Part shown: positions 1-64,000 of the stretch, piece after piece
Numbering within the stretch: position 1 is the first letter of the stretch
Layout of the letters: every line of letters begins with the position of its first letter
From: a virus
Taxonomy: Duplodnaviria; Caudoviricetes
Strand: one strand, 5' to 3'
IMG/VR virus record: IMGVR_UViG_3300032219_002522
Coordinates: 1 to 64,000 of that record
DNA: 64,000 nt
Notes under the pieces: model-generated
Told to the model about the DNA's origin: nothing
The model's database searches: none
What the model saw: only the letters and a program-made list of their open reading frames with translations
Made by a program: the position numbers and the translations under genes

Positions 1-1
1 A

Positions 2-139
2 TACGAGGAAACATTTGGTCCAATCCCTAAAGGATATATAATTATACATAAAGACGGAGATCGATACAATGATGATCCTAATAATCTTTTAGCTATAACA
101 AGAGCAGAAAATCTAAAAAGAAATAGCAAAAAGGTGTGA
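2..139 (+). CDS. HNH endonuclease, C-terminal part (runs off window start)
   Basis: Manual translation YEETFGPIPKGYIIIHKDGDRYNDDPNNLLAITRAENLKRNSKKV* has the HNH_3 pattern GPIPKG..H.DG...N....NL...T..EN. Confidence 0.75.
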   Translation, partial: YEETFGPIPKGYIIIHKDGDRYNDDPNNLLAITRAENLKRNSKKV

Positions 140-164
140 TATATAGTCTATATTAATATAGAAT

Positions 165-872
165 ATGAGATATCTAAAAACATTCGAAGCTCTTGGAGGC
201 GGTAAAGATATGAGCAGTATCGACCGTATGAAAGCGAAATATCCTAACGGTATAGAGATTCCTAAAGAAATAAAAGCAACTGGATCCGGTAATTTTAAAA
301 TTGGTGATGATTCTTTAGATAAAGGATCTAAGAAGTTTTCTGAAATAGTTGAATTGATTAACGATCTATTATTAAATACAAAGGGGGAGGTTAAGGTTGT
401 TGTTGATGCTGGAGCTTCTGCAGTAGGTCCTAAAGGATTCGATAATCAGGGATTAGCAGAAAGAAGAAGAGACAGAACTATAGATGATTTAAGAAATTAC
501 CCGTTTGCTAATAAAAATAGAATAAGATTTATTCAGGGAAAAGCCACTGTAGGTAAATCAACAGTAAAAAATTCACCAGAAGCAGAAAGAGAGCAATACG
601 TTATAGTTTCAGTATCAGGTACTGGTAGTATAAATGCGCCTATTACAGGAGTTCAAGGCGATAATACTAATGTTTATAGACCAGAGTTATTTAAGACTGA
701 TCTTAATAGAAAATTTAAAACAGATTTGACTGATATTAAGATTAAAAGAGTTTGTGTGCAAATTCCTGAGCAATATGTTGAGGATTTCAAAAAAGCTGTA
801 TGGAAATTTAAAAACGAGCAAGGTCTTACTAATCTTCCTTTAGGAGTCTATGATATAGAGCCTAAAAAATAA
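165..872 (+). CDS. OmpA-like domain protein with MRYLKTFE N-terminal motif
   Basis: AGASAVG...NQGLAERRR...REQYV resembles the OmpA C-terminal peptidoglycan-binding motif; GATATATA at 138-145. Confidence 0.5.
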   Translation: MRYLKTFEALGGGKDMSSIDRMKAKYPNGIEIPKEIKATGSGNFKIGDDSLDKGSKKFSEIVELINDLLLNTKGEVKVVVDAGASAVGPKGFDNQGLAERRRDRTIDDLRNYPFANKNRIRFIQGKATVGKSTVKNSPEAEREQYVIVSVSGTGSINAPITGVQGDNTNVYRPELFKTDLNRKFKTDLTDIKIKRVCVQIPEQYVEDFKKAVWKFKNEQGLTNLPLGVYDIEPKK

Positions 873-947
873 TCAAAAGATCTGTAAATCATTTTTTTGT
901 CTCATTCTAAGTTTCTATCTTAGCGGTCTAAACTTCAAAAAATACAA

Positions 948-1811
948 ATGCGACAGCTTAAAATTACAACATCGATAACAAATAGAGCGGATAGGCCTTT
1001 AGAAAAATACCTTCAGGATATTTCGAAAGAGGAAATGATTACTCCAGACGAAGAAACAAGATTAGCAAAATTAATTAGGGAGGGAGATACACGAGCTCTA
1101 GATAGGATGGTTAAAGCAAATCTAAGATTCGTTGTTTCGGTAGCTAAACAATATCAACACCAAGGACTTCCTCTTACGGATCTTATTAACGAGGGTAATC
1201 TTGGTCTGATAAAAGCTGCAAATAAGTTCGATGAAACAAGGGGGTTCAAATTTATATCATATGCTGTTTGGTGGATCAGACAAGCTATATTAGAAGCTCT
1301 TTCAGATAAAGCAAGAGTTATTCGTATACCACTCAATCAAGTGGGTGTGCTTGGAAAAATAAACAAGGCTTATTCTAAATTAGAACAAGATCTTGGAAGA
1401 GCTCCTTCAGAAGAAGAGATTGCTCATGAATTGGATATTCCTGAATATAAAGTCAAGGAAACACTAAAGACCTCTAAAAATCATGTATCTTATGATGCAC
1501 CTGTAGGAGGAGATGACGAGAATTCAACTATGATAGATCTATTAAGTAATGTTGAAGCATTATCAACAGATTATCTAACAATAGATGAATCTTTAAAAGT
1601 AGATATAGAGAGAAGCCTTGGAGTATTAGACCCTAAGTGTAGAGAGATTATAAAATTGAACTACGGAATAGGATATTCGAATCCTAAATCATTAGACGAG
1701 ATTAGTGAGAAATATTCGCTAACTCGTGAAAGAGTAAGACAGATTAGAGAGAAAGGATTAAGAAAACTAAGAGTAGAATCTAGAAGCAAGATACTAAAAC
1801 AATATCTCTAG
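948..1811 (+). CDS. RNA polymerase sigma70 factor, RpoD/SigA family (Bacteroidota type, no region 1.1)
   Basis: ANLRFVVSVAKQY, DLINEGNLGLIKAA.KFDETRGFKFISYAVWWIRQAI, LTRERVRQIREKGLRKLR. Confidence 0.95.
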   Translation: MRQLKITTSITNRADRPLEKYLQDISKEEMITPDEETRLAKLIREGDTRALDRMVKANLRFVVSVAKQYQHQGLPLTDLINEGNLGLIKAANKFDETRGFKFISYAVWWIRQAILEALSDKARVIRIPLNQVGVLGKINKAYSKLEQDLGRAPSEEEIAHELDIPEYKVKETLKTSKNHVSYDAPVGGDDENSTMIDLLSNVEALSTDYLTIDESLKVDIERSLGVLDPKCREIIKLNYGIGYSNPKSLDEISEKYSLTRERVRQIREKGLRKLRVESRSKILKQYL

Positions 1812-2043
1812 GATAAATACTATGTGAAAGATTTTTTAAGATATCTTGTTGTGTGGATAAGTGAGAACTTATCCATTCCTTTTTGGATAGTTGGACATAT
1901 ACATCTCACTGTGAATATTTACGAGGATCTCTATGAGATCCTCGCTTCTTTGTCTATGAATATTATTGTATTTATTGGATTCTTTATTTCTTATAAAGAA
2001 TGGAAAAGAAATAAAGATATATAGAAAGAATAAAAATAACAAT

Positions 2044-3657
2044 ATGAACTACGTAGATTCTTTCTATAACTTTGCACCAAATGATGGGACACCCAATTTA
2101 AATGAATTATTCTCTCTGAGCTCAGAGGGAGGTTTTATGGCTAAATATAATTGCGAGTCATTTAAAAATTTATTTTCTGAATATTTAAACGAGTCTGACA
2201 GCTATATGGAGGATGAATCTCTTAATGAGATGCACTCATATTATGAAATGTCTATGCTATCTGAGGCTAGATCATCTTGGGATAATACTGATGGTGAAAT
2301 AAATTATATAGACGCTGAAACGCACGTTATTTTAATAAAAAATTCGGAAGCTTTCGTTATAGAAAAGAAAACTTTTGATATGTTTCAAAATATCGATGAA
2401 TCTTGGCTTGGTAATATGTGGAATAAAGGGAAAGAAGCAGTTAAAGGTATTAAGAATAGAATTGTCGCTAAAGCTAAAGAAAAAATATCGCAGGCTAAAA
2501 AGTATGTTTCTAAGGCTTGGGATAAAATATCAGACGGTGCTAAAAAAGCATGGGAATGGATGAAAACTGCAGTAGCTGCAGTGGGTAAATTTATAGGAGA
2601 TAATATAGAAACTATAAGTCTTGTTCTTAGTATACTTTCTGCAGTTTTTGGTATAGCTGGAGGAATAACAACAGCAGTTGGGGTTGGCGCAATTCTTACT
2701 GCAATCGGCGGTGTACTCATGGCTTTAAATGGAGGATTACACATATATGAAGGATTTCATAAAATAGATCATGCTGGGAAGGTTCTTAAAAATGTACCAA
2801 TAGATCCAGTGTCTAAGACTATTGCTGGAATGGTAAAAGCAGGTCCTGATTTTTTATTAGGTGGTTTATTTCTTCCACTAGGATTTTATGATATAAGCCA
2901 CGGATTAACTGAGGCATTGGCAAATCCTGCAGCGGGATCAATAGGTATGGCTGTAAAAGAAACTGCTAAAGAAGCTGCTCATTCGTGGGTAGGAAATCTT
3001 GGTCATATAATAGAAGAAGTTTTAGGAGGGTTTGTTAAGGAATTTTTTAAAAATGCTAAACTAGGAGCAGCAATAGGAGGAGGTATAGTTGGTATAATGT
3101 CAGTGGTCCTTGCTAAGTTCTTTACTGATGTTTGTGGATGGTTATACGAGTTTATGCTAAAAAGCTCTGATTTAATTCTTAAAGGAATAAATTGGCTTTT
3201 AGATATTCCTAAAAAGTTAACTGATGCAATAACTAAATTTTCTAAAAGTGCTGATGGAATTTTATCTAATATAATAGCAAAAGGACTAAGTGCTATAGTT
3301 AAACCAATGACATCTTTTCTAGCTAGAATTAATGAAAAATATTTTAAACCTCTTGTTAAAAGAGCACAAGGATTCATAAAAAGACAAATTGAAGCTAAAA
3401 AAATTCTAGATGCTGAAATGGAAAAAGCTCACGGTGGTCATGGTAAAGGAGCTGATAATAAAAAACCTAAAGTTGTTATAGCAAAAACTAAAGGTAAACC
3501 CCTAGTTAAGATGGGAGAGGTAAAAATAGAAAAAAAAGACGCTAAATATATAAAAGCTATACAGAAGGGAACTAAACCTAAGGATAAAAAAGTTAAAGAG
3601 TCTTCATTATGGGAAAGAAAATATGTTAGTTCTTTTGATAATTTAGATTTTATTTAA
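2044..3657 (+). CDS. Large membrane or amphipathic-helix protein, unknown function
   Basis: Likely start ATG 2044 after GATATATA (2016); central hydrophobic Gly/Ala-rich segments. Confidence 0.6.
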   Translation: MNYVDSFYNFAPNDGTPNLNELFSLSSEGGFMAKYNCESFKNLFSEYLNESDSYMEDESLNEMHSYYEMSMLSEARSSWDNTDGEINYIDAETHVILIKNSEAFVIEKKTFDMFQNIDESWLGNMWNKGKEAVKGIKNRIVAKAKEKISQAKKYVSKAWDKISDGAKKAWEWMKTAVAAVGKFIGDNIETISLVLSILSAVFGIAGGITTAVGVGAILTAIGGVLMALNGGLHIYEGFHKIDHAGKVLKNVPIDPVSKTIAGMVKAGPDFLLGGLFLPLGFYDISHGLTEALANPAAGSIGMAVKETAKEAAHSWVGNLGHIIEEVLGGFVKEFFKNAKLGAAIGGGIVGIMSVVLAKFFTDVCGWLYEFMLKSSDLILKGINWLLDIPKKLTDAITKFSKSADGILSNIIAKGLSAIVKPMTSFLARINEKYFKPLVKRAQGFIKRQIEAKKILDAEMEKAHGGHGKGADNKKPKVVIAKTKGKPLVKMGEVKIEKKDAKYIKAIQKGTKPKDKKVKESSLWERKYVSSFDNLDFI

Positions 3658-3998
3658 TCGAACTTATCTATTATCCAAAATCCGATAACCATTATAATAG
3701 AAAATACTAATAATGTTATTAAAGAGTCCATTTAACTATATATGATAGCATATACCATATTTATTATCCTGTCAACATTAATGGTAACTTCTGGATTTTT
3801 GTTTTGGATAATATCACTATTTACTGGAGATCTTAAAAGACCAATATTATCACTAATCGCATATATATTTTGGCCATTAAGTCTAGCTTTTATAACCTTT
3901 TATGCTTATTTATTAAATAGATATAATTCTAGGAAATCTATTTTTTAATCATATTATTTTTACTACATTTATAAAAATAAATCTAGATATATAATATC

Positions 3999-4655
3999 AT
4001 GAGATCTATTAAAACATTTGAAAATTTTTCATCTACCCATTATTTATGGAACGATGCTTCTTTTTGGTTAGATGAGCTTCATCCGGAGGAGATATGCTTT
4101 CTATCAATGTATTCTAAAAAAATAGATGATACAAAGTATAAAAAAAATAACGAGATTCCTCTATTTAAAGTTGACCTAGATGCTCCCGAAGAAGTTTCTA
4201 TAGATGATGACGACGACGATGCTTCAGCTAGTTTTGAAATGATCTATATTATACCATCAAAAAATGGGGATGCTACTCTATCTTTTGAAGTATCTGCTTC
4301 AGGATATTTTACACCAGTAAGAACTTATGGATATTATGATCCACCAGAGGGAGGAGATCTAATATTAGATAATATAGATATAGATTCAGTATATTATTTA
4401 GATTTTGAAGAAAATTTTGAAATTGATTTCTCCGCTGGATCATACACTTTTAAATCTGAATTTATAGATAGAAAAATGCTAAATGATCTTATGATTTATG
4501 TAGCAGAAGAAAGAATACCGAGCGAGGAATCTAGAGTAAAAACTAATCTTCCACCAATACCACAGGGTCTATTAGATAAATGTGAAAATATAAGGAAAAA
4601 GAATCCCTCGATAATGAAGGGATATGATATAATTAGCAGATTTAATACCAAATAA
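3999..4655 (+). CDS. Hypothetical protein with MRSIKTFENF motif
   Basis: ORF track; shared N-terminal motif; GATATATA at 3986. Confidence 0.7.
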   Translation: MRSIKTFENFSSTHYLWNDASFWLDELHPEEICFLSMYSKKIDDTKYKKNNEIPLFKVDLDAPEEVSIDDDDDDASASFEMIYIIPSKNGDATLSFEVSASGYFTPVRTYGYYDPPEGGDLILDNIDIDSVYYLDFEENFEIDFSAGSYTFKSEFIDRKMLNDLMIYVAEERIPSEESRVKTNLPPIPQGLLDKCENIRKKNPSIMKGYDIISRFNTK

Positions 4656-5029
4656 ATAGATGGAACAAAAACATATTTTTATCTATAAAGATAAAAAAAA
4701 TATGAGAATTTTATTTACTTTATTTCTATTATCCTACTTTAATGTATCATATACACAAAAGGAGGAGATATCAGTTGTATCTAAAAATAGAGATACACTA
4801 TGGCTAATAAACAACGATGCTGGGAGATCAATAGCTAAATGTTGGGAAATGGGGAATTTACCCCCTGGTGAAAAAATACCAGTTATATTGATAGTGGATG
4901 CGCTGCCTATTAATACAGAAAGTAAAAAAAGAAAATAATAATTTTTGTGTATATTGATGGATTCAATTAAAGATTTTGATGTAGACTTTTAAAATTATTT
5001 TTGATATATATAGTAAATAGATAGAAATA

Positions 5030-5428
5030 ATGAAACATATAAAACTCTTCGAATCGTTTAACAGTATAAATGAATCACAAGGAATTTCTGAAGACTTGGT
5101 ATTTGATTGGCTTCCTTTCGATGATCAAATAAATAATCCAGTAAATTCTAGAATACCCCAGGAAATTAAATATTCAGAACTCCCTCAATTCTGCAATGAA
5201 ATGGGAAAAGAATTTACCGGCGTGGGTCTTTATATAGCTCATGATAAGTTAAGTGGTGGCGGATTTGTTAGATTCATATTAGAAAGTGCCTCACCTATTC
5301 TTTTTAATGTAGCAGTATTTGATAAGGATTTTAAGAAAACATCTGAGAATAAGGGAATTCCTAATGATAAATTTAATTATAAAACATATTTAAGAGGAAC
5401 AGAGATCCTTAACAGATTTAAATTCTAA
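5030..5428 (+). CDS. Hypothetical protein with MKHIKLFESF motif
   Basis: ORF track; GATATATA at 5003. Confidence 0.7.
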   Translation: MKHIKLFESFNSINESQGISEDLVFDWLPFDDQINNPVNSRIPQEIKYSELPQFCNEMGKEFTGVGLYIAHDKLSGGGFVRFILESASPILFNVAVFDKDFKKTSENKGIPNDKFNYKTYLRGTEILNRFKF

Positions 5429-5459
5429 GTTTCAAGAGATCTTTTGTTAATAAAATATT

Positions 5460-5488
5460 AACCGGTTTTATTAAAAGCCGGTTTTTTT
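5460..5488 (+). terminator. Intrinsic terminator
   Basis: AACCGGTTTTA-T-TAAAAGCCGGTT hairpin followed by a T run. Confidence 0.75.
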
Positions 5489-5542
5489 ATTGGTTTTTCG
5501 TTAGATAGGGGGATATATAATCCATAAATAATTAGAAAAAGA

Positions 5543-5914
5543 ATGGAAGAATTTGGTCCGCACATTACCCTAGATCTTAAAGGATGTCCCAAAGAAACTT
5601 TGTCTAATTATAGTCTACATTTTGATTACCTTAAAAATCTTCCTGAGCTAATACATATGACTCCTATAACACAGCCTTATGTATTTCCTTATTCTGGATT
5701 AGTTCCAGAGGACAAAGGTATCACTGGAATAGTTATAATAGCAGAAAGTCATATATCAGTTCACTCATTTGAAGAGAAGGGTTATTGTTTTATTGATATA
5801 TTTTCGTGTAAAGATATGGACGTAGAAAGAGCAATAGAAATAACTCTTGATATGTTTAAGCCAGAATCATATGAATTAAATATAGTAAAAAGAGGTAAGG
5901 ATTTTCCTAGATAA
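5543..5914 (+). CDS. speD: S-adenosylmethionine decarboxylase proenzyme
   Basis: GPHITLDL..C, GITGIVIIAESHISVHSFEE.GY.FIDIFSC (ESH self-cleavage site). Confidence 0.9.
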   Translation: MEEFGPHITLDLKGCPKETLSNYSLHFDYLKNLPELIHMTPITQPYVFPYSGLVPEDKGITGIVIIAESHISVHSFEEKGYCFIDIFSCKDMDVERAIEITLDMFKPESYELNIVKRGKDFPR

Positions 5915-6433
5915 TTAATTCTTCTTTAATCGCTTTTTCATCTCATCTATTAATGATAGCGTTGAATTGATTTGGGGTTTTTTGTAAACTATTATTTTTT
6001 CTGTAGTACGCTTCTCTGGGATAATCATCATAGAAAGGGATGAATCTCCTGCTGGGTATATTTTTCTATCTACTTCTGTAGAGTTAAATTTTACGATTTT
6101 TTCCTGTGTAGAATTGTTATTTTTTCTAATATCTCCTTTTAATTGATCAAGCATCATCAAAAATTCCTCCTCTCTAGAAACAATCTGATTAGTACATTCT
6201 TTTTCGTTCTTTCTTATTTTTGACTCTAATGAATCTAAATCAGTTTCTAGTTTTACTATCTTTCCATCCTGTCTTTCTATTTCATTGTTTAATTCTTCTC
6301 TATCTAATGTTATAGAAGATATCAATGAAGGCGCTATACTTACTATTATTATAGCTAATAAAAGCATAGAAAGAGCTATGATTTTCTGAGGAGTAGAAAA
6401 TTGTGCTATAATTTTTGAGATGTATTTAAACAT
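5915..6433 (-). CDS. Membrane-anchored coiled-coil protein
   Basis: N-terminal transmembrane helix followed by a heptad-rich region. Confidence 0.55.
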   Translation of the reverse strand: MFKYISKIIAQFSTPQKIIALSMLLLAIIIVSIAPSLISSITLDREELNNEIERQDGKIVKLETDLDSLESKIRKNEKECTNQIVSREEEFLMMLDQLKGDIRKNNNSTQEKIVKFNSTEVDRKIYPAGDSSLSMMIIPEKRTTEKIIVYKKPQINSTLSLIDEMKKRLKKN

Positions 6434-6459
6434 GTTTACAGTTTTTAATATATACTCAT

Positions 6460-6768
6460 ATGGCCAATATAATTACTGGTAATTTAGAGATAATGTCACA
6501 GGATCTTCCTGGAAAATTTACATGGACTGATGTACCTAATCAATTAGAATTATTAGGTGGAAACGGATGGAGACTTCCGTACGAGTCTGAATTTTTAACT
6601 ATCTATAATTTATATACCCTTGGTATTGGCGGATTTAAACCTGATAGGTATTGGGCTTATTCTTCTTATCTAAATAAAGCCTGGTATTATGATCTGAGCG
6701 TGGGATACTCCCCGCATATAATAGATCAATCTAATGAATATTATGTTAGACTTATTAGAAATATCTAA
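6460..6768 (+). CDS. DUF1566/Lcl-like domain protein
   Basis: FTW...GWRLP..E...YW...AW...YVRLIR; paralog at 57089. Confidence 0.65.
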   Translation: MANIITGNLEIMSQDLPGKFTWTDVPNQLELLGGNGWRLPYESEFLTIYNLYTLGIGGFKPDRYWAYSSYLNKAWYYDLSVGYSPHIIDQSNEYYVRLIRNI

Positions 6769-7285
6769 TTCTTCGGACAAGGAAGAAAAAGCGGATATTA
6801 TATTTTGTGATCTGGTGAAGATCAAAAAAGCTCTCGATTATTCTATCGAAAAAGAAATGGAGCACGAATTTATCTATAGTATGGTAAAATTTGCAAGAAA
6901 TAACCCAAATTCAACTATAGAGGAAATAATAAATATGTCTTTGAGAGATTGGAAATACTAATCCACTCTTCTCATTCTAACTAGATTTTTTCTAACTGAA
7001 TTATCCAGATCCTCATATGTTGTTTTTAGACCCTTATCGTAGATGTTTGAAAGAGACCTGGCTACTTTATTTTGATCAAGTATTATCTCCCATTTAGGGT
7101 CTTTCTCTTTATTGATTATTTCGTCAGCTATTTCTTTTCCTAGCTCTTCTATTTTCTTTTCGTATGTCTTCATAATATTTATAGTGAATCGAATGAATTT
7201 TATTTCATTATATTGTAGATTTTTTCTAAGAGTCTATTATCCGAAATAATTCTTAAATATTTAACTATAAATAAATAAAAATAAT

Positions 7286-8266
7286 ATGGTAAAAAAGAAA
7301 GGTCCTATATCAATGTTTATAAATAGAAATTATAAGCATTTTAATTCAGCAGCGTTAAAGGATGCGGCAATTGGTTACGAGGATCACATAGATAAGGGTG
7401 GAAAGATGCTAGTTTCTCTTGCTGGTGCAATGAGTACAGCAGAGCTTGGTATTTCATTAGCTGAAATGATCAGAGAAGGCAAGATCGATATTATTTCTTG
7501 CACTGGAGCTAACTTAGAAGAGGATTTAATGAATCTTGTAGCTCATTCACATTACAAAAGAATACCAAATTATAGGGATCTTACACCTGAACAGGAAAGA
7601 GAACTATTGGATCAAGGTCTAAATAGGGTTACTGATACATGTATACCAGAGGAGGAAGCTTTTAGAAGATTGCAGTCTTATATTTATGATCTATGGAAAG
7701 AAGCAGAAGATAAAGGTGAAAGATATTTTCCACATGAATTCATGTATAAACTAATTAATAGCGGAGTTCTTACCCAATATTATGAAATTGATCCCAAGGA
7801 TTCTTGGATGATTGCTGCAGCGGAAAGAAATCTACCGATGGTTGTACCTGGATGGGAGGATTCAACTCTAGGTAATATATTTGCTTCTTACGTTATAAAA
7901 GGAGAGCTTAATCATAGTACAGTAAGAAGTGGAATTGAGTATATGGTTGAACTTAGCAGATGGTACAGAAATAATTGTTCAGGTGAAGGCATAGGTTTCT
8001 TCCAGATAGGAGGTGGAATTGCTGGTGACTTCCCTATATGTGTTGTGCCTATGATGTATCAGGATCTTGAATGGGAGGACGTTCCATTCTGGGCTTATTT
8101 TTGTCAAATATCAGATTCAACTACTTCTTATGGATCGTACTCAGGTGCAGTACCAAATGAAAAGATTACGTGGGGTAAATTGGATGCGAATACACCAAAA
8201 TTTATAGTTGAGTCAGATGCAACTATTGTTGCACCATTAATTTTTTCATGGATATTAAATAAATAG
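7286..8266 (+). CDS. Deoxyhypusine synthase family protein (homospermidine synthase-like)
   Basis: LAGAMSTAELG, IISCTGANLEED, FQIGGGIAGDF, SYSGAVPNEKITWGK, ESDATIVAPL. Confidence 0.93.
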   Translation: MVKKKGPISMFINRNYKHFNSAALKDAAIGYEDHIDKGGKMLVSLAGAMSTAELGISLAEMIREGKIDIISCTGANLEEDLMNLVAHSHYKRIPNYRDLTPEQERELLDQGLNRVTDTCIPEEEAFRRLQSYIYDLWKEAEDKGERYFPHEFMYKLINSGVLTQYYEIDPKDSWMIAAAERNLPMVVPGWEDSTLGNIFASYVIKGELNHSTVRSGIEYMVELSRWYRNNCSGEGIGFFQIGGGIAGDFPICVVPMMYQDLEWEDVPFWAYFCQISDSTTSYGSYSGAVPNEKITWGKLDANTPKFIVESDATIVAPLIFSWILNK

Positions 8267-8362
8267 AATTTGAATATATACTAGATGAAAGAGATATATC
8301 CAATATTAATATTCTCTTTGGTTGTTTTTATTTCCGGATATATTAATATAAATAAAGAAAAA

Positions 8363-9121
8363 ATGAAGCATCTCAAAAGTATAGATGAATTTAAAAAAGT
8401 CAATGAGCAATTATTTTCTGACGCTAATAAGTTTTCTAAGCTTTTTGGTTTAGATTCTGCTAGTACTGAATCTGGCGAAAAGGGTAAGGAAGGAGATAAT
8501 AAATCATCAAGTTCCGGATCTTCTAGTTCTTCAACTTCATCAGGATCATCAAGCACAATGTCTGCAAAAATCGACATAGGAAATTACGGTAAATTTACTG
8601 AAGCTTCCAATAAAAAATCTCCTCTAATTGTTGTTTATGGAGGTATAGACGTGGCAGGTAAAAAAAGCGGCGAATATATGTACGACTATTTAAGTAAAAT
8701 AGGAAGTTCAGCTAATATTTTTGTTGCAAAAGATCATACCGTAGATGGTAAGGCAGCTTATGATTCATTAAAAAGTAAGCTAAGCGAAAAATCAATAACC
8801 CCCTCTAAAAAGATCCTTTATTTATTTTCTGGAGGATACAAACCAGGAATGGATTTATTAAAATCTGTATCTGTCTCTGAATTTGATTTAATATACCTTG
8901 TTGATATATGGATGGGAAGTTCTAAGGTAGCAGAATTCTATAAAAAATTAGCAAATGATAATAGGGGTAAGGTTAGATATTTTTATACAGGATCAGGAGC
9001 AAATAACTCAGATGCTAAAAACGCTCTTATTAATACATTGAATTTTTATAAAGCTAATGATAATAATGATCACATGTCTACTAATAAGGATGCTGTTTCT
9101 GATCTATTAAATAAAATATAA
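8363..9121 (+). CDS. Putative alpha/beta-hydrolase-like protein with MKHLKS..NEQLF N-module and Ser-rich linker
   Basis: PLIVVYGG, LYLFSGG nucleophile-elbow-like motif, terminal His (NNDHM); start refined to 8363. Confidence 0.45.
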   Translation: MKHLKSIDEFKKVNEQLFSDANKFSKLFGLDSASTESGEKGKEGDNKSSSSGSSSSSTSSGSSSTMSAKIDIGNYGKFTEASNKKSPLIVVYGGIDVAGKKSGEYMYDYLSKIGSSANIFVAKDHTVDGKAAYDSLKSKLSEKSITPSKKILYLFSGGYKPGMDLLKSVSVSEFDLIYLVDIWMGSSKVAEFYKKLANDNRGKVRYFYTGSGANNSDAKNALINTLNFYKANDNNDHMSTNKDAVSDLLNKI

Positions 9122-9122
9122 A

Positions 9123-9896
9123 ATGAAGCATATAAAAAGTGTAGAAGAATTTACTATGATATATGAGCAATTGTTTGCATCAGATATAGCACAATTTAAT
9201 AAATTGATGGGTATATCAGTAGAAGAAACTGGACAGGAAGAACCTAATCTAATTGGTGCAGAGAATCCTTCAGGAATGGGTTCTGCATTCGCTCCTGTAG
9301 CTAAACTTAATACTAATCAATTAGATACTTATGGTTCAACTGTGGGAATTAACGAAAAAGGAGATAATGCTGATTTAAATCAACCACTAAGGGGACCACT
9401 AGGTAATATAGTAAATTCGGCTTATGCTAATTTAAATGTTTCAACAAGAAAAATACCAGGTACAAATGGAGGAAATCTTGGTTGTGCTGCAGCAGTTTCG
9501 ATAATATTTTACAGAGCAACTGGATATGCAATTGCTGGATCTGGAGCTATAACTTTAGGTACTGGCCACATGTGGAGTTATCTAGACAAGGAGAGTAAAA
9601 ATAATGGAGTTTGGCAAAAAATAACAAACTGGAAAACGGAATCTCAACCAGGGGATATCATATTAACAGCTAGAGGATCTAAAGCAGGACACGTTGGTGT
9701 TGTAGTAGAAGGAGGAAATATTATATCTAATTCATCTGGTGGATTCCAAGGAGATAAAAAAGGACAGGTGGAATTAAATTACAACTTAAATACCTGGGAT
9801 AGCGTAGCAAATAGAAATCCACAACAAACAGCTTCTTTTAGATACAAAGGTCCTTATAAAAAAGAATGGGGAAAAGCCAATAGTCCAGTAGCATAA
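9123..9896 (+). CDS. NlpC/P60- or CHAP-like cysteine amidase with MKHIKS..EQLF N-module
   Basis: GNLGCAAAVS, QPGDII, GHVGVV, IISNSS catalytic Cys/His pattern. Confidence 0.65.
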   Translation: MKHIKSVEEFTMIYEQLFASDIAQFNKLMGISVEETGQEEPNLIGAENPSGMGSAFAPVAKLNTNQLDTYGSTVGINEKGDNADLNQPLRGPLGNIVNSAYANLNVSTRKIPGTNGGNLGCAAAVSIIFYRATGYAIAGSGAITLGTGHMWSYLDKESKNNGVWQKITNWKTESQPGDIILTARGSKAGHVGVVVEGGNIISNSSGGFQGDKKGQVELNYNLNTWDSVANRNPQQTASFRYKGPYKKEWGKANSPVA

Positions 9897-10158
9897 ATCA
9901 TTTTTTTATTTTTTCTTTAATCTCTATATTTGAAAAAATAATTCAATATGGCGGAAAAAGTAATAAAGGTAAAAGATAATTACCGAACAAATCCAGAAAG
10001 CCACATCCCAGGAGGATCTGTGGTAGAGACCTTTAATGATAAAGGGATAAGACTTGTTTATGACAAGATAAAAAATCCAGGAGCTTATATCAGAAGAATC
10101 ACCAAAGATGATTCTATAATAAGAGTGTATGTAGACGGCGAACTTAAGTTCGACAGAA

Positions 10159-10779
10159 ATGGAGAGCAGTAAGAAAATGGTGGGTAGTGATCCTATAGAA
10201 ATATGGAAAGATGTTAATCATCCCATATTTTGGAAATACTATCAAGTTAGTAATTTAGGTAGGATAAAAACTAAAGGGAGAGACGTAACTCGTGGTGGTC
10301 CTGCTAACAAATATACTTATTGGCTCAACGAGAGAATAGTATCTGTTAGAAGATCTAAAGAAAACCCTCATCTTTTCTGTTCGTTATATGCTACTAAAGT
10401 GTTGAATAGCAACAAAACAGCATACTTACATAAAATGGTGGCGGAGGCATTTATAAAGAGACCATCTAAGAATCATGTTTTTGTTACTCATATAGATGGG
10501 AACTATGATAATAATATGGTGTCAAATCTTAAATGGATAACTGCATCAGAAAATTCTAAGAGAAATATAGAAAAATACCCAGAAAATAAAACAAAGCTGA
10601 AGGAACACAACGAAAAAGTTGGATACTACAAAAAGCTTAGACATCTGGTATGGGAAAAAGAAAATATGGAAAGAATAAGTAAAATGATATCATGGGGAGT
10701 TTCTACAAAAGAGATAGAAAGAATATATGGATGCTCCTCAGCAACTATTTATAAATTAGTTAAAAAAATAAAAAAATGA
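10159..10779 (+). CDS. NUMOD4 motif + HNH endonuclease
   Basis: EIWKDV..YQVSNLGRIK (NUMOD4); HKMVAEAFI..VTHIDGN..NN.VSNLKW.T.SEN. Confidence 0.9.
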   Translation: MESSKKMVGSDPIEIWKDVNHPIFWKYYQVSNLGRIKTKGRDVTRGGPANKYTYWLNERIVSVRRSKENPHLFCSLYATKVLNSNKTAYLHKMVAEAFIKRPSKNHVFVTHIDGNYDNNMVSNLKWITASENSKRNIEKYPENKTKLKEHNEKVGYYKKLRHLVWEKENMERISKMISWGVSTKEIERIYGCSSATIYKLVKKIKK

Positions 10780-11318
10780 ATTATTTAGATTACGAAGTTA
10801 CAGAACTTCCAGACAGCGTAGAAAATTTATTTTGTAAGCCTTTAGATCAAAATGGCGAAATACAAAAAGCATCTGAAATGCAAATGAGTTTAATATTTTT
10901 TGCTGTGACATCTAACAAGGAAGAGGTAGATGAAATGTATGAGAGCGTTAAAAAGGAAAACATGCTACTATTAATCCTGGAGGATCGTTTAAAAAAAATT
11001 GGATGTCCTCTAGATAAAGCATCTATATTATTAATATCTACTGCTTGTAAAAGCCCAGGAGAGGCAGTTATGTATTCTTCTTATATTAGATATAAAATGA
11101 AGGAGCTAGCAATAGATTTTTTGGATATTGAAAAATTGTGTAGTGAAATATTTCCTAGTGGATTTTTCACAGAAAAAACATTAAGAGAACATTGGGATCT
11201 ACAAAAAGTCAAAACAGAATCAAATAGAGGATCTGATAATCTGTTAGATTATTTAAAGGCTTATGAGAGCATAATGAAATAAAAATTAGTATTTAATCTA
11301 TAATAGATAAATTATTTT

Positions 11319-11849
11319 ATGGAAAAGGGAATGGGAGGTATTAAATATTTAAAGGATCTAATATCAAAATACCCCAACGATTTAGACTTAGGAAAAGCGG
11401 TAAGAAGTATAATTGTTAATGGGAATGTACCAAATGAAACACATCCATTACAGAAATCTACAGGAGTAGGACCAGTAATTGGAATTGACTTTGATGGAAC
11501 ATGTGTTAGTCACGAATTCCCGTATGTTGGTAAGGATATAGGATCAGTTCCAGTGCTTAAAAGAATGTGTGATTCTGGTAATAGATTAGTTCTGTGGACT
11601 ATGAGATCTGAAAAGTTTTTAAATGATGCTGTAAATTGGTTTAAAGAAAATGAAATTCCACTATGGGGAATACAAACTAATCCAATGCAATCTTCATGGA
11701 CATCCTCACCTAAAGCATATTGTGAGATCTATATAGATGATGCAGCTTTAGGATGTCCTTTAAGAATTGACATAGGAATATCTAATCGTCCTTTTGTAGA
11801 CTGGGAAATAGTGGAAAATGTTTTATTAGAAAGAAAAATAATAAAATGA
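11319..11849 (+). CDS. HAD-superfamily hydrolase (BT0820-like)
   Basis: IGIDFDGT, LVLWTMR, SPK.Y.EIYIDD. Confidence 0.8.
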   Translation: MEKGMGGIKYLKDLISKYPNDLDLGKAVRSIIVNGNVPNETHPLQKSTGVGPVIGIDFDGTCVSHEFPYVGKDIGSVPVLKRMCDSGNRLVLWTMRSEKFLNDAVNWFKENEIPLWGIQTNPMQSSWTSSPKAYCEIYIDDAALGCPLRIDIGISNRPFVDWEIVENVLLERKIIK

Positions 11850-12134
11850 CAACTGAAAAACACACAGATCCATTATACAATGATTGGGATGCTTTTACAG
11901 AGAATGATAATTGCGTATCCGTTAAGATAGAGGATTCTTTAGATATAGATGGATGTAAATTAATATTTAGAGGTAAAGATCGTGAACCTCTTATAGAAAT
12001 GAAAGTGAACTCTAGGGATATTCACATTTGTATGTTAATAGGCAATCCGATATTTATAGAACTACATACCGTATCAGGAGTATCTGTTAAGTATATAAAA
12101 GGATCTGGAAAGGAACTTTATAAGCAGATAAATC

Positions 12135-12659
12135 TTGAAGGAAGAAGTAATTAAATATTATGCTGGGATAGGATCAAGAGAAACCCCTCCAGGAATAGAA
12201 CCTTTAATTGAGGAGTTATCTGGATTTCTCCCTAGATTCGGATACGTTTTAAGATCAGGCGGAGCTCCTGGTGCTGATTCTATGTTTGATAAGCACTACA
12301 AAGGAGATAAGGAAATATATCTTCCATGGAAAGGCTTTAACGAAAACAATTCATCGTTATATTTAGATAATATGGATCCAGAGATAGTATCAAGAGCCCA
12401 AGAAATAGCTAGGAAATACCATCCTGCTTGGAATAACTTATCTCACGCAGCAAAAAAGCTAATGACGAGAAACACTTTTCAGATACTGGGGTATGATTTA
12501 AACACCCCGGTTTCTTTTGTTGTATGTTGGACATTAGGAGGAAAAATACAAGGAGGAACCGGACAGGCATTAAGAATAGCTAAAGATATGAATATTCCTA
12601 TATTCAATCTTTATAACAAGGATTGCTTATATAAAATTAAACTAGAAATAAACAAATAA
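12135..12659 (+). CDS. SLOG/DprA-like Rossmann-fold protein
   Basis: YAGIGSRETP, LRSGGAPGAD, RN.FQILG, GGTGQALRIA. Confidence 0.75.
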   Translation: MKEEVIKYYAGIGSRETPPGIEPLIEELSGFLPRFGYVLRSGGAPGADSMFDKHYKGDKEIYLPWKGFNENNSSLYLDNMDPEIVSRAQEIARKYHPAWNNLSHAAKKLMTRNTFQILGYDLNTPVSFVVCWTLGGKIQGGTGQALRIAKDMNIPIFNLYNKDCLYKIKLEINK

Positions 12660-13232
12660 ATGGCAGACACAATAAATTTACCAAACCCGAAAGAAAGAAA
12701 TCTTTTCTTTGATCGACAAGTTAATCAATCTTCTATAAATGCTCTTTCTAAAGATATTATAGAAATTGGTGAGCACGATGAGTATATTAAAAAAATATAC
12801 GAAGCTCATGATCTTATTTATAAACCAAAGCCGATTAAAATCTATATAGATTCATATGGCGGATATGTTTACCAGTGCTTAGGATTAATTGGAATAATGA
12901 GAACATGTAAGACCGATATTCATACAATAGTAACTGGATGCGCAATGTCATGTGGATTTCTTATAGCTATCTCAGGTAAAAAAAGATTCGGATACGAAAG
13001 ATCCACTTATCTATATCACCAAGTTGCTGGCGGAGCTTTCGGTAAGGTAAAAGACATAGAGGAAGAACTAGTTGAAATCCTAAGATTACAAGAAAATATA
13101 GAGGATATAACACTAGAGAGTACATCTATAACAAAGAAAATGCTAGAAAGAGCTTATAAGTCTAAAAAGGATTGGTACATAACTAGCGATGAAGCAGTAA
13201 AACTAAGGGTAATCGATGAAATAATATCTTAA
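12660..13232 (+). CDS. clpP: ClpP-like protease subunit
   Basis: PIKIYIDSYGG, G.AMSCGFLI, YLYHQ, DWYITSDEA..L..IDEI. Confidence 0.8.
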   Translation: MADTINLPNPKERNLFFDRQVNQSSINALSKDIIEIGEHDEYIKKIYEAHDLIYKPKPIKIYIDSYGGYVYQCLGLIGIMRTCKTDIHTIVTGCAMSCGFLIAISGKKRFGYERSTYLYHQVAGGAFGKVKDIEEELVEILRLQENIEDITLESTSITKKMLERAYKSKKDWYITSDEAVKLRVIDEIIS

Positions 13233-14659
13233 TGGAAGAGGACAAAGTAATCCCTAGGCCTATTGTTGATCTATCTTCTCTAAATAAAGATCAAAGAAAA
13301 GCTTTTGATGGGCTTAAGGATTTTATATATAACAAAAAAGACGATAATATTTATGTTCTAAAAGGATGGGCAGGAACGGGTAAGACGTATTGCGTTAGTA
13401 TACTTGTTAGATATGTTCTTGATGTTATTTATCCGGATAAGAATTGGTATAAAATAGCAGTTACTGGCCCAACTAATAAATCTGTTAGGGTAATTAAGAA
13501 AACTACAGGTATAAGAAATCCTAGAGTTATTTTCCAAACCATACATAAAATGCTTGGCTTAACTGAAAGAATAACTCAGGATGGGCAGCAAGAGTTTGTA
13601 AACCAGGGTGATTTTGTTCCGCAGATAGAGAAGATCAAGCTACTTATTATAGACGAAGTATCTATGCTTAATGATGATTTATTCCATGAGATATTAAGAT
13701 ACAGAGATAGAGTTAAGATTATATGTATGGGAGATCCTGCTCAGATACCCCCAGTAGGTAAACCTGATTGCATACCATTCCGCTACGAATTTTCTGAAAT
13801 GTATGGTATAAAAACAATAGATCTAAAAACTATAATGCGTCAGAAGGGAGATAATCCAATCATAAATACTTCTGTTACTATAAGAAACGATCTAGAGAAT
13901 CCTTATGTTGATACAGGAAACGATACTAAATTAAATGAGAGGGGCGAGGGTATAGAGATAATAAATATAAACTCTAGTGAAAGAAGAGTTACTTTTACTG
14001 ATATACTATCTAGTTACTTTAAAACTGATGAGTTTAAAGAGGATTCTGAATACTCCAAGATAATAGCATGGAGAAATAAGACCGTAGAAACTATGAACAA
14101 TCTTGTTAGAAAGGTTATTTACGGGGAAGAGAATATAGGATCTAAGATATTAGTAGGAGAAAAGCTAATAGCCAATAATCCTATTATGGATATGAATCAG
14201 ATTCTATTTAATACAAATGATGAATTTAGTGTTGAAAATTTCGAGATAAAAACAGAGAAGATTAGAGTAGAAGGTGAGGAGGGTGTTTTGAAATACTATG
14301 AAACTGGAGTAATATATTTAAATGACGACGACAAAAAAGTTTGTTATTATATAGACATACTTCATGAGGATAGTGAATCTTACTTTAATGTTCTAGCTGG
14401 TAAGCTTAAGAAGATAGCTATAGAAAAAAGAGGTAAAGAAAAATCATGGATAAAGTACTATGATTTCATAAGAAGATTTGCCGATGTTAGTTATGCCTAT
14501 GCTATAACAGCTCACAAATCTCAAGGAAGCACATATAATACAGCATTTGTTTTAGAGGACGACATAGATGTTAATACTAATATAGTAGAAAGGAATAGAA
14601 TAAAATATACCGCATTTACTAGATCTAGTAAAAAATTATATGTTTTGAAAAGATTTTAG
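13232..14659 (+). CDS. Dda/RecD-like SF1B DNA helicase
   Basis: GWAGTGKT, IIDEVSM, GDPAQIPPV, YAITAHKSQGSTY, YTAFTR. Confidence 0.92.
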   Translation: MEEDKVIPRPIVDLSSLNKDQRKAFDGLKDFIYNKKDDNIYVLKGWAGTGKTYCVSILVRYVLDVIYPDKNWYKIAVTGPTNKSVRVIKKTTGIRNPRVIFQTIHKMLGLTERITQDGQQEFVNQGDFVPQIEKIKLLIIDEVSMLNDDLFHEILRYRDRVKIICMGDPAQIPPVGKPDCIPFRYEFSEMYGIKTIDLKTIMRQKGDNPIINTSVTIRNDLENPYVDTGNDTKLNERGEGIEIININSSERRVTFTDILSSYFKTDEFKEDSEYSKIIAWRNKTVETMNNLVRKVIYGEENIGSKILVGEKLIANNPIMDMNQILFNTNDEFSVENFEIKTEKIRVEGEEGVLKYYETGVIYLNDDDKKVCYYIDILHEDSESYFNVLAGKLKKIAIEKRGKEKSWIKYYDFIRRFADVSYAYAITAHKSQGSTYNTAFVLEDDIDVNTNIVERNRIKYTAFTRSSKKLYVLKRF

Positions 14660-15543
14660 GTATAAAAATACCGACATTAAATAATAAAAATATATGAGAC
14701 CAGATAATCTAAAAATAAATCACACATTAGCAATTTTCTTTGCGATAGGTATAGCAGAAGCAGTAGCTACTTTTGTGGGCCTAAAGCTATCAATTTTATC
14801 GTTGATTTATTCTATTGGATTAATTGTTATAATATTTAATTTCTCTAAGCTAAAGGAAGGAAAATATATATGGGAACCAGGATTAGGTCTGATAGGTATT
14901 TTTGCACTTCTATATCTTCTATTTATGATGATAGGTTATAAGGTTAGTTTTTTCGAAAAGCTATCAGCATCTGTTGATTTCCTAGTCTGGATTAGATGTA
15001 TAAAATATCTTTCCGAGGATAAAGATGACCCAATTGATGATGAAACGGAACAAGAAATAAATGATGAAGATGGAAATATCCAAAAAATATAGACATATAG
15101 GATATTCATATCCAGGAGTTCCTAAGGGATGGAAGCCTATAGTAGAAAAAGCTATAGTTGATATAGAAAAAGAGATGTGGCCTAGATGTATTCCTCTGTT
15201 TATAAAAAGATGGATACACTATTTAGCTACAGGGAATTCTGTTGTTAGAGTTAGATCCAATTTTTGGTATTCAGTTAGAAAAAAACTTACTAGAGGACAA
15301 ATTATAACAGATATTAAGGATAAATTCGCTAGTCTTAGAATATATGGATGCTATGGCGATGAAATAGATGAAATCATAACAAAAGCTGAAGATGAATGCT
15401 ACGAAACGTGTGAAAAATGCGGTAGCAAACAAAAAGTTAAAGCTTTTGGGAAAGGATGGATTTATAATCTATGTAAATCTTGTAGATATGGTAAAAAGAA
15501 GTGATTCTTTTTTATTTATATTTTTTTAATCTAGCTTTGTAGT

Positions 15544-16365
15544 ATGAAAAAAATCCTAACTATAGGAGATGTTCACGGAAGAGATCGTTGGATGTTTCAT
15601 ACGCACGGAAGCCCTTATGAATTTAATCATTGGATGACAATGATAGAGAATGGTGTTCCTGCGGATGAGAAAGAATTCTGGGCAGAAATGCCTTACATTA
15701 ATTATGATCAGATTATTTTTGTTGGTGATTATGTGGATAGCTATGATCTTAATAATGTAATAATCCTTGATAATCTTAAAAAGATACTTTTCTTAAAGAA
15801 AGCATTACCCGATAAGGTTGTACTTCTATTAGGAAATCACGATATCCAATATTTTGTTCCTAATGAAATATGTAGCGGATATAGACCAGAAATGAAACCT
15901 GATCTATATCAGATATTTATTGAAAATAAGGATCTATTTAAGGTTGCTCATTTAGAGAAAGATAATACTGGTGTTAAGTATTTATGGACACATGCTGGGG
16001 TTACTAGCGGATGGCTAAAAGATACTCGTAAAGATATCAATAATCCAAGATATAGGCATTATGAAATAACTAAGGATTTTGATACTGAGGACATAGAAAA
16101 ATTTCTAAATGACTTGTTTGAGCTCAGGGTTGATAATATATTTAATGTTGATACACATAGCGGAGGTTATAGCTTATGGGCTGGTCCATTATGGGTTAGA
16201 CCAACAATTTTAAACGACTATCCTCTAGAAGGGGTTAACCAAATAGTAGGACATACCCCACAGAGAATGGTAAAGGATATTGTGTGTGGCGATGTTACCC
16301 ACTATTTAGTAGATTGTCTATGGGAAGATTGTGACGATGTTTTAATTTTAGATTTAGAAGTATGA
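15544..16365 (+). CDS. Calcineurin-like metallophosphoesterase
   Basis: GDVHG, GDYVD, GNHD, THAG, GPLWVR, VGHT. Confidence 0.88.
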   Translation: MKKILTIGDVHGRDRWMFHTHGSPYEFNHWMTMIENGVPADEKEFWAEMPYINYDQIIFVGDYVDSYDLNNVIILDNLKKILFLKKALPDKVVLLLGNHDIQYFVPNEICSGYRPEMKPDLYQIFIENKDLFKVAHLEKDNTGVKYLWTHAGVTSGWLKDTRKDINNPRYRHYEITKDFDTEDIEKFLNDLFELRVDNIFNVDTHSGGYSLWAGPLWVRPTILNDYPLEGVNQIVGHTPQRMVKDIVCGDVTHYLVDCLWEDCDDVLILDLEV

Positions 16366-16513
16366 TAAAGAAGTATATTTTCCCTATTATTATATTAATA
16401 GGGTTAATCGTTAGTAACATTCTGTGTTATAAATACAATGGTAGAATTTTACACACATCGACTAATATAGTTATGTTTCTTTTAATAGGTTTTAATTTTA
16501 TTAAACCTAAGAT

Positions 16514-16837
16514 ATGATAAGGAAATTCAAATTCTATAAAGAGGAAGACAATAAATGGTTTGTGGATCTTCCTGAATGGGTGGGAGAAAAAGAAGATCTT
16601 GAAATGGTCCTGGGAGCAGATATTCTTTTGGAGATATTATCAGGGGAATCTGACTATTGTTTTGTTACTTTCGCGGATGAACCATTTGAAGATGCTAAGG
16701 TCCTTTCTTATGATTATAATGAATCTAGCGCGGGTTATTATAACAATGATGCTTGGCATGGTCCGTCAACAATTTGGCTGTGTTATGTTACTGAATTTGT
16801 CTTTGGTAAATATCCGGAAAAAATCTATTATAAATAG
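16514..16837 (+). CDS. Conserved phage/Bacteroidota hypothetical protein (DUF6717-like)
   Basis: W.VDLPEW...DLEMV.GAD.LL...WLC.VT.FVFG.YPEKIY. Confidence 0.55.
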   Translation: MIRKFKFYKEEDNKWFVDLPEWVGEKEDLEMVLGADILLEILSGESDYCFVTFADEPFEDAKVLSYDYNESSAGYYNNDAWHGPSTIWLCYVTEFVFGKYPEKIYYK

Positions 16838-16895
16838 ATAATTCTATCCTTATTTTTTAATATCCAGGGGGATATATAGAATAAAAATATCCCGG

Positions 16896-18515
16896 GTGAG
16901 AAAAATTGGACTAATACTTTCTGTATCTTCTGCTGCTATTATTATGGCAGTATTTTTTGTGATAAAAACATCAGTCACATTTGGTATAGTAAAAGATTCG
17001 GATTTTTATAATTATGTTGAATATTTATGCTTTCTTCTTTTTTGTATACCTGCATATTTTATAGTAAAGATTTTTTTAAATAAAGCATCTGAAGAATCTA
17101 ATAAATTATTGGACCAGATGATTGAGAATGAAAAATTCCTCGATGCTTCATCTATTATTTCCGTTGCAGATTCCAAAGGAAAAATAACATACGTGAATCA
17201 AAGATTTACAGATGTTTCTGGGTATTCTTTAGATGAAGTTATAGGAAAAGATCATAATGTAGTAAATTCAGGTACACATCCCAAAGAGTTTTGGACCGAT
17301 ATGTACAAGACCGTTGTAGCAGATAAAAAAATATGGAATGCAGTTTGTACGAATAGAGCTAAAGATGGAAGCTTATATTATGTTGATACTTTTATTAAAG
17401 CTAGATTTGATGAAAATAATAAACTTATTGGCTTCTCTTCTATAAGACAAGATGTAACAGAATTAAAAAGAAAAGAGACAGAGATATCTAACAGAATGAA
17501 TGCAATTAATAGGTCGAATGCTGTTATTGAATTTGATCTAGATGGCAATATAAAATTTGCAAATAATGCGTTTTTAGATACGATAGGATATTCACATGAT
17601 GAGATTGTTGGAAAACACCATAGTTTATTCGTAGAGGATTCTGTAAAAGATACTGAAGAATATAAAGATTTTTGGAAATCACTAAAGGAAGGGAATTTCT
17701 TTAGAGGAGAGATTATAAGGAGGAAAAAAAATGGAAAATTAATCCATTTACAAGCAACATATAATCCTATTATAGGTAATGATGAAAAACCTTACCGTAT
17801 AATGAAAATTGCTACCGATATTACAGAAATCTTTAATCAACAAAAAGAGATAGAAAAGAAAAATACTTATCTTGAGCATGCTGCTAAGATTCTTAGACAT
17901 GACATGCACAGTGGAATCAACACATATATGCCTAGGGGATTAAGTTCTTTAGATAGACGTTTATCGGAAGATAATATTAAAGAACTTAAAATAGAAGCTC
18001 CTATTAAGATGATTAAGGAGGGACTTCGCCACACACAGAAGGTTTATAAAGGAGTTTACGAGTTTACAAATCTTGTAAAGAAAGATGTAGTACTTAATAG
18101 AGCAGAATGTAATTTGAAAGATATACTAGAGGATTACTTATCTGCAACTGCATATAGACCTCAGGTTGATCTATCGGATCTGGATTATTTAAGCGTAAAT
18201 GAGGCTCTTTTTTGTACAGCATTGGATAATTTAATAAGAAACGGATTAAAGTACAATGACAGTAATAATAAGATAGTAAAAATATACAGAATAGATGATA
18301 TATTATATGTAGAAGATAATGGTAGGGGATTAAGTTCTGAGGAGTTTAAACTTCTTTCCCAACCATATACTAGAAAAGAAGGTCAGAAAGAATCTGGTAC
18401 TGGCCTTGGATTAAATATATGTATAGCAATACTTGAGGAACACGGGTTCAGTGTCTCTTGTGATAAACTTCCAGAGATTGGAAGTCAAATAAAAATAAAT
18501 TTAAAAAATGATTGA
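16896..18515 (+). CDS. Membrane PAS-PAS sensor histidine kinase
   Basis: Two TM helices, two PAS/PAC repeats, H-box LRHDMHSG, N-box NLIRNGLKY, VEDNGRG, GTGLGL. Confidence 0.92.
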   Translation: MRKIGLILSVSSAAIIMAVFFVIKTSVTFGIVKDSDFYNYVEYLCFLLFCIPAYFIVKIFLNKASEESNKLLDQMIENEKFLDASSIISVADSKGKITYVNQRFTDVSGYSLDEVIGKDHNVVNSGTHPKEFWTDMYKTVVADKKIWNAVCTNRAKDGSLYYVDTFIKARFDENNKLIGFSSIRQDVTELKRKETEISNRMNAINRSNAVIEFDLDGNIKFANNAFLDTIGYSHDEIVGKHHSLFVEDSVKDTEEYKDFWKSLKEGNFFRGEIIRRKKNGKLIHLQATYNPIIGNDEKPYRIMKIATDITEIFNQQKEIEKKNTYLEHAAKILRHDMHSGINTYMPRGLSSLDRRLSEDNIKELKIEAPIKMIKEGLRHTQKVYKGVYEFTNLVKKDVVLNRAECNLKDILEDYLSATAYRPQVDLSDLDYLSVNEALFCTALDNLIRNGLKYNDSNNKIVKIYRIDDILYVEDNGRGLSSEEFKLLSQPYTRKEGQKESGTGLGLNICIAILEEHGFSVSCDKLPEIGSQIKINLKND

Positions 18516-18939
18516 TTCGATTTTATTAGTAGATGATGAGAGCTTATTCCATCTTGTATTTGAAGACGCTTGTAGTCTTTTGGATATTTCACTTTCTTTA
18601 GAAAGTATAGATAGCTCGGACGAAGCTGCTAAACTTTTTGAGGGATGGCAGAAAGATTCTGACGGTAAGCCAGAGTGTGTATTTGTGGATCTAAATATAA
18701 TTGGTTCTTCTTATGATGGTATTGAATTAATACGTAAGATCAATTTTGAATATGGTAATAATGTTGTAATTGGTATAATATCCTCATCTAATGAACCGGA
18801 AGAACAAGCTAAAGCGGTTAAAGCAGGTGCTCAATTTTGGATTATAAAATCTGATGACATCGAGCCAAGATTAGAGGATTTTAAAAATGATTTTCCTGGG
18901 TACAAGAATAGAACAAATCCTTTTAAGATTTATAAATAA
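18508..18939 (+). CDS. Single-domain response regulator (receiver)
   Basis: ILLVDD, VFVDLN..DG, ISSS, IIKS; overlaps the kinase stop codon. Confidence 0.9.
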   Translation: MIDSILLVDDESLFHLVFEDACSLLDISLSLESIDSSDEAAKLFEGWQKDSDGKPECVFVDLNIIGSSYDGIELIRKINFEYGNNVVIGIISSSNEPEEQAKAVKAGAQFWIIKSDDIEPRLEDFKNDFPGYKNRTNPFKIYK

Positions 18940-19514
18940 TGAAGGTCGAAAAATCAGTTAGAGATTGCTTATTAGAGATTCAAAAAACGAAGAGAATAAG
19001 CTTAGAAGGTAATATACTGAAGTTAATCGAGGCTGAGGATGGAGATACTGAATTTAAAAATTATCTCACTAGCTCCATAGAAAAAGATAAAGAAGGTAGA
19101 AAGAAAAGACTTGAGATAACTAAGCAAGTACAGGAAAGAAATAAAGAGTTACAAGCTTCAGAAGAGGAAAATATAAGAATAAACGCGGAACTAAAGATTG
19201 CATTAGATGAAGCTGAAATAGCTAAAAATGAAGCACTAGAAGCAAAAGATATTGCATTGAATGATTTAGATGTAATACAAAAAAAATCTCAAACTGAACT
19301 TATAGGGACTATAGTAAAGGTTGCTCTTCTTGTTATTATTAGTGTTGGTGTCATCACTACTATTATGTATGCAATTGCAATGATGACAGGGAAAGATACT
19401 CAGATAATAGGATCTACGTGGAGTAATATGTTCGGTATTCTCCTAACCAACGCATTTTCAATAGTTGGTACTATCATGGGGGTTAAATACGCCAGCGAGA
19501 AAAAAGACAATTAA
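18939..19514 (+). CDS. Coiled-coil protein with two C-terminal TM helices, coupled to the two-component pair
   Basis: TAATG stop/start overlap; heptad region then hydrophobic helices. Confidence 0.7.
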   Translation: MKVEKSVRDCLLEIQKTKRISLEGNILKLIEAEDGDTEFKNYLTSSIEKDKEGRKKRLEITKQVQERNKELQASEEENIRINAELKIALDEAEIAKNEALEAKDIALNDLDVIQKKSQTELIGTIVKVALLVIISVGVITTIMYAIAMMTGKDTQIIGSTWSNMFGILLTNAFSIVGTIMGVKYASEKKDN

Positions 19515-19527
19515 AAAATTATCGGAT

Positions 19528-19605
19528 AAAAAAAGAGAGCCAGGACGGTTGCGATTTATCCTGGCCCTCGATGATACTTGCGTAACATCACGGTCCTAAG
19601 CCGTG
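19528..19605 (-). ncRNA. Candidate three-hairpin structured RNA ending in an intrinsic terminator
   Basis: Minus strand: CACGG-CTTAGGA-CCGTG; GATG-TTAC-GCAA-GTA-T-CATC; GAGGGCCAGGA..TCCTGGCTCTC-T7. Confidence 0.45.
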
Positions 19606-20081
19606 TAAGATTTTTTATTTCTTTTATTATCTATTATCATATATCTTACAAGAAGATATAAATGAGCTAAACATAAAGAAGTGATAGCAAATATTTCAGC
19701 ATATAAGATACTATTTATTAGTAATACAACTGATAAAGTGTACGGAATTAATACCCAACGTATTTTTCTGTTTAAATAAATTGGATAAAGATTAAATAAG
19801 AAGAAAGCTATTGCAAATATACTATGAAGGTTAACAAAACTTTCGACAGAAAATGCAGTTAAAAATAGAAGAAGAATTGCAGATATTCTCCATCTTTTTA
19901 CAGAGAATAAAAGATAAGAAGTTGAAGCATTAACTATAATAAATAAAGGTTGCATTTGAGTCTCCCAATATGATGATATTGAAGGTAATTCTCCTACGAT
20001 GTTAATATAAACAAATGGAGAAATTAAAGAGGATACTATAACAAGGATCCTTAGTATGAAATCTTTATCTATTGGATTCAT
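19596..20081 (-). CDS. Multi-pass membrane protein
   Basis: Five to six hydrophobic helices; SISSYW and LHSIFA motifs. Confidence 0.65.
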   Translation of the reverse strand: MNPIDKDFILRILVIVSSLISPFVYINIVGELPSISSYWETQMQPLFIIVNASTSYLLFSVKRWRISAILLLFLTAFSVESFVNLHSIFAIAFFLFNLYPIYLNRKIRWVLIPYTLSVVLLINSILYAEIFAITSLCLAHLYLLVRYMIIDNKRNKKSYTA

Positions 20082-20581
20082 ATAAGATATGTATTCCTAC
20101 ATATGAAAATAAAATCTGAAATCTTCGAAGAAATACTAGATAAAAACCCTACATTAACGGGTAGGAGAAAAATCCTATTTGATACTATGAGAAAACTTTA
20201 TCCAAATGGTAAAAAAGAATCACAGGTAAAATTTTGCTTAGAATTATCAGTGGATCGAGTAGAATATTATATTAAAAAAGTATTTATAAAAAAATGAAAA
20301 AAATCGCATTATTATTTTTGATCATTATAGTTTCCTCGTGTAAAATTAAGAATAAGGAGGAGATACATCATGATTGTACTGTAACTTCATGTGAAGTGGT
20401 TCCTAAAGTATCTGTTCTTGACGATATAAACAGGACCTCATATAGAGTAAAAACTTCTTGTGGAGAAAGAGTATTTATTGTTTATCGTAAATATAACATA
20501 GGAGATTCAGTAACACTTACGGAGGTTATTATAAAGGATTAGAATATCAAATAGAGATATATAATAAAAAATATATCTCTT

Positions 20582-21394
20582 ATGTTACTTAAACTAGGTT
20601 CTAAAGGAGTTGAAGTTGAAAAGCTTCAAAATTTCCTAGGTCTTCCAATAAACGGAAATTTCGACGAATCCGTAGACAAAGCACTAAAAGCTTGGCAAAA
20701 AAATAACGGTCTTAAAGACGACGGAGTAGCAGGACCAGTTACTCTTAAAAAAATGGGTATCTTATTAGAATCTGATATCCCTGTTCCATCTTCAGCATTT
20801 AAATTAGAAAAACTAAAAGGACACGTTCCTGATTCTGTAATTGCACAAATTCCAGATACTGCTGCTAAATTCGGAATAACTAATACCCTTAGATTAGCTC
20901 ATTTTCTTTCACAGTGTGGACACGAATCTGGAGGATTCAAAGCAGTTTCAGAAAATCTTAATTATTCAGCAGACGGTTTAAAAAAGATATTTGGTAAATA
21001 TTTTCCTGGAAATCTTAACGAGTCTTATGCAAGACAACCGGAGAAAATTGCAGCTAGAGTATACGGAAGTCGTATGGGAAATGGAGATGAGTCATCTAAA
21101 GACGGATGGAAATACCGCGGAAGAGGCTACATCCAATTAACAGGAAAATCAAACTATAGCGAATTCGATAAAATTGTCGAGGATGATATTACAAATAATC
21201 CTGATCTAGTAGCAACTAAATATCCACTAATGTCAGCAGCATTCTTTTTCAATAAAAACGGGCTTTGGTCTATATGTGATAAAGGAGCAGACGATGCAAC
21301 GGTTACAGCTGTAACTAAAAGAGTTAATGGAGGTACTATAGGACTTGCAGATAGAATAAAGCACTTTAAAGAGTATTACGCTCTTCTTAAATAA
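20582..21394 (+). CDS. Endolysin: peptidoglycan-binding domain + GH19 lysozyme/chitinase domain
   Basis: LKLGSKG..V..LQ..DG.AGP.T; RLAHFLSQCGHESGGF, ENLNYS, YRGRGYIQLTGK.NY, TKRVNGG. Confidence 0.92.
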   Translation: MLLKLGSKGVEVEKLQNFLGLPINGNFDESVDKALKAWQKNNGLKDDGVAGPVTLKKMGILLESDIPVPSSAFKLEKLKGHVPDSVIAQIPDTAAKFGITNTLRLAHFLSQCGHESGGFKAVSENLNYSADGLKKIFGKYFPGNLNESYARQPEKIAARVYGSRMGNGDESSKDGWKYRGRGYIQLTGKSNYSEFDKIVEDDITNNPDLVATKYPLMSAAFFFNKNGLWSICDKGADDATVTAVTKRVNGGTIGLADRIKHFKEYYALLK

Positions 21395-21403
21395 TTAAAA
21401 TAA

Positions 21404-22009
21404 ATGTATACAAGAGAACAGATTGAAAAAGCGGTTAAAGCAAAAGGATACGTTTGGTTTGAAGACACAGCAAACAAAACGTATGATGTAAATATAGTTG
21501 GAGTAAGAAACAACGCTCCTTCAGTTGCAAAAAAAGTAACAAATGTATTTGACGATCACTTGACTTTATCATTTAAAGACGAAAAAGGAGTTCCTCAGTA
21601 CTATTGCTGGATGGCTACTTGCGATCCTGGTAAAAAAGGGGTTATGGAATTCCATAATAATAAAGGAGTTGCAAGATTAGTTCCTGGACAATATAGGGGT
21701 GTTTGGAAAATAGACAAACACCAAGGAAAATACGATGCACTTTGTCAAAGAAACGGTAATGTCACTGTTTGGAGAGACAAAAACCGGGATTTATTATTCG
21801 AGGAGAAAGTTACAGATACAGGTATGTTTGGTATAAATATACATAAAGCTGGACAAGATTCTACTTGGGTGGAAAACTGGAGTGAAGGATGCCAAGTATT
21901 TAAAAGAGTTAAAGATTTTGATGTATTTATGTCTATCTGTAAAAAAGCAGCTAAGATTCACGGTAATAAATTTTCTTATACACTTTTAGAATCAACTGAC
22001 ATAATATAA
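21404..22009 (+). CDS. Putative peptidoglycan peptidase (L,D-transpeptidase-like His/Cys motif)
   Basis: NIVGVRN, FGINIHKA, WSEGCQV; adjacent to the endolysin. Confidence 0.55.
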   Translation: MYTREQIEKAVKAKGYVWFEDTANKTYDVNIVGVRNNAPSVAKKVTNVFDDHLTLSFKDEKGVPQYYCWMATCDPGKKGVMEFHNNKGVARLVPGQYRGVWKIDKHQGKYDALCQRNGNVTVWRDKNRDLLFEEKVTDTGMFGINIHKAGQDSTWVENWSEGCQVFKRVKDFDVFMSICKKAAKIHGNKFSYTLLESTDII

Positions 22010-22013
22010 ATTT

Positions 22014-23180
22014 ATGAAAAATATACTTCTTTTTGAATCTTATGTTAATAAAATATATGAAATAAGATTCGATCAGCATTGGATTGAAAGAACTAGCTTA
22101 AAAGATGTAAGGTCTAGAGCTGTACCATATAATAGTAACTTTAGCTACGGATTTAAAATCACCGGGTTTTTAGATGATAAAAACAATAAGATCCCTAAGA
22201 ATTCTGCTATCAAATCGCTTAATATTGATGAGGATACTATCAACAATTATATAGGTAAAGCAATTCATTATGTAACTAATAGTAAAAAGCTAAGAGATTG
22301 GATGCCTAATGATAGGAATCCTATACAGATGGTTGATCTTGGAAGAATATGCTTTAATAACGGGAATGATAAATATTATCCTATAATAAAATCAGGTAAG
22401 GGTCCTGGAGAGCCAGATCAATTTTATACAGAGGGCGACAATATATGGGGAGCAGTTAAAGATAACGACCTAGGAATTACTGTGAAATATTATTCATCTG
22501 ATGGGAGTGGTATGGATAGAATGTATGCTGATTTTCAAAGAGACACAAAATTCTCTGCTAATGTTTTTTATCAAAATTCATCTTGGGCATATCCTTACGG
22601 TGAAGAATTTGAAATGGTTGTAGATCTTACTGATGACAATCCAGTATCTATTGATAGTAAGTTAAAAGAGCAGTCTGAGGGAAGAGAATGGAAAATGGGT
22701 CCTGAGGAAAGAGAAGAACATGTTCTTGCTGAACCGAATTATTTTGCTCTTGAATTAAAAAGAATACAATTATCCCCTGGATTAGTAATTGCTATAGAGA
22801 ATCGAGAAACAGGAAAGAAAAACCTTTATCAAGTTTCTTATATATCTAATGCTGAAGATCTCTATCAAACATATTTAGAAGACAAAAAAAATAAAACGGA
22901 TCTTTTAAAATCGCAGCCTTTAATTTTTGTCGGTGTACCTGTTGAAGAAATTGTTAGATTTATAGGTAATAAGCCAATTAATAAAATATCGGTAATTGGA
23001 TCGAGCATTGGAAAAAAAATAACCTTAAATCCTGGTGATTTCGTATACATAAAACAACAGGTAAGATCTAGTTATGGGGGGGTAGATGATCCTAATGTTA
23101 GATATAAATTTAAATTTGTTACATCAGAGCCTAGTATATTAAAAAGAGGATCAGCTCAGATAGCTTTAGAATACGTATAA
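22014..23180 (+). CDS. Hypothetical protein with MKNILLFESY motif
   Basis: ORF track, 388 aa. Confidence 0.65.
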   Translation: MKNILLFESYVNKIYEIRFDQHWIERTSLKDVRSRAVPYNSNFSYGFKITGFLDDKNNKIPKNSAIKSLNIDEDTINNYIGKAIHYVTNSKKLRDWMPNDRNPIQMVDLGRICFNNGNDKYYPIIKSGKGPGEPDQFYTEGDNIWGAVKDNDLGITVKYYSSDGSGMDRMYADFQRDTKFSANVFYQNSSWAYPYGEEFEMVVDLTDDNPVSIDSKLKEQSEGREWKMGPEEREEHVLAEPNYFALELKRIQLSPGLVIAIENRETGKKNLYQVSYISNAEDLYQTYLEDKKNKTDLLKSQPLIFVGVPVEEIVRFIGNKPINKISVIGSSIGKKITLNPGDFVYIKQQVRSSYGGVDDPNVRYKFKFVTSEPSILKRGSAQIALEYV

Positions 23181-23181
23181 A

Positions 23182-23451
23182 TTATATTCTTTTTATTGAT
23201 ATTTTAAGATCCCCGGATCCTTTTACGAGGCGATGATAATCGCCTCTTTTTATTTCTATAGGTTCTTTTAATTCTATTGGTAGCTGATTATCAAATTGAA
23301 ATTTCCAATCAGTTTCTCCTATACATTGAATAATCCTATCCTCTTCATCAAAGTGCCACTTAAGTTCTTCATCAAAGACATCAGATTTAAATACTCTGAT
23401 GGATTCATTGTTTGAAATCCACTCCTCTTCAAAAGGTAAATCTTTATCCAT
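23182..23451 (-). CDS. Small cupin-like phage protein
   Basis: ELKWHFDEEDR, W.FQFDN.LP, YHRLVKG. Confidence 0.6.
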   Translation of the reverse strand: MDKDLPFEEEWISNNESIRVFKSDVFDEELKWHFDEEDRIIQCIGETDWKFQFDNQLPIELKEPIEIKRGDYHRLVKGSGDLKISIKRI

Positions 23452-24001
23452 ACTTTATATATTTAATAAAGTATTTTATTTAAATCTACCCTCTTTAGAT
23501 ATAGACTCGATATATTCATTAAGGGTCATTTCTTCTCCACCTTTTATAACTACAAAGTTAAATCTTGTGTTATCTATATCTTCATTTGATGTTCTATCTT
23601 CTATATCAATTAAAGGTAATCTAAATTTAATTTTGCTTATTATAGATTTTCTAGTTTCCACGTCGTTAAATTCAAATGCGTGTTGGTTAAATATTTCAGA
23701 TATTTCTTCTCTCAAAATATCTGCTTCAACACTAGAGGGAAGGAGATTGTTTAGTATTGAGTTATTGGATAGATGTACTGACATCGTGGGTATTAATTCA
23801 ATCTTCATCATTAAAACTGGTTGCATGGTAACCTCATCTATCCATGTATCAAAACTAAAATCCTTGATCTTATCCTGATGCTGCTCTAGATAATCCTCTA
23901 TTACTTCTATACATCCTTCATAATCATCAGAAAGATCTGTAATGTTAAAAACAAAGAATTTTTTTAACGTCTGTGAGTCTCTTTGAAGTTTCTCTATCTT
24001 T

Positions 24002-25630
24002 TTAAATATAAGATCTCGAATCTCTGTTTTTATATTTTCCATCATAAAAATTTATAAGTTCTTTTGATCTATTATACTGGTGAATTATTGATGGTTTCAT
24101 ACCATTAACCTCCACGTAATCATCCTTTATAACTATTGAATTCTTATCTCTTTGTGAGGTTATCCCTACAGTAGCTATAAAGTCCCCACATGGCTTAATT
24201 TCATGATTTTTAAACATTAGTTCTTTTGTTCTTACTATAAAATTATGAACCCCTTGATCTATACCTTCCGATGCTATAGAAGGGTCAGATTCTACTTTCT
24301 CAGTCATTAACATAACCATTGACTTAAGATAATTAAGAATATTCTTATAAGATCCTATAGTAGTTCCTGCACATATTATTGGGTATTCCCCTATTTTGTT
24401 TAGTATCTCATCTCCGAATGTTATAGAAATCCATCTAGAATTAAATGAATTGTTTTTTATTGGCTCTCCTTCATATTCTTGAGAGAATATTATAAATTCC
24501 TTTCTGGTTTCCATATCGAAAGGATTTGCCTGGAAAACAACATCTGTTACATCGGTTATTAATATCTTCTCGTATTTCTTTTTATTCTCCGTAACGAAGT
24601 CTAGAAATTTATAAAATCTATGAATATTAAGATTAAAATTCATGTTATAGATGGTGTTAAATGAGCTAGAAAGCATCTTTACATTGTATTGATTTAAAAC
24701 GGAAATTAAATCGCTCTTAGGCGCTATATTCGTTATTAAATACACATCATCATCATGATTGAAACTCCTAAAAGACTTTACAAAGTTGATAACATCATTC
24801 CCTGATAATCCTATTGCGGCACCAATTACTAAATTCCGCTTAGTCTCTATTTTAAGTGGAGGAATACCCTTCTCTAGTATTCTCCAGTTATTAGGAAGAT
24901 CCGGATTTTTTTCTGGCTCTATTCGTTCAAATTTTCTCCATTCTCCGAAAAGATCCCTTCCTTCTGAGATTGATCTTTCTATATGATCCATATTTTTATA
25001 TTCCTCCTTATTGTATTCCTGATGTGCAAAATTTTCTAATTTGTTTGCAATTCTTTCTGCTCCTCCAAAATATGTTAGATGCCATCCTCCGTTTTCCCAC
25101 CATTGACAATCAAATGTTAATCTACATTCGTCCGGCGTTTTATTTTTTAGAGTTCCCCAATTTACAACTTTAGGGTGATACCATTTATTTGTAATTTCTT
25201 TATTTCGGAAATCCCCAAAATATGTGGTCATCTCCATTTTGTTTATACATTGAAGATCGTATGAATTTTTTATATAGTTTACTCTTTCGGAATTAAGTAT
25301 CTCATCAACATCAGTTATAAAAACTATATCTTTATCCTTTAATCCTAATGTATAGAGAGTAGGCATAAAAGAATTTCTTTGGAATTTTTCTCTACCCCAA
25401 GCATCCTCTATATGACTTGGATAATAGACTTTTACGTTTACTATCTTATCTAGCCACTTTTCGAATCTCCATTTATTCTCATCAAAAATAAATCTCTTGT
25501 TTTCCCCTTTGTGGGTTCTTTCCGCCTCAACTAGTACAAATACATCTACAACGTCATATAGCTCTTCTAATCTTAATTCTAATATTTCTAGCTCATTGTA
25601 AAATGTAAAACAGTCTATAACTTTTTTCAT
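24002..25630 (-). CDS. Two-domain glycosyltransferase (N-terminal GT17-like + second GT-A domain)
   Basis: IDCFTFYNELEILELRL, FQRN, ITDVDEI, GWHLTYFGG, FAHQEYN; second half ITDVTDVVFQ.NPF, DQGVHN, HQYNR. Confidence 0.85.
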   Translation of the reverse strand: MKKVIDCFTFYNELEILELRLEELYDVVDVFVLVEAERTHKGENKRFIFDENKWRFEKWLDKIVNVKVYYPSHIEDAWGREKFQRNSFMPTLYTLGLKDKDIVFITDVDEILNSERVNYIKNSYDLQCINKMEMTTYFGDFRNKEITNKWYHPKVVNWGTLKNKTPDECRLTFDCQWWENGGWHLTYFGGAERIANKLENFAHQEYNKEEYKNMDHIERSISEGRDLFGEWRKFERIEPEKNPDLPNNWRILEKGIPPLKIETKRNLVIGAAIGLSGNDVINFVKSFRSFNHDDDVYLITNIAPKSDLISVLNQYNVKMLSSSFNTIYNMNFNLNIHRFYKFLDFVTENKKKYEKILITDVTDVVFQANPFDMETRKEFIIFSQEYEGEPIKNNSFNSRWISITFGDEILNKIGEYPIICAGTTIGSYKNILNYLKSMVMLMTEKVESDPSIASEGIDQGVHNFIVRTKELMFKNHEIKPCGDFIATVGITSQRDKNSIVIKDDYVEVNGMKPSIIHQYNRSKELINFYDGKYKNRDSRSYI

Positions 25631-25930
25631 ATGCATTTTAGAATAATTTAATGGTATTGTTTCGATAATATATAGGATATGGACTACAAAGAATATTTAG
25701 AAAATGTAAAAAAGAAGCTAGATGCTTTAAATAAAGCTTCTGGGGTTAATCCTGAAGAGGATAGAGAGTTGAAAAAACAAATGCAACAATCACAAATGCC
25801 ATCGGACGAAATATTCGATATGCTTGGTAATGGAGCTAAATTGTGGATGGAAAAGAATAAAAATCAAAATTCTCTGTAACTAATCAGGATTTGTATGATA
25901 AGAATTCTATAAATCCATTAAAAAATAATA

Positions 25931-26809
25931 ATGCGGGAATTTAAAATAATTAACCGGATCACAAACACTACAGATAACCTAACAAGGTACTTCAACGAGA
26001 TATCAAAATACGAAACATTAAGTCCAGAAAAAGAAGCTGAATTGGCTACAATGGCTAAGAATGGGGACGCAAAGGCTAAGGACGCAGTTTTAAAATCTAA
26101 TTTAAGATTTGTTGTATCTGTCGCAAAATCTTATGTTTCTACTCATACTTTATTAGAAGATCTTATATCGGAAGGAAACAAAGGTCTAGTTGAAGCTATA
26201 GAGAATTTCGATCCTACTAACGGATTTAAATTTATTAGCTATGCTGTTTGGCATATCAGAAAGAATATATTAATTTATCTTAATAACTACTCTAGAGCTA
26301 TTAGAATTCCAATAAATGTAAATCAAGAGATGCGTAAGTATCATGAGATAGAAGGGGCTTTTATATCTTATAACGGTAGGGAACCTTCAATAGAGGAGAT
26401 GCTTGAAATAATAGAAAATCCCGATTCTGGATTTTCTATTTCAAATAATGCTATAGAAACTATCAAGAACAATCCAATATCTATACCTTTAGAAAATTAC
26501 GGAAGTGATAACGAGGAAAGTATGTCCCCGTTAAATTGGTTACAATCGTCAGATAATACAGACGGAATAATAGTAAACGAGGATCTAAGAAAAATTATCA
26601 TGAGTGTTATTTCTGAATTAAAACCTATGGAAAGAGAAATAACTATTTTAAAGTATGGACTAGGTGAATCTAAAGAGCCTATGAGCTATAAATCCATAGC
26701 AGAAAAATTAGAAAGAACTCCTGAGTGGGCCAGAGGGATTTACAAGAAAGCTGAAATAAGAATGGAATCTATTATTAGAAAGAGAAAAATAAAAGGTCTA
26801 TTTTTTTAA
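25931..26809 (+). CDS. Second, more divergent sigma70-family factor
   Basis: SNLRFVVSVAKSY, DLISEGNKGL.EA..FDPT.GFKFISYAVWHIR; divergent region 4.2 (RTPEWARGI). Confidence 0.9.
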   Translation: MREFKIINRITNTTDNLTRYFNEISKYETLSPEKEAELATMAKNGDAKAKDAVLKSNLRFVVSVAKSYVSTHTLLEDLISEGNKGLVEAIENFDPTNGFKFISYAVWHIRKNILIYLNNYSRAIRIPINVNQEMRKYHEIEGAFISYNGREPSIEEMLEIIENPDSGFSISNNAIETIKNNPISIPLENYGSDNEESMSPLNWLQSSDNTDGIIVNEDLRKIIMSVISELKPMEREITILKYGLGESKEPMSYKSIAEKLERTPEWARGIYKKAEIRMESIIRKRKIKGLFF

Positions 26810-27188
26810 TTAAGAAAGTTCGACCTCCTCTATTCTAAAAGGAAATTTGGTTCCGTATCTATAAGAACAAAACAAATCAAATTCTTCCTCATTCATTTTT
26901 TCTGTATGAAATTCCATTTTTTCCCAGGGTATATCAGACTCTTTATCTTTTAGATATAAATCAAAAACATCTTTGCCTTTTTCTATTTGTTTTATTAAAG
27001 ATTTATTTAGATCTAATTTTATTTTTTCTGCTCTATTTTTAGAAATGGTTATTTTTTCAATCCATTCATTTCTAGATTCTCCCTCAATGGCTGATCCCTT
27101 TATTATATACGCTTTTTTGTTATTCATATATGCTAATTTAAGAAATACTTTTAAAACTAGACGATATATATAATAACAAATCTTAAAA

Positions 27189-28013
27189 ATGAAACATCTT
27201 AAGAGCCTAGAAGAATTTAAATCTGTTAACGAGCAGCTATTTAGAGATGGCGAGACTTTAATGAAATTACTTGCAGGTGAAAAATTAAAAGACTCTCCAA
27301 TTAGTGGATCCGTAACAATAAAAGGATCGATATCAGGAGATAAATCTAAGAATGCTCAAGCAGTTATAAACTCGATGAATAAGCATGGTATAACAAACCC
27401 ATATACACAAAAAGCTATACTTGGTGTAATAGGTAAAGAATGCGGTTTTGTTCCACAAAATGAAACTTCATATTCTACAACAGCATCATCAAGAATAAGA
27501 TCAATATTTGGAAGCAGAGTTAGTAAAATGACTGATGCACAAATTGATCAACTAAAAAGTAACGACGAGGCTTTCTATAATTATCTTTACGGAGGAAGAT
27601 ATGGAAATTCACCAAACGAGGGATACAAATATAGAGGTAGAGGATTTAATGGTATAACATTTAAAGGAATCTATCAAAACATGCAAAAACTACTAGACAA
27701 AATGGGAAAACTTGATAGAAAAGTTGATATAGTTGCCAATCCCGATGTTGTAAATGATATAGATGTTGCTGCAGAATGTGCGGTTCTTTATTTTCTAGAT
27801 AGAGCATCCAGCCCACTGATGTCTCAAAAATATGGAGTAAAAGATATAAACGGATTCAAGGATCAAGAAACCGCATTAAAAGCAATGGTTAATGCCAATG
27901 CTGGATGGGGTACCAATTTAAATAGTCCATTTATGACAGAGAACCTAAATAAAGCTAGAGATGTAGCACAGCAATTTAGCGTTTCAGATCTAGGTAATAC
28001 AAACGTAGCTTAA
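27189..28013 (+). CDS. GH19-like lysozyme-fold protein with MKHLKS..NEQLF N-module
   Basis: KECGF, YGGRYGN, GYKYRGRGFNGITFK..Y. Confidence 0.7.
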   Translation: MKHLKSLEEFKSVNEQLFRDGETLMKLLAGEKLKDSPISGSVTIKGSISGDKSKNAQAVINSMNKHGITNPYTQKAILGVIGKECGFVPQNETSYSTTASSRIRSIFGSRVSKMTDAQIDQLKSNDEAFYNYLYGGRYGNSPNEGYKYRGRGFNGITFKGIYQNMQKLLDKMGKLDRKVDIVANPDVVNDIDVAAECAVLYFLDRASSPLMSQKYGVKDINGFKDQETALKAMVNANAGWGTNLNSPFMTENLNKARDVAQQFSVSDLGNTNVA

Positions 28014-28026
28014 TTATTTTTTAGTA

Positions 28027-28374
28027 TTATTTTCTAAATTTATTAGGAAATATTCTTCTCCACTCGTGGCCCTGTGGAACATCTTTAGCTCGAACACCGA
28101 ATATTTTTTCTTCTGGGCATGGATCCATTTCTCTAGCCATCCTGTTATTCATCCATGTTTCTATTTTAACAAAGTTGTTATTACAAGCCCATGTCTCTAT
28201 AGATCTGTTCCATGATGAACCAACCATAAAAGGGAAGTTAATATTTGAGTTGTTTACCACGTCCATTATTTGGCTTCCTTGTAATTCTACTTTTATTTCA
28301 CCAAAGTTTCTATGCTTAAGAATCATTGTTCTTTGGCTAAAGTTCTCGTATAATTCTAGATGATTCATTACCAT
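28027..28374 (-). CDS. Hypothetical protein (MNHLELYENF motif)
   Basis: ORF track. Confidence 0.6.
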   Translation of the reverse strand: MVMNHLELYENFSQRTMILKHRNFGEIKVELQGSQIMDVVNNSNINFPFMVGSSWNRSIETWACNNNFVKIETWMNNRMAREMDPCPEEKIFGVRAKDVPQGHEWRRIFPNKFRK

Positions 28375-28940
28375 GGATTACTTGATTTGATTCCTAAAAG
28401 CTTCCTGTATCGTGCGACGTTACACGCCCAATACTTAGCTTTCCATTTAGGGCCCGGCGAATCACACCTCATTCTTTTTTGGAAAGATCTAGCTTTTTTT
28501 GGATCGTTGTTGTTTACTCTCATACCTGGTTCTCCAAATCCAACCTTAACAACATTTCCTTTTTCGTTATTCGTATAAACTCCAAATTTCCTAGGTCCAG
28601 AAGGTGTTCTGAAAGGTCGATTGAGGTTTACTTTTCTACCTCTGTATTCTGCTTCATGTAGCTCTTCTACATCTTCAAAAGGCACGTCGAGAAGAACCTC
28701 TCTTCCCTCGTATATTCCCTTTTTGCCAGCATCTGTTTCGACCAGCCAAATTTCATCTTCGGTTAGACCAATTTTTCCTTGATAGAATAAATCCCTAGCT
28801 TCGTTAACTGTGTCTAGCCAAGCATCAGATTCTATTCTAAAAACACTCTCTAACAGGCTTATATTGTTATCAAAGTGGTAAGATAAGTTTTCTGATAATG
28901 AATAGCTTTTAAAGCCGTTAAAATCGCTTATATGCTTCAT
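28368..28940 (-). CDS. Conserved jumbo-phage protein (DUF6321-like)
   Basis: EAEYRGRKV.LN.PFR, VKVGFG, ARSF..RM.C, YWAC. Confidence 0.6.
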   Translation of the reverse strand: MKHISDFNGFKSYSLSENLSYHFDNNISLLESVFRIESDAWLDTVNEARDLFYQGKIGLTEDEIWLVETDAGKKGIYEGREVLLDVPFEDVEELHEAEYRGRKVNLNRPFRTPSGPRKFGVYTNNEKGNVVKVGFGEPGMRVNNNDPKKARSFQKRMRCDSPGPKWKAKYWACNVARYRKLLGIKSSNPW

Positions 28941-28949
28941 TATAATTTT

Positions 28950-29675
28950 TTATTTAATCAGATTATTTTCAAATATGATATCAGCAATCATTCTTGATAT
29001 TTTAGTATCTGATGGATAATGTATTCCTGTTACCTCTCTGCTATCTGCAATTTTCCTTCCTAAATTTTGTAAATCTTCCGAAATTTCTGGATATTTATCT
29101 GCATAATAATCAGCCATTACAAAAGCAGTAAGTGAGTGTCCACTAGGATATGCTGCAGTCATAGCATTAGTACGAATAAGAGGATAAAGAGGCAAATCAT
29201 AAGCTTTAGCAAGTTGGTATGGCCTTGGACGATTTATAACATCCTTAAGAAAATTTAATATTACGTCGGTTTGATTATCTACCATGAAATATCCCTCCAT
29301 AGTTTCACTGTATCCTTTAGATTGTAAAAGATCTATAAACAAGTTAGGAAGATTATTTTGATCGTCAGCATATCTAGCAAAATTGAGATCGTCTCCCGTT
29401 GCTTTAGATGTTTTTTCTATTAAAATTGAGAGATCCTCCTTTGTCGTTTCACTACTATTAAGAGGTGCTTCCTCTATGATTTTTTTAATAAGCCCCTCTT
29501 TTTCGAACCAATTTTTTATTGGATCTTTCTTATCCTCAATAATTTCTTTAAATTCTATAGGAGCATTTCCGTATACTATTCCGTCTATATTTTCACCATC
29601 CTTGGTATAGGTGGACGTATCTTTTTCTAATATAGATTTTTGTTTAAATAGGTTAAAATATTCTATATGTCTCAT
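28950..29675 (-). CDS. PAP2-superfamily acid phosphatase
   Basis: K...NRPRP, YPSGH, SR...GIHYPSD. Confidence 0.85.
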   Translation of the reverse strand: MRHIEYFNLFKQKSILEKDTSTYTKDGENIDGIVYGNAPIEFKEIIEDKKDPIKNWFEKEGLIKKIIEEAPLNSSETTKEDLSILIEKTSKATGDDLNFARYADDQNNLPNLFIDLLQSKGYSETMEGYFMVDNQTDVILNFLKDVINRPRPYQLAKAYDLPLYPLIRTNAMTAAYPSGHSLTAFVMADYYADKYPEISEDLQNLGRKIADSREVTGIHYPSDTKISRMIADIIFENNLIK

Positions 29676-31677
29676 ATAAGACTATATATCGATTAAATTA
29701 ATCTTTAATCTCTAAACCACCATATCATACCATCCCAAAGAGCATCACCATGATTAATCCAAGATTCGAATCTTCTATCTTCACGAAAATCTTCTTTGTC
29801 TAAAATATCATCTTCAGTTTCTTTATGATCCTTAGGCATGCAACTATTTTTTTCATTTGTTTTTATTTTTTAATGTAAATTTCTCTATTCGGTTCATCAT
29901 AGTCTAGCGACATATCACGAATGATTGCTGAATAAACCCATTCCGCTGTTAATTCTGAGTAGCATGTACAAATTACTTCTTCTCGGGTTATTTTACCTGT
30001 ATCTGGGTCTATATCTCTATAACAGATTTCGTAAGATTTTTCTTTATTCATTTTTATTTTAATTAAGATCCCAGTAAGGACCGAGAATAAAACGTGTATC
30101 CTTCCAGTCGGTTATTTCAGCTTTGTGTTTTTCGTTAAACTCTTCTGCCTCTTTTTCGTAACCATAAATTTCTGGTTGATCATAATGATTAATCTTTGCT
30201 AACCTTATTAATTCTTGATAATGGGTATCGAGGATATAACCTTTAAGTGGTGTTACAGATCCCACACAAGAATGGAGAGTGATTTTTCGTCCGTCGTAAA
30301 GAACATAATAGTAATCTTCTTCATCATCAGCTATTCCAATAAAACGCAAAACGCGGTCACTACAAATTACGAATTGACCTTTTAGATTATTAAACTCGTT
30401 TGTAAATATTTCTAGATTGTTCATTTATTTTATCCTATTTTAATTTAAACCATCACCAATCTCTTTATCAAAGTCCTTCATCACAGATTGGAAATAAGAA
30501 TCATTCTTAGTTTTAGCATCTTGCCAGGCTTCTTTTCTGTCGCCCCACATTATCCACAAACGGAAAAAATCATATATTATTTTAATCTTCCTCTTCATCA
30601 TCATCCTCATCAAGATCCGACATTAAATCCCTAATGTACTCTCCGTGTAAATCTACGGATCTTAAAGTTTTTCCTGATCCATCAGGAATAGCCCAACACG
30701 GTATCCCATCTAAATTATAAGATGGCAAAAGACCTTTTGATAATATCCAATCTGATATTTCCACAGTGGCTTTCCTTTTTGCCGATAATATTTCTGCCTT
30801 ACGAAAAGCTGCTCTGGATTCAAGCTTTAATTTTATTTTATTCCATTCTTCTTCTGGAATATATTCTAATAATTCTATTATAGACTTATCCATTATTTTA
30901 TTTTTTCTAGCCAGTTAGATAAATGATCTTCAGGAGATAATTCGTCCCATTCGTAATCTGTGAATCCCTTTCTACAATATTCACCAAAGTTTATTAAATC
31001 AGTAGCACTAAATCCGGGGGTTCTTTTTAGAACATTTTCTACCCTTTCTGGTGATGCATCTTCTCCTTCTTTTTCAATCTCCTTCCATTCCTTCTCTATT
31101 GATTCGGAATCCATTGAATTGAATTTTTCTGCTAACATAGCAGTTAGCTTCATTTCATTTAGGTTCATACTTTTTTTATTTGTTTTATGTAATCTTCGTT
31201 AATCATTGTTCTAGTTGATCCGGTATTTTCGTAATTATCTACAGGAATCCATTTAGTAACCATTGTGTCTAGGTCTTTGTACTCACAAGGAAATGCAACG
31301 ATAGAAGTCTTCTTTATACCTTCTCCTTCACATTCTAATTCCATCCAGGTTGATTTATCAAAGTAGTTTCTTAATGCGCTCCAATTTTCCATATCGGTGG
31401 TTAACCACATATTATCTTCTAATCTTATTGCATCTTCAATCTGCTTTTGTATTTCCTGTGATAGCTGCTCTTTTTGATCGTCCGACAATCTTTTTCCAAA
31501 ATTCCTGACAAGATCTGACGGGTACATTGCAGAAGCTATACTATATCTTCCACAAAAATATCGGAGTGATGACCAGGTTAAATCCCATTCCCAATCGGAC
31601 AAAGGTTTAATTTTTTGATCTTTTTTCATGTTTTTTATATACAAATTATCAATTTAAGTTTCCGGATACATATTCTT

Positions 31678-32007
31678 ATGATAGAAGGATACGTATATCT
31701 TATGGTCGAAGGGGATCAATATGGGGAGGAGAAGTACAAAATTGGAGTTACTAAAAATGATCCCTCTTTGCGTCTGAAAAAATTAAAAACCGGAAATTCC
31801 GGTGAGCTTTCCGTTTTAAAAGCATACAAAAGTAGAAATTATAAAAGGATAGAAAAAATGATTCATAGAAAATATTCTAATAAAAGAACACTATCACAAA
31901 ATGAATTCTTTCATCTAGAAGACGAGGACGTTTTAAACTTTATTGAAGAGTGTAAAATGATAGAGATTATAATAGATGCTCTAAAAGAAAATCCCTTTTA
32001 TAAATAA
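31678..32007 (+). CDS. GIY-YIG nuclease (T5orf172/MUG113-like)
   Basis: GYVYL, YKIG.T, RLKKL.TGN, EK.IH, EFF; start refined to 31678. Confidence 0.8.
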   Translation: MIEGYVYLMVEGDQYGEEKYKIGVTKNDPSLRLKKLKTGNSGELSVLKAYKSRNYKRIEKMIHRKYSNKRTLSQNEFFHLEDEDVLNFIEECKMIEIIIDALKENPFYK

Positions 32008-32008
32008 A

Positions 32009-32614
32009 CTATTTTCTAGGCTTTCTATTCTTCTTAGCTTGTTGATAAAGCTTTTTGTCGTGCATTTTTGTTGTTTTACCCCCAGTAACAAAAGAATTTA
32101 CCCTAGCCATTGCCCATTGTTGAGGGGTGGTTCCTGGGATATGTCCAGTTTTCCAAGCTGCATAACCTCTTTTCCAAACTTGAGTTAGTATTCCTTGAGG
32201 AAATCCTGTTTTATCAGATTTATTTTTAAGAGCTTTTCTAACTGGACTTGATGGAGAATTTACACCCTCATTTAAGAATCCATCAAATTCCATTATTTCA
32301 GATTCACTAAGAGTATCTAAGAATTCTATAAATTCATTTTTTAGATCCTCCATTACTGACATAAATTCTGAAGGATCTGTTATTAGATTCTCTCCGAACA
32401 TTTGTTTATATTTACTGGTGTATTTGCTTGTTTTTGTTTTCACTGGCTTACCCACGCCCGCTTTGCGCGATTTGTAATCAGCATCCCAAGGACCGTATGC
32501 TGAATCATCATCATCTTTTTTGTTAGCGTGCTTTTTTATCTCCCTTTTCATCACGTTGGGATTTGTTGACAGATACTTTTTGGGTAATTTCATACTATAT
32601 TTATCCAACTTCAC
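32009..32614 (-). CDS. Conserved large-virus protein (DUF5824-like)
   Basis: L.QVWKRG.AAWKTGH.PG.TPQQWA.ARVNSF. Confidence 0.6.
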   Translation of the reverse strand: MKLDKYSMKLPKKYLSTNPNVMKREIKKHANKKDDDDSAYGPWDADYKSRKAGVGKPVKTKTSKYTSKYKQMFGENLITDPSEFMSVMEDLKNEFIEFLDTLSESEIMEFDGFLNEGVNSPSSPVRKALKNKSDKTGFPQGILTQVWKRGYAAWKTGHIPGTTPQQWAMARVNSFVTGGKTTKMHDKKLYQQAKKNRKPRK

Positions 32615-32670
32615 TAAATCATTTTTTTAAAATAAATGAAATCTCTAGGTTTGCAGCAATTATCAAAAAT

Positions 32671-33051
32671 ATGGAATTTAGAAGAAGCAAATTCAGCAGA
32701 AGAATAAGAAAGAAAAAAAGAATTGGAGAATTCAGAGAATATGGATTTTCTATCGATGTTTATTGTGGACCAGATCCAGAAGGAAAAATACTAGATCGAG
32801 TAATCGATATTATTATATCTAAGGGAATGGATTGTACAGGAGGAGGGGATCAGGAGAAATACCAGTTCTTTATTGACGGAATAAAAAATGAATCAGATAA
32901 AGAATGGATTTCTAATGAAATTAAAAAAATCGAAGAAGTACAAGATGTAGTATACTACAAAACTGTTGATTTGTGGCACGATAACTCAGAATACTTTGAA
33001 GAAATTGATAAAATTAGAAAGGAATATGAGGAGAAAAAGGGAACATCCTAG
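32671..33051 (+). CDS. YggL/DUF469-like 50S ribosome-binding protein
   Basis: SRRIRKKKRIGEF.EYGF..GGG...D.W; start refined to 32671 downstream of TAGGTTTG. Confidence 0.7.
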   Translation: MEFRRSKFSRRIRKKKRIGEFREYGFSIDVYCGPDPEGKILDRVIDIIISKGMDCTGGGDQEKYQFFIDGIKNESDKEWISNEIKKIEEVQDVVYYKTVDLWHDNSEYFEEIDKIRKEYEEKKGTS

Positions 33052-33530
33052 ACTTATCCATGGATCAATAATGAGTCCTTGTTTTATGACAGAGGAGGAA
33101 TTTGAATCTGGATATAAGGAATCCATATTTTATGTGGATAAACAATTCAAATCAGAATACGAGAAGCATATATCTGCTATGGAGCATATAGCTAATATAG
33201 CAAAAAGCTACATTTATAAAAATTGGAAGCTTGTAAAGGATTGGTCAGATTTGGAAGTTGTTGTAATTCATGGACCTACAGGAGGAAGTACTTATTACTA
33301 TTCCTATAAGGAAAGAATTAGGAAGAAAGATTATCACTCGGACATATTTCTTAAATTTGACAAAGAAAAGAAAAGAAACCAAAACCCGGTAAAAACAATG
33401 GACGAAGTGGTACTTGATCCTACTGATGGAGATTTTTCAGTTACAATAAATGGTAACGAACACTGGTGGATTCAGGATGAGGCAGTAATTATAATAGCGG
33501 ACTATATAGAAAAACAATTAAAAAAGCAAG

Positions 33531-33620
33531 ATGAGGAAACTGGCGACAATTCAAAAAATTAAAGAAATCCATCCGATTGAAGGAGCGGATGCAATTGAAT
33601 TAGCAATAAATTTCTGTTAA
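33531..33620 (+). pseudogene. Truncated N-terminus of a DRB0094-family RNA ligase
   Basis: MRKLATIQKIKEIHPIEGADAIELAINFC* resembles the usual start of that family, then stops directly before the next ATG. Confidence 0.6.
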
Positions 33621-34646
33621 ATGAGAAATAAAAAAACGAGATCCGAAGGGGAGATTAGAGACCGAATAAACAATTTAATTAAAATCACAAAAAGAATGAA
33701 AGAGAGATCAGAAGTAACATCTTATCTAGATCCAGAGGATTTGGAATCAGTAGACACAAATAAACACACACAATGGTCTGTGTTACAGAATGGGCAGTTC
33801 GCTCCATCGTATGTTTCTATATCTAATGTCCCATCAGGTCTTTATGAAATGAAATGGAACTCACCTCTTCAATCATGGGTCCTTGCAAAACAAGCTTTAA
33901 ATATAGATGAGCTTTACGAACTTCCTTCACCAGAGATTGAAAGTATATTGAGTGATATAAAGATATTCTGGAGAAAAAGAGAAACGTACAAAGAATATAA
34001 TTTCGTTCATAAAAGAGGTATTTTGTTATATGGAGATCCTGGATGTGGTAAATCAGGTATTATCCAACTGTGCGTAAAAAGCTTAATAGAGGAAGAAAAT
34101 GGTATAGTTATAAATATCAAAGAGGATGAGGATTTTAAAGCATTTATAGAATTTGTTCCTACGATAAGAACTATCGAGCCTGAAAGACCTCTTATTGTAA
34201 TTCTAGAAGATATCGATTCATTAGCAGGTGAGGACAGATATTCCACAACTAAACTCTTAAATATCCTTGATGGGGTTAAACAAATCGAGAACGTTGTTTA
34301 TATAGCAACCACTAACTATCCTGAAAAATTACAGGAGAGAATCACAAATCGTCCATCAAGATTTGATAGAAGATACGAAGTTCAGATGCCTTCTAGAGAT
34401 ATTAGAGAATCTTACCTAAGAAATAAACTTACTGAGGAGGATCTAAAATCCATTAATATGAAAGAATGGTTAGATGAGAGCGATGATATGTCATTATCTC
34501 ACTTGAAAGAATTGGTTATTTCTGTAATCGTAATGGGTAAAGATTTTAGAGAATCCCTATCTGCTCTAAATGCTCTTTCAGATAAGCCAAAAATCAAAGG
34601 CGGAAAAAGAAAATCCGGAATCGGATTTAGTAACTCGAAAAATTAA
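33621..34646 (+). CDS. AAA+ ATPase
   Basis: RGILLYGDPGCGKS, ILEDID, LLNILDG, ATTNYPE, RPSRFDR. Confidence 0.9.
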   Translation: MRNKKTRSEGEIRDRINNLIKITKRMKERSEVTSYLDPEDLESVDTNKHTQWSVLQNGQFAPSYVSISNVPSGLYEMKWNSPLQSWVLAKQALNIDELYELPSPEIESILSDIKIFWRKRETYKEYNFVHKRGILLYGDPGCGKSGIIQLCVKSLIEEENGIVINIKEDEDFKAFIEFVPTIRTIEPERPLIVILEDIDSLAGEDRYSTTKLLNILDGVKQIENVVYIATTNYPEKLQERITNRPSRFDRRYEVQMPSRDIRESYLRNKLTEEDLKSINMKEWLDESDDMSLSHLKELVISVIVMGKDFRESLSALNALSDKPKIKGGKRKSGIGFSNSKN

Positions 34647-34674
34647 ATTGGGATATATAATCTAGAACTAATAT

Positions 34675-35742
34675 ATGAAGAGTTTTAGAGAAAAACATCC
34701 TGGATTGACAGAGGAACAGCTCAAGATAAAATATAAAATCTGGGAGAGGGAGAAAGAGAGGGAGAGGCAAATAAACGAAGCCGAGCAAAAAAAAAGATAT
34801 CGTAACCCCTTTAAGGAAGATGATGAGGGAGACGAAGGAGCTGGGTATGCGGGAAGTTTAGATATAGATGGATCACATGGTGTAGTTTCTGATGCGGCTT
34901 TAGTTAGTTCTGGAATTTCTTTTTACTACAACAACGGAACTAGAATCTTCACAAAAAGTGACATTGATGGAAGATTTAATATACCAAGAAGCTTCGGTCA
35001 GGGATTTGTATTGGTTGAAGGAGGAGTTGATTCAGTTAATGGACTAGATTATAAAGGACAATTTAGAATAGACTCAGCATTTTTTCATAGATACAGAGCA
35101 ATAACACCAATAACTCATATAGCTAGTCATATATGGGATTGTACACCAACAAGAACCCCGGATGAGGCGATGGATCTAGTTATTGACCATATATCCCACT
35201 TATCTAACATAATTATACCAAAAATAAATAAGGATCAATTCTTTAATCAGGATCATGTTAAGCTAACACTTAATCTAATAGAGGGATCTAAAGAAATACA
35301 GGCAATAAATACGATTATAGAGATCTATTCAGATTTAATAGGAGCTTTAAAATCGAATAAGGAGGGGGAGATAGTACAAAATAAAATACAGACCTATAAA
35401 GAAATAGGCAATTCACTATTAACTAAAATAAATGGACAGGAATCTATAAATTATATAGATGATTTTTTTAAATTTCATATTTCCAATCAAGAAAAAATTC
35501 ACGATAAATGCTGCTCTTTTCTAATAAATAAAGCAATGAAAAGCATAGATAAAGCTTTATGTAAAGATCCTATACAAGCAACAAAAGAAATACAGGCTTT
35601 AAATCTAGCAGTAAAAACTGAATGGTGTGATAAATCTTTACACATGACAATGGATAAAAATACAAGTCCTGAAAAAATATGGGACAGTATCGATAAAAAA
35701 AATCCAATGGATTTATTGGGATCTATAAATATATCAGATTAA
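34675..35742 (+). CDS. Hypothetical protein
   Basis: ORF track, 355 aa; GATATATA at 34652. Confidence 0.6.
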   Translation: MKSFREKHPGLTEEQLKIKYKIWEREKERERQINEAEQKKRYRNPFKEDDEGDEGAGYAGSLDIDGSHGVVSDAALVSSGISFYYNNGTRIFTKSDIDGRFNIPRSFGQGFVLVEGGVDSVNGLDYKGQFRIDSAFFHRYRAITPITHIASHIWDCTPTRTPDEAMDLVIDHISHLSNIIIPKINKDQFFNQDHVKLTLNLIEGSKEIQAINTIIEIYSDLIGALKSNKEGEIVQNKIQTYKEIGNSLLTKINGQESINYIDDFFKFHISNQEKIHDKCCSFLINKAMKSIDKALCKDPIQATKEIQALNLAVKTEWCDKSLHMTMDKNTSPEKIWDSIDKKNPMDLLGSINISD

Positions 35743-35744
35743 AA

Positions 35745-36338
35745 TCACTGATGATGATCCAAGTCTTTTGGATAATCTTCTATCTTACTCATTATTCTTT
35801 TTAAATCTTCATATGAGTAAGGCATTAAACCGTTAGTGTCTACTCCGATATCCATCGTTCTTCTTCTATTCTGTTTAGTCCACCATTCATCTGGTTTTAG
35901 ATTATTGTGGCAGTGTCCATAAAGTTGCCAAGACCCTTTATGATACTTATTCCATATTTTCATTGGCCAATGGCTAAGGATTATAAGGTTTTTTTCAATC
36001 TCTATTTCTAGATAAGAATTTACACTTTGAAATACCTCCTGGCAATTATCTCGATTTTTGTAAATATGCTCGTCGTGATTACCCAATATAAGGTGAACAG
36101 TATTGCAGATTATTCTTTCTCTAAATTTAAAAATATTCTCAACACCTCCAAAACTCCAATCGCCTAAGTGGTAAAGTATATCGTCTTGTGCAACAACCGA
36201 ATTTATAGATTCAACTAGTTTTTCGTTATGCTCTTCTAGAGTTTTGAAATCCCTGCATCGATTACCCTCAGGCCAGCTAGTAACTCCTCTAACTATATTT
36301 TTATGCCCGTAGTGCGTGTCTGAAGTAAAGTATATCAT
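35745..36338 (-). CDS. Calcineurin-like metallophosphoesterase
   Basis: FTSDTHYGH, HLGD, GNHD, LSHWP, YGHCH, DIGVD. Confidence 0.9.
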   Translation of the reverse strand: MIYFTSDTHYGHKNIVRGVTSWPEGNRCRDFKTLEEHNEKLVESINSVVAQDDILYHLGDWSFGGVENIFKFRERIICNTVHLILGNHDEHIYKNRDNCQEVFQSVNSYLEIEIEKNLIILSHWPMKIWNKYHKGSWQLYGHCHNNLKPDEWWTKQNRRRTMDIGVDTNGLMPYSYEDLKRIMSKIEDYPKDLDHHQ

Positions 36339-37557
36339 AAAAATTATATTCGTTAATCCTTGTTATGTTCCGGAACTTTTAGTGGAATAATCCGTAAAAA
36401 TAATATGAAATTTAAAGATTTTAAGGAGTGTATAGATAATTTAATAATTATGCACAATAAAAATATGGAAGCCTATAGGATAGGTGTAGACATATTAGAT
36501 TATCATGATCCCTATGATAAAGCAATCAATATTTTATTTGAGCAGGTACTTACGGAGAATGGAATGGAATGGTTAGGTTGGTATCTGTACGAAAAAGACG
36601 GGATATCAGGTAATCCTAAAAAAGATATGAAAGCATGGGATAATGAAAAAGAAATTTGTAAAAACCTCAAAGATCTTCATGCTTATTTAACTACAAATAA
36701 CTACTTTAGACAAAATGTGGAGCAGCAATAAATCTATAATTAACTGGGAATTACACCAGAAAATTTCCAAGAAAACAAAAATACAAACCAAATACAAATA
36801 CAATAAACCTAATGGGAAAAAACCAGGATGGTTTAAAAGACTTGTATCTCATATAAAAGATGTTTTTAACGGATTAAATGACATGAGAAAAAATGGGAAT
36901 TCACCAAGGAGCTAAACCAAATCCTAAGATGCTATTAGATGGTAAAGAATATGTTGTTGAGAAATTCTTTATATCTGAATTAGGATATCTGATGATGAGA
37001 TTATACTCGGAGGAAAATAAAACATATACAACATATAATCTAGGAACTCACGATCCTGTAAAAAATATATTTAATGAAGCAATCGAAAAACAAAGATCCT
37101 GAAATAGTACTCCTTAATTCTGAAGGACCTGTATTAAAGGTAAAAGGGAGTGATGATGGATCATATGTTCTATATGATACTGATGATTCTATAGTGGAAA
37201 TATTAAACCTGGATGGATTTATAGGATTTATATTCGGTAATAAGTCAGTAAAATATACGGATGGGAGGGAATTTATATTTAATAAATTCTCTACAGGAAT
37301 GAGAACAAAAAAGTCTGATATAATTAAGTTCATAATATTATCCGAAAAAAATTCAGCAGGATTAGACCCTTGGATATCACCCGTTGCGGAAGAAAGGGAA
37401 TGGCAGGAAGACGTTTTAAATGAACTATTTCCTAGCTATCCCAATGCAGCTCCTAAATGGCAATATATGAATGGATTATTGCAAATAGCATTAATATACA
37501 AAGAACAGATCGAAGTAGATCACGGTAATAGTTCAGGCGAAGAAGAAACAGAAGACG

Positions 37558-37902
37558 ATGAAAATGGCTAAAGAATTAATTTATATAGCATCCCCGTACA
37601 CGCACCCAGACGAAAGGGTCAGACACGAGAATTATTTAGTAGTTACTAAAATAGCAGGTGATCTTGTATCAAGAGGAGCAGTTGCTATTTCTCCTATAAC
37701 ATATGGTCATGTAATAGCAGAGCATACTAAGATGCCTACTGACTGGAATTTCTGGATGGATTTCTGTCTTGTACTTCTTGGTAAATGCGACAAGCTGTTA
37801 GTTTGTAATACCATTCACGGGTGGGAAAACTCCAAAGGTGTAGCAGCTGAGATAGAATTTGCAAAACAAAATGGTATTAAAATAGAATACTTAAAAAAAT
37901 GA
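37558..37902 (+). CDS. DUF1937 / nucleoside 2-deoxyribosyltransferase-like protein
   Basis: IYIASPY, SPI.YGH, W..SKGV..EIEFA. Confidence 0.7.
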   Translation: MKMAKELIYIASPYTHPDERVRHENYLVVTKIAGDLVSRGAVAISPITYGHVIAEHTKMPTDWNFWMDFCLVLLGKCDKLLVCNTIHGWENSKGVAAEIEFAKQNGIKIEYLKK

Positions 37903-39122
37903 ATAAATTAGATTTATCTTATCAATCCCTACTCCAAGATATCTTAGACAATGGAGTTACCAAACAAGACCGTACAGGTACTGGAACAATTAGTGTTTTT
38001 GGTAGACAAATCCGTCATAAAATGAGTGATGGGTTTCCATTACTCACAACCAAGAAGATGGCTTGGAAAACTATGGTAACTGAATTACTATGGTTCCTAC
38101 GCGGTGATACAAACATCAAGTTCCTTGTTGATAACAATTGTCATATTTGGACTGGTGATGCTTATAAAGTTTATGATAAAGACTTTGATCGTGAACATCC
38201 ACCATTCAGTGCACCATATCCACCTCGTCTAACGGTTAAAGAATTCGAAGAGAAAATTATGATTGATGATGAATTCAATAAATGGTATGGAGATCTAGGT
38301 CCAATCTATGGCAAACAATGGAGAAATTGGGGAGGTAAACAGGTGTCAGTAAAAGACGGTAACGTAGTTACAACAGTCAATGATCAAATCTCAAGTCTCA
38401 TCAACGACCTTAAAAACAATCCTGATAGCCGAAGACTAATGGTTAATGCTTGGAATGTTGGTGAGTTGGACCAAATGGTTCTTCCACCATGTCATTATGG
38501 GTTTCAAGTTTATACAAGAGAGTTGAGTGAAAGCGAAAGATTTAAGTGGTACGGAAATAAGATAGGTTCACACATGCACCATGACCATATCGTACAAGAG
38601 ATGAATCAAGAAAATGTACCAACCAGAGCAATTTCTTTAAGTTGGAATCAGAGATCTATAGATACATTCTTAGGTTTACCATTCAACATTGCATCTTATG
38701 GATTGTTATTAGAAATCATTGCTAAAGCAGTGAATATGGTTCCTGATGAATTGATTGGAAACTTGGGTGATACGCATTTGTATTTGAATCATATTGAACA
38801 AGCAAAGGAACAGATTGGCGGGAATTTGACACTAGAGGAAAGAATTGATCATTGGTTTCACACAAACAAACCAAATAGAGATGTTGTTGATCATTTTGAT
38901 ACTTTTGGGGATGCACAAAAAATCATGTATTTGGATAAAGCAAATGTTCCGAGCAGATCAAGGGAGCCATTCACACTACCCGAATTGAAACACATGAAAA
39001 CTGATGAGTTTTATAAATCATTATCCGAAGATCTGTCTTTATTTACTCATTTAGATAATACCGATTTTACAATCGAAAATTATCAATCTCATCCACACAT
39101 TAAAGCACCGTTATCCAATTAA
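37899..39122 (+). CDS. thyA: Thymidylate synthase (with insertions)
   Basis: DRTGTGT, FPLLTTKK, ELLWFLRG, LGPIYGKQWR, LPPCH, QRS.D.FLGLPFNIASY, GDTHLY.NH. Confidence 0.96.
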   Translation: MNKLDLSYQSLLQDILDNGVTKQDRTGTGTISVFGRQIRHKMSDGFPLLTTKKMAWKTMVTELLWFLRGDTNIKFLVDNNCHIWTGDAYKVYDKDFDREHPPFSAPYPPRLTVKEFEEKIMIDDEFNKWYGDLGPIYGKQWRNWGGKQVSVKDGNVVTTVNDQISSLINDLKNNPDSRRLMVNAWNVGELDQMVLPPCHYGFQVYTRELSESERFKWYGNKIGSHMHHDHIVQEMNQENVPTRAISLSWNQRSIDTFLGLPFNIASYGLLLEIIAKAVNMVPDELIGNLGDTHLYLNHIEQAKEQIGGNLTLEERIDHWFHTNKPNRDVVDHFDTFGDAQKIMYLDKANVPSRSREPFTLPELKHMKTDEFYKSLSEDLSLFTHLDNTDFTIENYQSHPHIKAPLSN

Positions 39123-40550
39123 AAACTATGGAAAGAGACAAATCATGGGATGATCCACAACTATCAGACGGAGATATGGGATACACAGAAACAAAGTTAA
39201 CCTTAGAGGAGATCGACAAAACGAATCATAAGGTTTTATTTGGCGATAGATTACTCGGATACTTTATTATGGATATTGATGGATATTACTATTTTGACTA
39301 TGTCACAGCTCCAAACGGATTATGGACTTCATATTCATTAAGAATGGTTGCGGATCTACTTGAAGAGATTAATAAACCACACGAGGATAAAATCAAAGAA
39401 TACTTTAAAAAAAATGGCACGACTACAGATTCAGTACAAGAACTACCTTAAAAGAAATCCAGATTCTAATTACAGTTATGAAGAATGGATGAAAAATGTA
39501 CTAACTCCAATTCTACAAAAAACACAGAATTTAAGCGATCACAATTCTTATTGGACTAGTGATAATATGAATACTAATGACCGCGAAATAAAATTTACTG
39601 AGATATCCAAAGGAATATCGGAACATTTATCAAATTTAAAATATGATAAGGGGGATCTCTCAGATATAGGCAACGAAATAGGATTCTCTTTAGGTACACT
39701 ATTAAAAGATATGTCGAAAGAGGAAATAAACTGCTTTATAATGGGCTTTAAACACGGGGTAAGTTTAACTAACGGTACACATTTTTAAATTTCAATCTAT
39801 GAAAACAATTAAGATTAGGTATGTAAAAAGGAAGGATACCTACTATATGGAGAGAAAAGGAATCTTCGGATGGAAAAGACTAGGATATTCTGTAGATATG
39901 GGATATGGAGGTTTTTGGCAATCATATACATCGGATAATAAAAAAGATCTACTCGATCAGGTTCTAGAAGAATATTATCAGATTGACAGAAGATTTGCTG
40001 AGATTATAGAATATCCAATGATTAAAGTTTATTAAATATTATGGAAGAAATGGAAAATACAAAAATTTCACTTGTTATTAGATCTGGAATTAAAATTATC
40101 CAGAACACTATTGAAGGAGTTACAATAAAAATACTAGACGAAGAAATGTCCAGAAGTGAACCGACTGAATTTCTTCCGCTAGGAGCTCTTGGAGTTAATG
40201 TAAGAATAGATTGGGAAGAAATGGGATCTAAGGATGTTTTTCTTACAGCTCAATTATGCGAAGATATGCACAGTCTGTATGGAGATAAAATAGCTGAGGA
40301 ATTTGTATTTCCTATGTTTAGAGAAGAGATGGAAAAATTTACAAATAGCTGTAAAGAATATGAATAATATTTCATTTAAAATAAGTAGAGAGATGTTAAT
40401 GGAAATGTCATCTTTAAAAACTAATGAGGAAGGGTTTGAATATATTGAAGATTGTTTTGCTATAGATAAAAACAGGATTGAAAGTGTACAAACAATATAC
40501 GAACCCGAATTTGAACCTTTTTTAATAATTAAGATCAAACCAAAATTATA

Positions 40551-40970
40551 ATGGAATTACTAAACACACATCCTATTAAAAAATCGGATTTGGGATTTCA
40601 TGGTAATTTATTTGGAGGAAAACTCCTTGCGTGGATAGATGCAGCAGCAGCTGGATATTGTATGCAGCTTTGTGATAGTCCTAGAGTAGTTACCGTTTCT
40701 ATAGATAAATGTAACTTCGAGAAGCCTGCTAGAGAAAGTCAACTTCTTAAAATATATGGAAATCCAACAAGAGTTGGAAATTGTTCAGTAACCCTTTATA
40801 TGGAAGCAAGAGCACATAACGTTTATACTGGTAAGCAGGTTCTTGTTCTAAAGACCCACATAACATTTGTTCATATTGACGAAGAAGGAAATCCTATCCC
40901 AATTGGAGAAAAAGGAAGGAACAGAATAAATAGGATAGTGGGTGAACAGACAGATCCCGATAATAAATAA
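40551..40970 (+). CDS. Hotdog-fold acyl-CoA thioesterase
   Basis: DL..HGNLFGG.LLAWID.AAA, VVTVS.D, TFVHIDE.G.P. Confidence 0.85.
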   Translation: MELLNTHPIKKSDLGFHGNLFGGKLLAWIDAAAAGYCMQLCDSPRVVTVSIDKCNFEKPARESQLLKIYGNPTRVGNCSVTLYMEARAHNVYTGKQVLVLKTHITFVHIDEEGNPIPIGEKGRNRINRIVGEQTDPDNK

Positions 40971-40975
40971 AACAT

Positions 40976-41389
40976 ATGGAAAAAGTAAGAATATATCTAG
41001 ACGATGTTAGAACTCCTATAGAAGAGGATTGGATTATTTGTAGGGATTACGAAGAATTTGTTAACAAAATTACTGAGATAGGATTAGATAACATATACAT
41101 GATATCTCTAGATCACGATTTAGGAGAGACAGCAATAAGAGAGTATTTTAAAAATGTAAAAACTAATTATGTTCTTAATTACGATAACATCCACGAAAAA
41201 ACTGGTTACGATTGCGCAAAATGGCTAGTTTCCGAAAGTATGGATAAAAATATAGATCTTCCTATAGTAACTGTCCATAGTGCAAATCCAGTTGGCTCTG
41301 CAAATATGATGGGATACATAAATAACTACCTTAAAAATAAGAGGTTACCCCAAAATTGTGAGAGAGTTAAAATACCTCATACTGTTTAA
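40976..41389 (+). CDS. Cyclic-phosphate-processing receiver-like domain protein
   Basis: IYLDDVRTP, ISLDHDLG, TGYDCAKWL, VHSANPVG. Confidence 0.8.
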   Translation: MEKVRIYLDDVRTPIEEDWIICRDYEEFVNKITEIGLDNIYMISLDHDLGETAIREYFKNVKTNYVLNYDNIHEKTGYDCAKWLVSESMDKNIDLPIVTVHSANPVGSANMMGYINNYLKNKRLPQNCERVKIPHTV

Positions 41390-41725
41390 TATATAGTATA
41401 TGGAATTTATAAAAAAACTATCTTCAGCAATTGCTTTATCTTTGATAATATCGCTTCCACTATCGATGCTAGAAGCTTTAGCAGTATATTCTATTGTAAA
41501 TCTTTATGAGATTCCATATTTAATAAAATTCCATTATTATCAAATTATAGGGATAATCTTTATAATAATGATAACTAGAAATAGAATTAGAATAGATTCC
41601 GAACAAGACGATGAAAATGATCTTATACCCTCAATTATTTCTTTAAGTGCAAATAGATTATTTAGAATAATATTTGTTTGGTCAGTATCTTTTTCATTAC
41701 ACTACATATTTTTTAATTTTTAAGA

Positions 41726-42268
41726 ATGATCGACACTCTTTTAACTATAGTTATTCCTTGCAAAAATTCGGTAAGAAATCTCAAAAAAACCGTAGAAGAT
41801 ATAACAAAAAAAACAAAGGTAAAAGGAACTAGAGTACTAATTCTAGATTTTGGATCTGTAGACGGATCATACCAATATGCAGCTCAAGCATCTAATGATT
41901 TTGTAAGATTTCTTAAAATAGAATCTATAAAAATGGGCGAGGATCAAACTATAAAAAATGCCTTTGATCTAATTAATACACCATATGTACTAGTTATGAC
42001 TCCAGGATCTACTTTTAAGGACCATGATATGTTAATTTCATCTATTAATGAGATGTCTAAAATATCTTATCCCATAGCTTATTTAAGAAGAGAGGATTTT
42101 ATAAAAAATATAATGTCCACTTTCATAAAAAATAGAAGAAAGGTGGATGCTGTGTTTGGGAAAACACAGGTCCTAAATATTTTAGACTACAAGTATGAAG
42201 ACCCAGATCCTGAGATATCATTCGATAATCTTTCTAAAGGTATAAAGGTTGGAGGGTTTACCGACTAG
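41726..42268 (+). CDS. Degenerate GT2-like glycosyltransferase domain protein
   Basis: LTIVIPCKN, ILDFGS.DGS; DxD motif not evident. Confidence 0.5.
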   Translation: MIDTLLTIVIPCKNSVRNLKKTVEDITKKTKVKGTRVLILDFGSVDGSYQYAAQASNDFVRFLKIESIKMGEDQTIKNAFDLINTPYVLVMTPGSTFKDHDMLISSINEMSKISYPIAYLRREDFIKNIMSTFIKNRRKVDAVFGKTQVLNILDYKYEDPDPEISFDNLSKGIKVGGFTD

Positions 42269-42980
42269 TTATGAGTGGTATATCTTGATCTACTTCTAGA
42301 TTTTCTATCTAATAAATCAAGCTCTTCTTTTACGCTATTCCAAAGTATCTCTAGAGGTTTGCTTATGTTGCCCCCATCTTTTTGAATAGATGCTATGAAT
42401 TTAACCCAAAGTTTAAATTCTTTTTCGTCTCTTACGTTAATTCCCTCATTTCTTGAGGAATCTTTTGATAACATTTTTTTTAGTTTTAGTTAAACTTAAT
42501 AACTTTAATGATGCTAAATTAACATCTTATTGTTAATAAAAAAAATAAAACCACAGTTTTTTGTATCGTTTCTGTAAAAAACATCAATTAAGGAAGGTTT
42601 TCAAAGTGTTCTTTGGCTTCTTTTGCCATTTGAGCGTATTCGTATAGCTCTATTTTAACAAAATACTCAATAGCTTTGTTCATAGCTTTCGGTATATCGC
42701 TTCTTTTCATGTATATTTTAGAATAAACCTCATCTTCCCACATAAACTCCATAAAGGATTCTTCAATGAGACCATTATTTTTGGCTAAGTATAGAGCAGT
42801 TTCAACGGACCTTTTATAAACTTTACCTGGATTATTTATTAACCATTCTTCCAAATGATCCGGATTAACTTTGTTTATCATTTCTATTTCTTCAATCATA
42901 TAAATTCATACAGGGGTAAACATGTTTTGTTCCGAAACTAAAACTAATAACGACAATAAAAATATGGAAAAATAAATATT

Positions 42981-43139
42981 ATGGAAAATTCAATAATTTT
43001 ACCTTCTTGTATTAATCATCTAAGTGATATCCGAATCGAAACATTGGAGGATGCAATGAAATTTGAAATGCTTATGGAGATCTACCAGAAAAAATCTTAT
43101 ATGGAAATATCAGATATATTAGAGGAAAAGAAAAAATAA
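42981..43139 (+). CDS. Small hypothetical protein (52 aa, not in ORF track)
   Basis: MENSIILPSCINHLSDIRIETLEDAMKFEMLMEIYQKKSYMEISDILEEKKK*; follows a GAAAC-N18-TAAAAA promoter. Confidence 0.5.
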   Translation: MENSIILPSCINHLSDIRIETLEDAMKFEMLMEIYQKKSYMEISDILEEKKK

Positions 43140-43141
43140 TT

Positions 43142-43804
43142 ATGAAATTAGTATTTATATCAGATACCCACAATCAACACAATAATATAAATGTTCCTGA
43201 CGGGGATTTTATTATACATTGTGGGGATGTTTCAGGTAGAGGATATAAAAGTGAAATAGAATCTTTTGTCGATTGGTTTTCTTCATTACCTCATAGACAC
43301 AAAATAATGATTCCTGGTAATCACGATTTTCTTTTTGAAGAATATTACGACATCGCTAAAAATATGGTGGATTCTAGAGGTATCGTTTGTTTGATCGATA
43401 GCGGAATAGAAATAGAGGGAATAAAATTTTGGGGATCTCCAATAACCCCATATTTTCATAATTGGGCTTTTAATAGATATCGCGGATCTTCTATTGAACA
43501 ACACTGGAACAAAATACCGGAAGGAATAGATGTACTGTTAACCCACGGACCTCCTGCTTATTTACAAAATCATTTGTCGATGGTATTGGAAGGGGAAGAC
43601 GTTGGTTGTCAAGATCTATATAAAGCAATACAAAGAGTAAAACCTAAGATTAATGCTTTTGGACATATTCACGAAGGATATGGAACATCTGAAGAGGATG
43701 GAGTATTATATATGAATTGTAGTATTTTAAACAGAAGATACTCAATACAAAATAAACCTATAGAAGTATTATACGAAGATGGAGGATTTTCTCTCTATAA
43801 ATAA
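43142..43804 (+). CDS. Metallophosphoesterase (MPPED/239FB-like)
   Basis: ISDTH, IHCGD, PGNHD, THGPP, FGHIHE. Confidence 0.9.
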   Translation: MKLVFISDTHNQHNNINVPDGDFIIHCGDVSGRGYKSEIESFVDWFSSLPHRHKIMIPGNHDFLFEEYYDIAKNMVDSRGIVCLIDSGIEIEGIKFWGSPITPYFHNWAFNRYRGSSIEQHWNKIPEGIDVLLTHGPPAYLQNHLSMVLEGEDVGCQDLYKAIQRVKPKINAFGHIHEGYGTSEEDGVLYMNCSILNRRYSIQNKPIEVLYEDGGFSLYK

Positions 43805-44173
43805 TATGCAAAAAGGCACACCAGTTTCTGACAGTTTCAGAAAAAAACTTGTTGAAAGAGGTTATAGAAAATTTGACGGTAAGCCTATAAAGGGTGAAAT
43901 ATGTTATGATGCTTATCATAAGGATTTTAACAACAGTGACGGACTTAAATACACCATCTATTGTTATTGCTGTGATCTAAAGGATATAGTACCAAATCCT
44001 GAAGTATTTGAATTCTCATTCGAAGTTCAGCTTAATGCTGGAATAGGAATTATAGGATTGGAAGCTATACAATGGGATTTTAGAACTGAAGAAAATGCAG
44101 AAATAAATATAGCATTTTTTGAAATTAGAGTAGAGGAAGTATGGAAAGCATTAGGAGGTATTAAATTTCCATC

Positions 44174-44926
44174 CTAAAAATCAAACAATCTTTTAAGACC
44201 TCTGAAAACTAGAGATTCTTTTAATTTAGTAATTGATATTTCAAATTCTTTACCGAAAGTTTTAGGTGCATCTTTATAGGATTCTTGAGTTTCATCATTA
44301 GAGTCCTGTGTATATTGCCAATAAAAAGATGTTTCTTCTGGTACATTAAATCCATAGAATTCGTAAACCTGTTTTTGAGTTTCTAAAACCTGCTCACCGT
44401 TCCAGTTTTGTCCTATTATAACACATCCTGCATCTATATTAGAAACTATATTATCCTCGCCTAATGTTGTGTGCCTATTTTCTATCCAATTAAGTCTTTC
44501 TATAAGTTTTTGGTAAAAAGCATTAGCTTGTCCCCATCTTACACTTATAAAGAAAATCACAGCTTCAGATTCGAAAAGCTCTTTAGAAACCTTCCATAAT
44601 TCATCTTCCTTATTATTAATAGAAGCCCAACATCTGTGATTTCCTGAAGGATCCTTTTCATCATCTTTTAATAATGAATCTTTAATACCACAATTGTTTC
44701 CATCTACACCAGATACGTTTCCTTCACATGGATATATTTTTAGCTTAGGTATTTCTAAAAGAGTAACTTCTGTATTTTCTTCTAGCTTAGATTTAATGTC
44801 CATCGCTAATAGTGTGGATTTAGGAATTTCTTTACTTCCTTCCCATCTATTAGACGTGGTTAAAAATAGAACTTTCTTTTTTCCTGAAAGGTATTCTATT
44901 AATTCTTGTATTTGATCTGCAACCAT
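44174..44926 (-). CDS. Flavodoxin-fold / NADPH-dependent FMN reductase-like protein
   Basis: LFLTTSNR..KS, IYPCEGNVS...C, RCWAS, V.WG....YQKLIERL. Confidence 0.65.
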   Translation of the reverse strand: MVADQIQELIEYLSGKKKVLFLTTSNRWEGSKEIPKSTLLAMDIKSKLEENTEVTLLEIPKLKIYPCEGNVSGVDGNNCGIKDSLLKDDEKDPSGNHRCWASINNKEDELWKVSKELFESEAVIFFISVRWGQANAFYQKLIERLNWIENRHTTLGEDNIVSNIDAGCVIIGQNWNGEQVLETQKQVYEFYGFNVPEETSFYWQYTQDSNDETQESYKDAPKTFGKEFEISITKLKESLVFRGLKRLFDF

Positions 44927-45239
44927 AACTTATATATCTGCGAATTTAGAATATATACTTTAATGAAACATATCGAAAATGAAACATATCGAAATATACG
45001 AAAATTTTAGTTCATATCCTAGCAGAAAAGAATTTACCGATGCTGAAATCAATTACTACCAAAAACTTTGGGACTGGCTTCCTCAAAAATATAGATTTAA
45101 TCAGTTTTTTCTTAAACTGTGGAATCAGGCTAAGGATAAGAGATATCTTTCGAATAAACAATGGATACAATTAGAGTATCTATTAAAAAATGGAAAATCG
45201 CAATACGAAGCTGGAATTTTACCAAATAATTATTAATAG

Positions 45240-45818
45240 ATGATAAATTTAAAATATTTCAAAGATCTTTTTGAATCAGAAAATATAAACGGTTCAGGAA
45301 TAACTATAGATGAATTCTGTAATAGAATAGAAATATATCCCCCTATGATACCAGTAATATCTGAATGGTGGAGTAAAAATAGATCCGATATAAAAATACA
45401 CCTTTTTCCTTTTGGATCCATTGAACCTATAGCTGGTGTTTTTTTAGGATCTGATACCGTATGTATAAACCAAAATCTGAGAATGCCCCCTCATATTAAG
45501 TTGTTTTTATCTTTACATGAATCGAGACATTGTGATCAATATAGAGATGGGTCGTTTATAGAAGGATATTATGATACGGTATTAAATAATGATCTGGAAG
45601 GATTTTTGGAAGCATATTCTAGATTAGAAAGAGATGCTAACGATTATGCTATTGGTGCAATGAGAGAAATTGGATTTTCACGAGAGATGAATAGAGAAGA
45701 AAACATGATAAGAGGAAATGAAAGGGCAGGGAATATTGTTTATAGAATGATGCAGAATGATATTGAAAGATTAAATCCTACTGATTTCTTTGACTTATTA
45801 AAAAAACAGATACTTTAG
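45240..45818 (+). CDS. Putative HExxH metallopeptidase-like protein
   Basis: LHESRH.....LERDAN.YA. Confidence 0.5.
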   Translation: MINLKYFKDLFESENINGSGITIDEFCNRIEIYPPMIPVISEWWSKNRSDIKIHLFPFGSIEPIAGVFLGSDTVCINQNLRMPPHIKLFLSLHESRHCDQYRDGSFIEGYYDTVLNNDLEGFLEAYSRLERDANDYAIGAMREIGFSREMNREENMIRGNERAGNIVYRMMQNDIERLNPTDFFDLLKKQIL

Positions 45819-46946
45819 CGATTAGAAACAAACTTATGTTTTTTCTATATAAAAAATATGGCTAAACAAAGAAATTACGATATATCCAATCCTTTCTCAG
45901 AGAACCATAGAAGCAATTTACCAAGAAATTACTGTCTTTTTGATGTTGATGGAATATTATTGAATAATTTAGGCGATCCTGAATTTTTATACGAGGGAAA
46001 ATATAGGAGAGTATCAAAAAGCAAAGGCGATTTTATAAATACTTTCTACCATCCTTCTAATTTACAAGCAACTTTTCTAAGAATGGTTTCTGAAAAAGTT
46101 GGCGTTTATATTCACGAAGAAACAACTAATTCTTGGTGGTTTGTTAATGATCGAATTCTAGAGGAGTGTAAAAATCCCAATCTGGATAAAGTAAAAACTG
46201 AGGATAGAGTTTATGTAGAGGATATTGTTAATGGATATTCACATAGCATTTCCGGTGTATTTGTAAGGACTGAGGGAGAAAAGCCTTCTGATATGGAGCA
46301 ATACGGGGACTTTATAGCCGATCTAATCAATGTACCTAAGATATTAGTTAATGATGTGTTCGAAAGTGATTATATACACTTTAAACGCGATGAAGATATC
46401 CTTAAGTGCAACTTATCAGAAAGCTGGGAAACCACTTGGAATGAATTAAAAATTATCTAAGAAAATCCATTTTTTACGAAACTATAAATATTAATAAATC
46501 TATGATAAATAAAAAAATATGGCTAAAAGTCGGGTAAGAAAAAAAAATGGAAAACCAGTAAAATATACCCCTAAACCGAAGGGTATTTCTAAGACCCAAA
46601 TGAAAAAGATCATGGAAATGATCCAAGAACAACAAAAAATATCTCAGAATGGACCTACTGAAATACCAGAAACTAGAGAAGCCGGGGGTGAATTATTAAT
46701 TTCTCCCGAATTCATAAAAAAAATAAATGTTAATGCTTCTGAAAATATAAAGGAGGGACCAGTCTTATCTGAAGGGGATAAATCTGAAACAGCAGATGAA
46801 GAAGAAAGGGTAATCCTAGAAAAAGAAGAAGAAAATACGGATTCAGGTCCTATTTCTTCAGAAATTTAGCATAAAATAAAGTCCCGTCTTTTGGGAGGAT
46901 TATTTGTGCTCTGATGGTTATATACCATATCAAATAATCAAATCAC

Positions 46947-47267
46947 ATGAAAATTATTAACGATGAACAGTTAAACGAATCAATCAAAAGCGGGGATAAA
47001 ACCCTAGTTCTTTTTTCTGCAGATTGGTGTGGACCATGTAAAATAATCAAACCATCACTTGAAAGATTAGAAGAGAAATTAGAAGAAACTCTAAAAATAG
47101 TAAAAGTTGACATTAGCGAAGCAGAAGAATCAGCAAAGAAATTTAACATAAGAAATATACCTACGTGCGTACTTATAGAAGGAGAAAATGAGATAGCTAG
47201 ATTCTCTGGAGTAAAAAATGATGAACAAATTAAAAAATTTCTTGAGGAACATCTGATTTTAAATTGA
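46947..47267 (+). CDS. trxA: Thioredoxin
   Basis: FSADWCGPCK, NIRNIPT. Confidence 0.93.
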   Translation: MKIINDEQLNESIKSGDKTLVLFSADWCGPCKIIKPSLERLEEKLEETLKIVKVDISEAEESAKKFNIRNIPTCVLIEGENEIARFSGVKNDEQIKKFLEEHLILN

Positions 47268-47319
47268 AACTTTATCTATATTTGTAATATATTAATAAAA
47301 CGTTCTTTAACATACTTAT

Positions 47320-47539
47320 TTTCTTGAAGCGGTTTAAAGGGTTACTTCAAAAATACAATTCAATAAGCAACAGGATCGGTTCTCAGGTTCCGGTCTAAAT
47401 AAAGGCTAAATACTGTATTAATCTGAAAGCGCCAGAAATGGAACTAAAGGTAGATTCTCGGTTCAATTCACCTGACTAGAAATTCGGGGATGATTACCTC
47501 CCATAAGGAGGAACCACTCTTTAAAGATTTCTCAAGAAA
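47320..47539 (+). ncRNA. Y-RNA-like unit 1 (long form with ~170 nt internal domain)
   Basis: TTTCTTGA/TCAAGAAA and TTTAAAGGG/CTCTTTAAA stems; conserved GAAGCGG..TACTTCAAA..TTCTC; upstream of Ro60. Confidence 0.65.
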
Positions 47540-47559
47540 GTATTATTATAAAAATAAAC

Positions 47560-47629
47560 TCCGAAGCGGGAATGAGGGATACTTCAAATTATGAAAAACG
47601 AAAACAAACCCTCGTTTAATATTCTCGGA
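47560..47629 (+). ncRNA. Y-RNA-like unit 2
   Basis: TCCGA/TCGGA and GAATGAGGG/CCCTCGTTT stems; same conserved motifs. Confidence 0.65.
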
Positions 47630-47639
47630 TTTTAAATTT

Positions 47640-47720
47640 TATTCTGAAGCGGGATTGGGGGATACTTCAAAAATGATTGTTAGACACCAAAAAATCCACG
47701 AATCAAAAATTCTCAGAATA
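47640..47720 (+). ncRNA. Y-RNA-like unit 3
   Basis: TATTCTGA/TCAGAATA and GATTGGGGGAT/ATCCACGAATC stems; same conserved motifs. Confidence 0.65.
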
Positions 47721-47727
47721 TAAATTT

Positions 47728-47764
47728 AAGGGGTTTGGACGCTATGCGACTGAACCCCTTTTTT
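47728..47764 (+). terminator. Intrinsic terminator between the Y-like array and the Ro60 gene
   Basis: AAGGGGTTTGG...CTGAACCCCTT followed by TTTT. Confidence 0.8.
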
Positions 47765-47790
47765 ATTGTGTAATTATTAAAAACAGATAT

Positions 47791-49416
47791 ATGTCAAGAT
47801 TAAGTGAATTTGCAGACAAAAAAACAGCAATGGCAATTGTACAAAATTCCGTATATGGTGCTTTTGCAGTAGAGAACTTCATGGGTGGAACTTCCTATGA
47901 AATTAATCCTTTGGATACTCTTAGGATCATAGCTGCTTCTTCCATATTTGGAGAGCCACAGTATTACAGAGATGGATTGAATTCTCCTAGTAATCTTCAT
48001 ACATTATCCAAGTATTCGATATTTCCAGAAATGTTTGAATCTGGAGAAAATGCTGTTGATGTTTTTGAAAAGTCTATAGATTCCGCATTAGATTATGATT
48101 TTAAAGGAACTTTGGATCTTGCTTTAGAGTTAAGAACTAAATACTTTATGAGACTTAATCCTTCAGTTATATTCGTGAGAGCTTCTCAGCACGAGAATAG
48201 AGTAAGCTTTAATGAGCTATCCCCAGGATACATGAAAAATATCGGAAAGAAAATTGCTGAAAGACCTGATGATTTAACCAATCAGTTCGAATATTACATG
48301 TTTAAAAATAAGAGTAAGTCAAAACTTCCATCTCTTGTTAAAAGAACATGGTCGGAAAGACTTGAGGAATTCAGTAGATACCAATTAAACAAATACAAAG
48401 GTAAAAAACTTATTGATCTTGTAAGAATTTCACATGCTTCTAACAAGGACATAAGTGAACTAATGAAGACTGGTAAGCTTGAGGTTAAAGAATCTGAGAA
48501 AACTTGGGAGTCTCTAAGATCAGAGGGAAAAACTTGGAAAGAAATAACAGATACTATTCTTATTCCTCATATGGCTCTTCTAAGAAATCTTAGAGGTATA
48601 TTCACAGAGATTGAAGATAGAACAACAACTGCTAGAATATTATCACAATTAAAAGGTGGTGTAGAAAAAGGTAAACAATTCCCTTTTAGATATTGGGCAG
48701 CTTACAAAGCAATACAAAGTGCGGATGTACATAACAAGCAAGCTATCTTAGATACCCTTGAGGAGTGCATAGATCAATCTGTAGAAAATATGCCTAAGTT
48801 AAAGGGAAGAGTGGCTTGTTTATCTGACAACTCTGGATCTGCTTGGGGAACATGCAATAGCGAGTATGGAACCGTGACAGTAGCTGAGATTGCTAACTTG
48901 TCATCTCTTATTACCGCTCTACAATCAGATGAAGGTATAGTTGGAGTATTTGGAGACGATCTTTCTATGAAAAATGTATCTAAAAGAAACGGTCTTCTTA
49001 CACAGTTAGAGGAAACATCTGAAAGAGGTAGAGCTCAGGGTGGCGGAACAGAAAACGGTGTTTGGGTATTCTGGGACGAAGCAATAAAAAATAAAACCCA
49101 TTATGACACTGTATTTATATATTCAGATATGCAGGCAGGTCACGGCGGATTATACGGACACCGAGAGACTGTAGGAAATTCCCCTTATGGATTTAGTAAA
49201 ATAGGAGATACTCACGTAGACGTACTATCTATGGTACAGGAATACAGAAGAACTGTAAATTCTAAAGTTAATGTCTTCTGTGTACAAGTAGCTGGATACA
49301 ACAATTCAGTATTACCTGAGAATTTATATCGAGGAGCAATACTTGCCGGATGGACTGGTAAGGAGCCAATATTTGCTAATGCAATCATAGAGGCTTGGGA
49401 TTCTATAGAATCTTAA
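47791..49416 (+). CDS. Ro60/TROVE-domain RNA-binding protein with C-terminal vWA domain
   Basis: N.MGG.SY, LIDLVRISH, TWE.L.S, MALLRNLR, QFPFRY..AY, MIDAS-like DNSGS, IYSDMQ; start refined to ATG 47791. Confidence 0.92.
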   Translation: MSRLSEFADKKTAMAIVQNSVYGAFAVENFMGGTSYEINPLDTLRIIAASSIFGEPQYYRDGLNSPSNLHTLSKYSIFPEMFESGENAVDVFEKSIDSALDYDFKGTLDLALELRTKYFMRLNPSVIFVRASQHENRVSFNELSPGYMKNIGKKIAERPDDLTNQFEYYMFKNKSKSKLPSLVKRTWSERLEEFSRYQLNKYKGKKLIDLVRISHASNKDISELMKTGKLEVKESEKTWESLRSEGKTWKEITDTILIPHMALLRNLRGIFTEIEDRTTTARILSQLKGGVEKGKQFPFRYWAAYKAIQSADVHNKQAILDTLEECIDQSVENMPKLKGRVACLSDNSGSAWGTCNSEYGTVTVAEIANLSSLITALQSDEGIVGVFGDDLSMKNVSKRNGLLTQLEETSERGRAQGGGTENGVWVFWDEAIKNKTHYDTVFIYSDMQAGHGGLYGHRETVGNSPYGFSKIGDTHVDVLSMVQEYRRTVNSKVNVFCVQVAGYNNSVLPENLYRGAILAGWTGKEPIFANAIIEAWDSIES

Positions 49417-49441
49417 TCGTATAATTATCATAATAAATTTA

Positions 49442-49466
49442 AATCCCTAGCAATAGGGATTTTTTT
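49442..49466 (+). terminator. Intrinsic terminator after Ro60
   Basis: AAATCCCTA-GCAA-TAGGGATTT plus T run. Confidence 0.8.
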
Positions 49467-49945
49467 GTGTTTTTTTTCTAGAAATAGGATAAATACTTAT
49501 ATGAAAAACATAAAGACATTCGAAAGCTATAATGTTATAGACATGGAGAGAAATCAACCAGTAAAAAAATATGGTGAACCATTCCCATTAACAGATCTTA
49601 AAATAGGAGACAAGGTAATTTATTTAGGAACATCCTATATAGTAGACAAGGTAGATGAATACTCTTTATCGTTAAAATCTATTGAAGATGGATCGGATCT
49701 AAGAGTAAATCAAAATATGTTTAACCAAAGAGGATTCATTGGAGCTATATAAATATCAAAAAAATGAAAGAGCAAATTAAGGTTTTCGATATACTTTCAG
49801 AAAAAACAAGAAATGACATAAATTTTTTTGTTGTTAATTCTTCTATATCGGACGATCCAGTAAGAAAAAAGAAATTTTACGATATTATTCAAAGAGTAAT
49901 ATTTGAATCCTCTATAGGATCAAAAGATAAAATAAAATCTAAATA

Positions 49946-50092
49946 ATGGCAAACCTTAAATCTTCAGACCCATCGAAAAAACATCTAGCAAAGGCTAAAA
50001 TAAAAAGACCAGGAATACATTCCAAATGTAAATCTAGTAACAGTAAAAATGCTAAGCATTATAAAAAGGCTTATAAATCTCAGGGTAGATAA
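49946..50092 (+). CDS. Small basic protein (48 aa, not in ORF track)
   Basis: MANLKSSDPSKKHLAKAKIKRPGIHSKCKSSNSKNAKHYKKAYKSQGR*; TAATG coupling to the upstream gene. Confidence 0.6.
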   Translation: MANLKSSDPSKKHLAKAKIKRPGIHSKCKSSNSKNAKHYKKAYKSQGR

Positions 50093-50764
50093 AAAGATAT
50101 ATAATATAAAAAAATGAGACACCTTAGAATATACGAGAACTTCATTGGTGAAGTTGAACCAGAAATAAGACAAGATTCTCCTATGAGTGTAAGTAATTTT
50201 CAAACGGAATCAACTGATTTTATTCCTACAAAAGAGGATGAAGAAGGAGATTATGCAGTAAAATTTATTAATGCAGAGGGAGAAGAAACCATCGTTACAA
50301 TAGGACACTCAATAGATCCTGAATATGTAGGTAAAAAAATGATTAGCTCTATAGAGATGATCCCTGATTCAAGCTCGGACGGAAAAGAATATTCTTTCGT
50401 TGGATATTACGATGAAATACCAGGAACATCTGGAGCATATGAGCTTAAAAAAGTTCTTATAGAGGGATAATGGCTATTAAAATATATTCAGGGTACGACG
50501 AATTTAAATACGAAGAATCTGAATTGTGTGATTGTATAGGACTAGATGATGAATCATCCTATCCAGAAGAATCGGAAGAAGAATCTTATGACATATTTTT
50601 TTATGACTCTAAAAATGTAGATTTTATAGATTCCTCAACATTTTACATTGTAGCAGATTTAGAGGATGAAGAAAACGCCGAAGATATATCAGGATATTTA
50701 GGAAAATTTAAAAGAATTTATATAAATGATTCTCACAAGGTTTTATTTTGCGTAAGTTAAAAAA

Positions 50765-51691
50765 ATGAATAATCTACTATCTTTTAAAGATTTTGTTCTC
50801 TTCGAAGACAAAGAGACTAATACAACAAAAAAACTCTTCGATCTTGATAACAAGATGACTTATAAAACCATTAAGGATTTAAGAACATCTAAAATAGGAG
50901 ACAAAATATACACTTTTTTCTGCGTCGGAAGCGGAATGGAAGCTTATGCAAATTCATTTATAGAAAAAGATAAAGAGAGAGGGGAGGCGCTTCAAAAAAT
51001 TGCAAACAACAAGGATAAAACATTAGTTTTTAGTGAGCAGGGAATATACGTAGTATCTGAGGCGGTATTTAACGGCCTAGTTTCTCTTTCGACAACTATC
51101 TTTACATACGTTCCAGATGGATCTATAACAACAGGAATTAGTATAACAAGGGTTTTTAAGCTTATTAATGTTTACTACAATAATAAAGGAAAAGCACCAT
51201 TCGATAGTATGAAGGAGGATCCGGCAACAATAGCAAAAACAATAATATCGGATCTTTATAAATTGGCTGATTCATCACCTAAGGCATCAGAAGCGGTATC
51301 TGTTCTAACAGTAGCACTTTATAAGTCTTCTCCTTCATCGTTTAAAACAATACCTAATTTCTTAGAAGATTGTGTTTATAATACAGCAAAAGATCTAAAT
51401 CTAAAATCTGTAAAAGTTGGACAGAACATAGAAGATTTCTACAAAGTAGCACAAAATACTCTGGATAATCTTAATATACCGATTCTTAAAAATATAGAAA
51501 TGGGTCTTGATAAAATGTCCGCAATAGTAGAAAGGGGAATAAGAAAGACTAATATATTTTCAACAAAGATAGGTAAAGAAGCTGGAGAGGCTTTAAAAGC
51601 AGCGCAAGAAAGAATAGCTCCTACTGGTAAAGCTATAGCTTCTAAGAGCAAACCTATATGGGATTCGATATTTGGAAAAAAATCGAAATGA
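50765..51691 (+). CDS. Amphipathic-helix protein, paralog of 51720-52874
   Basis: GIYVVSEAVFNGLVSLSTTIF vs GLYVVTEAVATGLISLATSIF and further colinear matches. Confidence 0.7.
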   Translation: MNNLLSFKDFVLFEDKETNTTKKLFDLDNKMTYKTIKDLRTSKIGDKIYTFFCVGSGMEAYANSFIEKDKERGEALQKIANNKDKTLVFSEQGIYVVSEAVFNGLVSLSTTIFTYVPDGSITTGISITRVFKLINVYYNNKGKAPFDSMKEDPATIAKTIISDLYKLADSSPKASEAVSVLTVALYKSSPSSFKTIPNFLEDCVYNTAKDLNLKSVKVGQNIEDFYKVAQNTLDNLNIPILKNIEMGLDKMSAIVERGIRKTNIFSTKIGKEAGEALKAAQERIAPTGKAIASKSKPIWDSIFGKKSK

Positions 51692-51719
51692 TTAATAGAT
51701 ATATATATATAAAAACAAC

Positions 51720-52874
51720 ATGGCAAGAATATTATCATTTAGTGATTTTAACGAACTAAGCGAAGGCTATAACTTTAACGGAAGCGATTATGGTTTTAAG
51801 GATCTTTCTAGTTACGTTGAATTATCTGAATCAGAAATGCTTTCTTTATTTGACAACGAAATCTATGAAGCAGCTCCGAAAGGAAACACTGTACAAGGTG
51901 GATTATTTGATGTTAACGATAAGAACGTTTATAATGCAGTTAAAAACGTAAAAACTGCTGTTATCCAAGGTGCTCAATACACTTTCTTAACAATAGGTCA
52001 AGGTATTAAAGCTTATGCTGATGCACAAGTTAAAGCTGCAAAAGCTACCGGACAAGCTTTATTAAATTTAGCAAAATTTACTGGTAAAGTTGTTATATTT
52101 ACTGCTGCTGGACTTTATGTAGTAACTGAAGCAGTTGCTACTGGATTAATTTCTCTAGCAACATCTATATTTGGATATGCAAAAAAAGGAGCTATTGCAA
52201 TTGGTAGTACTCTTGTTACTGCATTAAAAAATGCTAACGATTACTTTAAAAAATTAGGCAAAGCAGTATTTAATACTATTAAAAATGATGCTTTAGCAGT
52301 TGCTAAAGTTTTTATGACAGGTTTATATAAAGTTGCTAATTTAGCTTCTCAAGCTGCTCAAGCAGTTGCATCTCTAACCGTTGCAGCATATAAGATAGCT
52401 AAAACAGCATTTAAATCTATTACTAACTTTGCAGCAGAGTGTATATACGGAGCAGCTAAAGCAGCTAAGACTGTTGCTATTAAAATAGGAAAAGCGGTTG
52501 GTGATTTTTATAATGCTTCTGTAAGTGTATTTAAATCTGCTAAGGATGCTATTGTAAAAACTATAAAAACTGGATTTAACGCAGTAGCAAATACTGTTAA
52601 AGCTGGTGTGCAAAAAACAGTTAAGGTTGCTGCTAAAATAAAAACGGGAGTTGGAAATGCTCTTAAGGCCGCACAGAATAAAATCGTTAATACCGGAAAA
52701 GAAATACTTTCAGTTGGTAGCGCTATATTTAGGGGTCTTTGGGATCACGAGATTTACCAAGGAACTGACGAAGATATTTTTGAATCCTATGTTATTGTTG
52801 AGGGACAAAGATACTACGTGCCAGTTGATTCATACGATGATTACGATCTAGATATTTTCGGATCACAGTATTAA
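51720..52874 (+). CDS. Ala/Lys-rich amphipathic-helix protein, probably abundant or virion-associated
   Basis: Strong GCT/GCA/GTT codon bias, GATATATA at 51698, MARILSFSDF motif. Confidence 0.7.
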   Translation: MARILSFSDFNELSEGYNFNGSDYGFKDLSSYVELSESEMLSLFDNEIYEAAPKGNTVQGGLFDVNDKNVYNAVKNVKTAVIQGAQYTFLTIGQGIKAYADAQVKAAKATGQALLNLAKFTGKVVIFTAAGLYVVTEAVATGLISLATSIFGYAKKGAIAIGSTLVTALKNANDYFKKLGKAVFNTIKNDALAVAKVFMTGLYKVANLASQAAQAVASLTVAAYKIAKTAFKSITNFAAECIYGAAKAAKTVAIKIGKAVGDFYNASVSVFKSAKDAIVKTIKTGFNAVANTVKAGVQKTVKVAAKIKTGVGNALKAAQNKIVNTGKEILSVGSAIFRGLWDHEIYQGTDEDIFESYVIVEGQRYYVPVDSYDDYDLDIFGSQY

Positions 52875-53352
52875 TAGAAACAAAACCTAAAAACATACCT
52901 ATTAAATGACCCCCGTGGGATATTCCATCGGGGTCATTTAGTGTAACGACCTCTCCTATCAATATAATAGCCAAAATTGGTATAAGGAATTTATTTGATA
53001 ATAGTAATCTTGTTAAAAGAAAATACACCAATCCAGATATACCTATAGAAATTTGAACTCCGAAAAAAGTAAGTATAAAAGTAAAGGTCTGAACGACTAT
53101 AGTTATTAATACCATCTGCTTTATATCATATTTGTTACCACTATGAATAAGTAACAAAAATATTGCTATTATATTAAATAGAAAATGATCTAAAGATTGG
53201 TGAATAAATCCACTAATAAATGGTAAGGATATAGCTAAATCAGCATTTCCCCCAAGTATAAGCATCATAATTAATCCTAGCGGGTATGCTAATACGCATA
53301 CTCCTAATACCTTTAATGTTTCTATAGCAGATCTTTTTAAATTTTCTTTCAT
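52792..53352 (-). CDS. Rhomboid-family intramembrane serine protease
   Basis: FIHQSLDHFLFN, IGISG catalytic Ser motif, ISHGGHLIG catalytic His, several TM helices. Confidence 0.75.
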   Translation of the reverse strand: MKENLKRSAIETLKVLGVCVLAYPLGLIMMLILGGNADLAISLPFISGFIHQSLDHFLFNIIAIFLLLIHSGNKYDIKQMVLITIVVQTFTFILTFFGVQISIGISGLVYFLLTRLLLSNKFLIPILAIILIGEVVTLNDPDGISHGGHLIGMFLGFVSINTVIRKYLDRNHRMNQLARSIFVPQQ

Positions 53353-53438
53353 TTTTTTGTTTTGTAATACAATAGTAGAAAACCCAAAGAAATATAAAAA
53401 AAGATTCTAAATCATTTTTTATATTAAATAAAAAGGTC

Positions 53439-53474
53439 TATATTTGTGAAACAAAACAAAAGGAACGATATATA
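53439..53474 (+). promoter_or_regulatory. Tandem promoters of tRNA array 1 (host-type TATATTTG and phage GATATATA)
   Basis: TATATTTG 53439-53446 matches the Bacteroidota -7 element TAnnTTTG; GATATATA 53467-53474; same layout at 59121-59156. Confidence 0.65.
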
Positions 53475-53482
53475 ACAGATAT

Positions 53483-53557
53483 ATGAAAAACCTAAACAAC
53501 ATATTACCTTTAATATTAAGACCGTCGATAAGACGATCTCTAAAGGTCCTGTGTTAG
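53483..53557 (+). CDS. Leader peptide of tRNA array 1 (MKNLNNILPLILRPSIRRSLKVLC)
   Basis: Codons 7-17 ATA TTA CCT TTA ATA TTA AGA CCG TCG ATA AGA match the downstream tRNAs; 3' end overlaps the antiterminator. Confidence 0.8.
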   Translation: MKNLNNILPLILRPSIRRSLKVLC

Positions 53558-53612
53558 TTTTCAATATATACTAAACTAAAAAACCGGGACCTTTAAAAGC
53601 CCCGGTTTTTTT
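53541..53612 (+). promoter_or_regulatory. Attenuator 1 (antiterminator/terminator pair)
   Basis: TAAAGGTCCTG (53541-51) pairs with CGGGACCTTTA (53585-95), which overlaps the terminator AAAAAACCGGG..CCCGGTTTTTTT (53578-53612). Confidence 0.8.
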
Positions 53613-53642
53613 ATGGTCTTTGAAATATTGAATTATTAAATT

Positions 53643-53729
53643 AGAGAGTTGCCAGAGTCAGGCTTAATGGATCAGTCTTGAAAACTGACGTAGTGAAAGC
53701 TACCAGGGGTTCGAATCCCTCACTCTCTG
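53643..53729 (+). tRNA. tRNA-Ser(TGA)
   Basis: AGAGAGT/ACTCTCT acceptor, TCAGT-CTTGAAA-ACTGA, long variable arm, GTTCGAATC. Confidence 0.93.
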
Positions 53730-53734
53730 CTCAT

Positions 53735-53806
53735 GGGTCTATAGTTAAAGGGATATAACCCTAGCCTTCTAAGCTTGTATTCCTGGTTCGAGTCCAGGTG
53801 GACCTA
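53735..53806 (+). tRNA. tRNA-Arg(TCT)
   Basis: Anticodon loop CTTCTAA; CCTGG-TTCGAGT-CCAGG T arm. Confidence 0.9.
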
Positions 53807-53973
53807 CACAAAGCCCTCTGCCTAGCGCTGGGTATGGATCGAAGATAGAATAGGCCTCTACACCGTAGACAGGTAGGATACCTCGGTATTCTTTAATGAT
53901 ATGCACACTTATTCTCTAAATCGTGGGTTAGCACAGTTTGTATGTTCTGGGGATATTTAAAGACATACAATTT

Positions 53974-54046
53974 CGGGATGTAGATCAGTTGGTAGATCGC
54001 CTGGTTTGGGGCCAGAAGGCCCTAGGTTCGAGTCCTAGTATTCCGA
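53974..54046 (+). tRNA. tRNA-Pro(TGG)
   Basis: CGGGATG/TATTCCG acceptor, loop TTTGGGG, CTAGG-TTCGAGT-CCTAG. Confidence 0.88.
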
Positions 54047-54053
54047 CAGCCAC

Positions 54054-54127
54054 AGAGGCGTAGCTCAATTGGTTAGAGCACATGCCTTATACGCATGCGG
54101 TCACGAGTTCGACTCTCGTCGTCTCTA
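54054..54127 (+). tRNA. tRNA-Ile(TAT)
   Basis: AGAGGCG/CGTCTCT acceptor, CATGC-CTTATAC-GCATG anticodon arm. Confidence 0.88.
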
Positions 54128-54130
54128 CTT

Positions 54131-54204
54131 GGTCCCTTAGCTCAGTAGGTTAGAGCAACTGACTCATAATCAGTAGGTCCACGGTTCGAGCCCGTGAGGG
54201 ACCA
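54131..54204 (+). tRNA. tRNA(CAT), probably Ile2 (lysidine type) rather than Met
   Basis: ACTGA-CTCATAA-TCAGT; GGTCCCT acceptor with C4:G69 and C5:G68 as in bacterial Ile2. Confidence 0.85.
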
Positions 54205-54219
54205 CAAAATTAATAATCT

Positions 54220-54300
54220 GCCTGGGTGGTGAAATTGGTAGACACGTTCGGCTTAAGATCGAATGCGAAATGCGTGAGGGTTCGAGTCCCTCCTCGGGTA
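54220..54300 (+). tRNA. tRNA-Leu(TAA)
   Basis: TTCGG-CTTAAGA-TCGAA, type II variable arm, GAGGG-TTCGAGT-CCCTC. Confidence 0.92.
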
Positions 54301-54305
54301 CATAT

Positions 54306-54408
54306 ATAAGAGTGGCGGAAGCGAGATCATTTATGATCCGATGGAGAGACGCTAGGGTGTCATGCCAGAGAACGAAAATTCATGTTGGTTCAAGTCCAAC
54401 CTCTTGTA
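54306..54408 (+). ncRNA. tRNA-like RNA with a hairpin inserted in the D loop and a degenerate anticodon arm
   Basis: ATAAGAG/CTCTTGT acceptor, TGGCGGAA..GACGC D arm containing GATCAT-TT-ATGATC, perfect GTTGG-TTCAAGT-CCAAC T arm. Confidence 0.6.
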
Positions 54409-54421
54409 CTTTTTAGATTTT

Positions 54422-54973
54422 TTACTTAACCTCTTTAATTCTGAAGTATCCTCGGTGATCGGTTTTACCTGGTTCTACACCATCTTCGAATTTACAATAT
54501 CCAGTAGAATTAAAGAAGTTCCATTCTTCTCTTCTACCTTTACTAAGTTTATCCTGTGGCATTAAAGATCTATTATATTCTTGATTTTCTTGGTTAATTC
54601 TCTTATACATTCCATTATAAAATGTAGATGTGCTAAGTAAATTCGTAGCTTCTTCCATTAATCTTCGATTGATATTATAGTCAAATATAGCCTCATGAAT
54701 AGAAATCTCTGAAATGTCTCTTCTATAGCTAATCCATTGTGATATAACTCCACCATAATTATATGGTGTATAACCTAAATCCCCTACGTAAAAAAGATTA
54801 AAATATGGAGAATTCTCTTTGCTGTGATCGAACAACCTTATGTTAGTATTAAAATGTGGTACAGTTCCACTGAATTCTTTCATTCTATTATAGAATTCAG
54901 GCAGTATCTCTAATGTTATTGATGTCGGATTATTATTTGCATCAAATCCCTCAAATAGCTTAATGTGTTTCAT
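54422..54973 (-). CDS. Hypothetical protein with MKHIKLFEGF motif
   Basis: ORF track; GATATATA on the minus strand at 54979-54986. Confidence 0.7.
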   Translation of the reverse strand: MKHIKLFEGFDANNNPTSITLEILPEFYNRMKEFSGTVPHFNTNIRLFDHSKENSPYFNLFYVGDLGYTPYNYGGVISQWISYRRDISEISIHEAIFDYNINRRLMEEATNLLSTSTFYNGMYKRINQENQEYNRSLMPQDKLSKGRREEWNFFNSTGYCKFEDGVEPGKTDHRGYFRIKEVK

Positions 54974-55019
54974 ATGATTATATATCTAAATATCTAAATA
55001 AATGTGATATATAATGTAT

Positions 55020-56633
55020 ATGAAAAAGTACATAAAACTATTCGAGGAGTTTGTTTTTGAATACCTATCAAAAGCTTCTAAAATAATTAATAATATTAGC
55101 GAATTACCTAAAGTTGGAGAACCTGTAGTCAAACAGGATTTTAGCGAGGACGGTATAGTAGCTATTGATTGGAAGAACTTAGTTTTTATTAGATCCTCAG
55201 ATGAGCTTCCCACTCTTCGAGGTAAAGATATGCTACTTCACACAGGAAAAGCTCTAAAGAGCGTAGGTTTCAATGACTCTTTCGAGAAGTACCTCAAGAA
55301 GAAGTACAATAATGACATCAACGACCCTGAAAATACATGGATAAAGGAAGAACCTCACTACAAGGACTTTGAAACTTTTCGAAAATGGATGATAGATGCT
55401 CATTCCACCAGATGGACAAAACACTTTACGTTGAACCACGTAGTTTCTTCTCACTCTGGTGGAAACTGGACAGGTAACAAGTACATCTACTTGATGCCCG
55501 GAGAATCTATGATCAAGACTAACGGAAAACCTGCTAGTCTCTTTGCTATAGACACTTACTATGACAAGAGCTTGGTAGTGTCTGACGGTACAGTAGTTCT
55601 TTACTTACCTGAAGCAGATGAAGAAGTTAGGGAGTTTGTGGCTAAAACAGCTGAGAACAGAAACCAAATTTATTTCTTGAAGATAAAAGGAGATATTGTC
55701 GATTACGAGCTGAAAGATGCCAACGATGCGATAGAAGCTATGGGATACACTACGTTTAGTGGGGGCTCTCACTACTCAACCGAGTATAATCTTGACAGTG
55801 AGATGAGAGATTTACAAGACAGGGAAGACATCAGAAAAAGTGGACTACACTGGGGTTCTAAATGGTACAATCTTGAGAAGGGACAAACACACTGGGAAGA
55901 TTTTATGAGTCTAGGGAAGATAAAAAGATCCCAGTATAAAAACTTGAACATCAAGAAAGAAGAACAGGAGTACCAAGAACATAGAGGATTCAGCAAAGAT
56001 TACTTGAAAGAGTGCGTGAAATCGTTATCAAAATCTCATTCGGAAGATCCTTTCGACAAAGAAGTTGTGCGCAACTACTTACGATACATGACGATGGTTT
56101 GCAAGATCATAGCTACTCCTAAATTTTCAATGAAACAGTTCGATGAGACTGCAGGTTTCAGTTGGAATAATTCGGATGAACACGCGTTAAGTATGGATTC
56201 ATGGGATCCGAATAAATTAGAATCTGAGTTAGATAGAGATTTTGAGGCTCACCCTGAATACACAAGACCTGAACGATACGGTTACGGAACTCCAGCACAA
56301 AAAGAAGTTATGGCTAAAAGGAGCAATGAATACATAGGGGAGTATTACTATTTCAATAAGTACCTACTGTTCGACATAAAGCAAGCGTTTAAAACTTCAT
56401 GGATAGGAAAGTTCCTCCAGGATAACCGTAAAGAACTAGAAATTTTACAGGATATTATTATTAAAAAGAAAGAAAGCCCAGAATGGGAAGAAGCTGCCGG
56501 TAAGATAGCTGATAGATTAGTAGACAGTCCAGTATTTCCTGATCTTTTAAACATTGGATCATATCTAATAGCAATGAATAGAGGAGCTAAAAAGTACGGA
56601 TATAAGGACGTTTATGACATGCTTGAATTATAA
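55020..56633 (+). CDS. Large hypothetical protein with MKKYIKLFEEF motif
   Basis: ORF track; GATATATA at 55006. Confidence 0.7.
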   Translation: MKKYIKLFEEFVFEYLSKASKIINNISELPKVGEPVVKQDFSEDGIVAIDWKNLVFIRSSDELPTLRGKDMLLHTGKALKSVGFNDSFEKYLKKKYNNDINDPENTWIKEEPHYKDFETFRKWMIDAHSTRWTKHFTLNHVVSSHSGGNWTGNKYIYLMPGESMIKTNGKPASLFAIDTYYDKSLVVSDGTVVLYLPEADEEVREFVAKTAENRNQIYFLKIKGDIVDYELKDANDAIEAMGYTTFSGGSHYSTEYNLDSEMRDLQDREDIRKSGLHWGSKWYNLEKGQTHWEDFMSLGKIKRSQYKNLNIKKEEQEYQEHRGFSKDYLKECVKSLSKSHSEDPFDKEVVRNYLRYMTMVCKIIATPKFSMKQFDETAGFSWNNSDEHALSMDSWDPNKLESELDRDFEAHPEYTRPERYGYGTPAQKEVMAKRSNEYIGEYYYFNKYLLFDIKQAFKTSWIGKFLQDNRKELEILQDIIIKKKESPEWEEAAGKIADRLVDSPVFPDLLNIGSYLIAMNRGAKKYGYKDVYDMLEL

Positions 56634-57088
56634 TTAGAATAATATGATTAAAAAACTATCATATTTCGATATATCCGGAATAATTACAAAGCAATATCCT
56701 GAATATACTCTAATAATAGGTAAAAAATCTGAGGATATATTTAATTATTTTGCCGTAGATGAGTTACATGGACTATATAGAGATAAATGTCATGATAATC
56801 CAAATAACGCTTATATAGCTGGTTTATGTAACGTTTATCCTAATGATCATAATAAATTCTTTATCTTTCTAAATTCGATTAGATTAGATAACGGATACAA
56901 GGACGTCCTTTTAATAATGCACGAGTGTATGCACATGTCTCTAGAGATTCATGGTACAGATTTGACATATAGAGATGGAAATGACATAGAAGAAATTGCT
57001 ATAACTTGGGCAGAGAAGAATTCTGAATCAATTTACGAATTCATTATGTCCAAAGGAATATTATAAAAAATAGGATATATAATGGGTC

Positions 57089-57460
57089 ATGCACGATCAC
57101 ATTAAAATATCCGGACTTGGTATAGAAATATACAAAAATGATATACCAGGGGTAAGATGGTATAAAGCTCAGTCTTTTATTAATGATCTTGGAAATGGAT
57201 GGAGATTGCCTTCATTAAAAGAACTTGCTTTAATAAAAACACTAAGAGATCTTGGTGGCATAGGTAGATTTCCTACCGAATATTCAGATTTTTCTGATTC
57301 GTATTATTGGAGTAATGAGGAAGGCGAGGTTACTAGTATAAGAACACAAGGGAAAGATGGGAAAAGTAACTATGCTTACTTTTTTGATATGTCGGAGGGA
57401 ACTTCTTCACATAATAAAAAATCATACGATCTTAGGGTTAGGTTTGTCAGAGATATATAG
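57089..57460 (+). CDS. DUF1566/Lcl-like domain protein
   Basis: W..A...GWRLPSLKEL...YYWS...AY...RVRFVR. Confidence 0.7.
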   Translation: MHDHIKISGLGIEIYKNDIPGVRWYKAQSFINDLGNGWRLPSLKELALIKTLRDLGGIGRFPTEYSDFSDSYYWSNEEGEVTSIRTQGKDGKSNYAYFFDMSEGTSSHNKKSYDLRVRFVRDI

Positions 57461-57463
57461 AAT

Positions 57464-58315
57464 ATGCCAACAACAAGACCCTTTGCATATAATCCAACAC
57501 AATCAACAATTTCAGGAACTACAAATGTAGGTACATTATGCGTAGGTGTATCTGCTTTAAACTATGGTGCAAATCCAGGAGGACTAACTTGGTGGATGGG
57601 TCCGGACGAGGATAATTCTTATGTAATATCTAAAGATGTACCAACTTCAAACTTTCCTACCCCAGTAGGAAATGTAGGCACTGTACAATTTTGGAGATGC
57701 TCTAATACAGATGAAGCTTTTAGAAGTACAGTACAAATAATAAGCGGTATCACTCAAGCTTCCGCTTTAGCAGCTAGTGATTGGTTAACAACAAATGGAT
57801 ATTGGACTAATCGGAATCCATATCTTGCAGGTTTATATAAAACAACTTACTCCGGATATTTTGCTGATAATGTTAGTTTCTTTGCAACTGCTACTCCTGC
57901 ATCAGTAGGGGGAAATCCAGCTACATCAGTACAAACAACATCTATATTTGAACCCGCTCAAAATGATGGCGAGAATTTTAGTTGTCAATGGCTAGGTTAT
58001 TTTAAACCAACAACTTCTGAAACATATACATTCTACACTTCAAGTGACGACGCTTCGTATGTGTGGATAGGTTCAAATGCACAGACAGGGTTTACAACTA
58101 CAAATTCAACAGTTAATAACGGGGGATTACATGGGACACAAGAACGTTCAGGTTCTATTGCATTAACTGCTGGTACATATTATCAAATAAGAATACAATT
58201 TGGTGAACTAAGTGGAGGTGACGTAATGACTTTTAGTTATTCAACCCCTACTATTACAAAAACTACCAATGTAACAGGACTAGTATTTTATAATCCGTCC
58301 ACTAATGGATTCTAA
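57464..58315 (+). CDS. PA14-domain protein (possible virion adhesin)
   Basis: NFS.QW.GYF.P...TYTFYTSSDDAS.VWI, NNGGLHG..ERSG.I.L.AG.YY.IRI.FGE..GG. Confidence 0.85.
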   Translation: MPTTRPFAYNPTQSTISGTTNVGTLCVGVSALNYGANPGGLTWWMGPDEDNSYVISKDVPTSNFPTPVGNVGTVQFWRCSNTDEAFRSTVQIISGITQASALAASDWLTTNGYWTNRNPYLAGLYKTTYSGYFADNVSFFATATPASVGGNPATSVQTTSIFEPAQNDGENFSCQWLGYFKPTTSETYTFYTSSDDASYVWIGSNAQTGFTTTNSTVNNGGLHGTQERSGSIALTAGTYYQIRIQFGELSGGDVMTFSYSTPTITKTTNVTGLVFYNPSTNGF

Positions 58316-58350
58316 TTCAATAATTAGATATATACAATAAAATCAAAGAA

Positions 58351-58629
58351 ATGAAGCATATTAAAAATTATCAGGCTAAAAATTCTAAAATTAACGAGGG
58401 ATTTTGGGATTCTCTTTTTGGTAGACCCACTGTTGATGATGCTGCTCACGATCAAATGAGAGGTCAAGGATGGAGTCACAGAGGTAAAGATGAAGAAAAC
58501 TACATCATGTTCCAAGGGCAAAAGTTCTATCCCGATCAAATCCAATATGATGATGTTTATTCAACTAAACAAATACCAAGAGTTGAAGGGGGTATGTTAA
58601 TCGTAGCTAATCCAGCTTGGAATTTGTAA
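58351..58629 (+). CDS. Hypothetical protein with MKHIKNY..INE motif
   Basis: ORF track; GATATATA at 58327. Confidence 0.65.
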   Translation: MKHIKNYQAKNSKINEGFWDSLFGRPTVDDAAHDQMRGQGWSHRGKDEENYIMFQGQKFYPDQIQYDDVYSTKQIPRVEGGMLIVANPAWNL

Positions 58630-59120
58630 AAAAAATCAGAAATCTTTTTTTTCTTATTATTTTGATCTCTATATTTGGATCCTAATTAAAAAACTTTTAC
58701 AATGAAATTAAACAAAATGAGCAGGGTTACTATGAAGGTAGCTCACGAGAATCCAGATGCTAGCGTGAACTTCACAGCGGTAGGGATAGGAAAAGATCAA
58801 AGAGAAGCAGCTATCTTCGCATTAGGATCCTTCTTAAATGTTATGAATGGTATTAGTGAGGAAGGAATTTCGGATTACAATGAAGCTTTAGAAATGGTAA
58901 ATGGTCAATATTCGGAAGCTGAAATAGTATCGTTTATGGAAAAACAATTAGAAAGCAATTCAGGTTCTTTCTTTAATGCTTACGAATCTACTGATGTTGA
59001 TTATTCATGGGATGAAGTAGAAGGTGAAGAAGCTGGAGGATTAATCCAAGAAATGGAAATAATCGAAGAGGAATATTAAAAAATATCAAAGAAACATTTT
59101 TTTATTCAATAAAAAGATTG

Positions 59121-59156
59121 TACATTTGTGAAACAATATCAGAAAAGAGATATATA
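59121..59156 (+). promoter_or_regulatory. Tandem promoters of tRNA array 2 (TACATTTG and GATATATA)
   Basis: TACATTTG-TGAAACAA mirrors TATATTTG-TGAAACAA at 53439; GATATATA at 59149-59156. Confidence 0.65.
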
Positions 59157-59167
59157 AACAAGAAACA

Positions 59168-59275
59168 ATGAAAAACTGTAGTAAACATAACATCATTCGC
59201 ATGAACAGTCAGATTAATGGCTGCTATCAAACGGTGGCGTTTTGGGCTAAGGGAAAAGATCCCGATCGAAGCTAA
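59168..59275 (+). CDS. Leader peptide of tRNA array 2 (MKNCSKHNIIRMNSQINGCYQTVAFWAKGKDPDRS)
   Basis: Contains cognate codons for all seven downstream anticodons; last codons and stop overlap the antiterminator. Confidence 0.8.
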   Translation: MKNCSKHNIIRMNSQINGCYQTVAFWAKGKDPDRS

Positions 59276-59336
59276 TACAAGAAATCATATTTAGATATTT
59301 TGAAAAGGCTTTGATTAACTTCAAAGCCTTTTTTTT
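59264..59336 (+). promoter_or_regulatory. Attenuator 2 (antiterminator/terminator pair)
   Basis: GATCGAAGCT (59264-73) pairs with GGCTTTGATT (59307-16), the 5' arm of terminator AAAAGGCTTTGA-TTAACT-TCAAAGCCTTTTTTTT. Confidence 0.78.
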
Positions 59337-59359
59337 GTTCTTTGACATATTGGAAATTG

Positions 59360-59440
59360 GGAGCGGTAGCAAAGTTGGTCAATGCACCGGACTGAAAATC
59401 CGGCCATGTGGGTTCGAAGGTTCGAGTCCTTCTACTTCCA
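59360..59440 (+). tRNA. tRNA-Phe(GAA), chimeric with a foreign 3' end; possibly non-functional
   Basis: CCGGA-CTGAAAA-TCCGG arm; two successive GGTTCGA motifs; poorly paired acceptor GGAGCGG/TACTTCC. Confidence 0.7.
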
Positions 59441-59445
59441 CAAAA

Positions 59446-59518
59446 GGTCCCGTAGTTCAATGGATTAGAATGGAACACTACGGATGTTCTGATCCTGGTT
59501 CGAATCCAGGCGGGGTCT
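59446..59518 (+). tRNA. tRNA-Arg(ACG)
   Basis: GAACA-CTACGGA-TGTTC; CCTGG-TTCGAAT-CCAGG. Confidence 0.9.
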
Positions 59519-59529
59519 CAAACAAATAA

Positions 59530-59603
59530 GGTCGCGTGGCCGAGTGGTTAGGCGCTAGTCTGCAAAACTAGTAACACTGGTTCAATTCCAGTCACGACCT
59601 CCA
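59530..59603 (+). tRNA. tRNA-Cys(GCA)
   Basis: CTAGT-CTGCAAA-ACTAG; U73 discriminator and encoded CCA. Confidence 0.93.
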
Positions 59604-59747
59604 AAAAATAAAATAATAAAGCCTATGGATGAAAAAGTGGTAGTAAAAGGAAGTTTCCCCTCTAGTAAAGAAAACTTAAAAAGAGAAACATTAAAATTTA
59701 AACACGCCGAAAGATTAATAAAAAGAATTAAAAGGCTAATTAACAAA

Positions 59748-59833
59748 GGAAAGTAATCTCAGATGGTGACGGGGCTCGCCTGCTAAGCGAAGCGTACCTT
59801 AATTGGTATTTGGTTCGATTCCAATTCTTTCCG
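59748..59833 (+). tRNA. tRNA-Ser(GCT)
   Basis: TCGC-CTGCTAA-GCGA, long variable arm, G73. Confidence 0.87.
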
Positions 59834-59839
59834 CAATAT

Positions 59840-59913
59840 TGACATATAGCTCAGTTGGTTAGAGCGTTGATCTGATACGTCAAAGGCCGAAGGTTCGAAT
59901 CCTTCTATGTCAC
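59840..59913 (+). tRNA. tRNA-Ile(GAT)
   Basis: TGACATA/TATGTCA acceptor; TTGAT-CTGATAC-GTCAA. Confidence 0.88.
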
Positions 59914-59918
59914 CCCAC

Positions 59919-59991
59919 GCCTTTGTAGCTCAGCTGGTAGAGCGCTTCACTTGTAATGAAGTTGTCGCAGGTTCGATTCCTGTCAAAGGCT
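59919..59991 (+). tRNA. tRNA-Thr(TGT)
   Basis: GCCTTTG/CAAAGGC acceptor; CTTCA-CTTGTAA-TGAAG. Confidence 0.93.
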
Positions 59992-59996
59992 CATAT

Positions 59997-60069
59997 TTTC
60001 CCCTCGTCTAATTGGCGGGACATGTGGTTTTGGACCAGAAGAGTCCAGGTTCGAATCCTTGGAGGAAAA
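59997..60069 (+). tRNA. tRNA-Gln(TTG)
   Basis: Gln-type D arm TCGTCTAATTGGCGGGAC; loop TTTTGGA; several stem mismatches. Confidence 0.8.
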
Positions 60070-60111
60070 CAAAAAGATAAATACAATGTCCAGTATGTAA
60101 AATTTAAGATT

Positions 60112-60603
60112 ATGAAAGTTCTAGTATTAAATAACGACTTTACGCCAGTGAGTGTTACCAATATAGCTCGGGGATTCAAACTTGTATATAAAGGTAAAGC
60201 CGAAGTATTAGAACATGACGAATCTAATCCTATTGTTACAGATCAACAAGTTTATAAAAGACCATCAGTTATAAGGCTTTTAAAGTATGTTGTTCTTCCA
60301 TTTAAGAAGCTAAAACCCACTAGGGAGAACATATTTAAGAGAGACGAATTAAAGTGCTTATATTGTGATGCTACAAAGCAGCTTACAATAGATCACGTAA
60401 TCCCTAGATCTAGAGGAGGTATTAATACATGGGAGAATCTAGCAACTTGCTGTTCTAGATGCAACGGTAAGAAAGGAGATAGAACTCCAGAAGAAGCAGG
60501 AATGAAGATGCGTCACAAACCATTTAAACCTGGATATGGATATTTTATCCGGAATTTTTCTAAAGGAATGGATGTTTGGACATCATATCTTCCAGAATAT
60601 TAA
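60112..60603 (+). CDS. HNH endonuclease (McrA/HNH_5-like) at the end of the tRNA array
   Basis: VLVLN..F.P, PSVIRL, R.NIF.RD...C.YC, LTIDHVIPRSRGG..TWENL..CC..CN..KG.RTP.EA.M; start refined to 60112. Confidence 0.92.
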   Translation: MKVLVLNNDFTPVSVTNIARGFKLVYKGKAEVLEHDESNPIVTDQQVYKRPSVIRLLKYVVLPFKKLKPTRENIFKRDELKCLYCDATKQLTIDHVIPRSRGGINTWENLATCCSRCNGKKGDRTPEEAGMKMRHKPFKPGYGYFIRNFSKGMDVWTSYLPEY

Positions 60604-60606
60604 TAT

Positions 60607-62253
60607 CTATAGAAGAACTCTTTCAGCATATTCCATAACTGCAGGATGTGTGTCTACTAAATGTTTAACAAGTGCAATAGTATTAGGATCCTCAGAATTT
60701 TGTGTTTGTTCTAGGAAAGATCCTAACATTTCCACTCCATCTTTTGTTAGACCTAATATATTTATAACATCGTTTTTGTCGTATTTATTGTCGCTAAGTT
60801 CTTTAAATAGATCAATATCCTCTAAGCTGAAGAATCCTCCATTCTTCTCAGAGTTAAATGCCTTAACAATTTCATTATATGTTATGGAATTGTCTTTTTT
60901 AATTATAGATACTATAATGTTTTTAAAAGCGTCCATCTCTTCTTTGGAATATTCTCCCTCTTCTATAGATCTTTGAACTCCTAAACTTCCTAGAGCATGT
61001 ATTAAAGCTATATTATTTTTACCTGTTTTTTGTTCTATCGATTGAATAATTTTTTTGATTATCAATTCACTTTCAAAATTTTTAGCTATAGATTCCTCTA
61101 TTTCAGGAGAATAGATTCCGTATTTTTTCATGAAATCTACATAATTTTGATTACCGCTTGAAACGCTACTGTTGCTTCTGTTAGCAGAACTAGTAATTCT
61201 TCCGCTAGGATCTATAGTAAGAGATGTTAGGAATTTATTATCAGTCTTAGGAAGATCTAATAGATTTATAGATATTTGTAGTCTTCCAGTTGTATAGGTC
61301 CAGAATGTTGAATCAGTTCTTATACAATATGGTGCATTTGATACTTTACAAACCGCTCTCATACCTTCCGCTGATCTAGCAGATGTTACCACTATCTTTT
61401 TAGCAATATTATAGTATAGTATTTTTATTGATGGAGATATAGACTTTAAAAGCTCTATAAATTCACCTATTCCTGATCCCCACCCAGATACTTTATCTTC
61501 GCAGTCCCTAACAAAATCTTTAAATGCCACGTAAGTATCTGCAAATTCAGGATAAGTCCTTGTGTCTTTATATTTACTTCCATAATTAATTAGCTGCTCC
61601 TCTGCGGTTTCCTCTATATTAGTTTCAGGATCTACAATAGGCTTTAATTTTTTTATGTCGGTTACTGCGTGATATAGTCTATCTAAAAGTTCAGCCCTTT
61701 CAGGATCAGTATTTTTTAGTTTAAGAGATTCTGCAAATTCTCTTCTTATTGGTCCTACGAAATTATCTATAAATTCCTTTATAGGCTTTTGTGCTTCTAC
61801 ATTCTCTAGATCATCCCATAGTTTTTCATAAGCTCTTTCACCCTGTGGTGTTCTTTTTATATAATTATCAATGTTACCAAAAGGAAGAGGAAACGTAGAA
61901 AGCATCGGAGACATTTGCTCATATTTTCTATAAAGGTTCTCTACTGAAAAAGAATTAGGATCGTTATCTCCATTGGACATTGGTAATTTCTCTACTATAC
62001 GAAAATACGTAAAAGGATACACCAAACCTGGTTTTTTAACTTTATTTAAAAAGTAATCTCTTACTTCTATGTAATCTGGATTGCTTAATATTTTTTTCTC
62101 TTCCTCTGGAGTAAATTCTATCTTCTCCATAGGATCTAATTTAAGCCTCCTTTTTTTATCGTCTGCTGCTAATTTTAATAAAAGAGCCTTAGCGGGAGCC
62201 ACATTTTCATTGATTGGATAAAATTGGTCGAATGATTTTAAATTTCTATTCAT
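60607..62253 (-). CDS. Large hypothetical protein, tandem paralog B
   Basis: Colinear with 62266-63933 (INENV..AK.LLLKLA, FTPEEEKKILSNPDY, VKKPGLVYPFTYF, EYAER.LL). Confidence 0.75.
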   Translation of the reverse strand: MNRNLKSFDQFYPINENVAPAKALLLKLAADDKKRRLKLDPMEKIEFTPEEEKKILSNPDYIEVRDYFLNKVKKPGLVYPFTYFRIVEKLPMSNGDNDPNSFSVENLYRKYEQMSPMLSTFPLPFGNIDNYIKRTPQGERAYEKLWDDLENVEAQKPIKEFIDNFVGPIRREFAESLKLKNTDPERAELLDRLYHAVTDIKKLKPIVDPETNIEETAEEQLINYGSKYKDTRTYPEFADTYVAFKDFVRDCEDKVSGWGSGIGEFIELLKSISPSIKILYYNIAKKIVVTSARSAEGMRAVCKVSNAPYCIRTDSTFWTYTTGRLQISINLLDLPKTDNKFLTSLTIDPSGRITSSANRSNSSVSSGNQNYVDFMKKYGIYSPEIEESIAKNFESELIIKKIIQSIEQKTGKNNIALIHALGSLGVQRSIEEGEYSKEEMDAFKNIIVSIIKKDNSITYNEIVKAFNSEKNGGFFSLEDIDLFKELSDNKYDKNDVINILGLTKDGVEMLGSFLEQTQNSEDPNTIALVKHLVDTHPAVMEYAERVLL

Positions 62254-62265
62254 GGTTTTTTTTAT

Positions 62266-63933
62266 TTATAATAGGATTCTTTCAGCATATTCAATCACCT
62301 CAGGACCTGAATCTATTAGATGTTTAACTAGAGTAATTGTATTAGAATCTTCTGTAGATCCAACTTGATTTAGAAAATCTGTAAGATCATCTATTCCGAG
62401 TTTTGTAAGATTTATTATATCTAAAGCATCCTCTTTTTTATAATTTCCCTCAGTTATAATTTTAAAAAGATCTATATCTGACTTAGACATAAATAATCCC
62501 CCTGGAGATTTGAAATCTGATATTATAGAATCATAGCTTATTTTATTATCTTTTTTAAGAATAGCTACTATAAGATCTCTGTACTGAAGCATTTCTTCTC
62601 TGGTATAATCACCTTTTTCTATAGACTTTTGTACTTCTAAACTTCCTAATAATAGAACAAGTGACTTCGAATCCGAAGAACTAGCTTTTTGCTCTAAGGT
62701 CTGTATCAAATTTTTAATAGTTAATTCAGATCTAAAGCTTCTTTCTATAGATTGTATTACTCCTGCATGATCTATTTCAGGTAAATATCTACTTATAAAA
62801 TCCTTATAGTTTTCATTAGGTTTAGAAGGTTGAGGAGCTCCCATATTAACCCTAGTTCTAGCTTCTTTTATTGTTCCATCTTTTCTTACTGTAAATGTAG
62901 TCAGATATTTAAGATCCAATTTTGTAAGATCCATCATATTGATAGATATCTGTAGGCATCCTCCAGTTATACTAAAGAAATTTCCTTTGCTTGCTATACA
63001 TAAATCAGCATTAGATACCTTACAAACCTCTTTTATGCCTTCAAATGATCTGGAAGAAGTTACAACAACCTTCGTTGCGTTATCACTATATAATAATTTT
63101 ATAGACGGAGCTATATTTTCAATCTCTATAAGAAATTCCTCTATTCCAGATTCCCATCCCTCTAGCTTTTCTACACAATCGTTAACAAACAACACAAATC
63201 TTTGTCTTGGATTTTCAAATTTATAATTATTATAAAGATCTAAATATTTTTTAGAACCAGCTATTAATGTGGATTCTGGCGTATGAGATTTACCTGCTGA
63301 ATCTATTTTTGGTGATAGATTTTTAAAAGCAGTATAAGAGGAATATAATTTGTCAAGTAATTCTTTACTTTCGGGATCCTTATCTCTTAGCTGTACAGAT
63401 TTTTTAAATTCGTCCCTAACATCTTTGGATTGTATTTTATCAACAAATCCTTTTAATCCCTTCATAGAAATGATATTTTCTAAATCGCTAAAAAGGACCT
63501 CATAAGCAGGAATAGTTGATTTTTTTAATTCTTTATCCTTAATATAATTGTCTATATTTCCTAGAGGTAAAGGAAATATTGGAAAGTTAGGGGCTGCTTG
63601 TAAATATAGATTTATTAGATTTTCAACACAGAACTCTCTTTCGTCATAATTGCCCTCCGAATCCTTCTGACTATATCTTGGGAGCTTCTCAACAAACATA
63701 AAATAAGTAAAGGGATATACTAATCCTGGCTTCTTTACTACGTTTAATAAATAGTCTCGAAGCTCTGTATAATCAGGATTGCTTAATATTTTTTTCTCCT
63801 CTTCTGGTGTAAATTTTACATTCCCTTCTGGAGAGGACCTTCTACTCTTTTTTGATGCTAGTTTTAATAACAATTCCTTTGCTGCAGTAACGTTCTCATT
63901 GATATTAGAATATCCTTCAAATGTCTTTATCAT
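62266..63933 (-). CDS. Large hypothetical protein, tandem paralog A
   Basis: MIKTFEGY..INE motif; GATATATA on the minus strand at 63952-63959. Confidence 0.75.
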   Translation of the reverse strand: MIKTFEGYSNINENVTAAKELLLKLASKKSRRSSPEGNVKFTPEEEKKILSNPDYTELRDYLLNVVKKPGLVYPFTYFMFVEKLPRYSQKDSEGNYDEREFCVENLINLYLQAAPNFPIFPLPLGNIDNYIKDKELKKSTIPAYEVLFSDLENIISMKGLKGFVDKIQSKDVRDEFKKSVQLRDKDPESKELLDKLYSSYTAFKNLSPKIDSAGKSHTPESTLIAGSKKYLDLYNNYKFENPRQRFVLFVNDCVEKLEGWESGIEEFLIEIENIAPSIKLLYSDNATKVVVTSSRSFEGIKEVCKVSNADLCIASKGNFFSITGGCLQISINMMDLTKLDLKYLTTFTVRKDGTIKEARTRVNMGAPQPSKPNENYKDFISRYLPEIDHAGVIQSIERSFRSELTIKNLIQTLEQKASSSDSKSLVLLLGSLEVQKSIEKGDYTREEMLQYRDLIVAILKKDNKISYDSIISDFKSPGGLFMSKSDIDLFKIITEGNYKKEDALDIINLTKLGIDDLTDFLNQVGSTEDSNTITLVKHLIDSGPEVIEYAERILL

Positions 63934-64000
63934 TTTTTTTATTTAATAAGATATATATCTAAAATAATTTACATAAAGATGGGTAGAAATATAATAACTA

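What the first reader, a model, noticed from the sequence alone, without database searches (positions are those of the whole stretch)
47320..47720. Tandem array of three Y-RNA-like hairpins upstream of phage Ro60
Seen: three units share YGAAGCGG-[stem]-TACTTCAAA-variable-[stem']-..TTCTCR. Stem sequences differ but stay paired (TTTCTTGA/TCAAGAAA, TCCGA/TCGGA, TATTCTGA/TCAGAATA; TTTAAAGGG/CTCTTTAAA, GAATGAGGG/CCCTCGTTT, GATTGGGGGAT/ATCCACGAATC), while the internal loop AGCGG/..TTC is invariant. The array has its own promoter, boxA-like element and terminator. Known: Ro60 binds a stem formed by the Y RNA ends near a conserved CGAAG-like motif (unit 2 has TCCGAAG), and bacterial Y RNA genes sit next to Ro. 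Inference: a divergent Y RNA family with a constant Ro-binding module and swappable effector loops.
Basis: partly seen in the sequence, partly recalled or inferred. Interest (0 to 1): 0.8.

Follow-up and report, generated by a model that had tools for sequence, protein, structure and literature searches.

The report
Three Y-RNA genes beside phage Ro60
An uncultured giant phage carries three small RNA genes in a row just upstream of its Ro60 gene; all three share the conserved "handle" of bacterial Y RNAs but carry different, non-tRNA-like interiors, which adds a new variant to a known protein-RNA partnership.

Summary
Window 47317-47720 (+) holds three tandem units. Each has the form stem1 - AGCGG - stem2 - (U/A)UACUUC - variable interior - stem2' - 6-8-nt loop ending UUC - stem1'.

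A covariance model built from 16 short units found 106 matches in 447 kb around related TROVE genes, 105 of them on the TROVE strand. All 16 modelled pairs covary. In Bacillus phage G (497 kb) all six hits lie within 4 kb of its TROVE gene. No hit appeared in 150 other cellular genomes of the order of the one MAG that carries a hit.

The neighbouring protein folds as a full-length Ro60. The handle has the same architecture as Rfam YrlA (RF02553). In phage G and two other contigs the same handle carries a true YrlA-type tRNA-like core. The window's units lack that core: unit 1 carries a conserved ~165-nt structured cargo, and units 2 and 3 carry A-rich loops.

They are therefore best read as Y-RNA paralogs with one Ro60-binding handle and swapped effector parts. 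Binding to Ro60 is inferred, not shown. Y RNAs beside phage Ro60 are published; this subfamily and its cargo-swapping arrays are not in Rfam or in the papers I could search. This scan has noted similar handle-plus-cargo arrays on other DNA.

The parts
47264..47293 (+). Promoter-like region. It holds sigma-70-type hexamers TTGAAA-18-TATATT and contains TATATTTG (47277-47284), which fits the Bacteroidota -7 motif TAnnTTTG.
   Evidence: Consensus scan. The TTGAAAC...TAnnTTTG block is conserved upstream of the first unit in close relatives. Function is inferred.
47301..47312 (+). boxA-like element CGTTCTTTAACA, 5 nt before unit 1.
   Evidence: It is the only exact copy in the window. GTTCTTTAA-type elements occur at the same place before the first unit in at least 12 related contigs whose flanks have diverged. 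The resemblance to rrn boxA rests on established knowledge; function was not tested.
47317..47542 (+). Y-like unit 1 (226 nt): the handle plus a large cargo.
   Evidence: Sequence; fold; 5' half hit by CM R1; alignment with 10 orthologs keeps both handle stems.
47349..47515 (+). Cargo domain of unit 1 (~165 nt). It is structured and conserved in relatives, is not tRNA-like, and its function is unknown.
   Evidence: Alignments A3 and A6 show covarying hairpins, a long-range helix CUGCUA/CAGUAG and a terminal hairpin with a CRUAA loop. It has no Rfam or ARAGORN match.
47558..47631 (+). Y-like unit 2 (core 47560-47629): the handle plus a 23-nt A-rich loop that contains CGAA.
   Evidence: CM R1 80.6 bits, E 1e-17; fold.
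47640..47720 (+). Y-like unit 3: the handle plus a loop of about 25 nt containing UUGUUAGAC.
   Evidence: CM R1 62.9 bits, E 4e-13; fold. Orthologous units in L005-L008 keep the UUGUUAGAC loop motif.
47728..47765 (+). Intrinsic-terminator-like hairpin (AAGGGGTT...AACCCCTT) followed by a T-run, lying between the RNA array and the Ro60 gene.
   Evidence: Fold. Analogous G+C hairpin plus T-run at the same place in L023 and L024. Not listed by the simple scan because the loop is longer than 8 nt.
47791..49416 (+). Ro60 (TROVE + vWA) gene, 541 aa.
   Evidence: Pfam TROVE E 5e-11. AF2 model pLDDT 79.8. Foldseek top 11 hits are all Ro60: phage phiLo 9KOP E 4.5e-15, D. radiodurans Rsr 2NVO, Xenopus 1YVP, and human. 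It is 50.6% identical to Bacillus phage G gp540.

Best explanation
The three units are paralogous Y RNAs (Yrl-type non-coding RNAs) of the phage.

Most likely course of events:
- They are transcribed as one untranslated operon: promoter, then a boxA-like element, then the three units, then a terminator.
- The transcript is cut in the short AU-rich spacers into RNAs of about 226, 70 and 81 nt.
- In each RNA the paired 5' and 3' ends, the asymmetric internal loop (AGCGG opposite 6-8 nt ending UUC), the second helix and the UACUUC box form one constant handle. This handle is the docking site for the phage Ro60 ring encoded 70 nt downstream.
- The interior is a swappable effector part. It would tether Ro60 to different partners or gate its cavity, as shown for other Y RNAs.

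Shown here:
- The handle is a conserved, covarying RNA structure.
- It is strictly linked to Ro60 genes and co-oriented with them.
- It has the same layout as the YrlA handle.
- In sister phages it carries YrlA-type and tRNA-shaped cargo.

Inferred: transcription, processing, Ro60 binding, and what the three cargos of this phage bind.
For: Structure:
- A MAFFT alignment of 16 short units shows 85% of cells paired and 13 of 16 pairs with double changes; 0 of 500 shuffles reach this, and slid controls give 34-51%.
- In 53 CM-aligned units, 89.7% of cells are paired and 16 of 16 pairs covary, against 38-48% for slid controls.
- G-U pairs outnumber A-C 44 to 17 on this strand.
- GCGG, UACUUC and the closing C of the 3' loop are invariant or nearly so in all 53 units.

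Linkage:
- 105 of 106 CM hits are on the TROVE strand and next to the gene.
- All 6 hits in the 497-kb phage G genome lie at 405.2-412.8 kb, around gp540 at 407.4-409.0 kb.
- Each of three 2-3-Mb MAGs has exactly one hit, and it is beside TROVE.
- No hit was found in 150 other genomes of that order.
- 9 of 9 CM-positive loci from a TROVE-blind pattern scan encode TROVE next door.

Homology to Y RNAs:
- The RF02553 consensus is stem1 ending CGA, a 5-nt loop, a 7-bp stem2, CUAc, and on the 3' side an 8-nt loop. That is the same layout as here.
- The same handle in L166:1723-1878 encloses V loop, T arm, 7-bp acceptor stem-loop and D arm. RF02553 matches that core at E 1.5e-6. The same holds in L168 and L169.
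- UUACUUC is shared with the YrlA next to TROVE in Kitasatospora.
- Unit 2 has UCCGAAG, which fits the published GNCGAAN0-1G motif and the metazoan GGUCCGA (Chen 2014).
- Published northern probes imply GGAAGCGG in D. radiodurans Yrn1 and ACUUCAAGG in M. smegmatis YrlB.

Protein: the neighbouring protein is a full-length Ro60 fold.

Precedents: M. smegmatis YrlA and YrlB are cut from one precursor upstream of rsr. Thermus phage phiLo Ro60 binds two RNAs encoded just upstream of its gene.
Against: There is no expression or binding data for this phage or for any member of this subfamily.

RF02553 gives no hit on the window units even at E <= 10, because they lack the tRNA-like core.

The published 5' motif is only partly kept. 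The leading G is absent, and the C is U in units 1 and 3.

A terminator separates the array from Ro60, so co-expression is not guaranteed.

No host or phage effector can be named for the cargos. The 116-kb record is only about 42% of the genome, so a tRNA-like YrlA may lie in the missing part.
Confidence: 0.8

Rival explanations
1. The units are cis-acting leader elements of the Ro60 mRNA. For example, Ro60 could bind its own 5' leader to autoregulate, or the hairpins could act as attenuators. On this reading they are not independent stable RNAs.
For: In the window and its close relatives the array lies directly upstream of the Ro60 gene on the same strand. A boxA-like antitermination element precedes the array, so read-through into Ro60 is conceivable.
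Against: A strong hairpin plus T-run ends the array before the gene, here and in relatives. In L030, L031 and L033 three to four units lie downstream of Ro60 inside tRNA operons. In phage G, units lie 2 kb upstream and 4 kb downstream, with genes in between. Some units carry whole tRNA-shaped cargo. None of this fits a leader.
Confidence: 0.07
2. The handle is bound or processed by a factor other than Ro60, such as a host tRNA-processing or RNA-repair enzyme or another phage protein. Ro60 would then merely be a syntenic neighbour.
For: Binding is untested. Many units sit in tRNA operons and carry tRNA-like parts. YrlA is known to be a substrate of tRNA enzymes.
Against: Ro60 is the only gene consistently adjacent across contigs whose other neighbours differ: thioredoxin here, tRNAs in L030 and L033, unrelated ORFs in phage G. 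The handle layout equals that of YrlA, whose handle is the accepted Ro60/Rsr-binding module. The handle loop sequence also changes with the TROVE clade: AGCGG in the clade with at least 47% identity, UGCAG-type in L046 and L047 at 25-27% identity.
Confidence: 0.08
3. The repeats act at the DNA level (iterons, an origin, or protein-binding palindromes), or they are selfish MITE-like repeats.
For: They are tandem imperfect inverted repeats in an intergenic region.
Against: Pairing is kept through compensatory changes while the sequence drifts. G-U pairs exceed A-C 44 to 17 on one strand. 105 of 106 copies have one orientation relative to TROVE. The unpaired boxes are strand-specific. No copies occur elsewhere in the 116-kb or 497-kb genomes.
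Confidence: 0.02

Closest known systems
YrlA, the tRNA-like bacterial/phage Y RNA (Rfam RF02553; Chen et al. 2014, PMC4201824; structure preprint 10.1101/312249)
   Same: It is encoded next to a Ro60 ortholog and on the same strand. The handle layout is the same: a terminal helix whose 5' strand ends (C/U)GA, a 5-nt 5' internal loop, a second 7-9-bp helix, a YUAY box (here UUAC/AUAC), and a 7-8-nt 3' internal loop. In phage G, L168 and L169 the very same handle carries the YrlA core of V loop, T arm, acceptor stem-loop and D arm.
   Different: The three window units have no T arm, acceptor stem-loop or D arm. The internal loop is AGCGG rather than AUGCU. UACUUC is extended and nearly invariant. 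RF02553 does not score the units at all. The cargos are a ~165-nt unknown domain and two A-rich loops.
Second Y RNAs without a full tRNA-like domain: Salmonella and M. smegmatis YrlB, D. radiodurans Yrn2 (Chen et al. 2014)
   Same: These are short hairpin Y RNAs encoded beside a longer Y RNA and Ro60. In M. smegmatis they are cut from a common precursor upstream of rsr. The M. smegmatis YrlB probe implies an ACUUCAAGG box.
   Different: [quoted passage not shown] Units 2 and 3 here have 23-28-nt purine/A-rich loops, and 15 of 34 short relatives carry CGAA in the loop.
Thermus phage phiLo Ro60 with Yrl1/Yrl2 (NAR 2025, PMC12135203; PDB 9KOP, 9L5Y)
   Same: A phage Ro60 has two or more Y-like RNAs encoded immediately upstream. 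The protein is the best structural match to the window's Ro60. Binding has been shown experimentally in that system.
   Different: Those RNAs were picked by a CGAA motif and single-sequence folding, with no family or covariation support. The protein is only about 20% identical. I saw no shared handle sequence reported.
Metazoan Y RNAs (hY1, hY3-5; Xenopus Y3 in 1YVP)
   Same: Both have a modular design: a Ro60-binding helix formed by the RNA ends plus a variable effector loop, with several paralogs per genome. The 5'-strand motif GGUCCGA(AG) resembles UCCGAAG of unit 2. The metazoan motif is taken from Chen 2014 and from my own knowledge.
   Different: There is no bulged-C helix and no conserved 3' strand. 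The second helix plus UACUUC box is specific to the bacterial/phage Yrl lineage.

Membership tests
YrlA (Rfam RF02553) | Encoded within about 4 kb of a Ro60/TROVE gene and on the same strand. | tested here: met
   The units end 70 nt upstream of the Ro60 start, on the same strand. The same holds in relatives.
YrlA (Rfam RF02553) | 5' motif GNCGAAN0-1G at the end of the terminal helix (the putative Ro60 contact). | tested here: inconclusive
   YGAAG is invariant in the family. Unit 2 reads UCCGAAG, and units 1 and 3 read UUGAAG and CUGAAG with a compensating 3' change. The leading G is absent here, but it is present in L030, L031 and L033 (GGCGAAG).
YrlA (Rfam RF02553) | Handle layout: stem1, then a 5-nt loop, then stem2, then the YUAY box, with a 7-8-nt loop on the 3' side. 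| tested here: met
   RF02553 consensus structure compared with the covarying structure of this family.
YrlA (Rfam RF02553) | tRNA-like core: T arm, acceptor stem-loop and D arm in permuted order. | tested here: not met
   There is no T or D arm in 47317-47720 by ARAGORN, Rfam or motif scans. The core is present in sister units L166:1723-1878, L168 and L169.
YrlA (Rfam RF02553) | Score at or above the Rfam gathering threshold (69 bits). | tested here: not met
   There is no RF02553 hit at E <= 10 on 47200-47850. Even clear YrlA-type RNAs in phage G and Kitasatospora reach only 36 and 40 bits.
Y RNA in the broad sense (a Ro60-bound ncRNA made of a Ro60-binding stem plus an effector module) | Modular build: a conserved end-to-end stem module plus a variable effector module, with several paralogs. 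| tested here: met
   The handle is constant, while the cargos range from 21 to more than 160 nt. They include A-rich loops, anticodon-stem-loop look-alikes, and tRNA-shaped and YrlA-type cores.
Y RNA in the broad sense (a Ro60-bound ncRNA made of a Ro60-binding stem plus an effector module) | Physically bound by Ro60, and its accumulation depends on Ro60. | not testable with these tools
   This needs RIP/EMSA and northern blots.
Ro60 / Rsr (the neighbouring protein) | TROVE HEAT-repeat ring plus a C-terminal vWA domain. | tested here: met
   Pfam TROVE. The AF2 model aligns over 500-600 columns to Ro60 structures 9KOP, 2NVO, 1YVP and 9NEN, and vWA-only hits follow. phmmer against PDB sequences found nothing.
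rrn-type boxA antitermination site | A sequence close to TGCTCTTTAACA, placed at the head of an untranslated structured-RNA operon. | tested here: inconclusive
   CGTTCTTTAACA sits at 47301-47312, and its position is conserved in relatives. A 12-mer with up to 2 mismatches is not enriched in the window. NusB/NusE binding was not tested.

The most novel reading that the evidence does not exclude
The handle is a portable Ro60 adaptor, and phages of this lineage keep small libraries of handle-tagged cargos. The cargos seen are A-rich single strands, lone anticodon-stem-loop look-alikes, whole tRNA-Lys(UUU)/Thr/Ser-shaped domains, permuted YrlA cores, and the ~165-nt domain of unit 1. Each cargo would aim the one Ro60 ring at a different host factor. 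For example, some could act as decoys or sensors for host tRNA-cleaving defence nucleases, and others as tethers to host exoribonucleases. On this reading, unit 1's cargo would be a new structured RNA domain with a partner of its own.
Probability: 0.2. Interest if true: 0.75.

Novelty: new variant of a known kind. Interest (0 to 1): 0.5.

Why it matters
Ro60/Y RNA particles are studied mainly in animals and a few bacteria, and what the variable part of a Y RNA does remains poorly understood.

This lineage gives a natural experiment. One strictly conserved handle sits beside one Ro60 gene and is combined with many different cargos, in arrays of two to seven genes.

The lineage includes a culturable system, Bacillus phage G on B. 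megaterium. There the unannotated units upstream of gp540 can be tested directly for expression, Ro60 binding and partners.

It also supplies a covariance model for Y RNAs that the tRNA-centred RF02553 model cannot see, so many phage Ro60 genes now thought to lack a Y RNA can be re-examined.

Tried and rejected
- Rfam at gathering score and at E <= 10 on the region gave only chance-level hits: PrfA, rli60, snoRNAs.
- blastn of the locus against 50,697 phage records found no match.
- phmmer of the protein against PDB sequences found no match. A fold search was needed instead.
- The exact-pattern scan of viral contigs returned 118+ loci. Of the first 100 of them that I scored with the CM, only 9 were positive, so the rest were chance matches of a gapped 16-base pattern.
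- A fourth CM hit in the phage's own record, at 100556-100620 (E 0.004), lacks GCGG and UACUUC and was discarded.
- Antisense targets: the longest complement of the unit 2 or unit 3 loop elsewhere in the 116-kb record is 11 nt, below the shuffled expectation of about 12.
- tRNA-likeness of unit 1's cargo: GGTTCAATTC at 47460 has no T-stem, and ARAGORN and Rfam are silent.
- RNA-repair context: there is no RtcB in the record. There is only a sub-threshold Rnl2-like hit 58 kb away. PHROGs and Pfam give nothing informative for the flanking ORFs apart from a thioredoxin and a metallophosphoesterase.
- The supplement of Chen 2014, which lists the phage YrlA coordinates, is not held. I could not confirm that their phage G hit is L166:1723-1878.
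- The 2020 Annual Review on bacterial Ro60 is not held.

Full report
**What is there**

The window is the first 64 kb of a 115,839-base IMG/VR virus record that CheckV rates about 42% complete. A thioredoxin gene occupies 46947-47267, and a 541-aa ORF occupies 47791-49416. Between them lie three tandem units on the + strand. Each unit reads stem1 - AGCGG - stem2 - (U/A)UACUUC - interior - stem2' - a 6-8-nt loop ending UUC - stem1'.

- Unit 1 is 47317-47542 (226 nt).
- Unit 2 is 47560-47629 (70 nt).
- Unit 3 is 47640-47720 (81 nt).

The pattern GAAGCGG-N5-14-TACTTCAAA occurs three times in the window and in the whole record, all here. It occurred in none of 100 shuffles. RNAfold of 47310-47770 returns exactly these nested helices and a final G+C hairpin followed by a T-run.

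**The neighbour is a real Ro60**

- Pfam gives TROVE at E 5e-11.
- An AlphaFold model built on 17 homologs has pLDDT 79.8.
- Its eleven best PDB matches are all Ro60 proteins aligned over the full length: Thermus phage phiLo 9KOP (E 4.5e-15), D. radiodurans Rsr 2NVO, Xenopus 1YVP and human 9NEN. Isolated vWA domains follow.
- The closest protein from an isolated phage is Bacillus phage G gp540, at 50.6% identity.

**The RNA is a conserved family**

tblastn-confirmed relatives of the Ro60 gene were fetched from 43 viral contigs and 10 genome contigs. A simple motif scan found one to five units next to most of them. The closing stems differ freely between units, for example TCCGA/TCGGA, GGCGA/TCGCC, ACCGT/ACGGT and CTTAA/TTAAG.

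On a structure-blind MAFFT alignment of 16 short units:
- 85% of cells are paired.
- 13 of 16 pairs show double changes.
- No shuffle in 500 reaches this, and sliding the 3' partner drops pairing to 34-51%.

A covariance model, R1, was built from that alignment. It found 106 matches at E <= 1 in 447 kb, 105 of them on the Ro60 strand. On 53 CM-aligned units with E < 1e-4:
- 89.7% of cells pair, and all 16 pairs covary.
- G-U pairs outnumber A-C 44 to 17.
- GCGG, UACUUC and the last C of the 3' loop are invariant or nearly so.

**Linkage to Ro60 is strict**

- In the 497-kb genome of phage G, all six hits lie at 405.2-412.8 kb around gp540 (407.4-409.0 kb). Five of them are tandem in the 1-kb unannotated gap just upstream of the gene.
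- Three MAGs of 2-3 Mb each have a single hit, and it is beside TROVE.
- 150 other genomes of the order of one of these MAGs have none at E <= 1e-4.
- A TROVE-blind pattern scan of viral contigs gave mostly chance matches. Of the first 100 of its loci scored with the CM, 9 were positive, and all nine encode TROVE next door on the same strand.

**Relation to known Y RNAs**

Chen et al. 2014 define YrlA by three features: a 5' GNCGAAN0-1G motif, a conserved YUAY about ten bases later, and a permuted tRNA-like core of V loop, T arm, acceptor stem-loop and D arm.

The Rfam RF02553 consensus is stem1 ending CGA, a 5-nt loop (AUGCu), a 7-bp stem2 and CUAc. On the 3' side it has stem2', an 8-nt loop and stem1'. 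That is the layout found here, with a different loop sequence.

The same handle encloses a textbook YrlA core in phage G (L166:1723-1878):
- T arm GGTGG-TTCGAGT-CCACC.
- A 7-bp acceptor stem-loop followed by ACCA.
- D arm TAGCTCAGTTGGTAGAGCA.

R1 scores that unit at E 3e-7, and RF02553 scores its core at E 1.5e-6. L168 and L169 show the same arrangement. UUACUUC also occurs in the YrlA next to TROVE in Kitasatospora. The reverse complements of published northern probes imply GGAAGCGG in D. radiodurans Yrn1, UUACCACUUC in M. smegmatis YrlA, and ACUUCAAGG in M. smegmatis YrlB.

The more distant Ro60 clade, at 25-27% identity (L046, L047), keeps UUACUUC but has a UGCAG-type loop and escapes R1. 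So the handle changes with the protein.

**What is different in the window**

None of the three units has a T arm, an acceptor stem-loop or a D arm, and RF02553 does not score them at E <= 10.

Units 2 and 3 carry 23-28-nt A-rich loops. Their orthologs in closer relatives keep unit-specific loop motifs...CGAAAA... for unit 2, and UUGUUAGAC for unit 3. Fifteen of 34 short loops contain CGAA, against 3 expected. This figure is not corrected for relatedness.

Unit 1 carries a ~165-nt cargo that is conserved and structured in at least ten relatives. It shows covarying hairpins, a long-range helix and a terminal hairpin with a CRUAA loop. It matches nothing in Rfam.

Elsewhere in the family the cargo is one of three other kinds: a whole tRNA-shaped domain in normal order (ARAGORN calls Lys-UUU three times, plus Thr, Ser and 'Stop'), a lone anticodon-stem-loop look-alike, or the YrlA core.

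**Transcription unit**

Upstream of unit 1 there is a promoter-like block and the boxA-like CGTTCTTTAACA. Both are conserved in position in relatives whose flanks differ. A terminator-like hairpin follows the last unit, here and in relatives. In L030 and L033 the units directly follow tRNA genes. This fits a stable-RNA operon that is cut into separate RNAs, as published for M. smegmatis YrlA/YrlB. None of it has been shown for this phage.

**Mechanism and rivals**

The best-supported model, at about 0.8, is that each RNA docks on the phage Ro60 through the handle and presents its own cargo as a tether or gate, as established for other Y RNAs.

- A leader or autoregulatory role is disfavoured by the terminator, and by units lying downstream of Ro60 or kilobases away in other phages.
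- A non-Ro60 binder cannot be excluded without biochemistry.
- A DNA-level role is disfavoured by the covariation, the G-U excess and the strand bias.
- No antisense target for the loops exists in the available 116 kb.

**Novelty**

Y RNAs beside phage Ro60 genes have been published since 2014, in 22 phages that reportedly include phage G. In 2025 binding was shown for phage phiLo. This subfamily is not in Rfam, and it is not in the papers found by three full-text searches. The same applies to the non-tRNA cargos, and to arrays of two to seven handle-tagged RNAs.

This scan has noted similar handle-plus-cargo arrays beside Ro60-like genes on other DNA, and the same array of this genome in an overlapping window. 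I rate it a new variant of a known kind, of moderate interest. It is made more useful by the fact that the same RNAs sit unannotated in a culturable phage.

Noticed in passing
window 54306-54408 (+): A tRNA-like element lies right after tRNA-Leu. It has a good acceptor stem and T arm but a ~28-nt insert in the D region that contains GGCGGAAGCGAG. Rfam tRNA scores only 21 bits (E 0.02), and ARAGORN does not call it.
   Followed up: partly
window ~59745-59835 (+): A T arm (GGTTCGATTCC at 59812) and an acceptor-like pairing GGAAAG/CTTTCC suggest a type-II tRNA-Ser(GCU)-like gene just before tRNA-Ile. Neither ARAGORN nor Rfam called it.
   Followed up: no
L030:4612-5120, L031:1795-2140, L033:4648-5020: In phages whose Ro60 is about 50% identical, the same handle carries whole tRNA-shaped cargo in normal D-anticodon-T order (ARAGORN: Lys-UUU three times, Thr-GGU, Ser-GCU, 'Stop'-UUA). 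It also carries lone anticodon-stem-loop look-alikes such as GACUUGAAAUC. These units lie downstream of Ro60 inside tRNA operons.
   Followed up: partly
L166 (Bacillus phage G, NC_023719) 3195-3885, 1723-1878, 9302-9372: Seven handle units lie around gp540, five of them tandem in an unannotated 1-kb gap. Only the unit at 1723-1878 has a YrlA-type core. None of the seven is annotated in the record.
   Followed up: yes
window 47455-47470 (unit 1 cargo): The relatives carry GGUUUAAUUC here, conserved in 9 of 11 of them; the window's own copy reads GGUUCAAUUC. From memory, GGUUUAAUUC also occurs in bacterial 16S rRNA near helix 31. This is untested and could be chance.
   Followed up: no
short cargo loops of 34 units (alignment A5), including window 47586-47608: CGAA occurs in 15 of 34 short loops, just 5' of stem 2' (3.0 expected, maximum 9 in 1000 shuffles). 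This may be a second Ro60-type motif or simply shared ancestry.
   Followed up: partly
G000:C1:106151-106696 (outside the window): An Rnl2-type RNA-ligase Pfam match scores just under the cut-off (26.4 against 27 bits) in a 461-aa ORF. No RtcB is present in the 116-kb record.
   Followed up: no
window 59336-59347 (+): A second boxA-like element, TGTTCTTTGACA, lies just before the tRNA array that starts at 59359.
   Followed up: partly
L111 (contig labelled GVMAG-M-3300027892-70): A contig binned as a giant-virus MAG also carries a handle unit (E 6e-10) beside a TROVE gene that is 35% identical.
   Followed up: no

Follow-up and report, generated by a model that had tools for sequence, protein, structure and literature searches.

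Organization of the locus

The window analysed here, 64,000 nucleotides in length, is the first 64 kb of a single contig of 115,839 bp (~32% G+C) that carries phage-type genes, including those for a tape-measure-like protein, a Dda-type helicase, a thymidylate synthase and a sigma-like protein. On its + strand, a leader ORF of 24 codons plus a TAG stop (53483-53557; ATG at 53483, TAG at 53555-57) is followed by an intrinsic terminator at 53578-53612 (a stem formed by 53578-88 and 53601-11, with a U run to 53612), a boxA-type box at 53614-53630 and, at 53643-54301, the six tRNA genes of array 1: Ser(UGA), Arg(UCU), Pro(UGG), Ile(UAU), a tRNA with the anticodon CAU (Met or Ile2) and Leu(UAA). 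An earlier note on this DNA, made from the letters alone, had described the same succession, and re-analysis recovered each of its parts: the 24-codon ORF, a terminator between that ORF and the tRNAs (53578-53611/12), the boxA-like element behind it and the six tRNAs. The CAU tRNA, which had been read as Ile2, is called Met by ARAGORN.

The leader begins with ATG AAA AAC. Its codons 7 to 17 (53501-53533, + strand) are, as the note had claimed, eleven successive codons that are all readable by the six array-1 tRNAs; ten of the eleven use standard pairing, and CCT needs four-way reading by U34 of tRNA-Pro(UGG). Runs of at least 11 array-1 codons occur three times in the six frames of the 116-kb genome, where 0.015 are expected from triplet frequencies, and the other two are TC-rich repeats of Ser and Pro codons. 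Given these two further long runs in the same genome, the codon run at this single locus is modest evidence, suggestive in itself, and it is the comparative data that carry the weight.

Upstream of the leader, a TAnnTTTG box of the Bacteroidota -7 type (53441-48) lies within a 14-nt block (53441-53454, + strand) that is identical ahead of both tRNA arrays of the window and in 12 IMG/VR loci. TAnnTTTG is also found 20-40 nt ahead of many other leaders, and the block at 53441-54 would act as a promoter. Closer to the leader, 7 nt before its ATG, lies the 9-nt motif GATATATAA (53467-53475, + strand), which is phage-wide: in the form GATATATAA(T) it has 15 copies in the genome, mostly 3-22 nt ahead of gene ATGs (for example at window positions 3986, 5512, 20556, 34652, 50096, 55006 and 57074). 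It is probably a phage promoter or start-associated element, and its placement suggests that it is a promoter of the phage's own, giving transcripts with very short 5' UTRs. The array-2 leader also has a copy just ahead of it, and because the motif mostly stands before ordinary genes, leader ATGs sit where the phage's real genes start. The sigma-like ORF at 25931-26809, which contains sigma-70 regions 1.2 and 2, encodes a protein that might read this motif. A gene for a rhomboid-domain membrane protein (52792-53352, - strand; PF01694, E 1.4e-6) is divergent from the leader promoter region.

On the other side of the terminator, the array-1 box shares its core with the rRNA-operon boxA of Bacteroidota, from which it differs at a few positions; it is common to array 2, where the box (59336-52) is identical over 17 nt to the boxA in the 16S-23S spacer of these operons. 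This 17-mer occurs overwhelmingly in Bacteroidota genomes (Pedobacter, Mucilaginibacter, Chitinophaga, Bacteroidales, Cryomorphaceae), and in the four complete operons that were checked (Pedobacter, Flavihumibacter, Niabella and a Cryomorphaceae genome) it sits between the spacer tRNAs and the 23S rRNA. A T run before the 17-mer together with tRNAs after it was seen in 0 of 122 matches in bacterial genomes, so that the combination of terminator, box and array looks phage-specific in this sample. That the box might be a second promoter was also considered and was ruled out by its rRNA-operon boxA core.

Alternative RNA structures at the leader end

The last codons of the leader overlie the 5' strand of an antiterminator (region 2, 53541-53551, + strand), which pairs over 11 bp with region 3 (53585-53595, + strand), that is, with the terminator 5' arm and part of its loop. 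This pairing, which includes one G-U pair, and the stem that extends it had both been noticed at first reading and they hold up on folding; the extension is the inner stem-loop of the antiterminator (53554-53579), in which 53554-60 pairs with 53573-79. Antiterminator and terminator are mutually exclusive because both use 53585-88. The antiterminator hairpin is the more stable of the two, with -19.1 kcal/mol when folded alone (z -5.9) against -14.0 kcal/mol (z -3.5) for the terminator. The minimum free energy fold of the whole leader includes one more hairpin, not mentioned in the first reading, in which a tentative region 1 (53506-53512, + strand) pairs with 53541-47, the 5' portion of region 2 (-11.1 kcal/mol, z -2.1). 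No covariation of this 1:2 hairpin is seen in the leader-1 family.

A second unit and the close relatives

The window contains a second unit of the same composition (promoter block, leader, antiterminator, terminator and boxA) at 59121-59352 on the + strand. Its leader has 35 codons (59168-59275) and also begins with ATG AAA AAC, its antiterminator is formed by the last codons of this leader, its terminator lies at 59302-59334 directly before the box, and the array that follows extends over 59359-60070. An exact search of IMG/VR with the promoter block returned 12 loci on 9 contigs.

The same six array-1 tRNAs are present in the same order in all relatives. The array-1 leader occurs among them in seven variants, and the ORF is kept in all seven; the variants are mostly amino-acid-changing, yet the altered codons are still array-readable ones for Ile, Leu and Ser, and in some variants a 1-nt deletion shifts the stop to where region 2 begins. 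Among the relatives the inner stem occurs in three sequence versions, all of which pair; these versions, which are out of register in the MAFFT alignment, were read directly from the sequences. In L003, matching 1-nt deletions are found in region 2 and in the terminator-loop part of region 3. The core of leader 1 (AGACCG...GACGATC) is invariant and folds as a small hairpin, a degree of nucleotide conservation that exceeds the need of the codon-set model alone.

In the relatives there are three arrays, and every one is preceded by a leader, a terminator and a box. This genome does not have the third of these arrays (Glu, Asp, Met, Leu-UAG), and in the relatives leader 3 shows only a moderate match to this small array. 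Array 2 has 7 tRNAs here versus 15-16 in the relatives L001, L007, L011 and L161, and leader 2 is unchanged despite this tRNA loss. Tracking of the array by the leader is thus imperfect, and leader 2 would now sense tRNAs that are no longer encoded.

Several elements in and around the two arrays escaped annotation or vary among the relatives. Between tRNA-Arg(UCU) and tRNA-Pro(UGG) of array 1 lies a 166-nt insert (53808-53973) with no Rfam match and no obvious ORF, perhaps a small element that is either mobile or a structured RNA; in L003 and L013 the site measures only ~5 nt, and other relatives share the insert. After tRNA-Leu, at 54302-54405, there is a tRNA-like element with paired ends and a T-arm-like stem-loop at ~54384-54400, uncalled by ARAGORN and Rfam and kept in L005 (in two copies) and in L013. 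In array 2, positions 59747-59833 hold a probable tRNA-Ser(GCU) that ARAGORN missed and that Rfam scores as tRNA-Sec-like at a sub-threshold 38 bits; relatives have Ser(gct) at the same place.

Besides the 17-mer of the array-2 box, three features, namely the TAnnTTTG boxes before many leaders, the A-rich leaders devoid of Shine-Dalgarno sequences and a weak protein similarity to crAss-like and Flavobacterium phages, suggest a Bacteroidota-type host for this uncultured phage. In particular, the best tblastn matches of the helicase, at ~30% identity, are to crAss-like and Flavobacterium phages. A megablast of 50000-58000 against GenBank phages gave no match, and a cultured relative with the leader design was not found by tblastn of the helicase or by blastn of the array, of boxA plus the first tRNAs or of a 33-nt boxA query, these three blastn queries returning generic tRNA similarity and chance short matches only. 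Elsewhere in the window, the ORF at 7286-8266 contains a deoxyhypusine synthase domain with a strong score (PF01916, E 4.5e-41); such a translation-factor-modifying enzyme is unusual in phage.

A wider class of sites across phages

Searched across IMG/VR, a pattern consisting of a T run and then the array-2 form of the box matched at least 119 stretches, at least 96 of them distinct and at least 64 with a tRNA within 150 nt. Among the IMG/VR matches listed are 89 sites of the terminator, boxA and tRNA-array type. An ATG ORF of at least 10 codons precedes the box at 87 of these 89 sites and a terminator was found at 88 of them, the leader at pooled loci being taken as the longest ATG ORF whose end falls between 80 nt upstream and 12 nt downstream of the point where the terminator stem begins. 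The 87 ORFs end 16-42 nt before the stem (mode ~21) and correspond to 70 different peptides, which fall into 34 families; Met-Lys opens 43 of these peptides, and most leaders begin with ATG AAA in A-rich surroundings. No family representative has an ORF shorter than 22 codons, and ORFs of at least 25 codons are present in 88% of the representatives versus 14% of shuffled upstream regions.

One further site (L243, ~367.1-367.4 kb) is found in GenBank LR756501.1, a 735-kb uncultured phage, with three tRNA-Arg and two tRNA-Thr genes downstream. Its leader is rich in Arg, Thr and Gly codons and shows alternating Gly and Thr codons and two Arg codons. LR756501.1 is a published genome, and the leader-terminator-boxA design is unannotated in it. 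A match in a Prevotella Lak phage was rejected: the box is present, but it has neither a terminator nor a neighbouring tRNA.

A looser pattern (T run plus boxA) gave mostly chance matches and one useful locus, L033, which comes from a related phage and in which ~1 kb of DNA (4480-5500), rich in paired-looking segments and lacking a long ORF, lies between two tRNA blocks and may be a large structured RNA. At L002 (3190-3870) and at L130, L134, L194, L213 and L229, a protein gene with its own promoter is lodged between boxA and the first tRNA; these inserts measure 600-840 nt where the first tRNA was located, and leader, terminator and box are intact.

Covariation of the antiterminator pairing

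Pairing between the leader end and the terminator was compared across 33 families with a duplex test in which the last 8 codons plus the stop were set against the terminator 5' arm plus loop. The mean duplex energy is -15.9 kcal/mol with the own terminator versus -8.0 kcal/mol with those of other loci (z -16; 0 of 20,000 permutations), and the own arm is the best of the 33 partners in 24 of the 33 families. Control segments are flat: neither the 30 nt just upstream nor the spacer has an own-locus preference. For the 1:2 hairpin, the own-versus-cross test across families was not significant (z -1.6). The conserved core therefore looks like a two-state switch, antiterminator versus terminator, with the ribosome as the presumed selector; and since the families give no support for a conserved 1:2 hairpin, read-through is probably the default when the leader is not translated.

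Leader codons and the downstream array

Whether leader codons follow array content in relatives was a check proposed in the earlier note, and the outcome is positive across 33 families (one representative per family, leaders of at most 55 codons). A leader's own array can read a fraction of 0.39-0.54 of the leader codons, varying with the wobble rule and with the array definition, and this drops to 0.26-0.37 when arrays are permuted among leaders (z 8.2-9.5, a value inflated to some degree, as are the other z-scores, by leader families that are not fully independent phylogenetically; 0 of 20,000 permutations reach the observed fraction). From the codon usage of this phage 0.23-0.36 would be expected, and 30-32 of the 33 leaders are higher.

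The match has a sharp positional boundary. Array-readable codons make up 0.55-0.73 of codons 8-27 upstream of the stop, versus 0.36, whereas the last 7 codons show no enrichment (0.18-0.48 versus 0.35). Such a boundary fits a model that requires region 2 to stay clear of the stalled ribosome. Coverage of the arrays is likewise high, with 95% of array tRNA species having at least one cognate sensor codon versus 60% in permuted sets (z 6.5). The choice of codon family for Leu, Arg, Ser and Ile also follows the anticodon present, in 85 of 125 cases versus 66 expected (z 3.7); in particular, CGN is used for Arg in 7 of the 8 cases in which the array carries Arg(ACG), and CGN accounts for ~10% of Arg codons in the genome.

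The correspondence is also seen within single phages and within families. Within one phage, in relatives with the full 16-tRNA array, 93-100% of the leader-2 sensor codons are read by array 2 and 4% by the other arrays. Within families, variant codons are still array-readable in 75 of 87 cases versus 58.6 expected (p 5e-5), and 43 of the 53 amino-acid-changing variants stay inside the array-readable set. It is decodability by the array, and not the peptide sequence, that is conserved in the families. A general codon bias of the phage was tried as the source of the codon match and was ruled out by the within-phage contrasts, by the absence of the match in the last 7 codons and by the permutation test.

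A proposed attenuation mechanism and its alternatives

The anatomy of these sites, their conservation, the match of codons to arrays and the covariation of the antiterminator were all established computationally. The earlier note's reading of the locus as a codon-sensing attenuator gains support from this comparative evidence, that is, from the codon match, its positional boundary, the choice of isoacceptors and the antiterminator covariation. Judging from sequence, we consider it likely that this phage tRNA operon is gated by transcription attenuation through a leader peptide, with the ribosome as mediator and with stalling leading to read-through. Transcription would begin at the promoter block, near 53441-75, and ribosomes would then translate the leader of 24 codons. 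When translation is smooth, the ribosome at the stop would cover region 2, the terminator at 53578-53612 would fold and the transcript would end before the tRNAs. When cognate charged tRNAs are scarce, the ribosome would stall on the sensor codons at 53501-33 and leave region 2 free to pair with 53585-95 (together with the inner stem), and RNA polymerase would read through; it is from the geometry of the leader that we infer this polarity. Beyond the terminator, the polymerase would meet the boxA at 53614-30, where host Nus antitermination factors may load. The position of boxA after the attenuator would be a sensible one, since the decision would precede the assembly of a termination-resistant complex. 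The six tRNAs for exactly those sensor codons would then be made, closing a negative feedback loop on tRNA supply.

Several other explanations could be proposed for the same anatomy. The attenuator could be real and yet report general translation capacity or amino-acid starvation, that is, overall charged-tRNA supply or ribosome availability after host shut-off, with no closed feedback loop. Large leaders that sample up to 16 amino acids do resemble a general translation probe, and read-through as the untranslated default, with no conserved 1:2 hairpin found, would agree with one; but a general probe would need neither leaders that split their codons in step with the arrays within one phage (93-100% versus 4%) nor an isoacceptor choice that follows the anticodons, and we regard this explanation as unlikely. 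Reversed polarity receives far less credence from us. In such a feed-forward loop, efficient leader translation would cause read-through, so that tRNA sufficiency boosts tRNA synthesis; with the stop 16-42 nt upstream of the stem, ribosome release there could free region 2 before the terminator 3' arm is made. Against this, a ribosome at the stop covers region 2, and the exclusion of sensor codons from the last 7 is expected only if region 2 has to stay free when a ribosome stalls.

Two further explanations would leave the ORF without a sensing role. Factor-dependent antitermination of the N/nut, Q or LoaP type, in which a protein of phage or host origin binds region 2 or the conserved hairpin and times tRNA expression while the ORF is incidental, would account for a terminator that lies between a promoter and structural RNA genes with a boxA adjoining, and it could draw on the high nucleotide conservation of the leader-1 core and on the sigma-like protein of the phage. 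If the ORF were incidental, however, one would not expect it to be open at 87 of the 89 sites, to contain codons that match the array up to a sharp positional boundary, or to confine its amino-acid changes to the array-readable codon set; moreover, boxA lies downstream of the terminator, unlike nut sites, which lie upstream. This makes such a factor very improbable as the explanation. The least probable account that we considered is that ORF and terminator form an independent small-protein or sRNA unit, the tRNAs being transcribed from a separate promoter downstream of the terminator and the alternative pairing being due to chance. The terminator is strong, and a -35-like hexamer, TTGA(A/C)A, lies in the box, as this account would have it; but the stretch ahead of the first tRNA showed no -10 element to go with it, and the box has the rRNA-operon boxA core (17 nt exact at array 2), which is not that of a promoter. 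Nor would an independent unit explain an antiterminator that covaries over 33 families, a tight spacing between stop and terminator, or peptides that are not conserved as proteins.

If ribosome-mediated attenuation does gate these arrays, its biological role is a separate matter, on which we are more hesitant. It is possible, though we would not call it probable, that the leaders serve as tRNA-pool surveillance, each tRNA block being kept off while the host tRNAs that read its codons work and turned on when they are depleted, as an inducible counter-defence. Triggers could be, for example, host anticodon nucleases or tRNA decay during infection; the switch would be thrown within one round of leader translation, and the specificity of the counter-defence would be encoded codon by codon in the leader. 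The role of phage tRNAs has been debated for decades, the proposals including codon compensation, a substitute for host tRNAs that have been degraded, and evasion of defences that cleave tRNAs (for example PMC10264068 and PMC11464382). If attenuation is at work here, these phages would measure decoding speed and express their tRNAs on demand, and the debate would become testable by asking which tRNA shortage opens which switch. It would also account for the conserved small ORFs, terminators and boxA copies beside phage tRNA arrays, add structural RNA genes, Bacteroidota and phages to the range of classical attenuation, and provide synthetic biology with compact, programmable sensors that are codon-specific.

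Comparison with known systems

Leader-peptide attenuation is itself well known, and what would be new here is the control of phage tRNA arrays by a leader peptide; a search of open-access papers and of bioRxiv full text returned no description of leader-peptide control of tRNA genes. The boxA has its counterpart in rRNA operons, where boxA/Nus antitermination likewise involves a boxA core at the head of an untranslated structural-RNA operon. The phage boxes differ in serving tRNA arrays and in being placed just after a regulated intrinsic terminator, and NusB/NusE would be the factors that act there.

T-box riboswitches bind uncharged tRNA directly through a specifier codon, with no ribosome needed. 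They resemble the phage leaders in sensing the status of specific tRNAs, in switching between a terminator and an antiterminator and in standing ahead of translation-related genes; unlike a T-box, the phage sensor would be a translated ORF, and no Rfam match to the T-box covariance model was obtained in 53000-61000 at E values up to 1. Closer in its logic is the pheM attenuator of the E. coli pheST operon, which encodes phenylalanyl-tRNA synthetase and in which Phe codons sense charged-tRNA supply. There too, what leader-peptide attenuation adjusts to that supply is a part of the translation apparatus, but pheM governs the synthetase of one amino acid, whereas the phage design would govern tRNA genes, for many amino acids together.

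The nearest architectural likeness is to the multivalent leader attenuators of enterobacteria, such as the thr leader (Thr and Ile codons) and that of ilvGMEDA (Ile, Leu and Val), alongside trpL, hisL and pheL. The phage sites combine the four structural traits of leader-peptide attenuators: an ORF, an intrinsic terminator, a maskable antiterminator that shares a strand with it, and codons related to the regulated genes. As in the thr and ilv systems, a short leader with regulatory codons, translated in those systems and predicted to be so here, precedes a terminator and an antiterminator that share a strand, ribosome position would decide between the two, and one leader would sense several amino acids. 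Rfam scores the locus (53490-53615) against Thr_leader (RF00506) at 28 bits (E 0.05), below the gathering score of 55, so that it is not a member of this family and the likeness is architectural only. There are nevertheless a number of key differences: (i), the phage design lacks support for a conserved 1:2 pause hairpin, unlike the classical attenuator model; (ii), it is set in phages of Bacteroidota instead of enterobacteria; (iii), in its leaders each of up to 16-19 tRNAs is represented by a single codon or by a few, whereas the leaders of amino-acid operons use runs of a single codon; and (iv), it would regulate tRNAs and not biosynthetic enzymes, so that its output would directly replenish the very species that the leader senses.

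Follow-up and report, generated by a model that had tools for sequence, protein, structure and literature searches.

Two tRNA arrays in a 116-kb contig of a freshwater giant phage each stand behind a short leader ORF and a terminator, and both of these units are likely to be ribosome-mediated transcription attenuators that sense tRNA isoacceptors and feed back on tRNA transcription. The codons of the leaders agree with the anticodons of the arrays beyond chance, and related contigs carry a third pair of the same kind. Synthesis of each tRNA set by the phage is probably confined to times when the codons of the corresponding leader are read slowly, because in the model the leader ORF is wired to a switchable transcription stop.

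Architecture of the two units

The window, that is, the whole 64,000-nt stretch that was analyzed, contains both units:

53437–53475, + strand: promoter/5′ region of unit 1, a Bacteroidota-type TAnnTTTG box followed by GATATATAA 7 nt before the ATG
53483–53557, + strand: leader ORF 1, 24 codons, of which codons 6–16 are all decoded by array-1 tRNAs
53615–53626, + strand: boxA-like element of unit 1, between terminator and first tRNA, kept in all relatives
53643–54301, + strand: tRNA array 1 (family A), Ser-TGA, Arg-TCT, Pro-TGG, Ile-TAT, CAT, Leu-TAA
59119–59157, + strand: promoter/5′ region of unit 2, laid out as in unit 1
59168–59275, + strand: leader ORF 2, 35 codons, 93% identical across 10 relatives; the full array C reads 29/34 of its codons and array A reads 0
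59337–59348, + strand: boxA-like element of unit 2, by sequence likeness
59359–60070, + strand: tRNA array 2 (family C, deletion-reduced), chimeric Phe-GAA, Arg-ACG, Cys-GCA, a 43-aa ORF, a Ser-GCT-like tRNA, Ile-GAT, Thr-TGT, Gln-TTG

Both leader ORFs open with ATG AAA AAC, as a sequence-only reading of this DNA had pointed out, and the promoter layout that it described as shared, ATTTGTGAAACAA-N12-GATATATAA (34 nt), occurs at just two sites contig-wide, in unit 1 and at 59124, compared with 0.01 expected in 116 kb. In addition, GATATATAA sits 3–22 nt 5′ of at least 10 start codons of long ORFs in the contig, and the GATATATAA-ATG signature is common to the leaders and real genes. In both units, the short ORF stands within the 5′ leader, downstream of the promoter and ahead of the regulated genes, as is characteristic of attenuators, and is kept in relatives. 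No second promoter is apparent in the 25–30 nt before the first tRNA in either unit.

ARAGORN calls Ser-TGA, Arg-TCT, Pro-TGG, Ile-TAT, Met-CAT, and Leu-TAA in array 1 and Phe-GAA, Arg-ACG, Cys-GCA, Ile-GAT, Thr-TGT, and Gln-TTG in array 2, where the tRNA-Phe is an 83-nt chimera. The CAT tRNA of array 1, which may be a tRNA-Ile2, presumably resembles E. coli ileX, with its C4-G69/C5-G68 pairs. Ser-GCT is not called by ARAGORN; the tRNA-like gene at 59747–59833 scores 38 bits with the Rfam tRNA-Sec model, below the cut-off, and is near-invariant in ten relatives, with a compensatory change in the T-stem. No Rfam family matched the 166-nt insert, the tRNA-like RNA downstream of Leu-TAA, or the 47.3-kb non-coding region. 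The boxA-like 12-mer is also found behind a third promoter at 47302. In run X1, a Logan contig matches 54295–60300 with zero differences, and this independent assembly of the probable source run keeps the reduced array 2. A search for RNA runs containing the locus gave none. Other runs yielded fragmentary relatives and many tRNA cross-joints.

Codon content of the leaders

The codon counts given in the sequence-only reading were all reproduced on recount. In leader 1, Ile is encoded by ATA (three times), Ser by TCG and TCT, and Arg by AGA (twice) and CGA, and there are six Leu codons; in leader 2, Ile is encoded by ATC, ATT, and ATT, Ser by AGT, AGT, and AGC, and Arg by CGC and CGA, and Leu is absent. 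Leader 2 encodes these three amino acids solely by the rare codons ATY, AGY, and CGH. In the phage, ATA makes up 58% of Ile codons and AGA 76% of Arg codons, and CGA and CGC together make up 4% of Arg codons; leader 2 therefore avoids the dominant codons, as had been suspected.

Codons read by the leader's own array and by the other array number 12 and 2 of 23 in leader 1 and 14 and 1 of 34 in leader 2, a split with a Fisher P of 2.2e-5 (broad wobble sets) or 6.7e-5 (strict sets), so that the concordance noticed in the sequence-only reading is significant. In the +1 frame, the corresponding counts are 1/5 and 9/7 (P 0.35), with no signal. Regulatory codons are over-represented in both leaders (12/23 and 14/34, or 29/34 for the full array C), the P value lying between 1e-3 and 1e-6 according to the null chosen. 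Leader 1 contains a run of 11 own-array codons, the runner-up among 637 short ORFs in the contig being 5, and leader 2 stands alone among 150 short ORFs of at least 30 codons in lacking array-A codons. All eight Ile, Ser, and Arg codons of leader 2 fit its own isoacceptors; the exact P of this all-own outcome, 7.8e-6 under genome usage and 2.7e-3 under uniform usage, is the figure relied on, the product of per-amino-acid P values being an index only. Given the peptides, a test of synonymous choice alone upholds the concordance against genome codon usage for leader 2 (P 7e-6) but not for leader 1 (P 0.30, not significant), whose choices are not extreme because the phage itself prefers those codons. 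Against the pattern, the conserved CGA in leader 1 is the codon of a tRNA in the other array. In leader C (leader 2 of the window), codons outside its own set are confined to the region close to the ORF end; in leader A, they are found there and at codons 2–5.

Leader/array pairs in related contigs

Across ~35 related viral and metagenome contigs, the leaders and arrays form three pairs, designated A, B, and C. The window holds pairs A (unit 1) and C (unit 2) and lacks pair B. The three leaders are mutually unrelated in sequence, and each is enriched in the codons of its own array, which account for 57%, 29%, and 85% of leaders A, B, and C, respectively, compared with 20%, 18%, and 57% genome-wide. 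In a 153-kb relative, every tRNA gene found sits behind one of the three leaders. Searched against 50,697 GenBank phage records, the two leaders of the window gave chance matches only, and the arrays showed just generic tRNA similarity to cultured phages.

The whole array A in relatives contains the same six tRNAs in the same order as array 1. Leader A has 16 distinct variants in 29 loci; the frame is kept through codon 18, and TTA, ATA, TCA, and TCG are swapped within the run. Eight of its 11 derived codon states remain within the set, where a fraction of 0.33 would be expected (P 0.008). In leader B, 7 consecutive Glu, Asp, and Leu-CTN codons form a run ahead of an array of Glu, Asp, and Leu-TAG tRNAs, and this third pair adds to the evidence that the leaders divide the code by isoacceptor, as originally proposed, and not by amino acid. 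In all variants of leader C, this separation is seen for 23/23 Ile, 28/28 Ser, and 17/18 Arg codons.

Array 2 is a version of array C that deletions have reduced from 16 tRNAs to 7, and all 16 are retained in relatives. Every one of the 16 tRNAs in the full array is matched by a cognate codon in leader 2 (P 2.8e-5). The view that leaders and arrays are in step thus stands for the full array C, which matches 29/34 leader 2 codons, and only partly for the present array, which matches 14/34, because the deletions have left it with 7 tRNAs. Leader 2 has not tracked its array, since 9/16 of the tRNAs it mirrors are gone from the window. Its breadth mirrors the ancestral 16-tRNA array, and it is therefore not the purpose-built sensor of broad tRNA loss that it had been taken for; a link to host abortive-infection tRNases is speculation.

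It is unlikely that the units are leader-peptide attenuators reporting general translational status (amino-acid supply, charging, or ribosome availability), with the codon match a by-product of tRNA gene grouping. Amino-acid starvation would also trigger stalling, because stalling depends on aminoacyl-tRNA, and leader 2 samples 18 amino acids and keeps codons for the 9 tRNAs lost from the window array. An amino-acid sensor would, however, have no reason to split ATA/ATY, TCN/AGY, AGA/CGH, and TTA/CTN between leaders, and this split holds in all leader C variants and within the leader A and leader B runs.

Terminators and predicted antiterminators

Similar to known attenuators, both units have a conserved GC-rich hairpin with a T run between the leader ORF and the tRNAs, and the 3′ part of the leader shows complementarity to the terminator 5′ arm (11 bp and 10 bp), a pairing that would exclude the terminator. 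The elements are as follows:

53498–53512, + strand: segment 1 of unit 1, AACATA and ACCTTTA, pairing with segment 2 and its flank in the MFE fold; 90.6% of alignment cells paired
53541–53551, + strand: segment 2 of unit 1 (predicted antiterminator strand), last leader codons; 11 bp with 53585–53595
53581–53612, + strand: intrinsic terminator of unit 1, 5′ arm 53581–53588, 3′ arm 53601–53608, T run; 98.9% of cells paired
59264–59273, + strand: segment 2 of unit 2 (predicted antiterminator strand), last codons and stop; 10 bp with 59307–59316
59304–59336, + strand: intrinsic terminator of unit 2, arms 59304–59314 and 59321–59331, T run

Across an alignment of 9 sequences, 94% of the cells of the predicted unit 1 antiterminator are paired, and one compensatory change, from A-U to U-A, is seen. 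The terminator stem of unit 2 shows a compensatory T-A to C-G swap in relatives, and segment 2 of this unit fits both terminator-arm variants (C or T) that occur there. Covariation on the terminator, anti-antiterminator, and antiterminator did not exceed shuffles; it is thin because the family is closely related and nearly all pairs are invariant. Since a single compensatory change was found, support for the antiterminator comes from conservation rather than covariation. With a promoter, a terminator, and a predicted antiterminator pairing in each, the sequences support the two separate codon-specific units first envisaged.

When a ribosome is masked onto leader A, full-length MFE folding predicts the antiterminator with the A site at codons 5–14 and the terminator from codon 17 on, as in a classical switch. 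Against the model, full-length MFE switches leader 2 solely with the ribosome near codon 21 and is irregular for leader B, of which the free RNA already prefers the antiterminator; for this reason, reliance is placed on a nascent-transcript model. In nascent-RNA folds of leaders A, B, and C, the terminator 5′ arm is predicted to be sequestered unless a ribosome is on the last codons. The case for switching in leader 2 rests on this kinetic model.

The leaders are largely invariant at the nucleotide level and lie in predicted helices, so the structural constraint is real, and covariation does not separate attenuation from a second model in which the ORFs are untranslated, the hairpins act constitutively as partial terminators, serve as processing sites, or stabilize the tRNA precursors, and the codon pattern is a coincidence or a side effect of RNA structure. 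This second model is nevertheless very improbable given that the codon signal is frame-specific, is replicated in three unrelated leader sequences, and survives non-synonymous swaps in the most variable part of leader A, and that the leaders share their gene-start motif with real genes. Moreover, the ATG of leader A is invariant in nine aligned sequences, and the sole relative without it, L013, has a decayed array too. That the ORFs specify functional micropeptides, each with a terminator of its own and no role in tRNA control, is scarcely credible: the leader C peptide is almost invariant, but leader A accepts Leu/Ile/Ser swaps, varied N-termini, a 1-nt indel after codon 18, and frameshift loss of its last 5 residues, the arrays would have no other driver, and the anticodon match would go unexplained.

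Proposed mechanism

In the attenuation model, which is drawn from the sequence, the promoter would drive the short leader ORF, followed by the intrinsic terminator, the boxA-like element, and the tRNA array. The 3′ end of the leader ORF (segment 2), being complementary to the 5′ arm of the terminator, could sequester that arm. A fast ribosome that reaches the last codons or the stop would cover segment 2, allowing the terminator to fold and transcription to stop before the tRNAs, and a ribosome delayed at a hungry upstream codon would leave segment 2 free, so that the antiterminator would form and RNA polymerase would enter the array. The sensing codons would be ATA, TTA, AGA, CCN, and TCN in unit 1 and ATY, AGY, CGH, Cys, Gln, Thr, and Phe codons, along with those for the rest of the ancestral 16, in unit 2. 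Because each leader uses the isoacceptor codons of its own array, each array would have its own negative feedback on decoding capacity. We lean, with more reserve, toward the wider reading that phage tRNA genes are divided into regulons, each gated separately by a feedback sensor that resolves isoacceptors.

Comparison with known systems

The units resemble the enterobacterial multivalent attenuators (thr, Thr and Ile; ilvGMEDA, Ile/Leu/Val; trp, his, leu, and pheA) in their codon-rich leader ORF, intrinsic terminator, and overlapping antiterminator set by ribosome position, and, as in thr- and ilvGMEDA-type leaders, several amino acids would be sensed by one leader. To our knowledge, all described leader-peptide attenuators control enzymes of amino-acid biosynthesis or aminoacylation. 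In contrast, the genes that follow the leaders here are tRNAs, plus one 43-aa ORF, rather than such enzymes, and the product would be the sensed molecule itself. The phage units also differ in that the isoacceptors of one amino acid are split between units, one leader samples 16 specificities, and there is no sequence homology. An Rfam Thr_leader (RF00506) match at 53490–53615 is below the gathering threshold (28 bits versus a cut-off of 55, E 0.044) and suggests likeness of architecture only. A full-text literature search, mostly without subscription journals, returned no description of attenuator-controlled tRNA genes.

E. coli pheST, with its pheM leader, is similar in that leader-peptide attenuation acts on the translation apparatus and is read out through decoding by tRNA-Phe; it differs in controlling a synthetase and responding to a single amino acid, without isoacceptor logic or a tRNA gene target. 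T-box riboswitches likewise sense a specific tRNA by its anticodon and switch between terminator and antiterminator, but they recognize uncharged tRNA by direct binding to a specifier codon and the T-box sequence, independently of translation, and they control synthetase and amino-acid genes. No match to the T-box riboswitch covariance model (RF00230), with its specifier loop, T-box sequence, and stem I platform, was obtained at E up to 1 within 53300–60300. The boxA-like 12-mer heads non-coding RNA operons, as boxA does in rRNA operons subject to Nus-factor antitermination. The likeness is one of sequence alone, and the phage element lies downstream of the attenuator, unlike in the rrn arrangement; by analogy with rrn boxA, it may serve a similar function.

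Implications

The usual view of phage tRNA arrays is that they statically patch codon usage or serve as spares against host defenses that cleave tRNAs, and we are aware of little on how phages control their own tRNA genes. A leader-peptide attenuator with the sensed tRNA as its output would be a direct homeostat for decoding capacity and would carry textbook attenuation over to a new target class. The isoacceptor split between leaders is the one feature that separates sensing of tRNA species from sensing of amino acids, and it predicts that a synonymously recoded leader would be re-addressed to the tRNAs of another array. The window, with its deletions, offers an example of the decay of a sensor/array pair. 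If the wider reading is true, no earlier attenuator would have measured tRNA species instead of amino acids, the leaders would offer natural, portable, and compact genetic sensors of individual tRNA isoacceptor levels, and the phage would top up exactly those decoders that are exhausted by its AT-rich genes or destroyed by host anticodon nucleases.

Architecture of the Two Leader/Array Units

The 116-kb IMG/VR virus contig, of which the window is the first 64 kb, has a G+C content of 33% and an estimated completeness of 42%, so the full phage genome is probably larger than 250 kb. All 12 of the tRNA genes called on the contig by ARAGORN fall within two arrays, each located downstream of a short leader ORF:

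53483-53557, + strand: leader ORF 1, 24 codons
53643-54301, + strand: array 1, with Ser-TGA, Arg-TCT, Pro-TGG, Ile-TAT, a CAT tRNA, and Leu-TAA (ARAGORN)
59168-59275, + strand: leader ORF 2, 35 codons
59359-60070, + strand: array 2, with Phe-GAA, Arg-ACG, Cys-GCA, Ile-GAT, Thr-TGT, and Gln-TTG (ARAGORN) and a GCT tRNA-like gene
59747-59833, + strand: the Ser-GCT-like gene, anticodon GCT, uncalled by ARAGORN, 38 bits to the Rfam tRNA-Sec model

The Ser-GCT-like gene is accepted as genuine on comparative grounds, because it is near-invariant in ten relatives while the sequence upstream varies freely, and because its T stem has a compensatory change among relatives.

Both units follow an identical order: a promoter layout, a short ORF, a GC-rich hairpin with a T run, a boxA-like 12-mer, and the first tRNA. 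The common promoter layout is found at two sites only in the contig, compared with 0.01 expected. The first tRNA lies 16 nt (unit 1) or 10 nt (unit 2) from the boxA-like element and 30 nt or 22 nt, respectively, from the end of the terminator T run. The TAnnTTTG promoter boxes, of a type known from Bacteroides and Flavobacterium promoters, suggest that the host is probably a member of the Bacteroidota. The motif GATATATAA sits a few bases 5′ of the leader ATG, as it does for at least 10 ordinary genes of the contig. Thirteen of its 15 occurrences in the whole contig, including those at both leaders, are 3-22 nt upstream of a same-strand start codon, and the motif may be a phage-specific promoter or initiation signal (example sites in the window: 3986, 5512, 20556, 34652, 50096, and 57074).

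Codon Concordance in the Two Leaders

The sequence-only reading held that the two leaders divide the genetic code by isoacceptor in step with their arrays. The codon counts that it gave for both leaders are all correct on recount, and its guess at the codon background holds, with ATA accounting for 58% of Ile codons and AGA for 76% of Arg codons; TTA makes up 42% of Leu, CGA and CGC together 4% of Arg, and AGY 25% of Ser. With decoding sets defined beforehand by standard wobble rules, the ratio of own-array to other-array codons is 12:2 in leader 1 and 14:1 in leader 2, a significant concordance (Fisher P 2.2e-5; 6.7e-5 under a strict variant with A/G-only wobble for U34). In the +1 frame control, the corresponding values are 1/5 and 9/7 (P 0.35).

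Leader 1 contains 11 own-array codons in succession, and the runner-up among the contig's 637 ORFs that start with ATG and span 15-50 codons contains five. Leader 2 alone among 150 short ORFs of at least 30 codons in the contig has zero array-1 codons, and its eight Ile, Ser, and Arg codons are without exception the rare ones that its own array decodes (exact P 7.8e-6 under phage synonymous usage and 2.7e-3 under uniform usage). The synonymous choices of leader 1 match the genome background (P 0.30). Support for the isoacceptor split thus comes mainly from leader 2; the signal in leader 1 is the composition and clustering of its run.

Three Leader/Array Families among Relatives

A protein search and three exact-pattern scans of viral contigs, together with one scan of metagenome contigs, yielded approximately 35 related loci, chiefly from freshwater samples. 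The relatives carry three arrays, each preceded by a promoter, a leader ORF, a terminator, and a boxA-like element of its own. Array A corresponds to array 1 of the window. Array B contains Glu-TTC, Asp-GTC, an initiator-like CAT tRNA, and Leu-TAG. Array C, the family of array 2, comprises 15 ARAGORN-called tRNAs and the Ser-GCT-like gene (Phe, Lys, Trp, Arg-ACG, Cys, Ser-GCT, Ile-GAT, Val, Asn, Tyr, Gly, Ala, Met, His, Thr, and Gln). Combined, the three arrays cover 20 of 20 amino acids, and in a 153-kb relative all tRNA matches fall within them. The most divergent relative, L012, has a putative ochre suppressor tRNA (anticodon TTA) at 7095-7166, in a further array with no obvious leader within 330 nt.

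Own-array codons make up 57%, 29%, and 85% of leaders A, B, and C, respectively, the genome-wide figures being 20%, 18%, and 57%. In leader B, seven Glu, Asp, and Leu-CTN codons form a run. In leader C, which lacks Leu and Glu, every tRNA of array C is matched by one or more cognate codons (16/16; P 2.8e-5). The only leader C codons read by tRNAs of other arrays are two Asp codons, at positions 31 and 33; the three others outside its own set are CCC at position 32; GGC at 17, for which standard wobble gives no reader among the listed tRNAs; and ATG at 11, readable by all three arrays. For amino acids with isoacceptors in separate arrays, the codons are kept apart between leaders A, B, and C throughout. 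For these amino acids, the leader A run uses ATA, TTA, AGA, and TCN exclusively, and across nine leader C variants the codons are ATY for Ile (23/23), AGY for Ser (28/28), and CGH for Arg (17/18). Leu in leader B is CTN 39 times versus TTA eight times, with the TTA codons all outside the run.

Across 29 loci, leader A occurs as 16 distinct ORFs, in which the ATG and the frame to codon 18 are constant and codons 2-5 are freely variable. Codons 7-14 interchange TTA, ATA, TCA, TCG, TCT, and CCT, swaps that are radical for the peptide (Leu/Ile/Ser) yet remain within the array A decoding set. Of 11 derived codon states, eight are in the set and another two have moved to the codon of the same box that ends in C; the in-set fraction expected from random single-base changes is 0.33 (P 0.008). 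Past codon 18, a 1-nt indel results in an ORF of 19 or 24 codons, and in either case the stop falls within segment 2 or immediately beyond it, segment 2 being the antiterminator strand in the last leader codons. In L013, the sole relative without a leader A start codon (ATA replaces ATG), array A is decayed: Ser-TGA is uncalled, and only Arg-TCT, Ile-TAT, and Glu-TTC are left. As judged from these alignments, the features of leader A point to selection at the codon level, beyond that on peptide or RNA alone.

Reduction of Array 2

Two jumps are apparent when array 2 is aligned with a complete array C, and unit B is wholly missing from the window. The first jump, which deletes Lys and Trp, begins approximately 40 nt into tRNA-Phe and ends just short of Arg-ACG; the second, which deletes Val, Asn, Tyr, Gly, Ala, Met, and His, extends from where Val starts to where Thr ends. 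Three features are located in or beside the reduced array:

59359-59441, + strand: chimeric tRNA-Phe, 83 nt, 5′ part Phe, fused at the T arm to a later tRNA's 3′ end
59625-59756, + strand: basic ORF of 43 aa, inside array 2, between Cys-GCA and the Ser-GCT-like gene
60112-60603, + strand: HNH endonuclease gene adjoining array 2 (Pfam HNH_5, E 5e-17)

The aberrant 83-nt chimera is what the first jump has left of tRNA-Phe, and it is probably non-functional. A separate Logan assembly of the probable source run is identical to the window across 54295-60300, so the reduction is not an artefact of one assembler, though both assemblies share the same data.

Leader 2 is virtually identical to the leaders that precede full arrays, and its match to array 2 is therefore only partial: 14 codons fit the present array and 29 fit the ancestral one. 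The suggestion that leader 2 is designed as a broad sensor of tRNA loss does not stand, its breadth being inherited and mirroring the ancestral full array C.

Endonuclease-like genes are consistent with frequent array rearrangement. Beyond the HNH gene of the window, other endonuclease-like ORFs interrupt arrays in relatives (L004, L014, L018, and L019); in L004, one lies between leader A and its array. The 43-aa ORF has no Pfam match, and its stop codon overlaps the acceptor stem of the Ser-GCT-like tRNA. Its sequence is variable among relatives, and the frame is open in L003 and its duplicate L016, the two relatives in which the ORF was followed along its length.

RNA Structures and a Proposed Switch

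In unit 1, an 11-bp helix is possible between the last codons of the leader (53541-53551) and 53585-53595, which comprises the inner part of the terminator 5′ arm together with the loop. This antiterminator pairing is kept in 94% of cells (nine sequences), and one pair changes from A-U to U-A, a change that supports the antiterminator specifically because one side lies in the terminator loop. The upstream segment 53498-53512 pairs with 53541-53551 and its flank. When unit 1 is folded with 30 nt masked by the ribosome, the model predicts the terminator in free RNA, the antiterminator and no terminator with the A site at codons 5-14, and the terminator again from codon 17 onward. The corresponding pairing in unit 2 joins 59264-59273 (last codons and stop) to 59307-59316. 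Among relatives, a T-A pair of the terminator stem is replaced by C-G, and the leader strand is compatible with both variants. The equilibrium folding model is weak for unit 2. In nascent-transcript folds, with the RNA ended just before the terminator 3′ arm, the leader of all three families already holds the 5′ arm unless a ribosome is on the last few codons. Covariation across relatives is too sparse to prove the alternative structures.

The simplest reading is a race. A ribosome that completes the leader in time would remove the antiterminator, and transcription would stop; a delay at any hungry codon would let the polymerase read through into the array. Such a race fits a leader in which almost every codon would sense and foreign codons are placed where stalling would be useless. 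The boxA-like element after the terminator may load antitermination factors for the structured array, a role suggested by its likeness to rrn boxA. Stalling reports aminoacyl-tRNA, so amino-acid starvation would act too; the split of codons by isoacceptor between units argues that tRNA species are the intended signal.

Other Elements near the Arrays

Four further features are observed near the arrays:

47270-47680, + strand: TAnnTTTG box and non-coding region, with a boxA-like 12-mer (47302-47313) directly after the box
52792-53352, − strand: Rhomboid-domain gene (E 1e-6), upstream of unit 1 on the opposite strand
53808-53973, + strand: 166-nt insert in array 1, between Arg-TCT and Pro-TGG
54306-54407, + strand: conserved RNA of approximately 100 nt after Leu-TAA, with a 7-bp acceptor-like stem and a canonical T arm

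The conserved RNA, uncalled by ARAGORN and Rfam, has no recognisable anticodon arm, and its internal hairpin covaries among relatives. The 166-nt insert, which has no Rfam match, is present in most relatives and missing from L005 and L012. The region at 47270-47680 has neither a leader ORF nor a terminator after its promoter box; approximately 360 nt of non-coding sequence after the 12-mer contain three repeats of a GAAGCGG...TACTTCAAA unit, and no Rfam family is found in the region. A Rhomboid domain is unusual for a phage.

Comparison with Known Attenuators

The multivalent leader-peptide architecture is like that of the thr, ilvGMEDA, his, leu, and trp attenuators, and among attenuators of the translation apparatus the closest parallel is pheST. 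Rfam searches give only a sub-threshold match to Thr_leader (28 bits versus 55) and no T-box at the locus. A search of the full-text literature, in which coverage is incomplete, found no published description of attenuator-controlled tRNA genes. The differences from the classical attenuators are the target, here tRNA genes, so that the product is the sensed molecule; the resolution, in that separate units take separate isoacceptors of one amino acid; and the breadth, with 16 specificities in one leader.

Follow-up and report, generated by a model that had tools for sequence, protein, structure and literature searches.

The DNA analysed here, called the window throughout, is the first 64 kb (64,000 nucleotides) of a 115.8-kb IMG/VR virus record (G000), and open reading frames (ORFs) and other features are given by their positions in it. 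The record has a GC content of 33%, and the phage is probably giant, since these 115.8 kb are rated 42% complete by CheckV. The best matches of a Dda-like helicase encoded in the window include crAss-like and Flavobacterium phages, at ~30% identity. A Bacteroidota host for this phage is tentatively suggested; its identity, and hence the coupling of transcription to translation there, is presumed. A search of the INPHARED phage collection with positions 58000-61000 returned matches at the level of tRNAs only, without a related isolate, and Pfam and PHROG annotation of the neighbouring genes revealed no tRNA-repair or tRNA-modification context.

The window contains two tRNA arrays. tRNA array 2 occupies 59359-60070 on the plus strand and encodes, in order, Phe(GAA), Arg(ACG), Cys(GCA), a 43-codon ORF, Ser(GCT), Ile(GAT), Thr(TGT) and Gln(TTG). 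Six of the seven tRNAs are called by ARAGORN in the window; Ser(GCT), at ~59749-59838, is missed there, where it gives a sub-threshold Rfam match (38 bits) to the long-arm tRNA-Sec model, and is called at the same place in the homologous contig L161. The 43-codon ORF (59625-59756) lies between tRNA-Cys and tRNA-Ser, with its stop overlapping the start of the latter, and encodes a basic peptide, MDEKVVVKGSFPSSKENLKRETLKFKHAERLIKRIKRLINKGK, which shows 51-75% identity in five relatives and has no Pfam match. Directly 3′ of the last tRNA is an HNH endonuclease gene (60115-60603; Pfam HNH_5, E = 4.6e-17), and its position beside array 2 would be in keeping with remodelling of the tRNA region by homing elements.

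A short leader ORF precedes array 2, 83 nt 5′ of its first tRNA. This ORF (59168-59275, plus strand) runs from an ATG at 59168 to a TAA at 59273-59275 and has 35 codons, of which positions 2-28 are the sensing codons discussed below. As the first-pass annotation had described, the encoded peptide, MKNCSKHNIIRMNSQINGCYQTVAFWAKGKDPDRS, uses 18 of the 20 amino-acid types, Leu and Glu being absent, a breadth that is not unusual alone (P = 0.075). Homologues of leader 2 are found in seven other viral contigs (L153, L068, L161, L165/L138, L150, L152 and L159), and within this set of eight the frame stays open, although L161 carries two separate 3-nt deletions. Conservation of the peptide is good, and the variable sites are biased to the third codon position, with 3, 7 and 12 at positions 1, 2 and 3, respectively. 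No Rfam match was found at leader 2 by cmscan of 53300-60200 with E up to 1.

The leader begins 31 nt 3′ of a conserved box (59096-59136, plus strand), a T-run followed by TACATTTGTGAAACAA, within which TTTGTGAAAC is invariant across the eight homologues. The same box is present 5′ of tRNA leaders in other phage records. It contains TAnnTTTG, a putative counterpart of the Bacteroidota -7 promoter element, and the box would function as a promoter. Between the box and the leader ATG lies a GATATATAA motif in the 5′ UTR (59149-59157, plus strand). The core ATATATAA has 27 copies in the 116-kb record, more than half of them 3-20 nt 5′ of the ATG of a gene, both leaders included; copies of (G)ATATATAA occur, for example, at 3987, 50097, 55007, 57075 and, on the minus strand, 54985. 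A related ATATATA(A/G) is found 5′ of most other leaders, including most of those in the giant phage records G006 and G007. The GATATATAA/ATATATAA motif may be a phage-specific promoter or start-context element.

A further conserved element, TGTTCTTTGACATA (59336-59349, plus strand), is located between the terminator of the leader and the first tRNA and is nearly invariant in the eight homologues. Similar elements follow the terminator of array 1 (53617) and the terminator at L182. The element is a candidate boxA, resembling the rrn consensus (E. coli TGCTCTTTAACAA). Among 120 genome hits of the exact 14-mer, none has a 16S start within 1.5 kb; many of these hits are MAG contigs, which are expected often to be without rRNA operons.

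Terminator and antiterminator

The intrinsic terminator (59302-59336, plus strand) consists of a 13-bp stem, a 6-nt loop and a run of eight T residues at 59329-59336. The stem, described at first pass as a perfect 12-bp helix, has 12 Watson-Crick pairs and one additional G-U pair. Its 5′ arm at 59307-59316 is common to a second structure, the antiterminator, whose 5′ strand ("region 2"; 59264-59273, plus strand) is formed by the three final leader codons together with the first base of the stop. Here, the pairing of GATCGAAGCT (59264-59273) with GGCTTTGATT (59307-59316) holds exactly as it had been proposed, over 10 bp with three G-U pairs, and it closes around an inner hairpin at 59278-59302 (plus strand). 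This hairpin is seen stacked inside the antiterminator in the RNAfold structures of the nascent RNA, and 89% of its cells are paired across the homologues.

The pairing of the terminator 5′ arm with upstream RNA has an energy of -12.4 kcal/mol, compared to -3.7 +/- 2.3 kcal/mol when the upstream part is dinucleotide-shuffled, and the observed value is reached by none of 300 shuffles. For the nascent RNA up to the terminator loop, the minimum-energy fold is the antiterminator in all eight homologues, while the full-length RNA folds into the terminator. The energies of the two conformers, the computation of which had been recommended at first pass, are -16.5 kcal/mol for the isolated terminator hairpin and -14.5 kcal/mol for the antiterminator. 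A possible "region 1", GGCGTTTTGGGC (59236-59247, plus strand), is invariant in the eight homologues, and in the full-length minimum-energy fold a 7-bp helix joins 59239-59245 to 59266-59272. It is possible that GGCGTTTTGGGC would pair weakly with the antiterminator strand and so act as an anti-antiterminator.

Both structures are maintained among the homologues. In the terminator, 100% of cells are paired and one pair is compensatory (C-G to U-A), while the main antiterminator helix has 97.5% paired cells and has changed only by pair-preserving transitions (G-C to G-U, A-U to G-U or C-G to U-G). The variable base in the shared arm is a C in six homologues and a U in the window and L152; this change is compensated in the terminator and accommodated as a G-U pair in the antiterminator. 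As the eight sequences are close relatives, this conservation agrees with the proposed switch and is not strong evidence of covariation.

A closer look at how a translating ribosome would affect these structures comes from placing a 30-nt footprint at each A-site codon in turn. In this masking analysis the antiterminator strand is free with the A site at codons 2-28 and covered from codon 29 on. The terminator conformer is the more stable one at equilibrium, by 1-4.5 kcal/mol at every ribosome position, and within this model the choice between conformers would therefore have to be kinetic, as in classical attenuators.

Codon content of the leader and of the array

The codons of leader 2 were compared with the tRNAs encoded downstream, using as background the codon usage of 87 long ORFs of the record, and assuming strict wobble for tRNA reading unless stated. 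The seven array 2 tRNAs of the window read 14 of the 34 codons that follow the start codon, compared to a background of 0.169 (binomial P = 7e-4), in line with the cognate codons pointed out at first pass. Relatives carry a longer array. L152 and L138 have 16 tRNAs behind the leader, in the order Phe, Lys, Trp, Arg(ACG), Cys, Ser(GCT), Ile(GAT), Val(TAC), Asn, Tyr, Ala(TGC), Gly(TCC), Met, His, Thr(TGT) and Gln, where Ser(GCT), not called by ARAGORN in these two contigs, is counted from the conserved gene called in L161. L153 and L161 have the same order as far as their loci reach. Against this 16-tRNA array, 29 of the 34 leader codons are cognate compared to a background of 0.497 (strict wobble, P = 1.7e-5), rising to 31 with superwobble, in which U34 reads whole family boxes. 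All 16 amino acids of the relatives' array are present in leader 2 (P = 7.5e-4 for a random 34-codon ORF of the genome). Within the sensing codons, 25 of 27 are strictly cognate, and the codons that never match the array, GAT, CCC and GAT (Asp, Pro and Asp) at positions 31-33, fall inside the zone that the ribosome would cover.

The match extends to the choice among synonymous codons. Ile is encoded by ATY in three of three instances (background share 0.42), Arg by CGH in two of two (0.08) and Ser by AGY in three of three (0.25), and the product of the background shares for these choices is about 7e-6. That synonymous choice in leader 2 follows the isoacceptors of the array to this extent is remarkable. 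The leader has no ATA, TTA, AGA or TCN codons, and codons read by array 1 and its extension in relatives, a set with a background of ~0.34, account for only 2 of the 34, both of them GAT in the 3′ tail. The description of leader 2 as a "near-universal" tRNA sensor is therefore not borne out: the leader is broad because it is matched to its own 16-tRNA array, as kept in relatives. Most sensing codons occur singly or twice and not in runs, so the sensitivity of leader 2 to any one tRNA may be low.

Compared to L152, the array in the window is without Lys, Trp and the block from Val to His. The alignment of the two sequences is interrupted within tRNA-Phe and picks up again where tRNA-Trp ends, and the tRNA-Phe of the window (59359-59441) is an aberrant, chimeric gene of 83 nt with a duplicated T-arm-like segment. 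Judged by this alignment break and by the aberrant tRNA-Phe, the window carries a deleted seven-tRNA array behind an unchanged leader. The losses at 59359-59441 and 59840-59992 look like recombination deletions between tRNA genes, or an assembly artefact. The codon match of leader 2 in the window is thus partly a relic of a longer array, as only 14 of the 34 leader codons keep a cognate tRNA downstream, and the comparison with relatives supports a view of leader 2 as a sensor matched to a 16-tRNA array that this phage would have since shortened. A separate rearrangement is seen in G002, where ~400 nt (43294-43700) with a 33-nt duplication are inserted at tRNA-Phe and look mobile.

Attenuator 1 and leaders in other phage genomes

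Upstream of array 1, positions 53410-53491 match the region 5′ of array 2 at 78% identity. Both regions share one order of parts: a T-run with TAyATTTGTGAAACAA, GATATATAA, ATGAAAAAC opening a short ORF, a terminator, TsTTCTTTGAmATATTG and the tRNAs. The terminators of the two arrays are unrelated in sequence, consistent with the earlier remark that the two attenuators share a geometry and not a sequence. Attenuator 1 (53484-53611) has a 24-codon leader, MKNLNNILPLILRPSIRRSLKVLC, in which AAAGGTCC pairs with the terminator arm GGACCTTT, with an energy gain of -7.9 kcal/mol (P = 0.027 against shuffles). It gives a full-length match to the Rfam Thr_leader family that is sub-threshold, at 28 bits with a cut-off of 55. 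Array 1, with its extension in relatives, comprises Ser TGA, Arg TCT, Pro TGG, Ile TAT, Leu TAA, Glu TTC, Asp GTC and Leu TAG.

Two stretches in or after array 1 are not called as tRNAs. A 166-nt spacer between Arg(TCT) and Pro(TGG) (53808-53973) is kept in L091 and L068, and Leu(TAA) is followed by a tRNA-like 3′ end that is not called as a tRNA (54302-54400); neither segment has an Rfam match. In L009 (box at 4045, minus strand), a gene lies between the terminator of leader 1 and the tRNAs as a mobile-looking insertion, and leader 1 has an earlier stop from a 1-nt deletion. In L068 (G003; box at 3685, minus strand), the leader 1 homologue seemingly has no ATG, while the rest of it and the terminator are conserved, and ARAGORN makes no call for Ser TGA, the first tRNA of the array 1 homologue. 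Such a leader 1 copy could be a cassette in decay.

Beyond the window, non-homologous leader/array pairs were collected by two routes, giving 13 from this lineage and four other phage records, of which two are near-complete giant genomes. One route was a scan of viral contigs for the 16-mer box, which gave mostly chance hits, and only those with tRNAs 3′ of the box were used. The other was a census of every tRNA locus in the near-complete giant records G007 (374 kb, 49 tRNAs) and G006 (385 kb, 41 tRNAs), located by tRNA position only. In this census, a short ORF and a terminator were present 5′ of 10 of the 16 tRNA loci, and a leader was not found at L171, L172, L174 and three single-tRNA loci. 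The leaders differ in what they encode: MKKNLSLSSLLSLSLLSGKRDSWAMS lies upstream of tRNAs for Ser, Ser, Leu, Leu, Leu and Ser, MKKYNAYQQYNQNQNQSSGLSVISPFEK upstream of two for Asn, two for Tyr and three for Gln, MKTNSTYLFMLTAADCAEEDNIGLVELTMR upstream of Asp, Ala, Cys, Glu and Glu, and MFATITKGMYTGTTFTTKKDGKVFSGICES upstream of Lys, Met, Gly and Thr sets. In some of these families, codons for two or three amino acids are clustered in tight runs. In L173, the Asn/Tyr/Gln leader terminates at a TAG that is immediately followed by TAA.

In an all-against-all scoring of leaders and arrays, 11 of the 13 arrays are matched best by their own leader. The true pairing of the first six pairs is the best of all 720, and that of all 13 exceeds every one of 200,000 random pairings. 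Cognate codons also have a positional bias, making up 136 of 236 codons (58%) in the leader bodies and 16 of 104 (15%) in the last eight codons (Fisher P = 1.3e-13), and their scarcity near the end is as expected if a ribosome covers the antiterminator strand there. In families F3-F6, the antiterminator energy gain is not beyond that of shuffles, and the support there is positional only.

Three of the loci in the giant records, L171 and L174 in G007 and L186 in G006, have tRNAs with the anticodon CTA, amber suppressors that ARAGORN labels "Pyl". These tRNAs hint at TAG reassignment in these giant phages.

Proposed mechanism, alternatives and related systems

Taken together, the region is best interpreted as a ribosome-mediated leader-peptide transcription attenuator in front of phage tRNA array 2, a reading to which we assign a probability of about 0.8. 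An attenuator gating array 2 was also the central proposal of the first-pass annotation, and it draws support from the codon statistics, the folding, the eight homologues and the twelve further leader/array pairs. The phage would probably make the array tRNAs only when ribosomes slow at the codons that these tRNAs read. In the proposed sequence of events, transcription would start at the conserved box (~59121-59136), and the 35-codon leader would be translated while RNA polymerase advances. If all codons are read fast, a ribosome at the last codons or the stop would cover GAUCGAAGCU, allowing the terminator at 59302-59336 to fold, and the tRNAs would not be transcribed. If the ribosome stalls in codons 2-28, where the matching charged tRNA is scarce, GAUCGAAGCU would be free to pair with the terminator 5′ arm and the array would be transcribed. 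Such a switch would exert negative feedback on tRNA supply, since the array encodes the very tRNAs that read the sensing codons, and depletion of the host tRNA pool, for example by tRNA-cleaving defences, would turn the array on. That the leader is translated, in which direction the switch works and what triggers it physiologically are presumed here from the arrangement of the sequence.

A more ordinary account would have the ORF encode a small functional protein, or remain untranslated, ahead of a constitutive terminator, with the tRNAs made by leak-through or from their own promoter and the codon match due to coincidence or bias. Good conservation of the leader peptide among the eight homologues would suit a small protein; against this, the twelve other leaders have unrelated peptides and each mirrors its own array. 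The conserved element at 59336-59349 could also be something other than boxA. Against a constitutive terminator, the 3′ end of the leader base-pairs with the terminator arm well above chance expectation. A separate promoter for the tRNAs appears less likely, as no sigma-70-like site was called in 59300-59360 and no TAnnTTTG was seen in 59337-59358, between terminator 2 and the first tRNA. Coincidence might be argued from the modest number of codons that match the array now present in the window (14 of 34), although the match was measured against the genome's own usage and against swapped leaders. A plain gene with an ordinary terminator leaves the swap test, the positional bias and the pairing energy unexplained, and we consider this account unlikely.

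It is also conceivable that the leader RNA senses tRNAs directly, without a ribosome, through T-box-like codon-anticodon pairing that stabilises the antiterminator. A tRNA-related output and a terminator/antiterminator switch are indeed what T-boxes have. The Rfam scan of 53300-60200 (E up to 1), however, contains no match to a T-box or other riboswitch, the codons lie in one open frame that is kept through 3-nt indels and third-position changes, and cognate codons avoid the last eight positions, which is expected of a ribosome footprint and not of direct pairing; direct sensing is thus extremely improbable. The switch might instead be reversed, or respond to another signal, as would be the case if the leader timed tRNA expression during infection through overall translation capacity. 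With 16 amino acids represented, most of them by one or two codons, leader 2 would be sensitive to elongation slowing of any kind, and two candidate promoter elements, the box and ATATATAA, lie 5′ of it. The selection of synonymous codons by isoacceptor and the avoidance of array 1 codons point to specific tRNAs instead, as do the tight codon runs of other families, and control by general capacity appears very unlikely.

On the attenuator reading, leader 2 is the broadest sensor of its kind among the leaders examined, with 16 tRNA species represented in one 35-codon ORF. It is likely that in this giant-phage lineage, probably infecting Bacteroidota, tRNA genes are organised as self-tuning operons, each array behind its own codon-matched attenuator. 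If so, phage tRNA arrays would be regulated by demand and not expressed constitutively, and the leaders would act as intrinsic detectors of a depleted host tRNA pool, also where tRNA-cleaving defence systems cause the depletion. The product, tRNA, would relieve the signal, stalling, in a direct feedback loop. The codon list of a leader would tell which tRNAs the phage "expects" to run short, and leader 2 in the window would be a record of past array content, having predicted nine tRNAs still carried by relatives. Leaders of this type would also lend themselves as natural, modular readouts of how available particular tRNA species are.

These considerations bear on why phages carry tRNAs, whether for codon compensation or for escape from tRNA-targeting immunity. 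Phage tRNA arrays have been described as countering host tRNA depletion or cleavage, supplying tRNAs that the host pool lacks or that nucleases destroy (PMC10264068, PMC11555353, PMC11464382). By their titles and abstracts, these papers concern the role of the tRNAs, and they do not contain the term "leader peptide". Leader 2 would represent a need-dependent control that lies upstream of that role.

In a full-text literature search, no report emerged of phage or bacterial tRNA genes under the control of a leader peptide; the cases of such attenuation that it brought up were all protein-coding genes, namely those for amino-acid biosynthesis, synthetases, resistance and the like. The E. coli pheV gene, suspected of having a Phe-rich leader, was considered as a precedent and rejected, as its upstream sequence in K-12 has a promoter only, with no leader ORF or terminator. 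T-box riboswitches likewise sense tRNA status and choose between terminator and antiterminator 5′ of translation-related genes. Unlike leader 2, they bind uncharged tRNA directly through a specifier loop and the T-box sequence with no need of an ORF, and they control synthetase and amino-acid genes, whereas the sensing element of leader 2 is an open reading frame. The putative likeness of TGTTCTTTGACATA to rrn boxA, the site of NusB/NusE antitermination, extends to its placement after a terminator and before a long untranslated operon, as in rRNA leaders.

Attenuation by leader peptides has featured in textbooks for half a century, and its enterobacterial amino-acid leaders, which include ilvGMEDA (Ile/Leu/Val), thr (Thr/Ile), trpL, hisL, pheL, leuL and pheM of pheST, are the closest known class. 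In common with leader 2, these have a promoter-proximal short ORF whose sensing codons lie 5′ of a tail without sensing function, an antiterminator strand where the ORF ends and an intrinsic terminator that uses the same arm, with the position of the ribosome deciding between the two. The multivalent ilv and thr leaders, which like leader 2 sense more than one amino acid each, are its closest relatives. Neither leader 2 nor attenuator 1 reaches the gathering score of the described Rfam leader families (Thr_leader, His_leader, Trp_leader and others). In contrast to the enterobacterial leaders, leader 2 would control tRNA genes and not biosynthetic enzymes or synthetases, so that the product feeds back directly on the sensor; it covers up to 16 amino acids, with synonymous choice at the level of isoacceptors; and the system is phage-borne and repeated with a different leader for each array. 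The class of mechanism is classical, while its tRNA-gene target, the isoacceptor-level matching, the breadth of 16 species and the phage setting are new.
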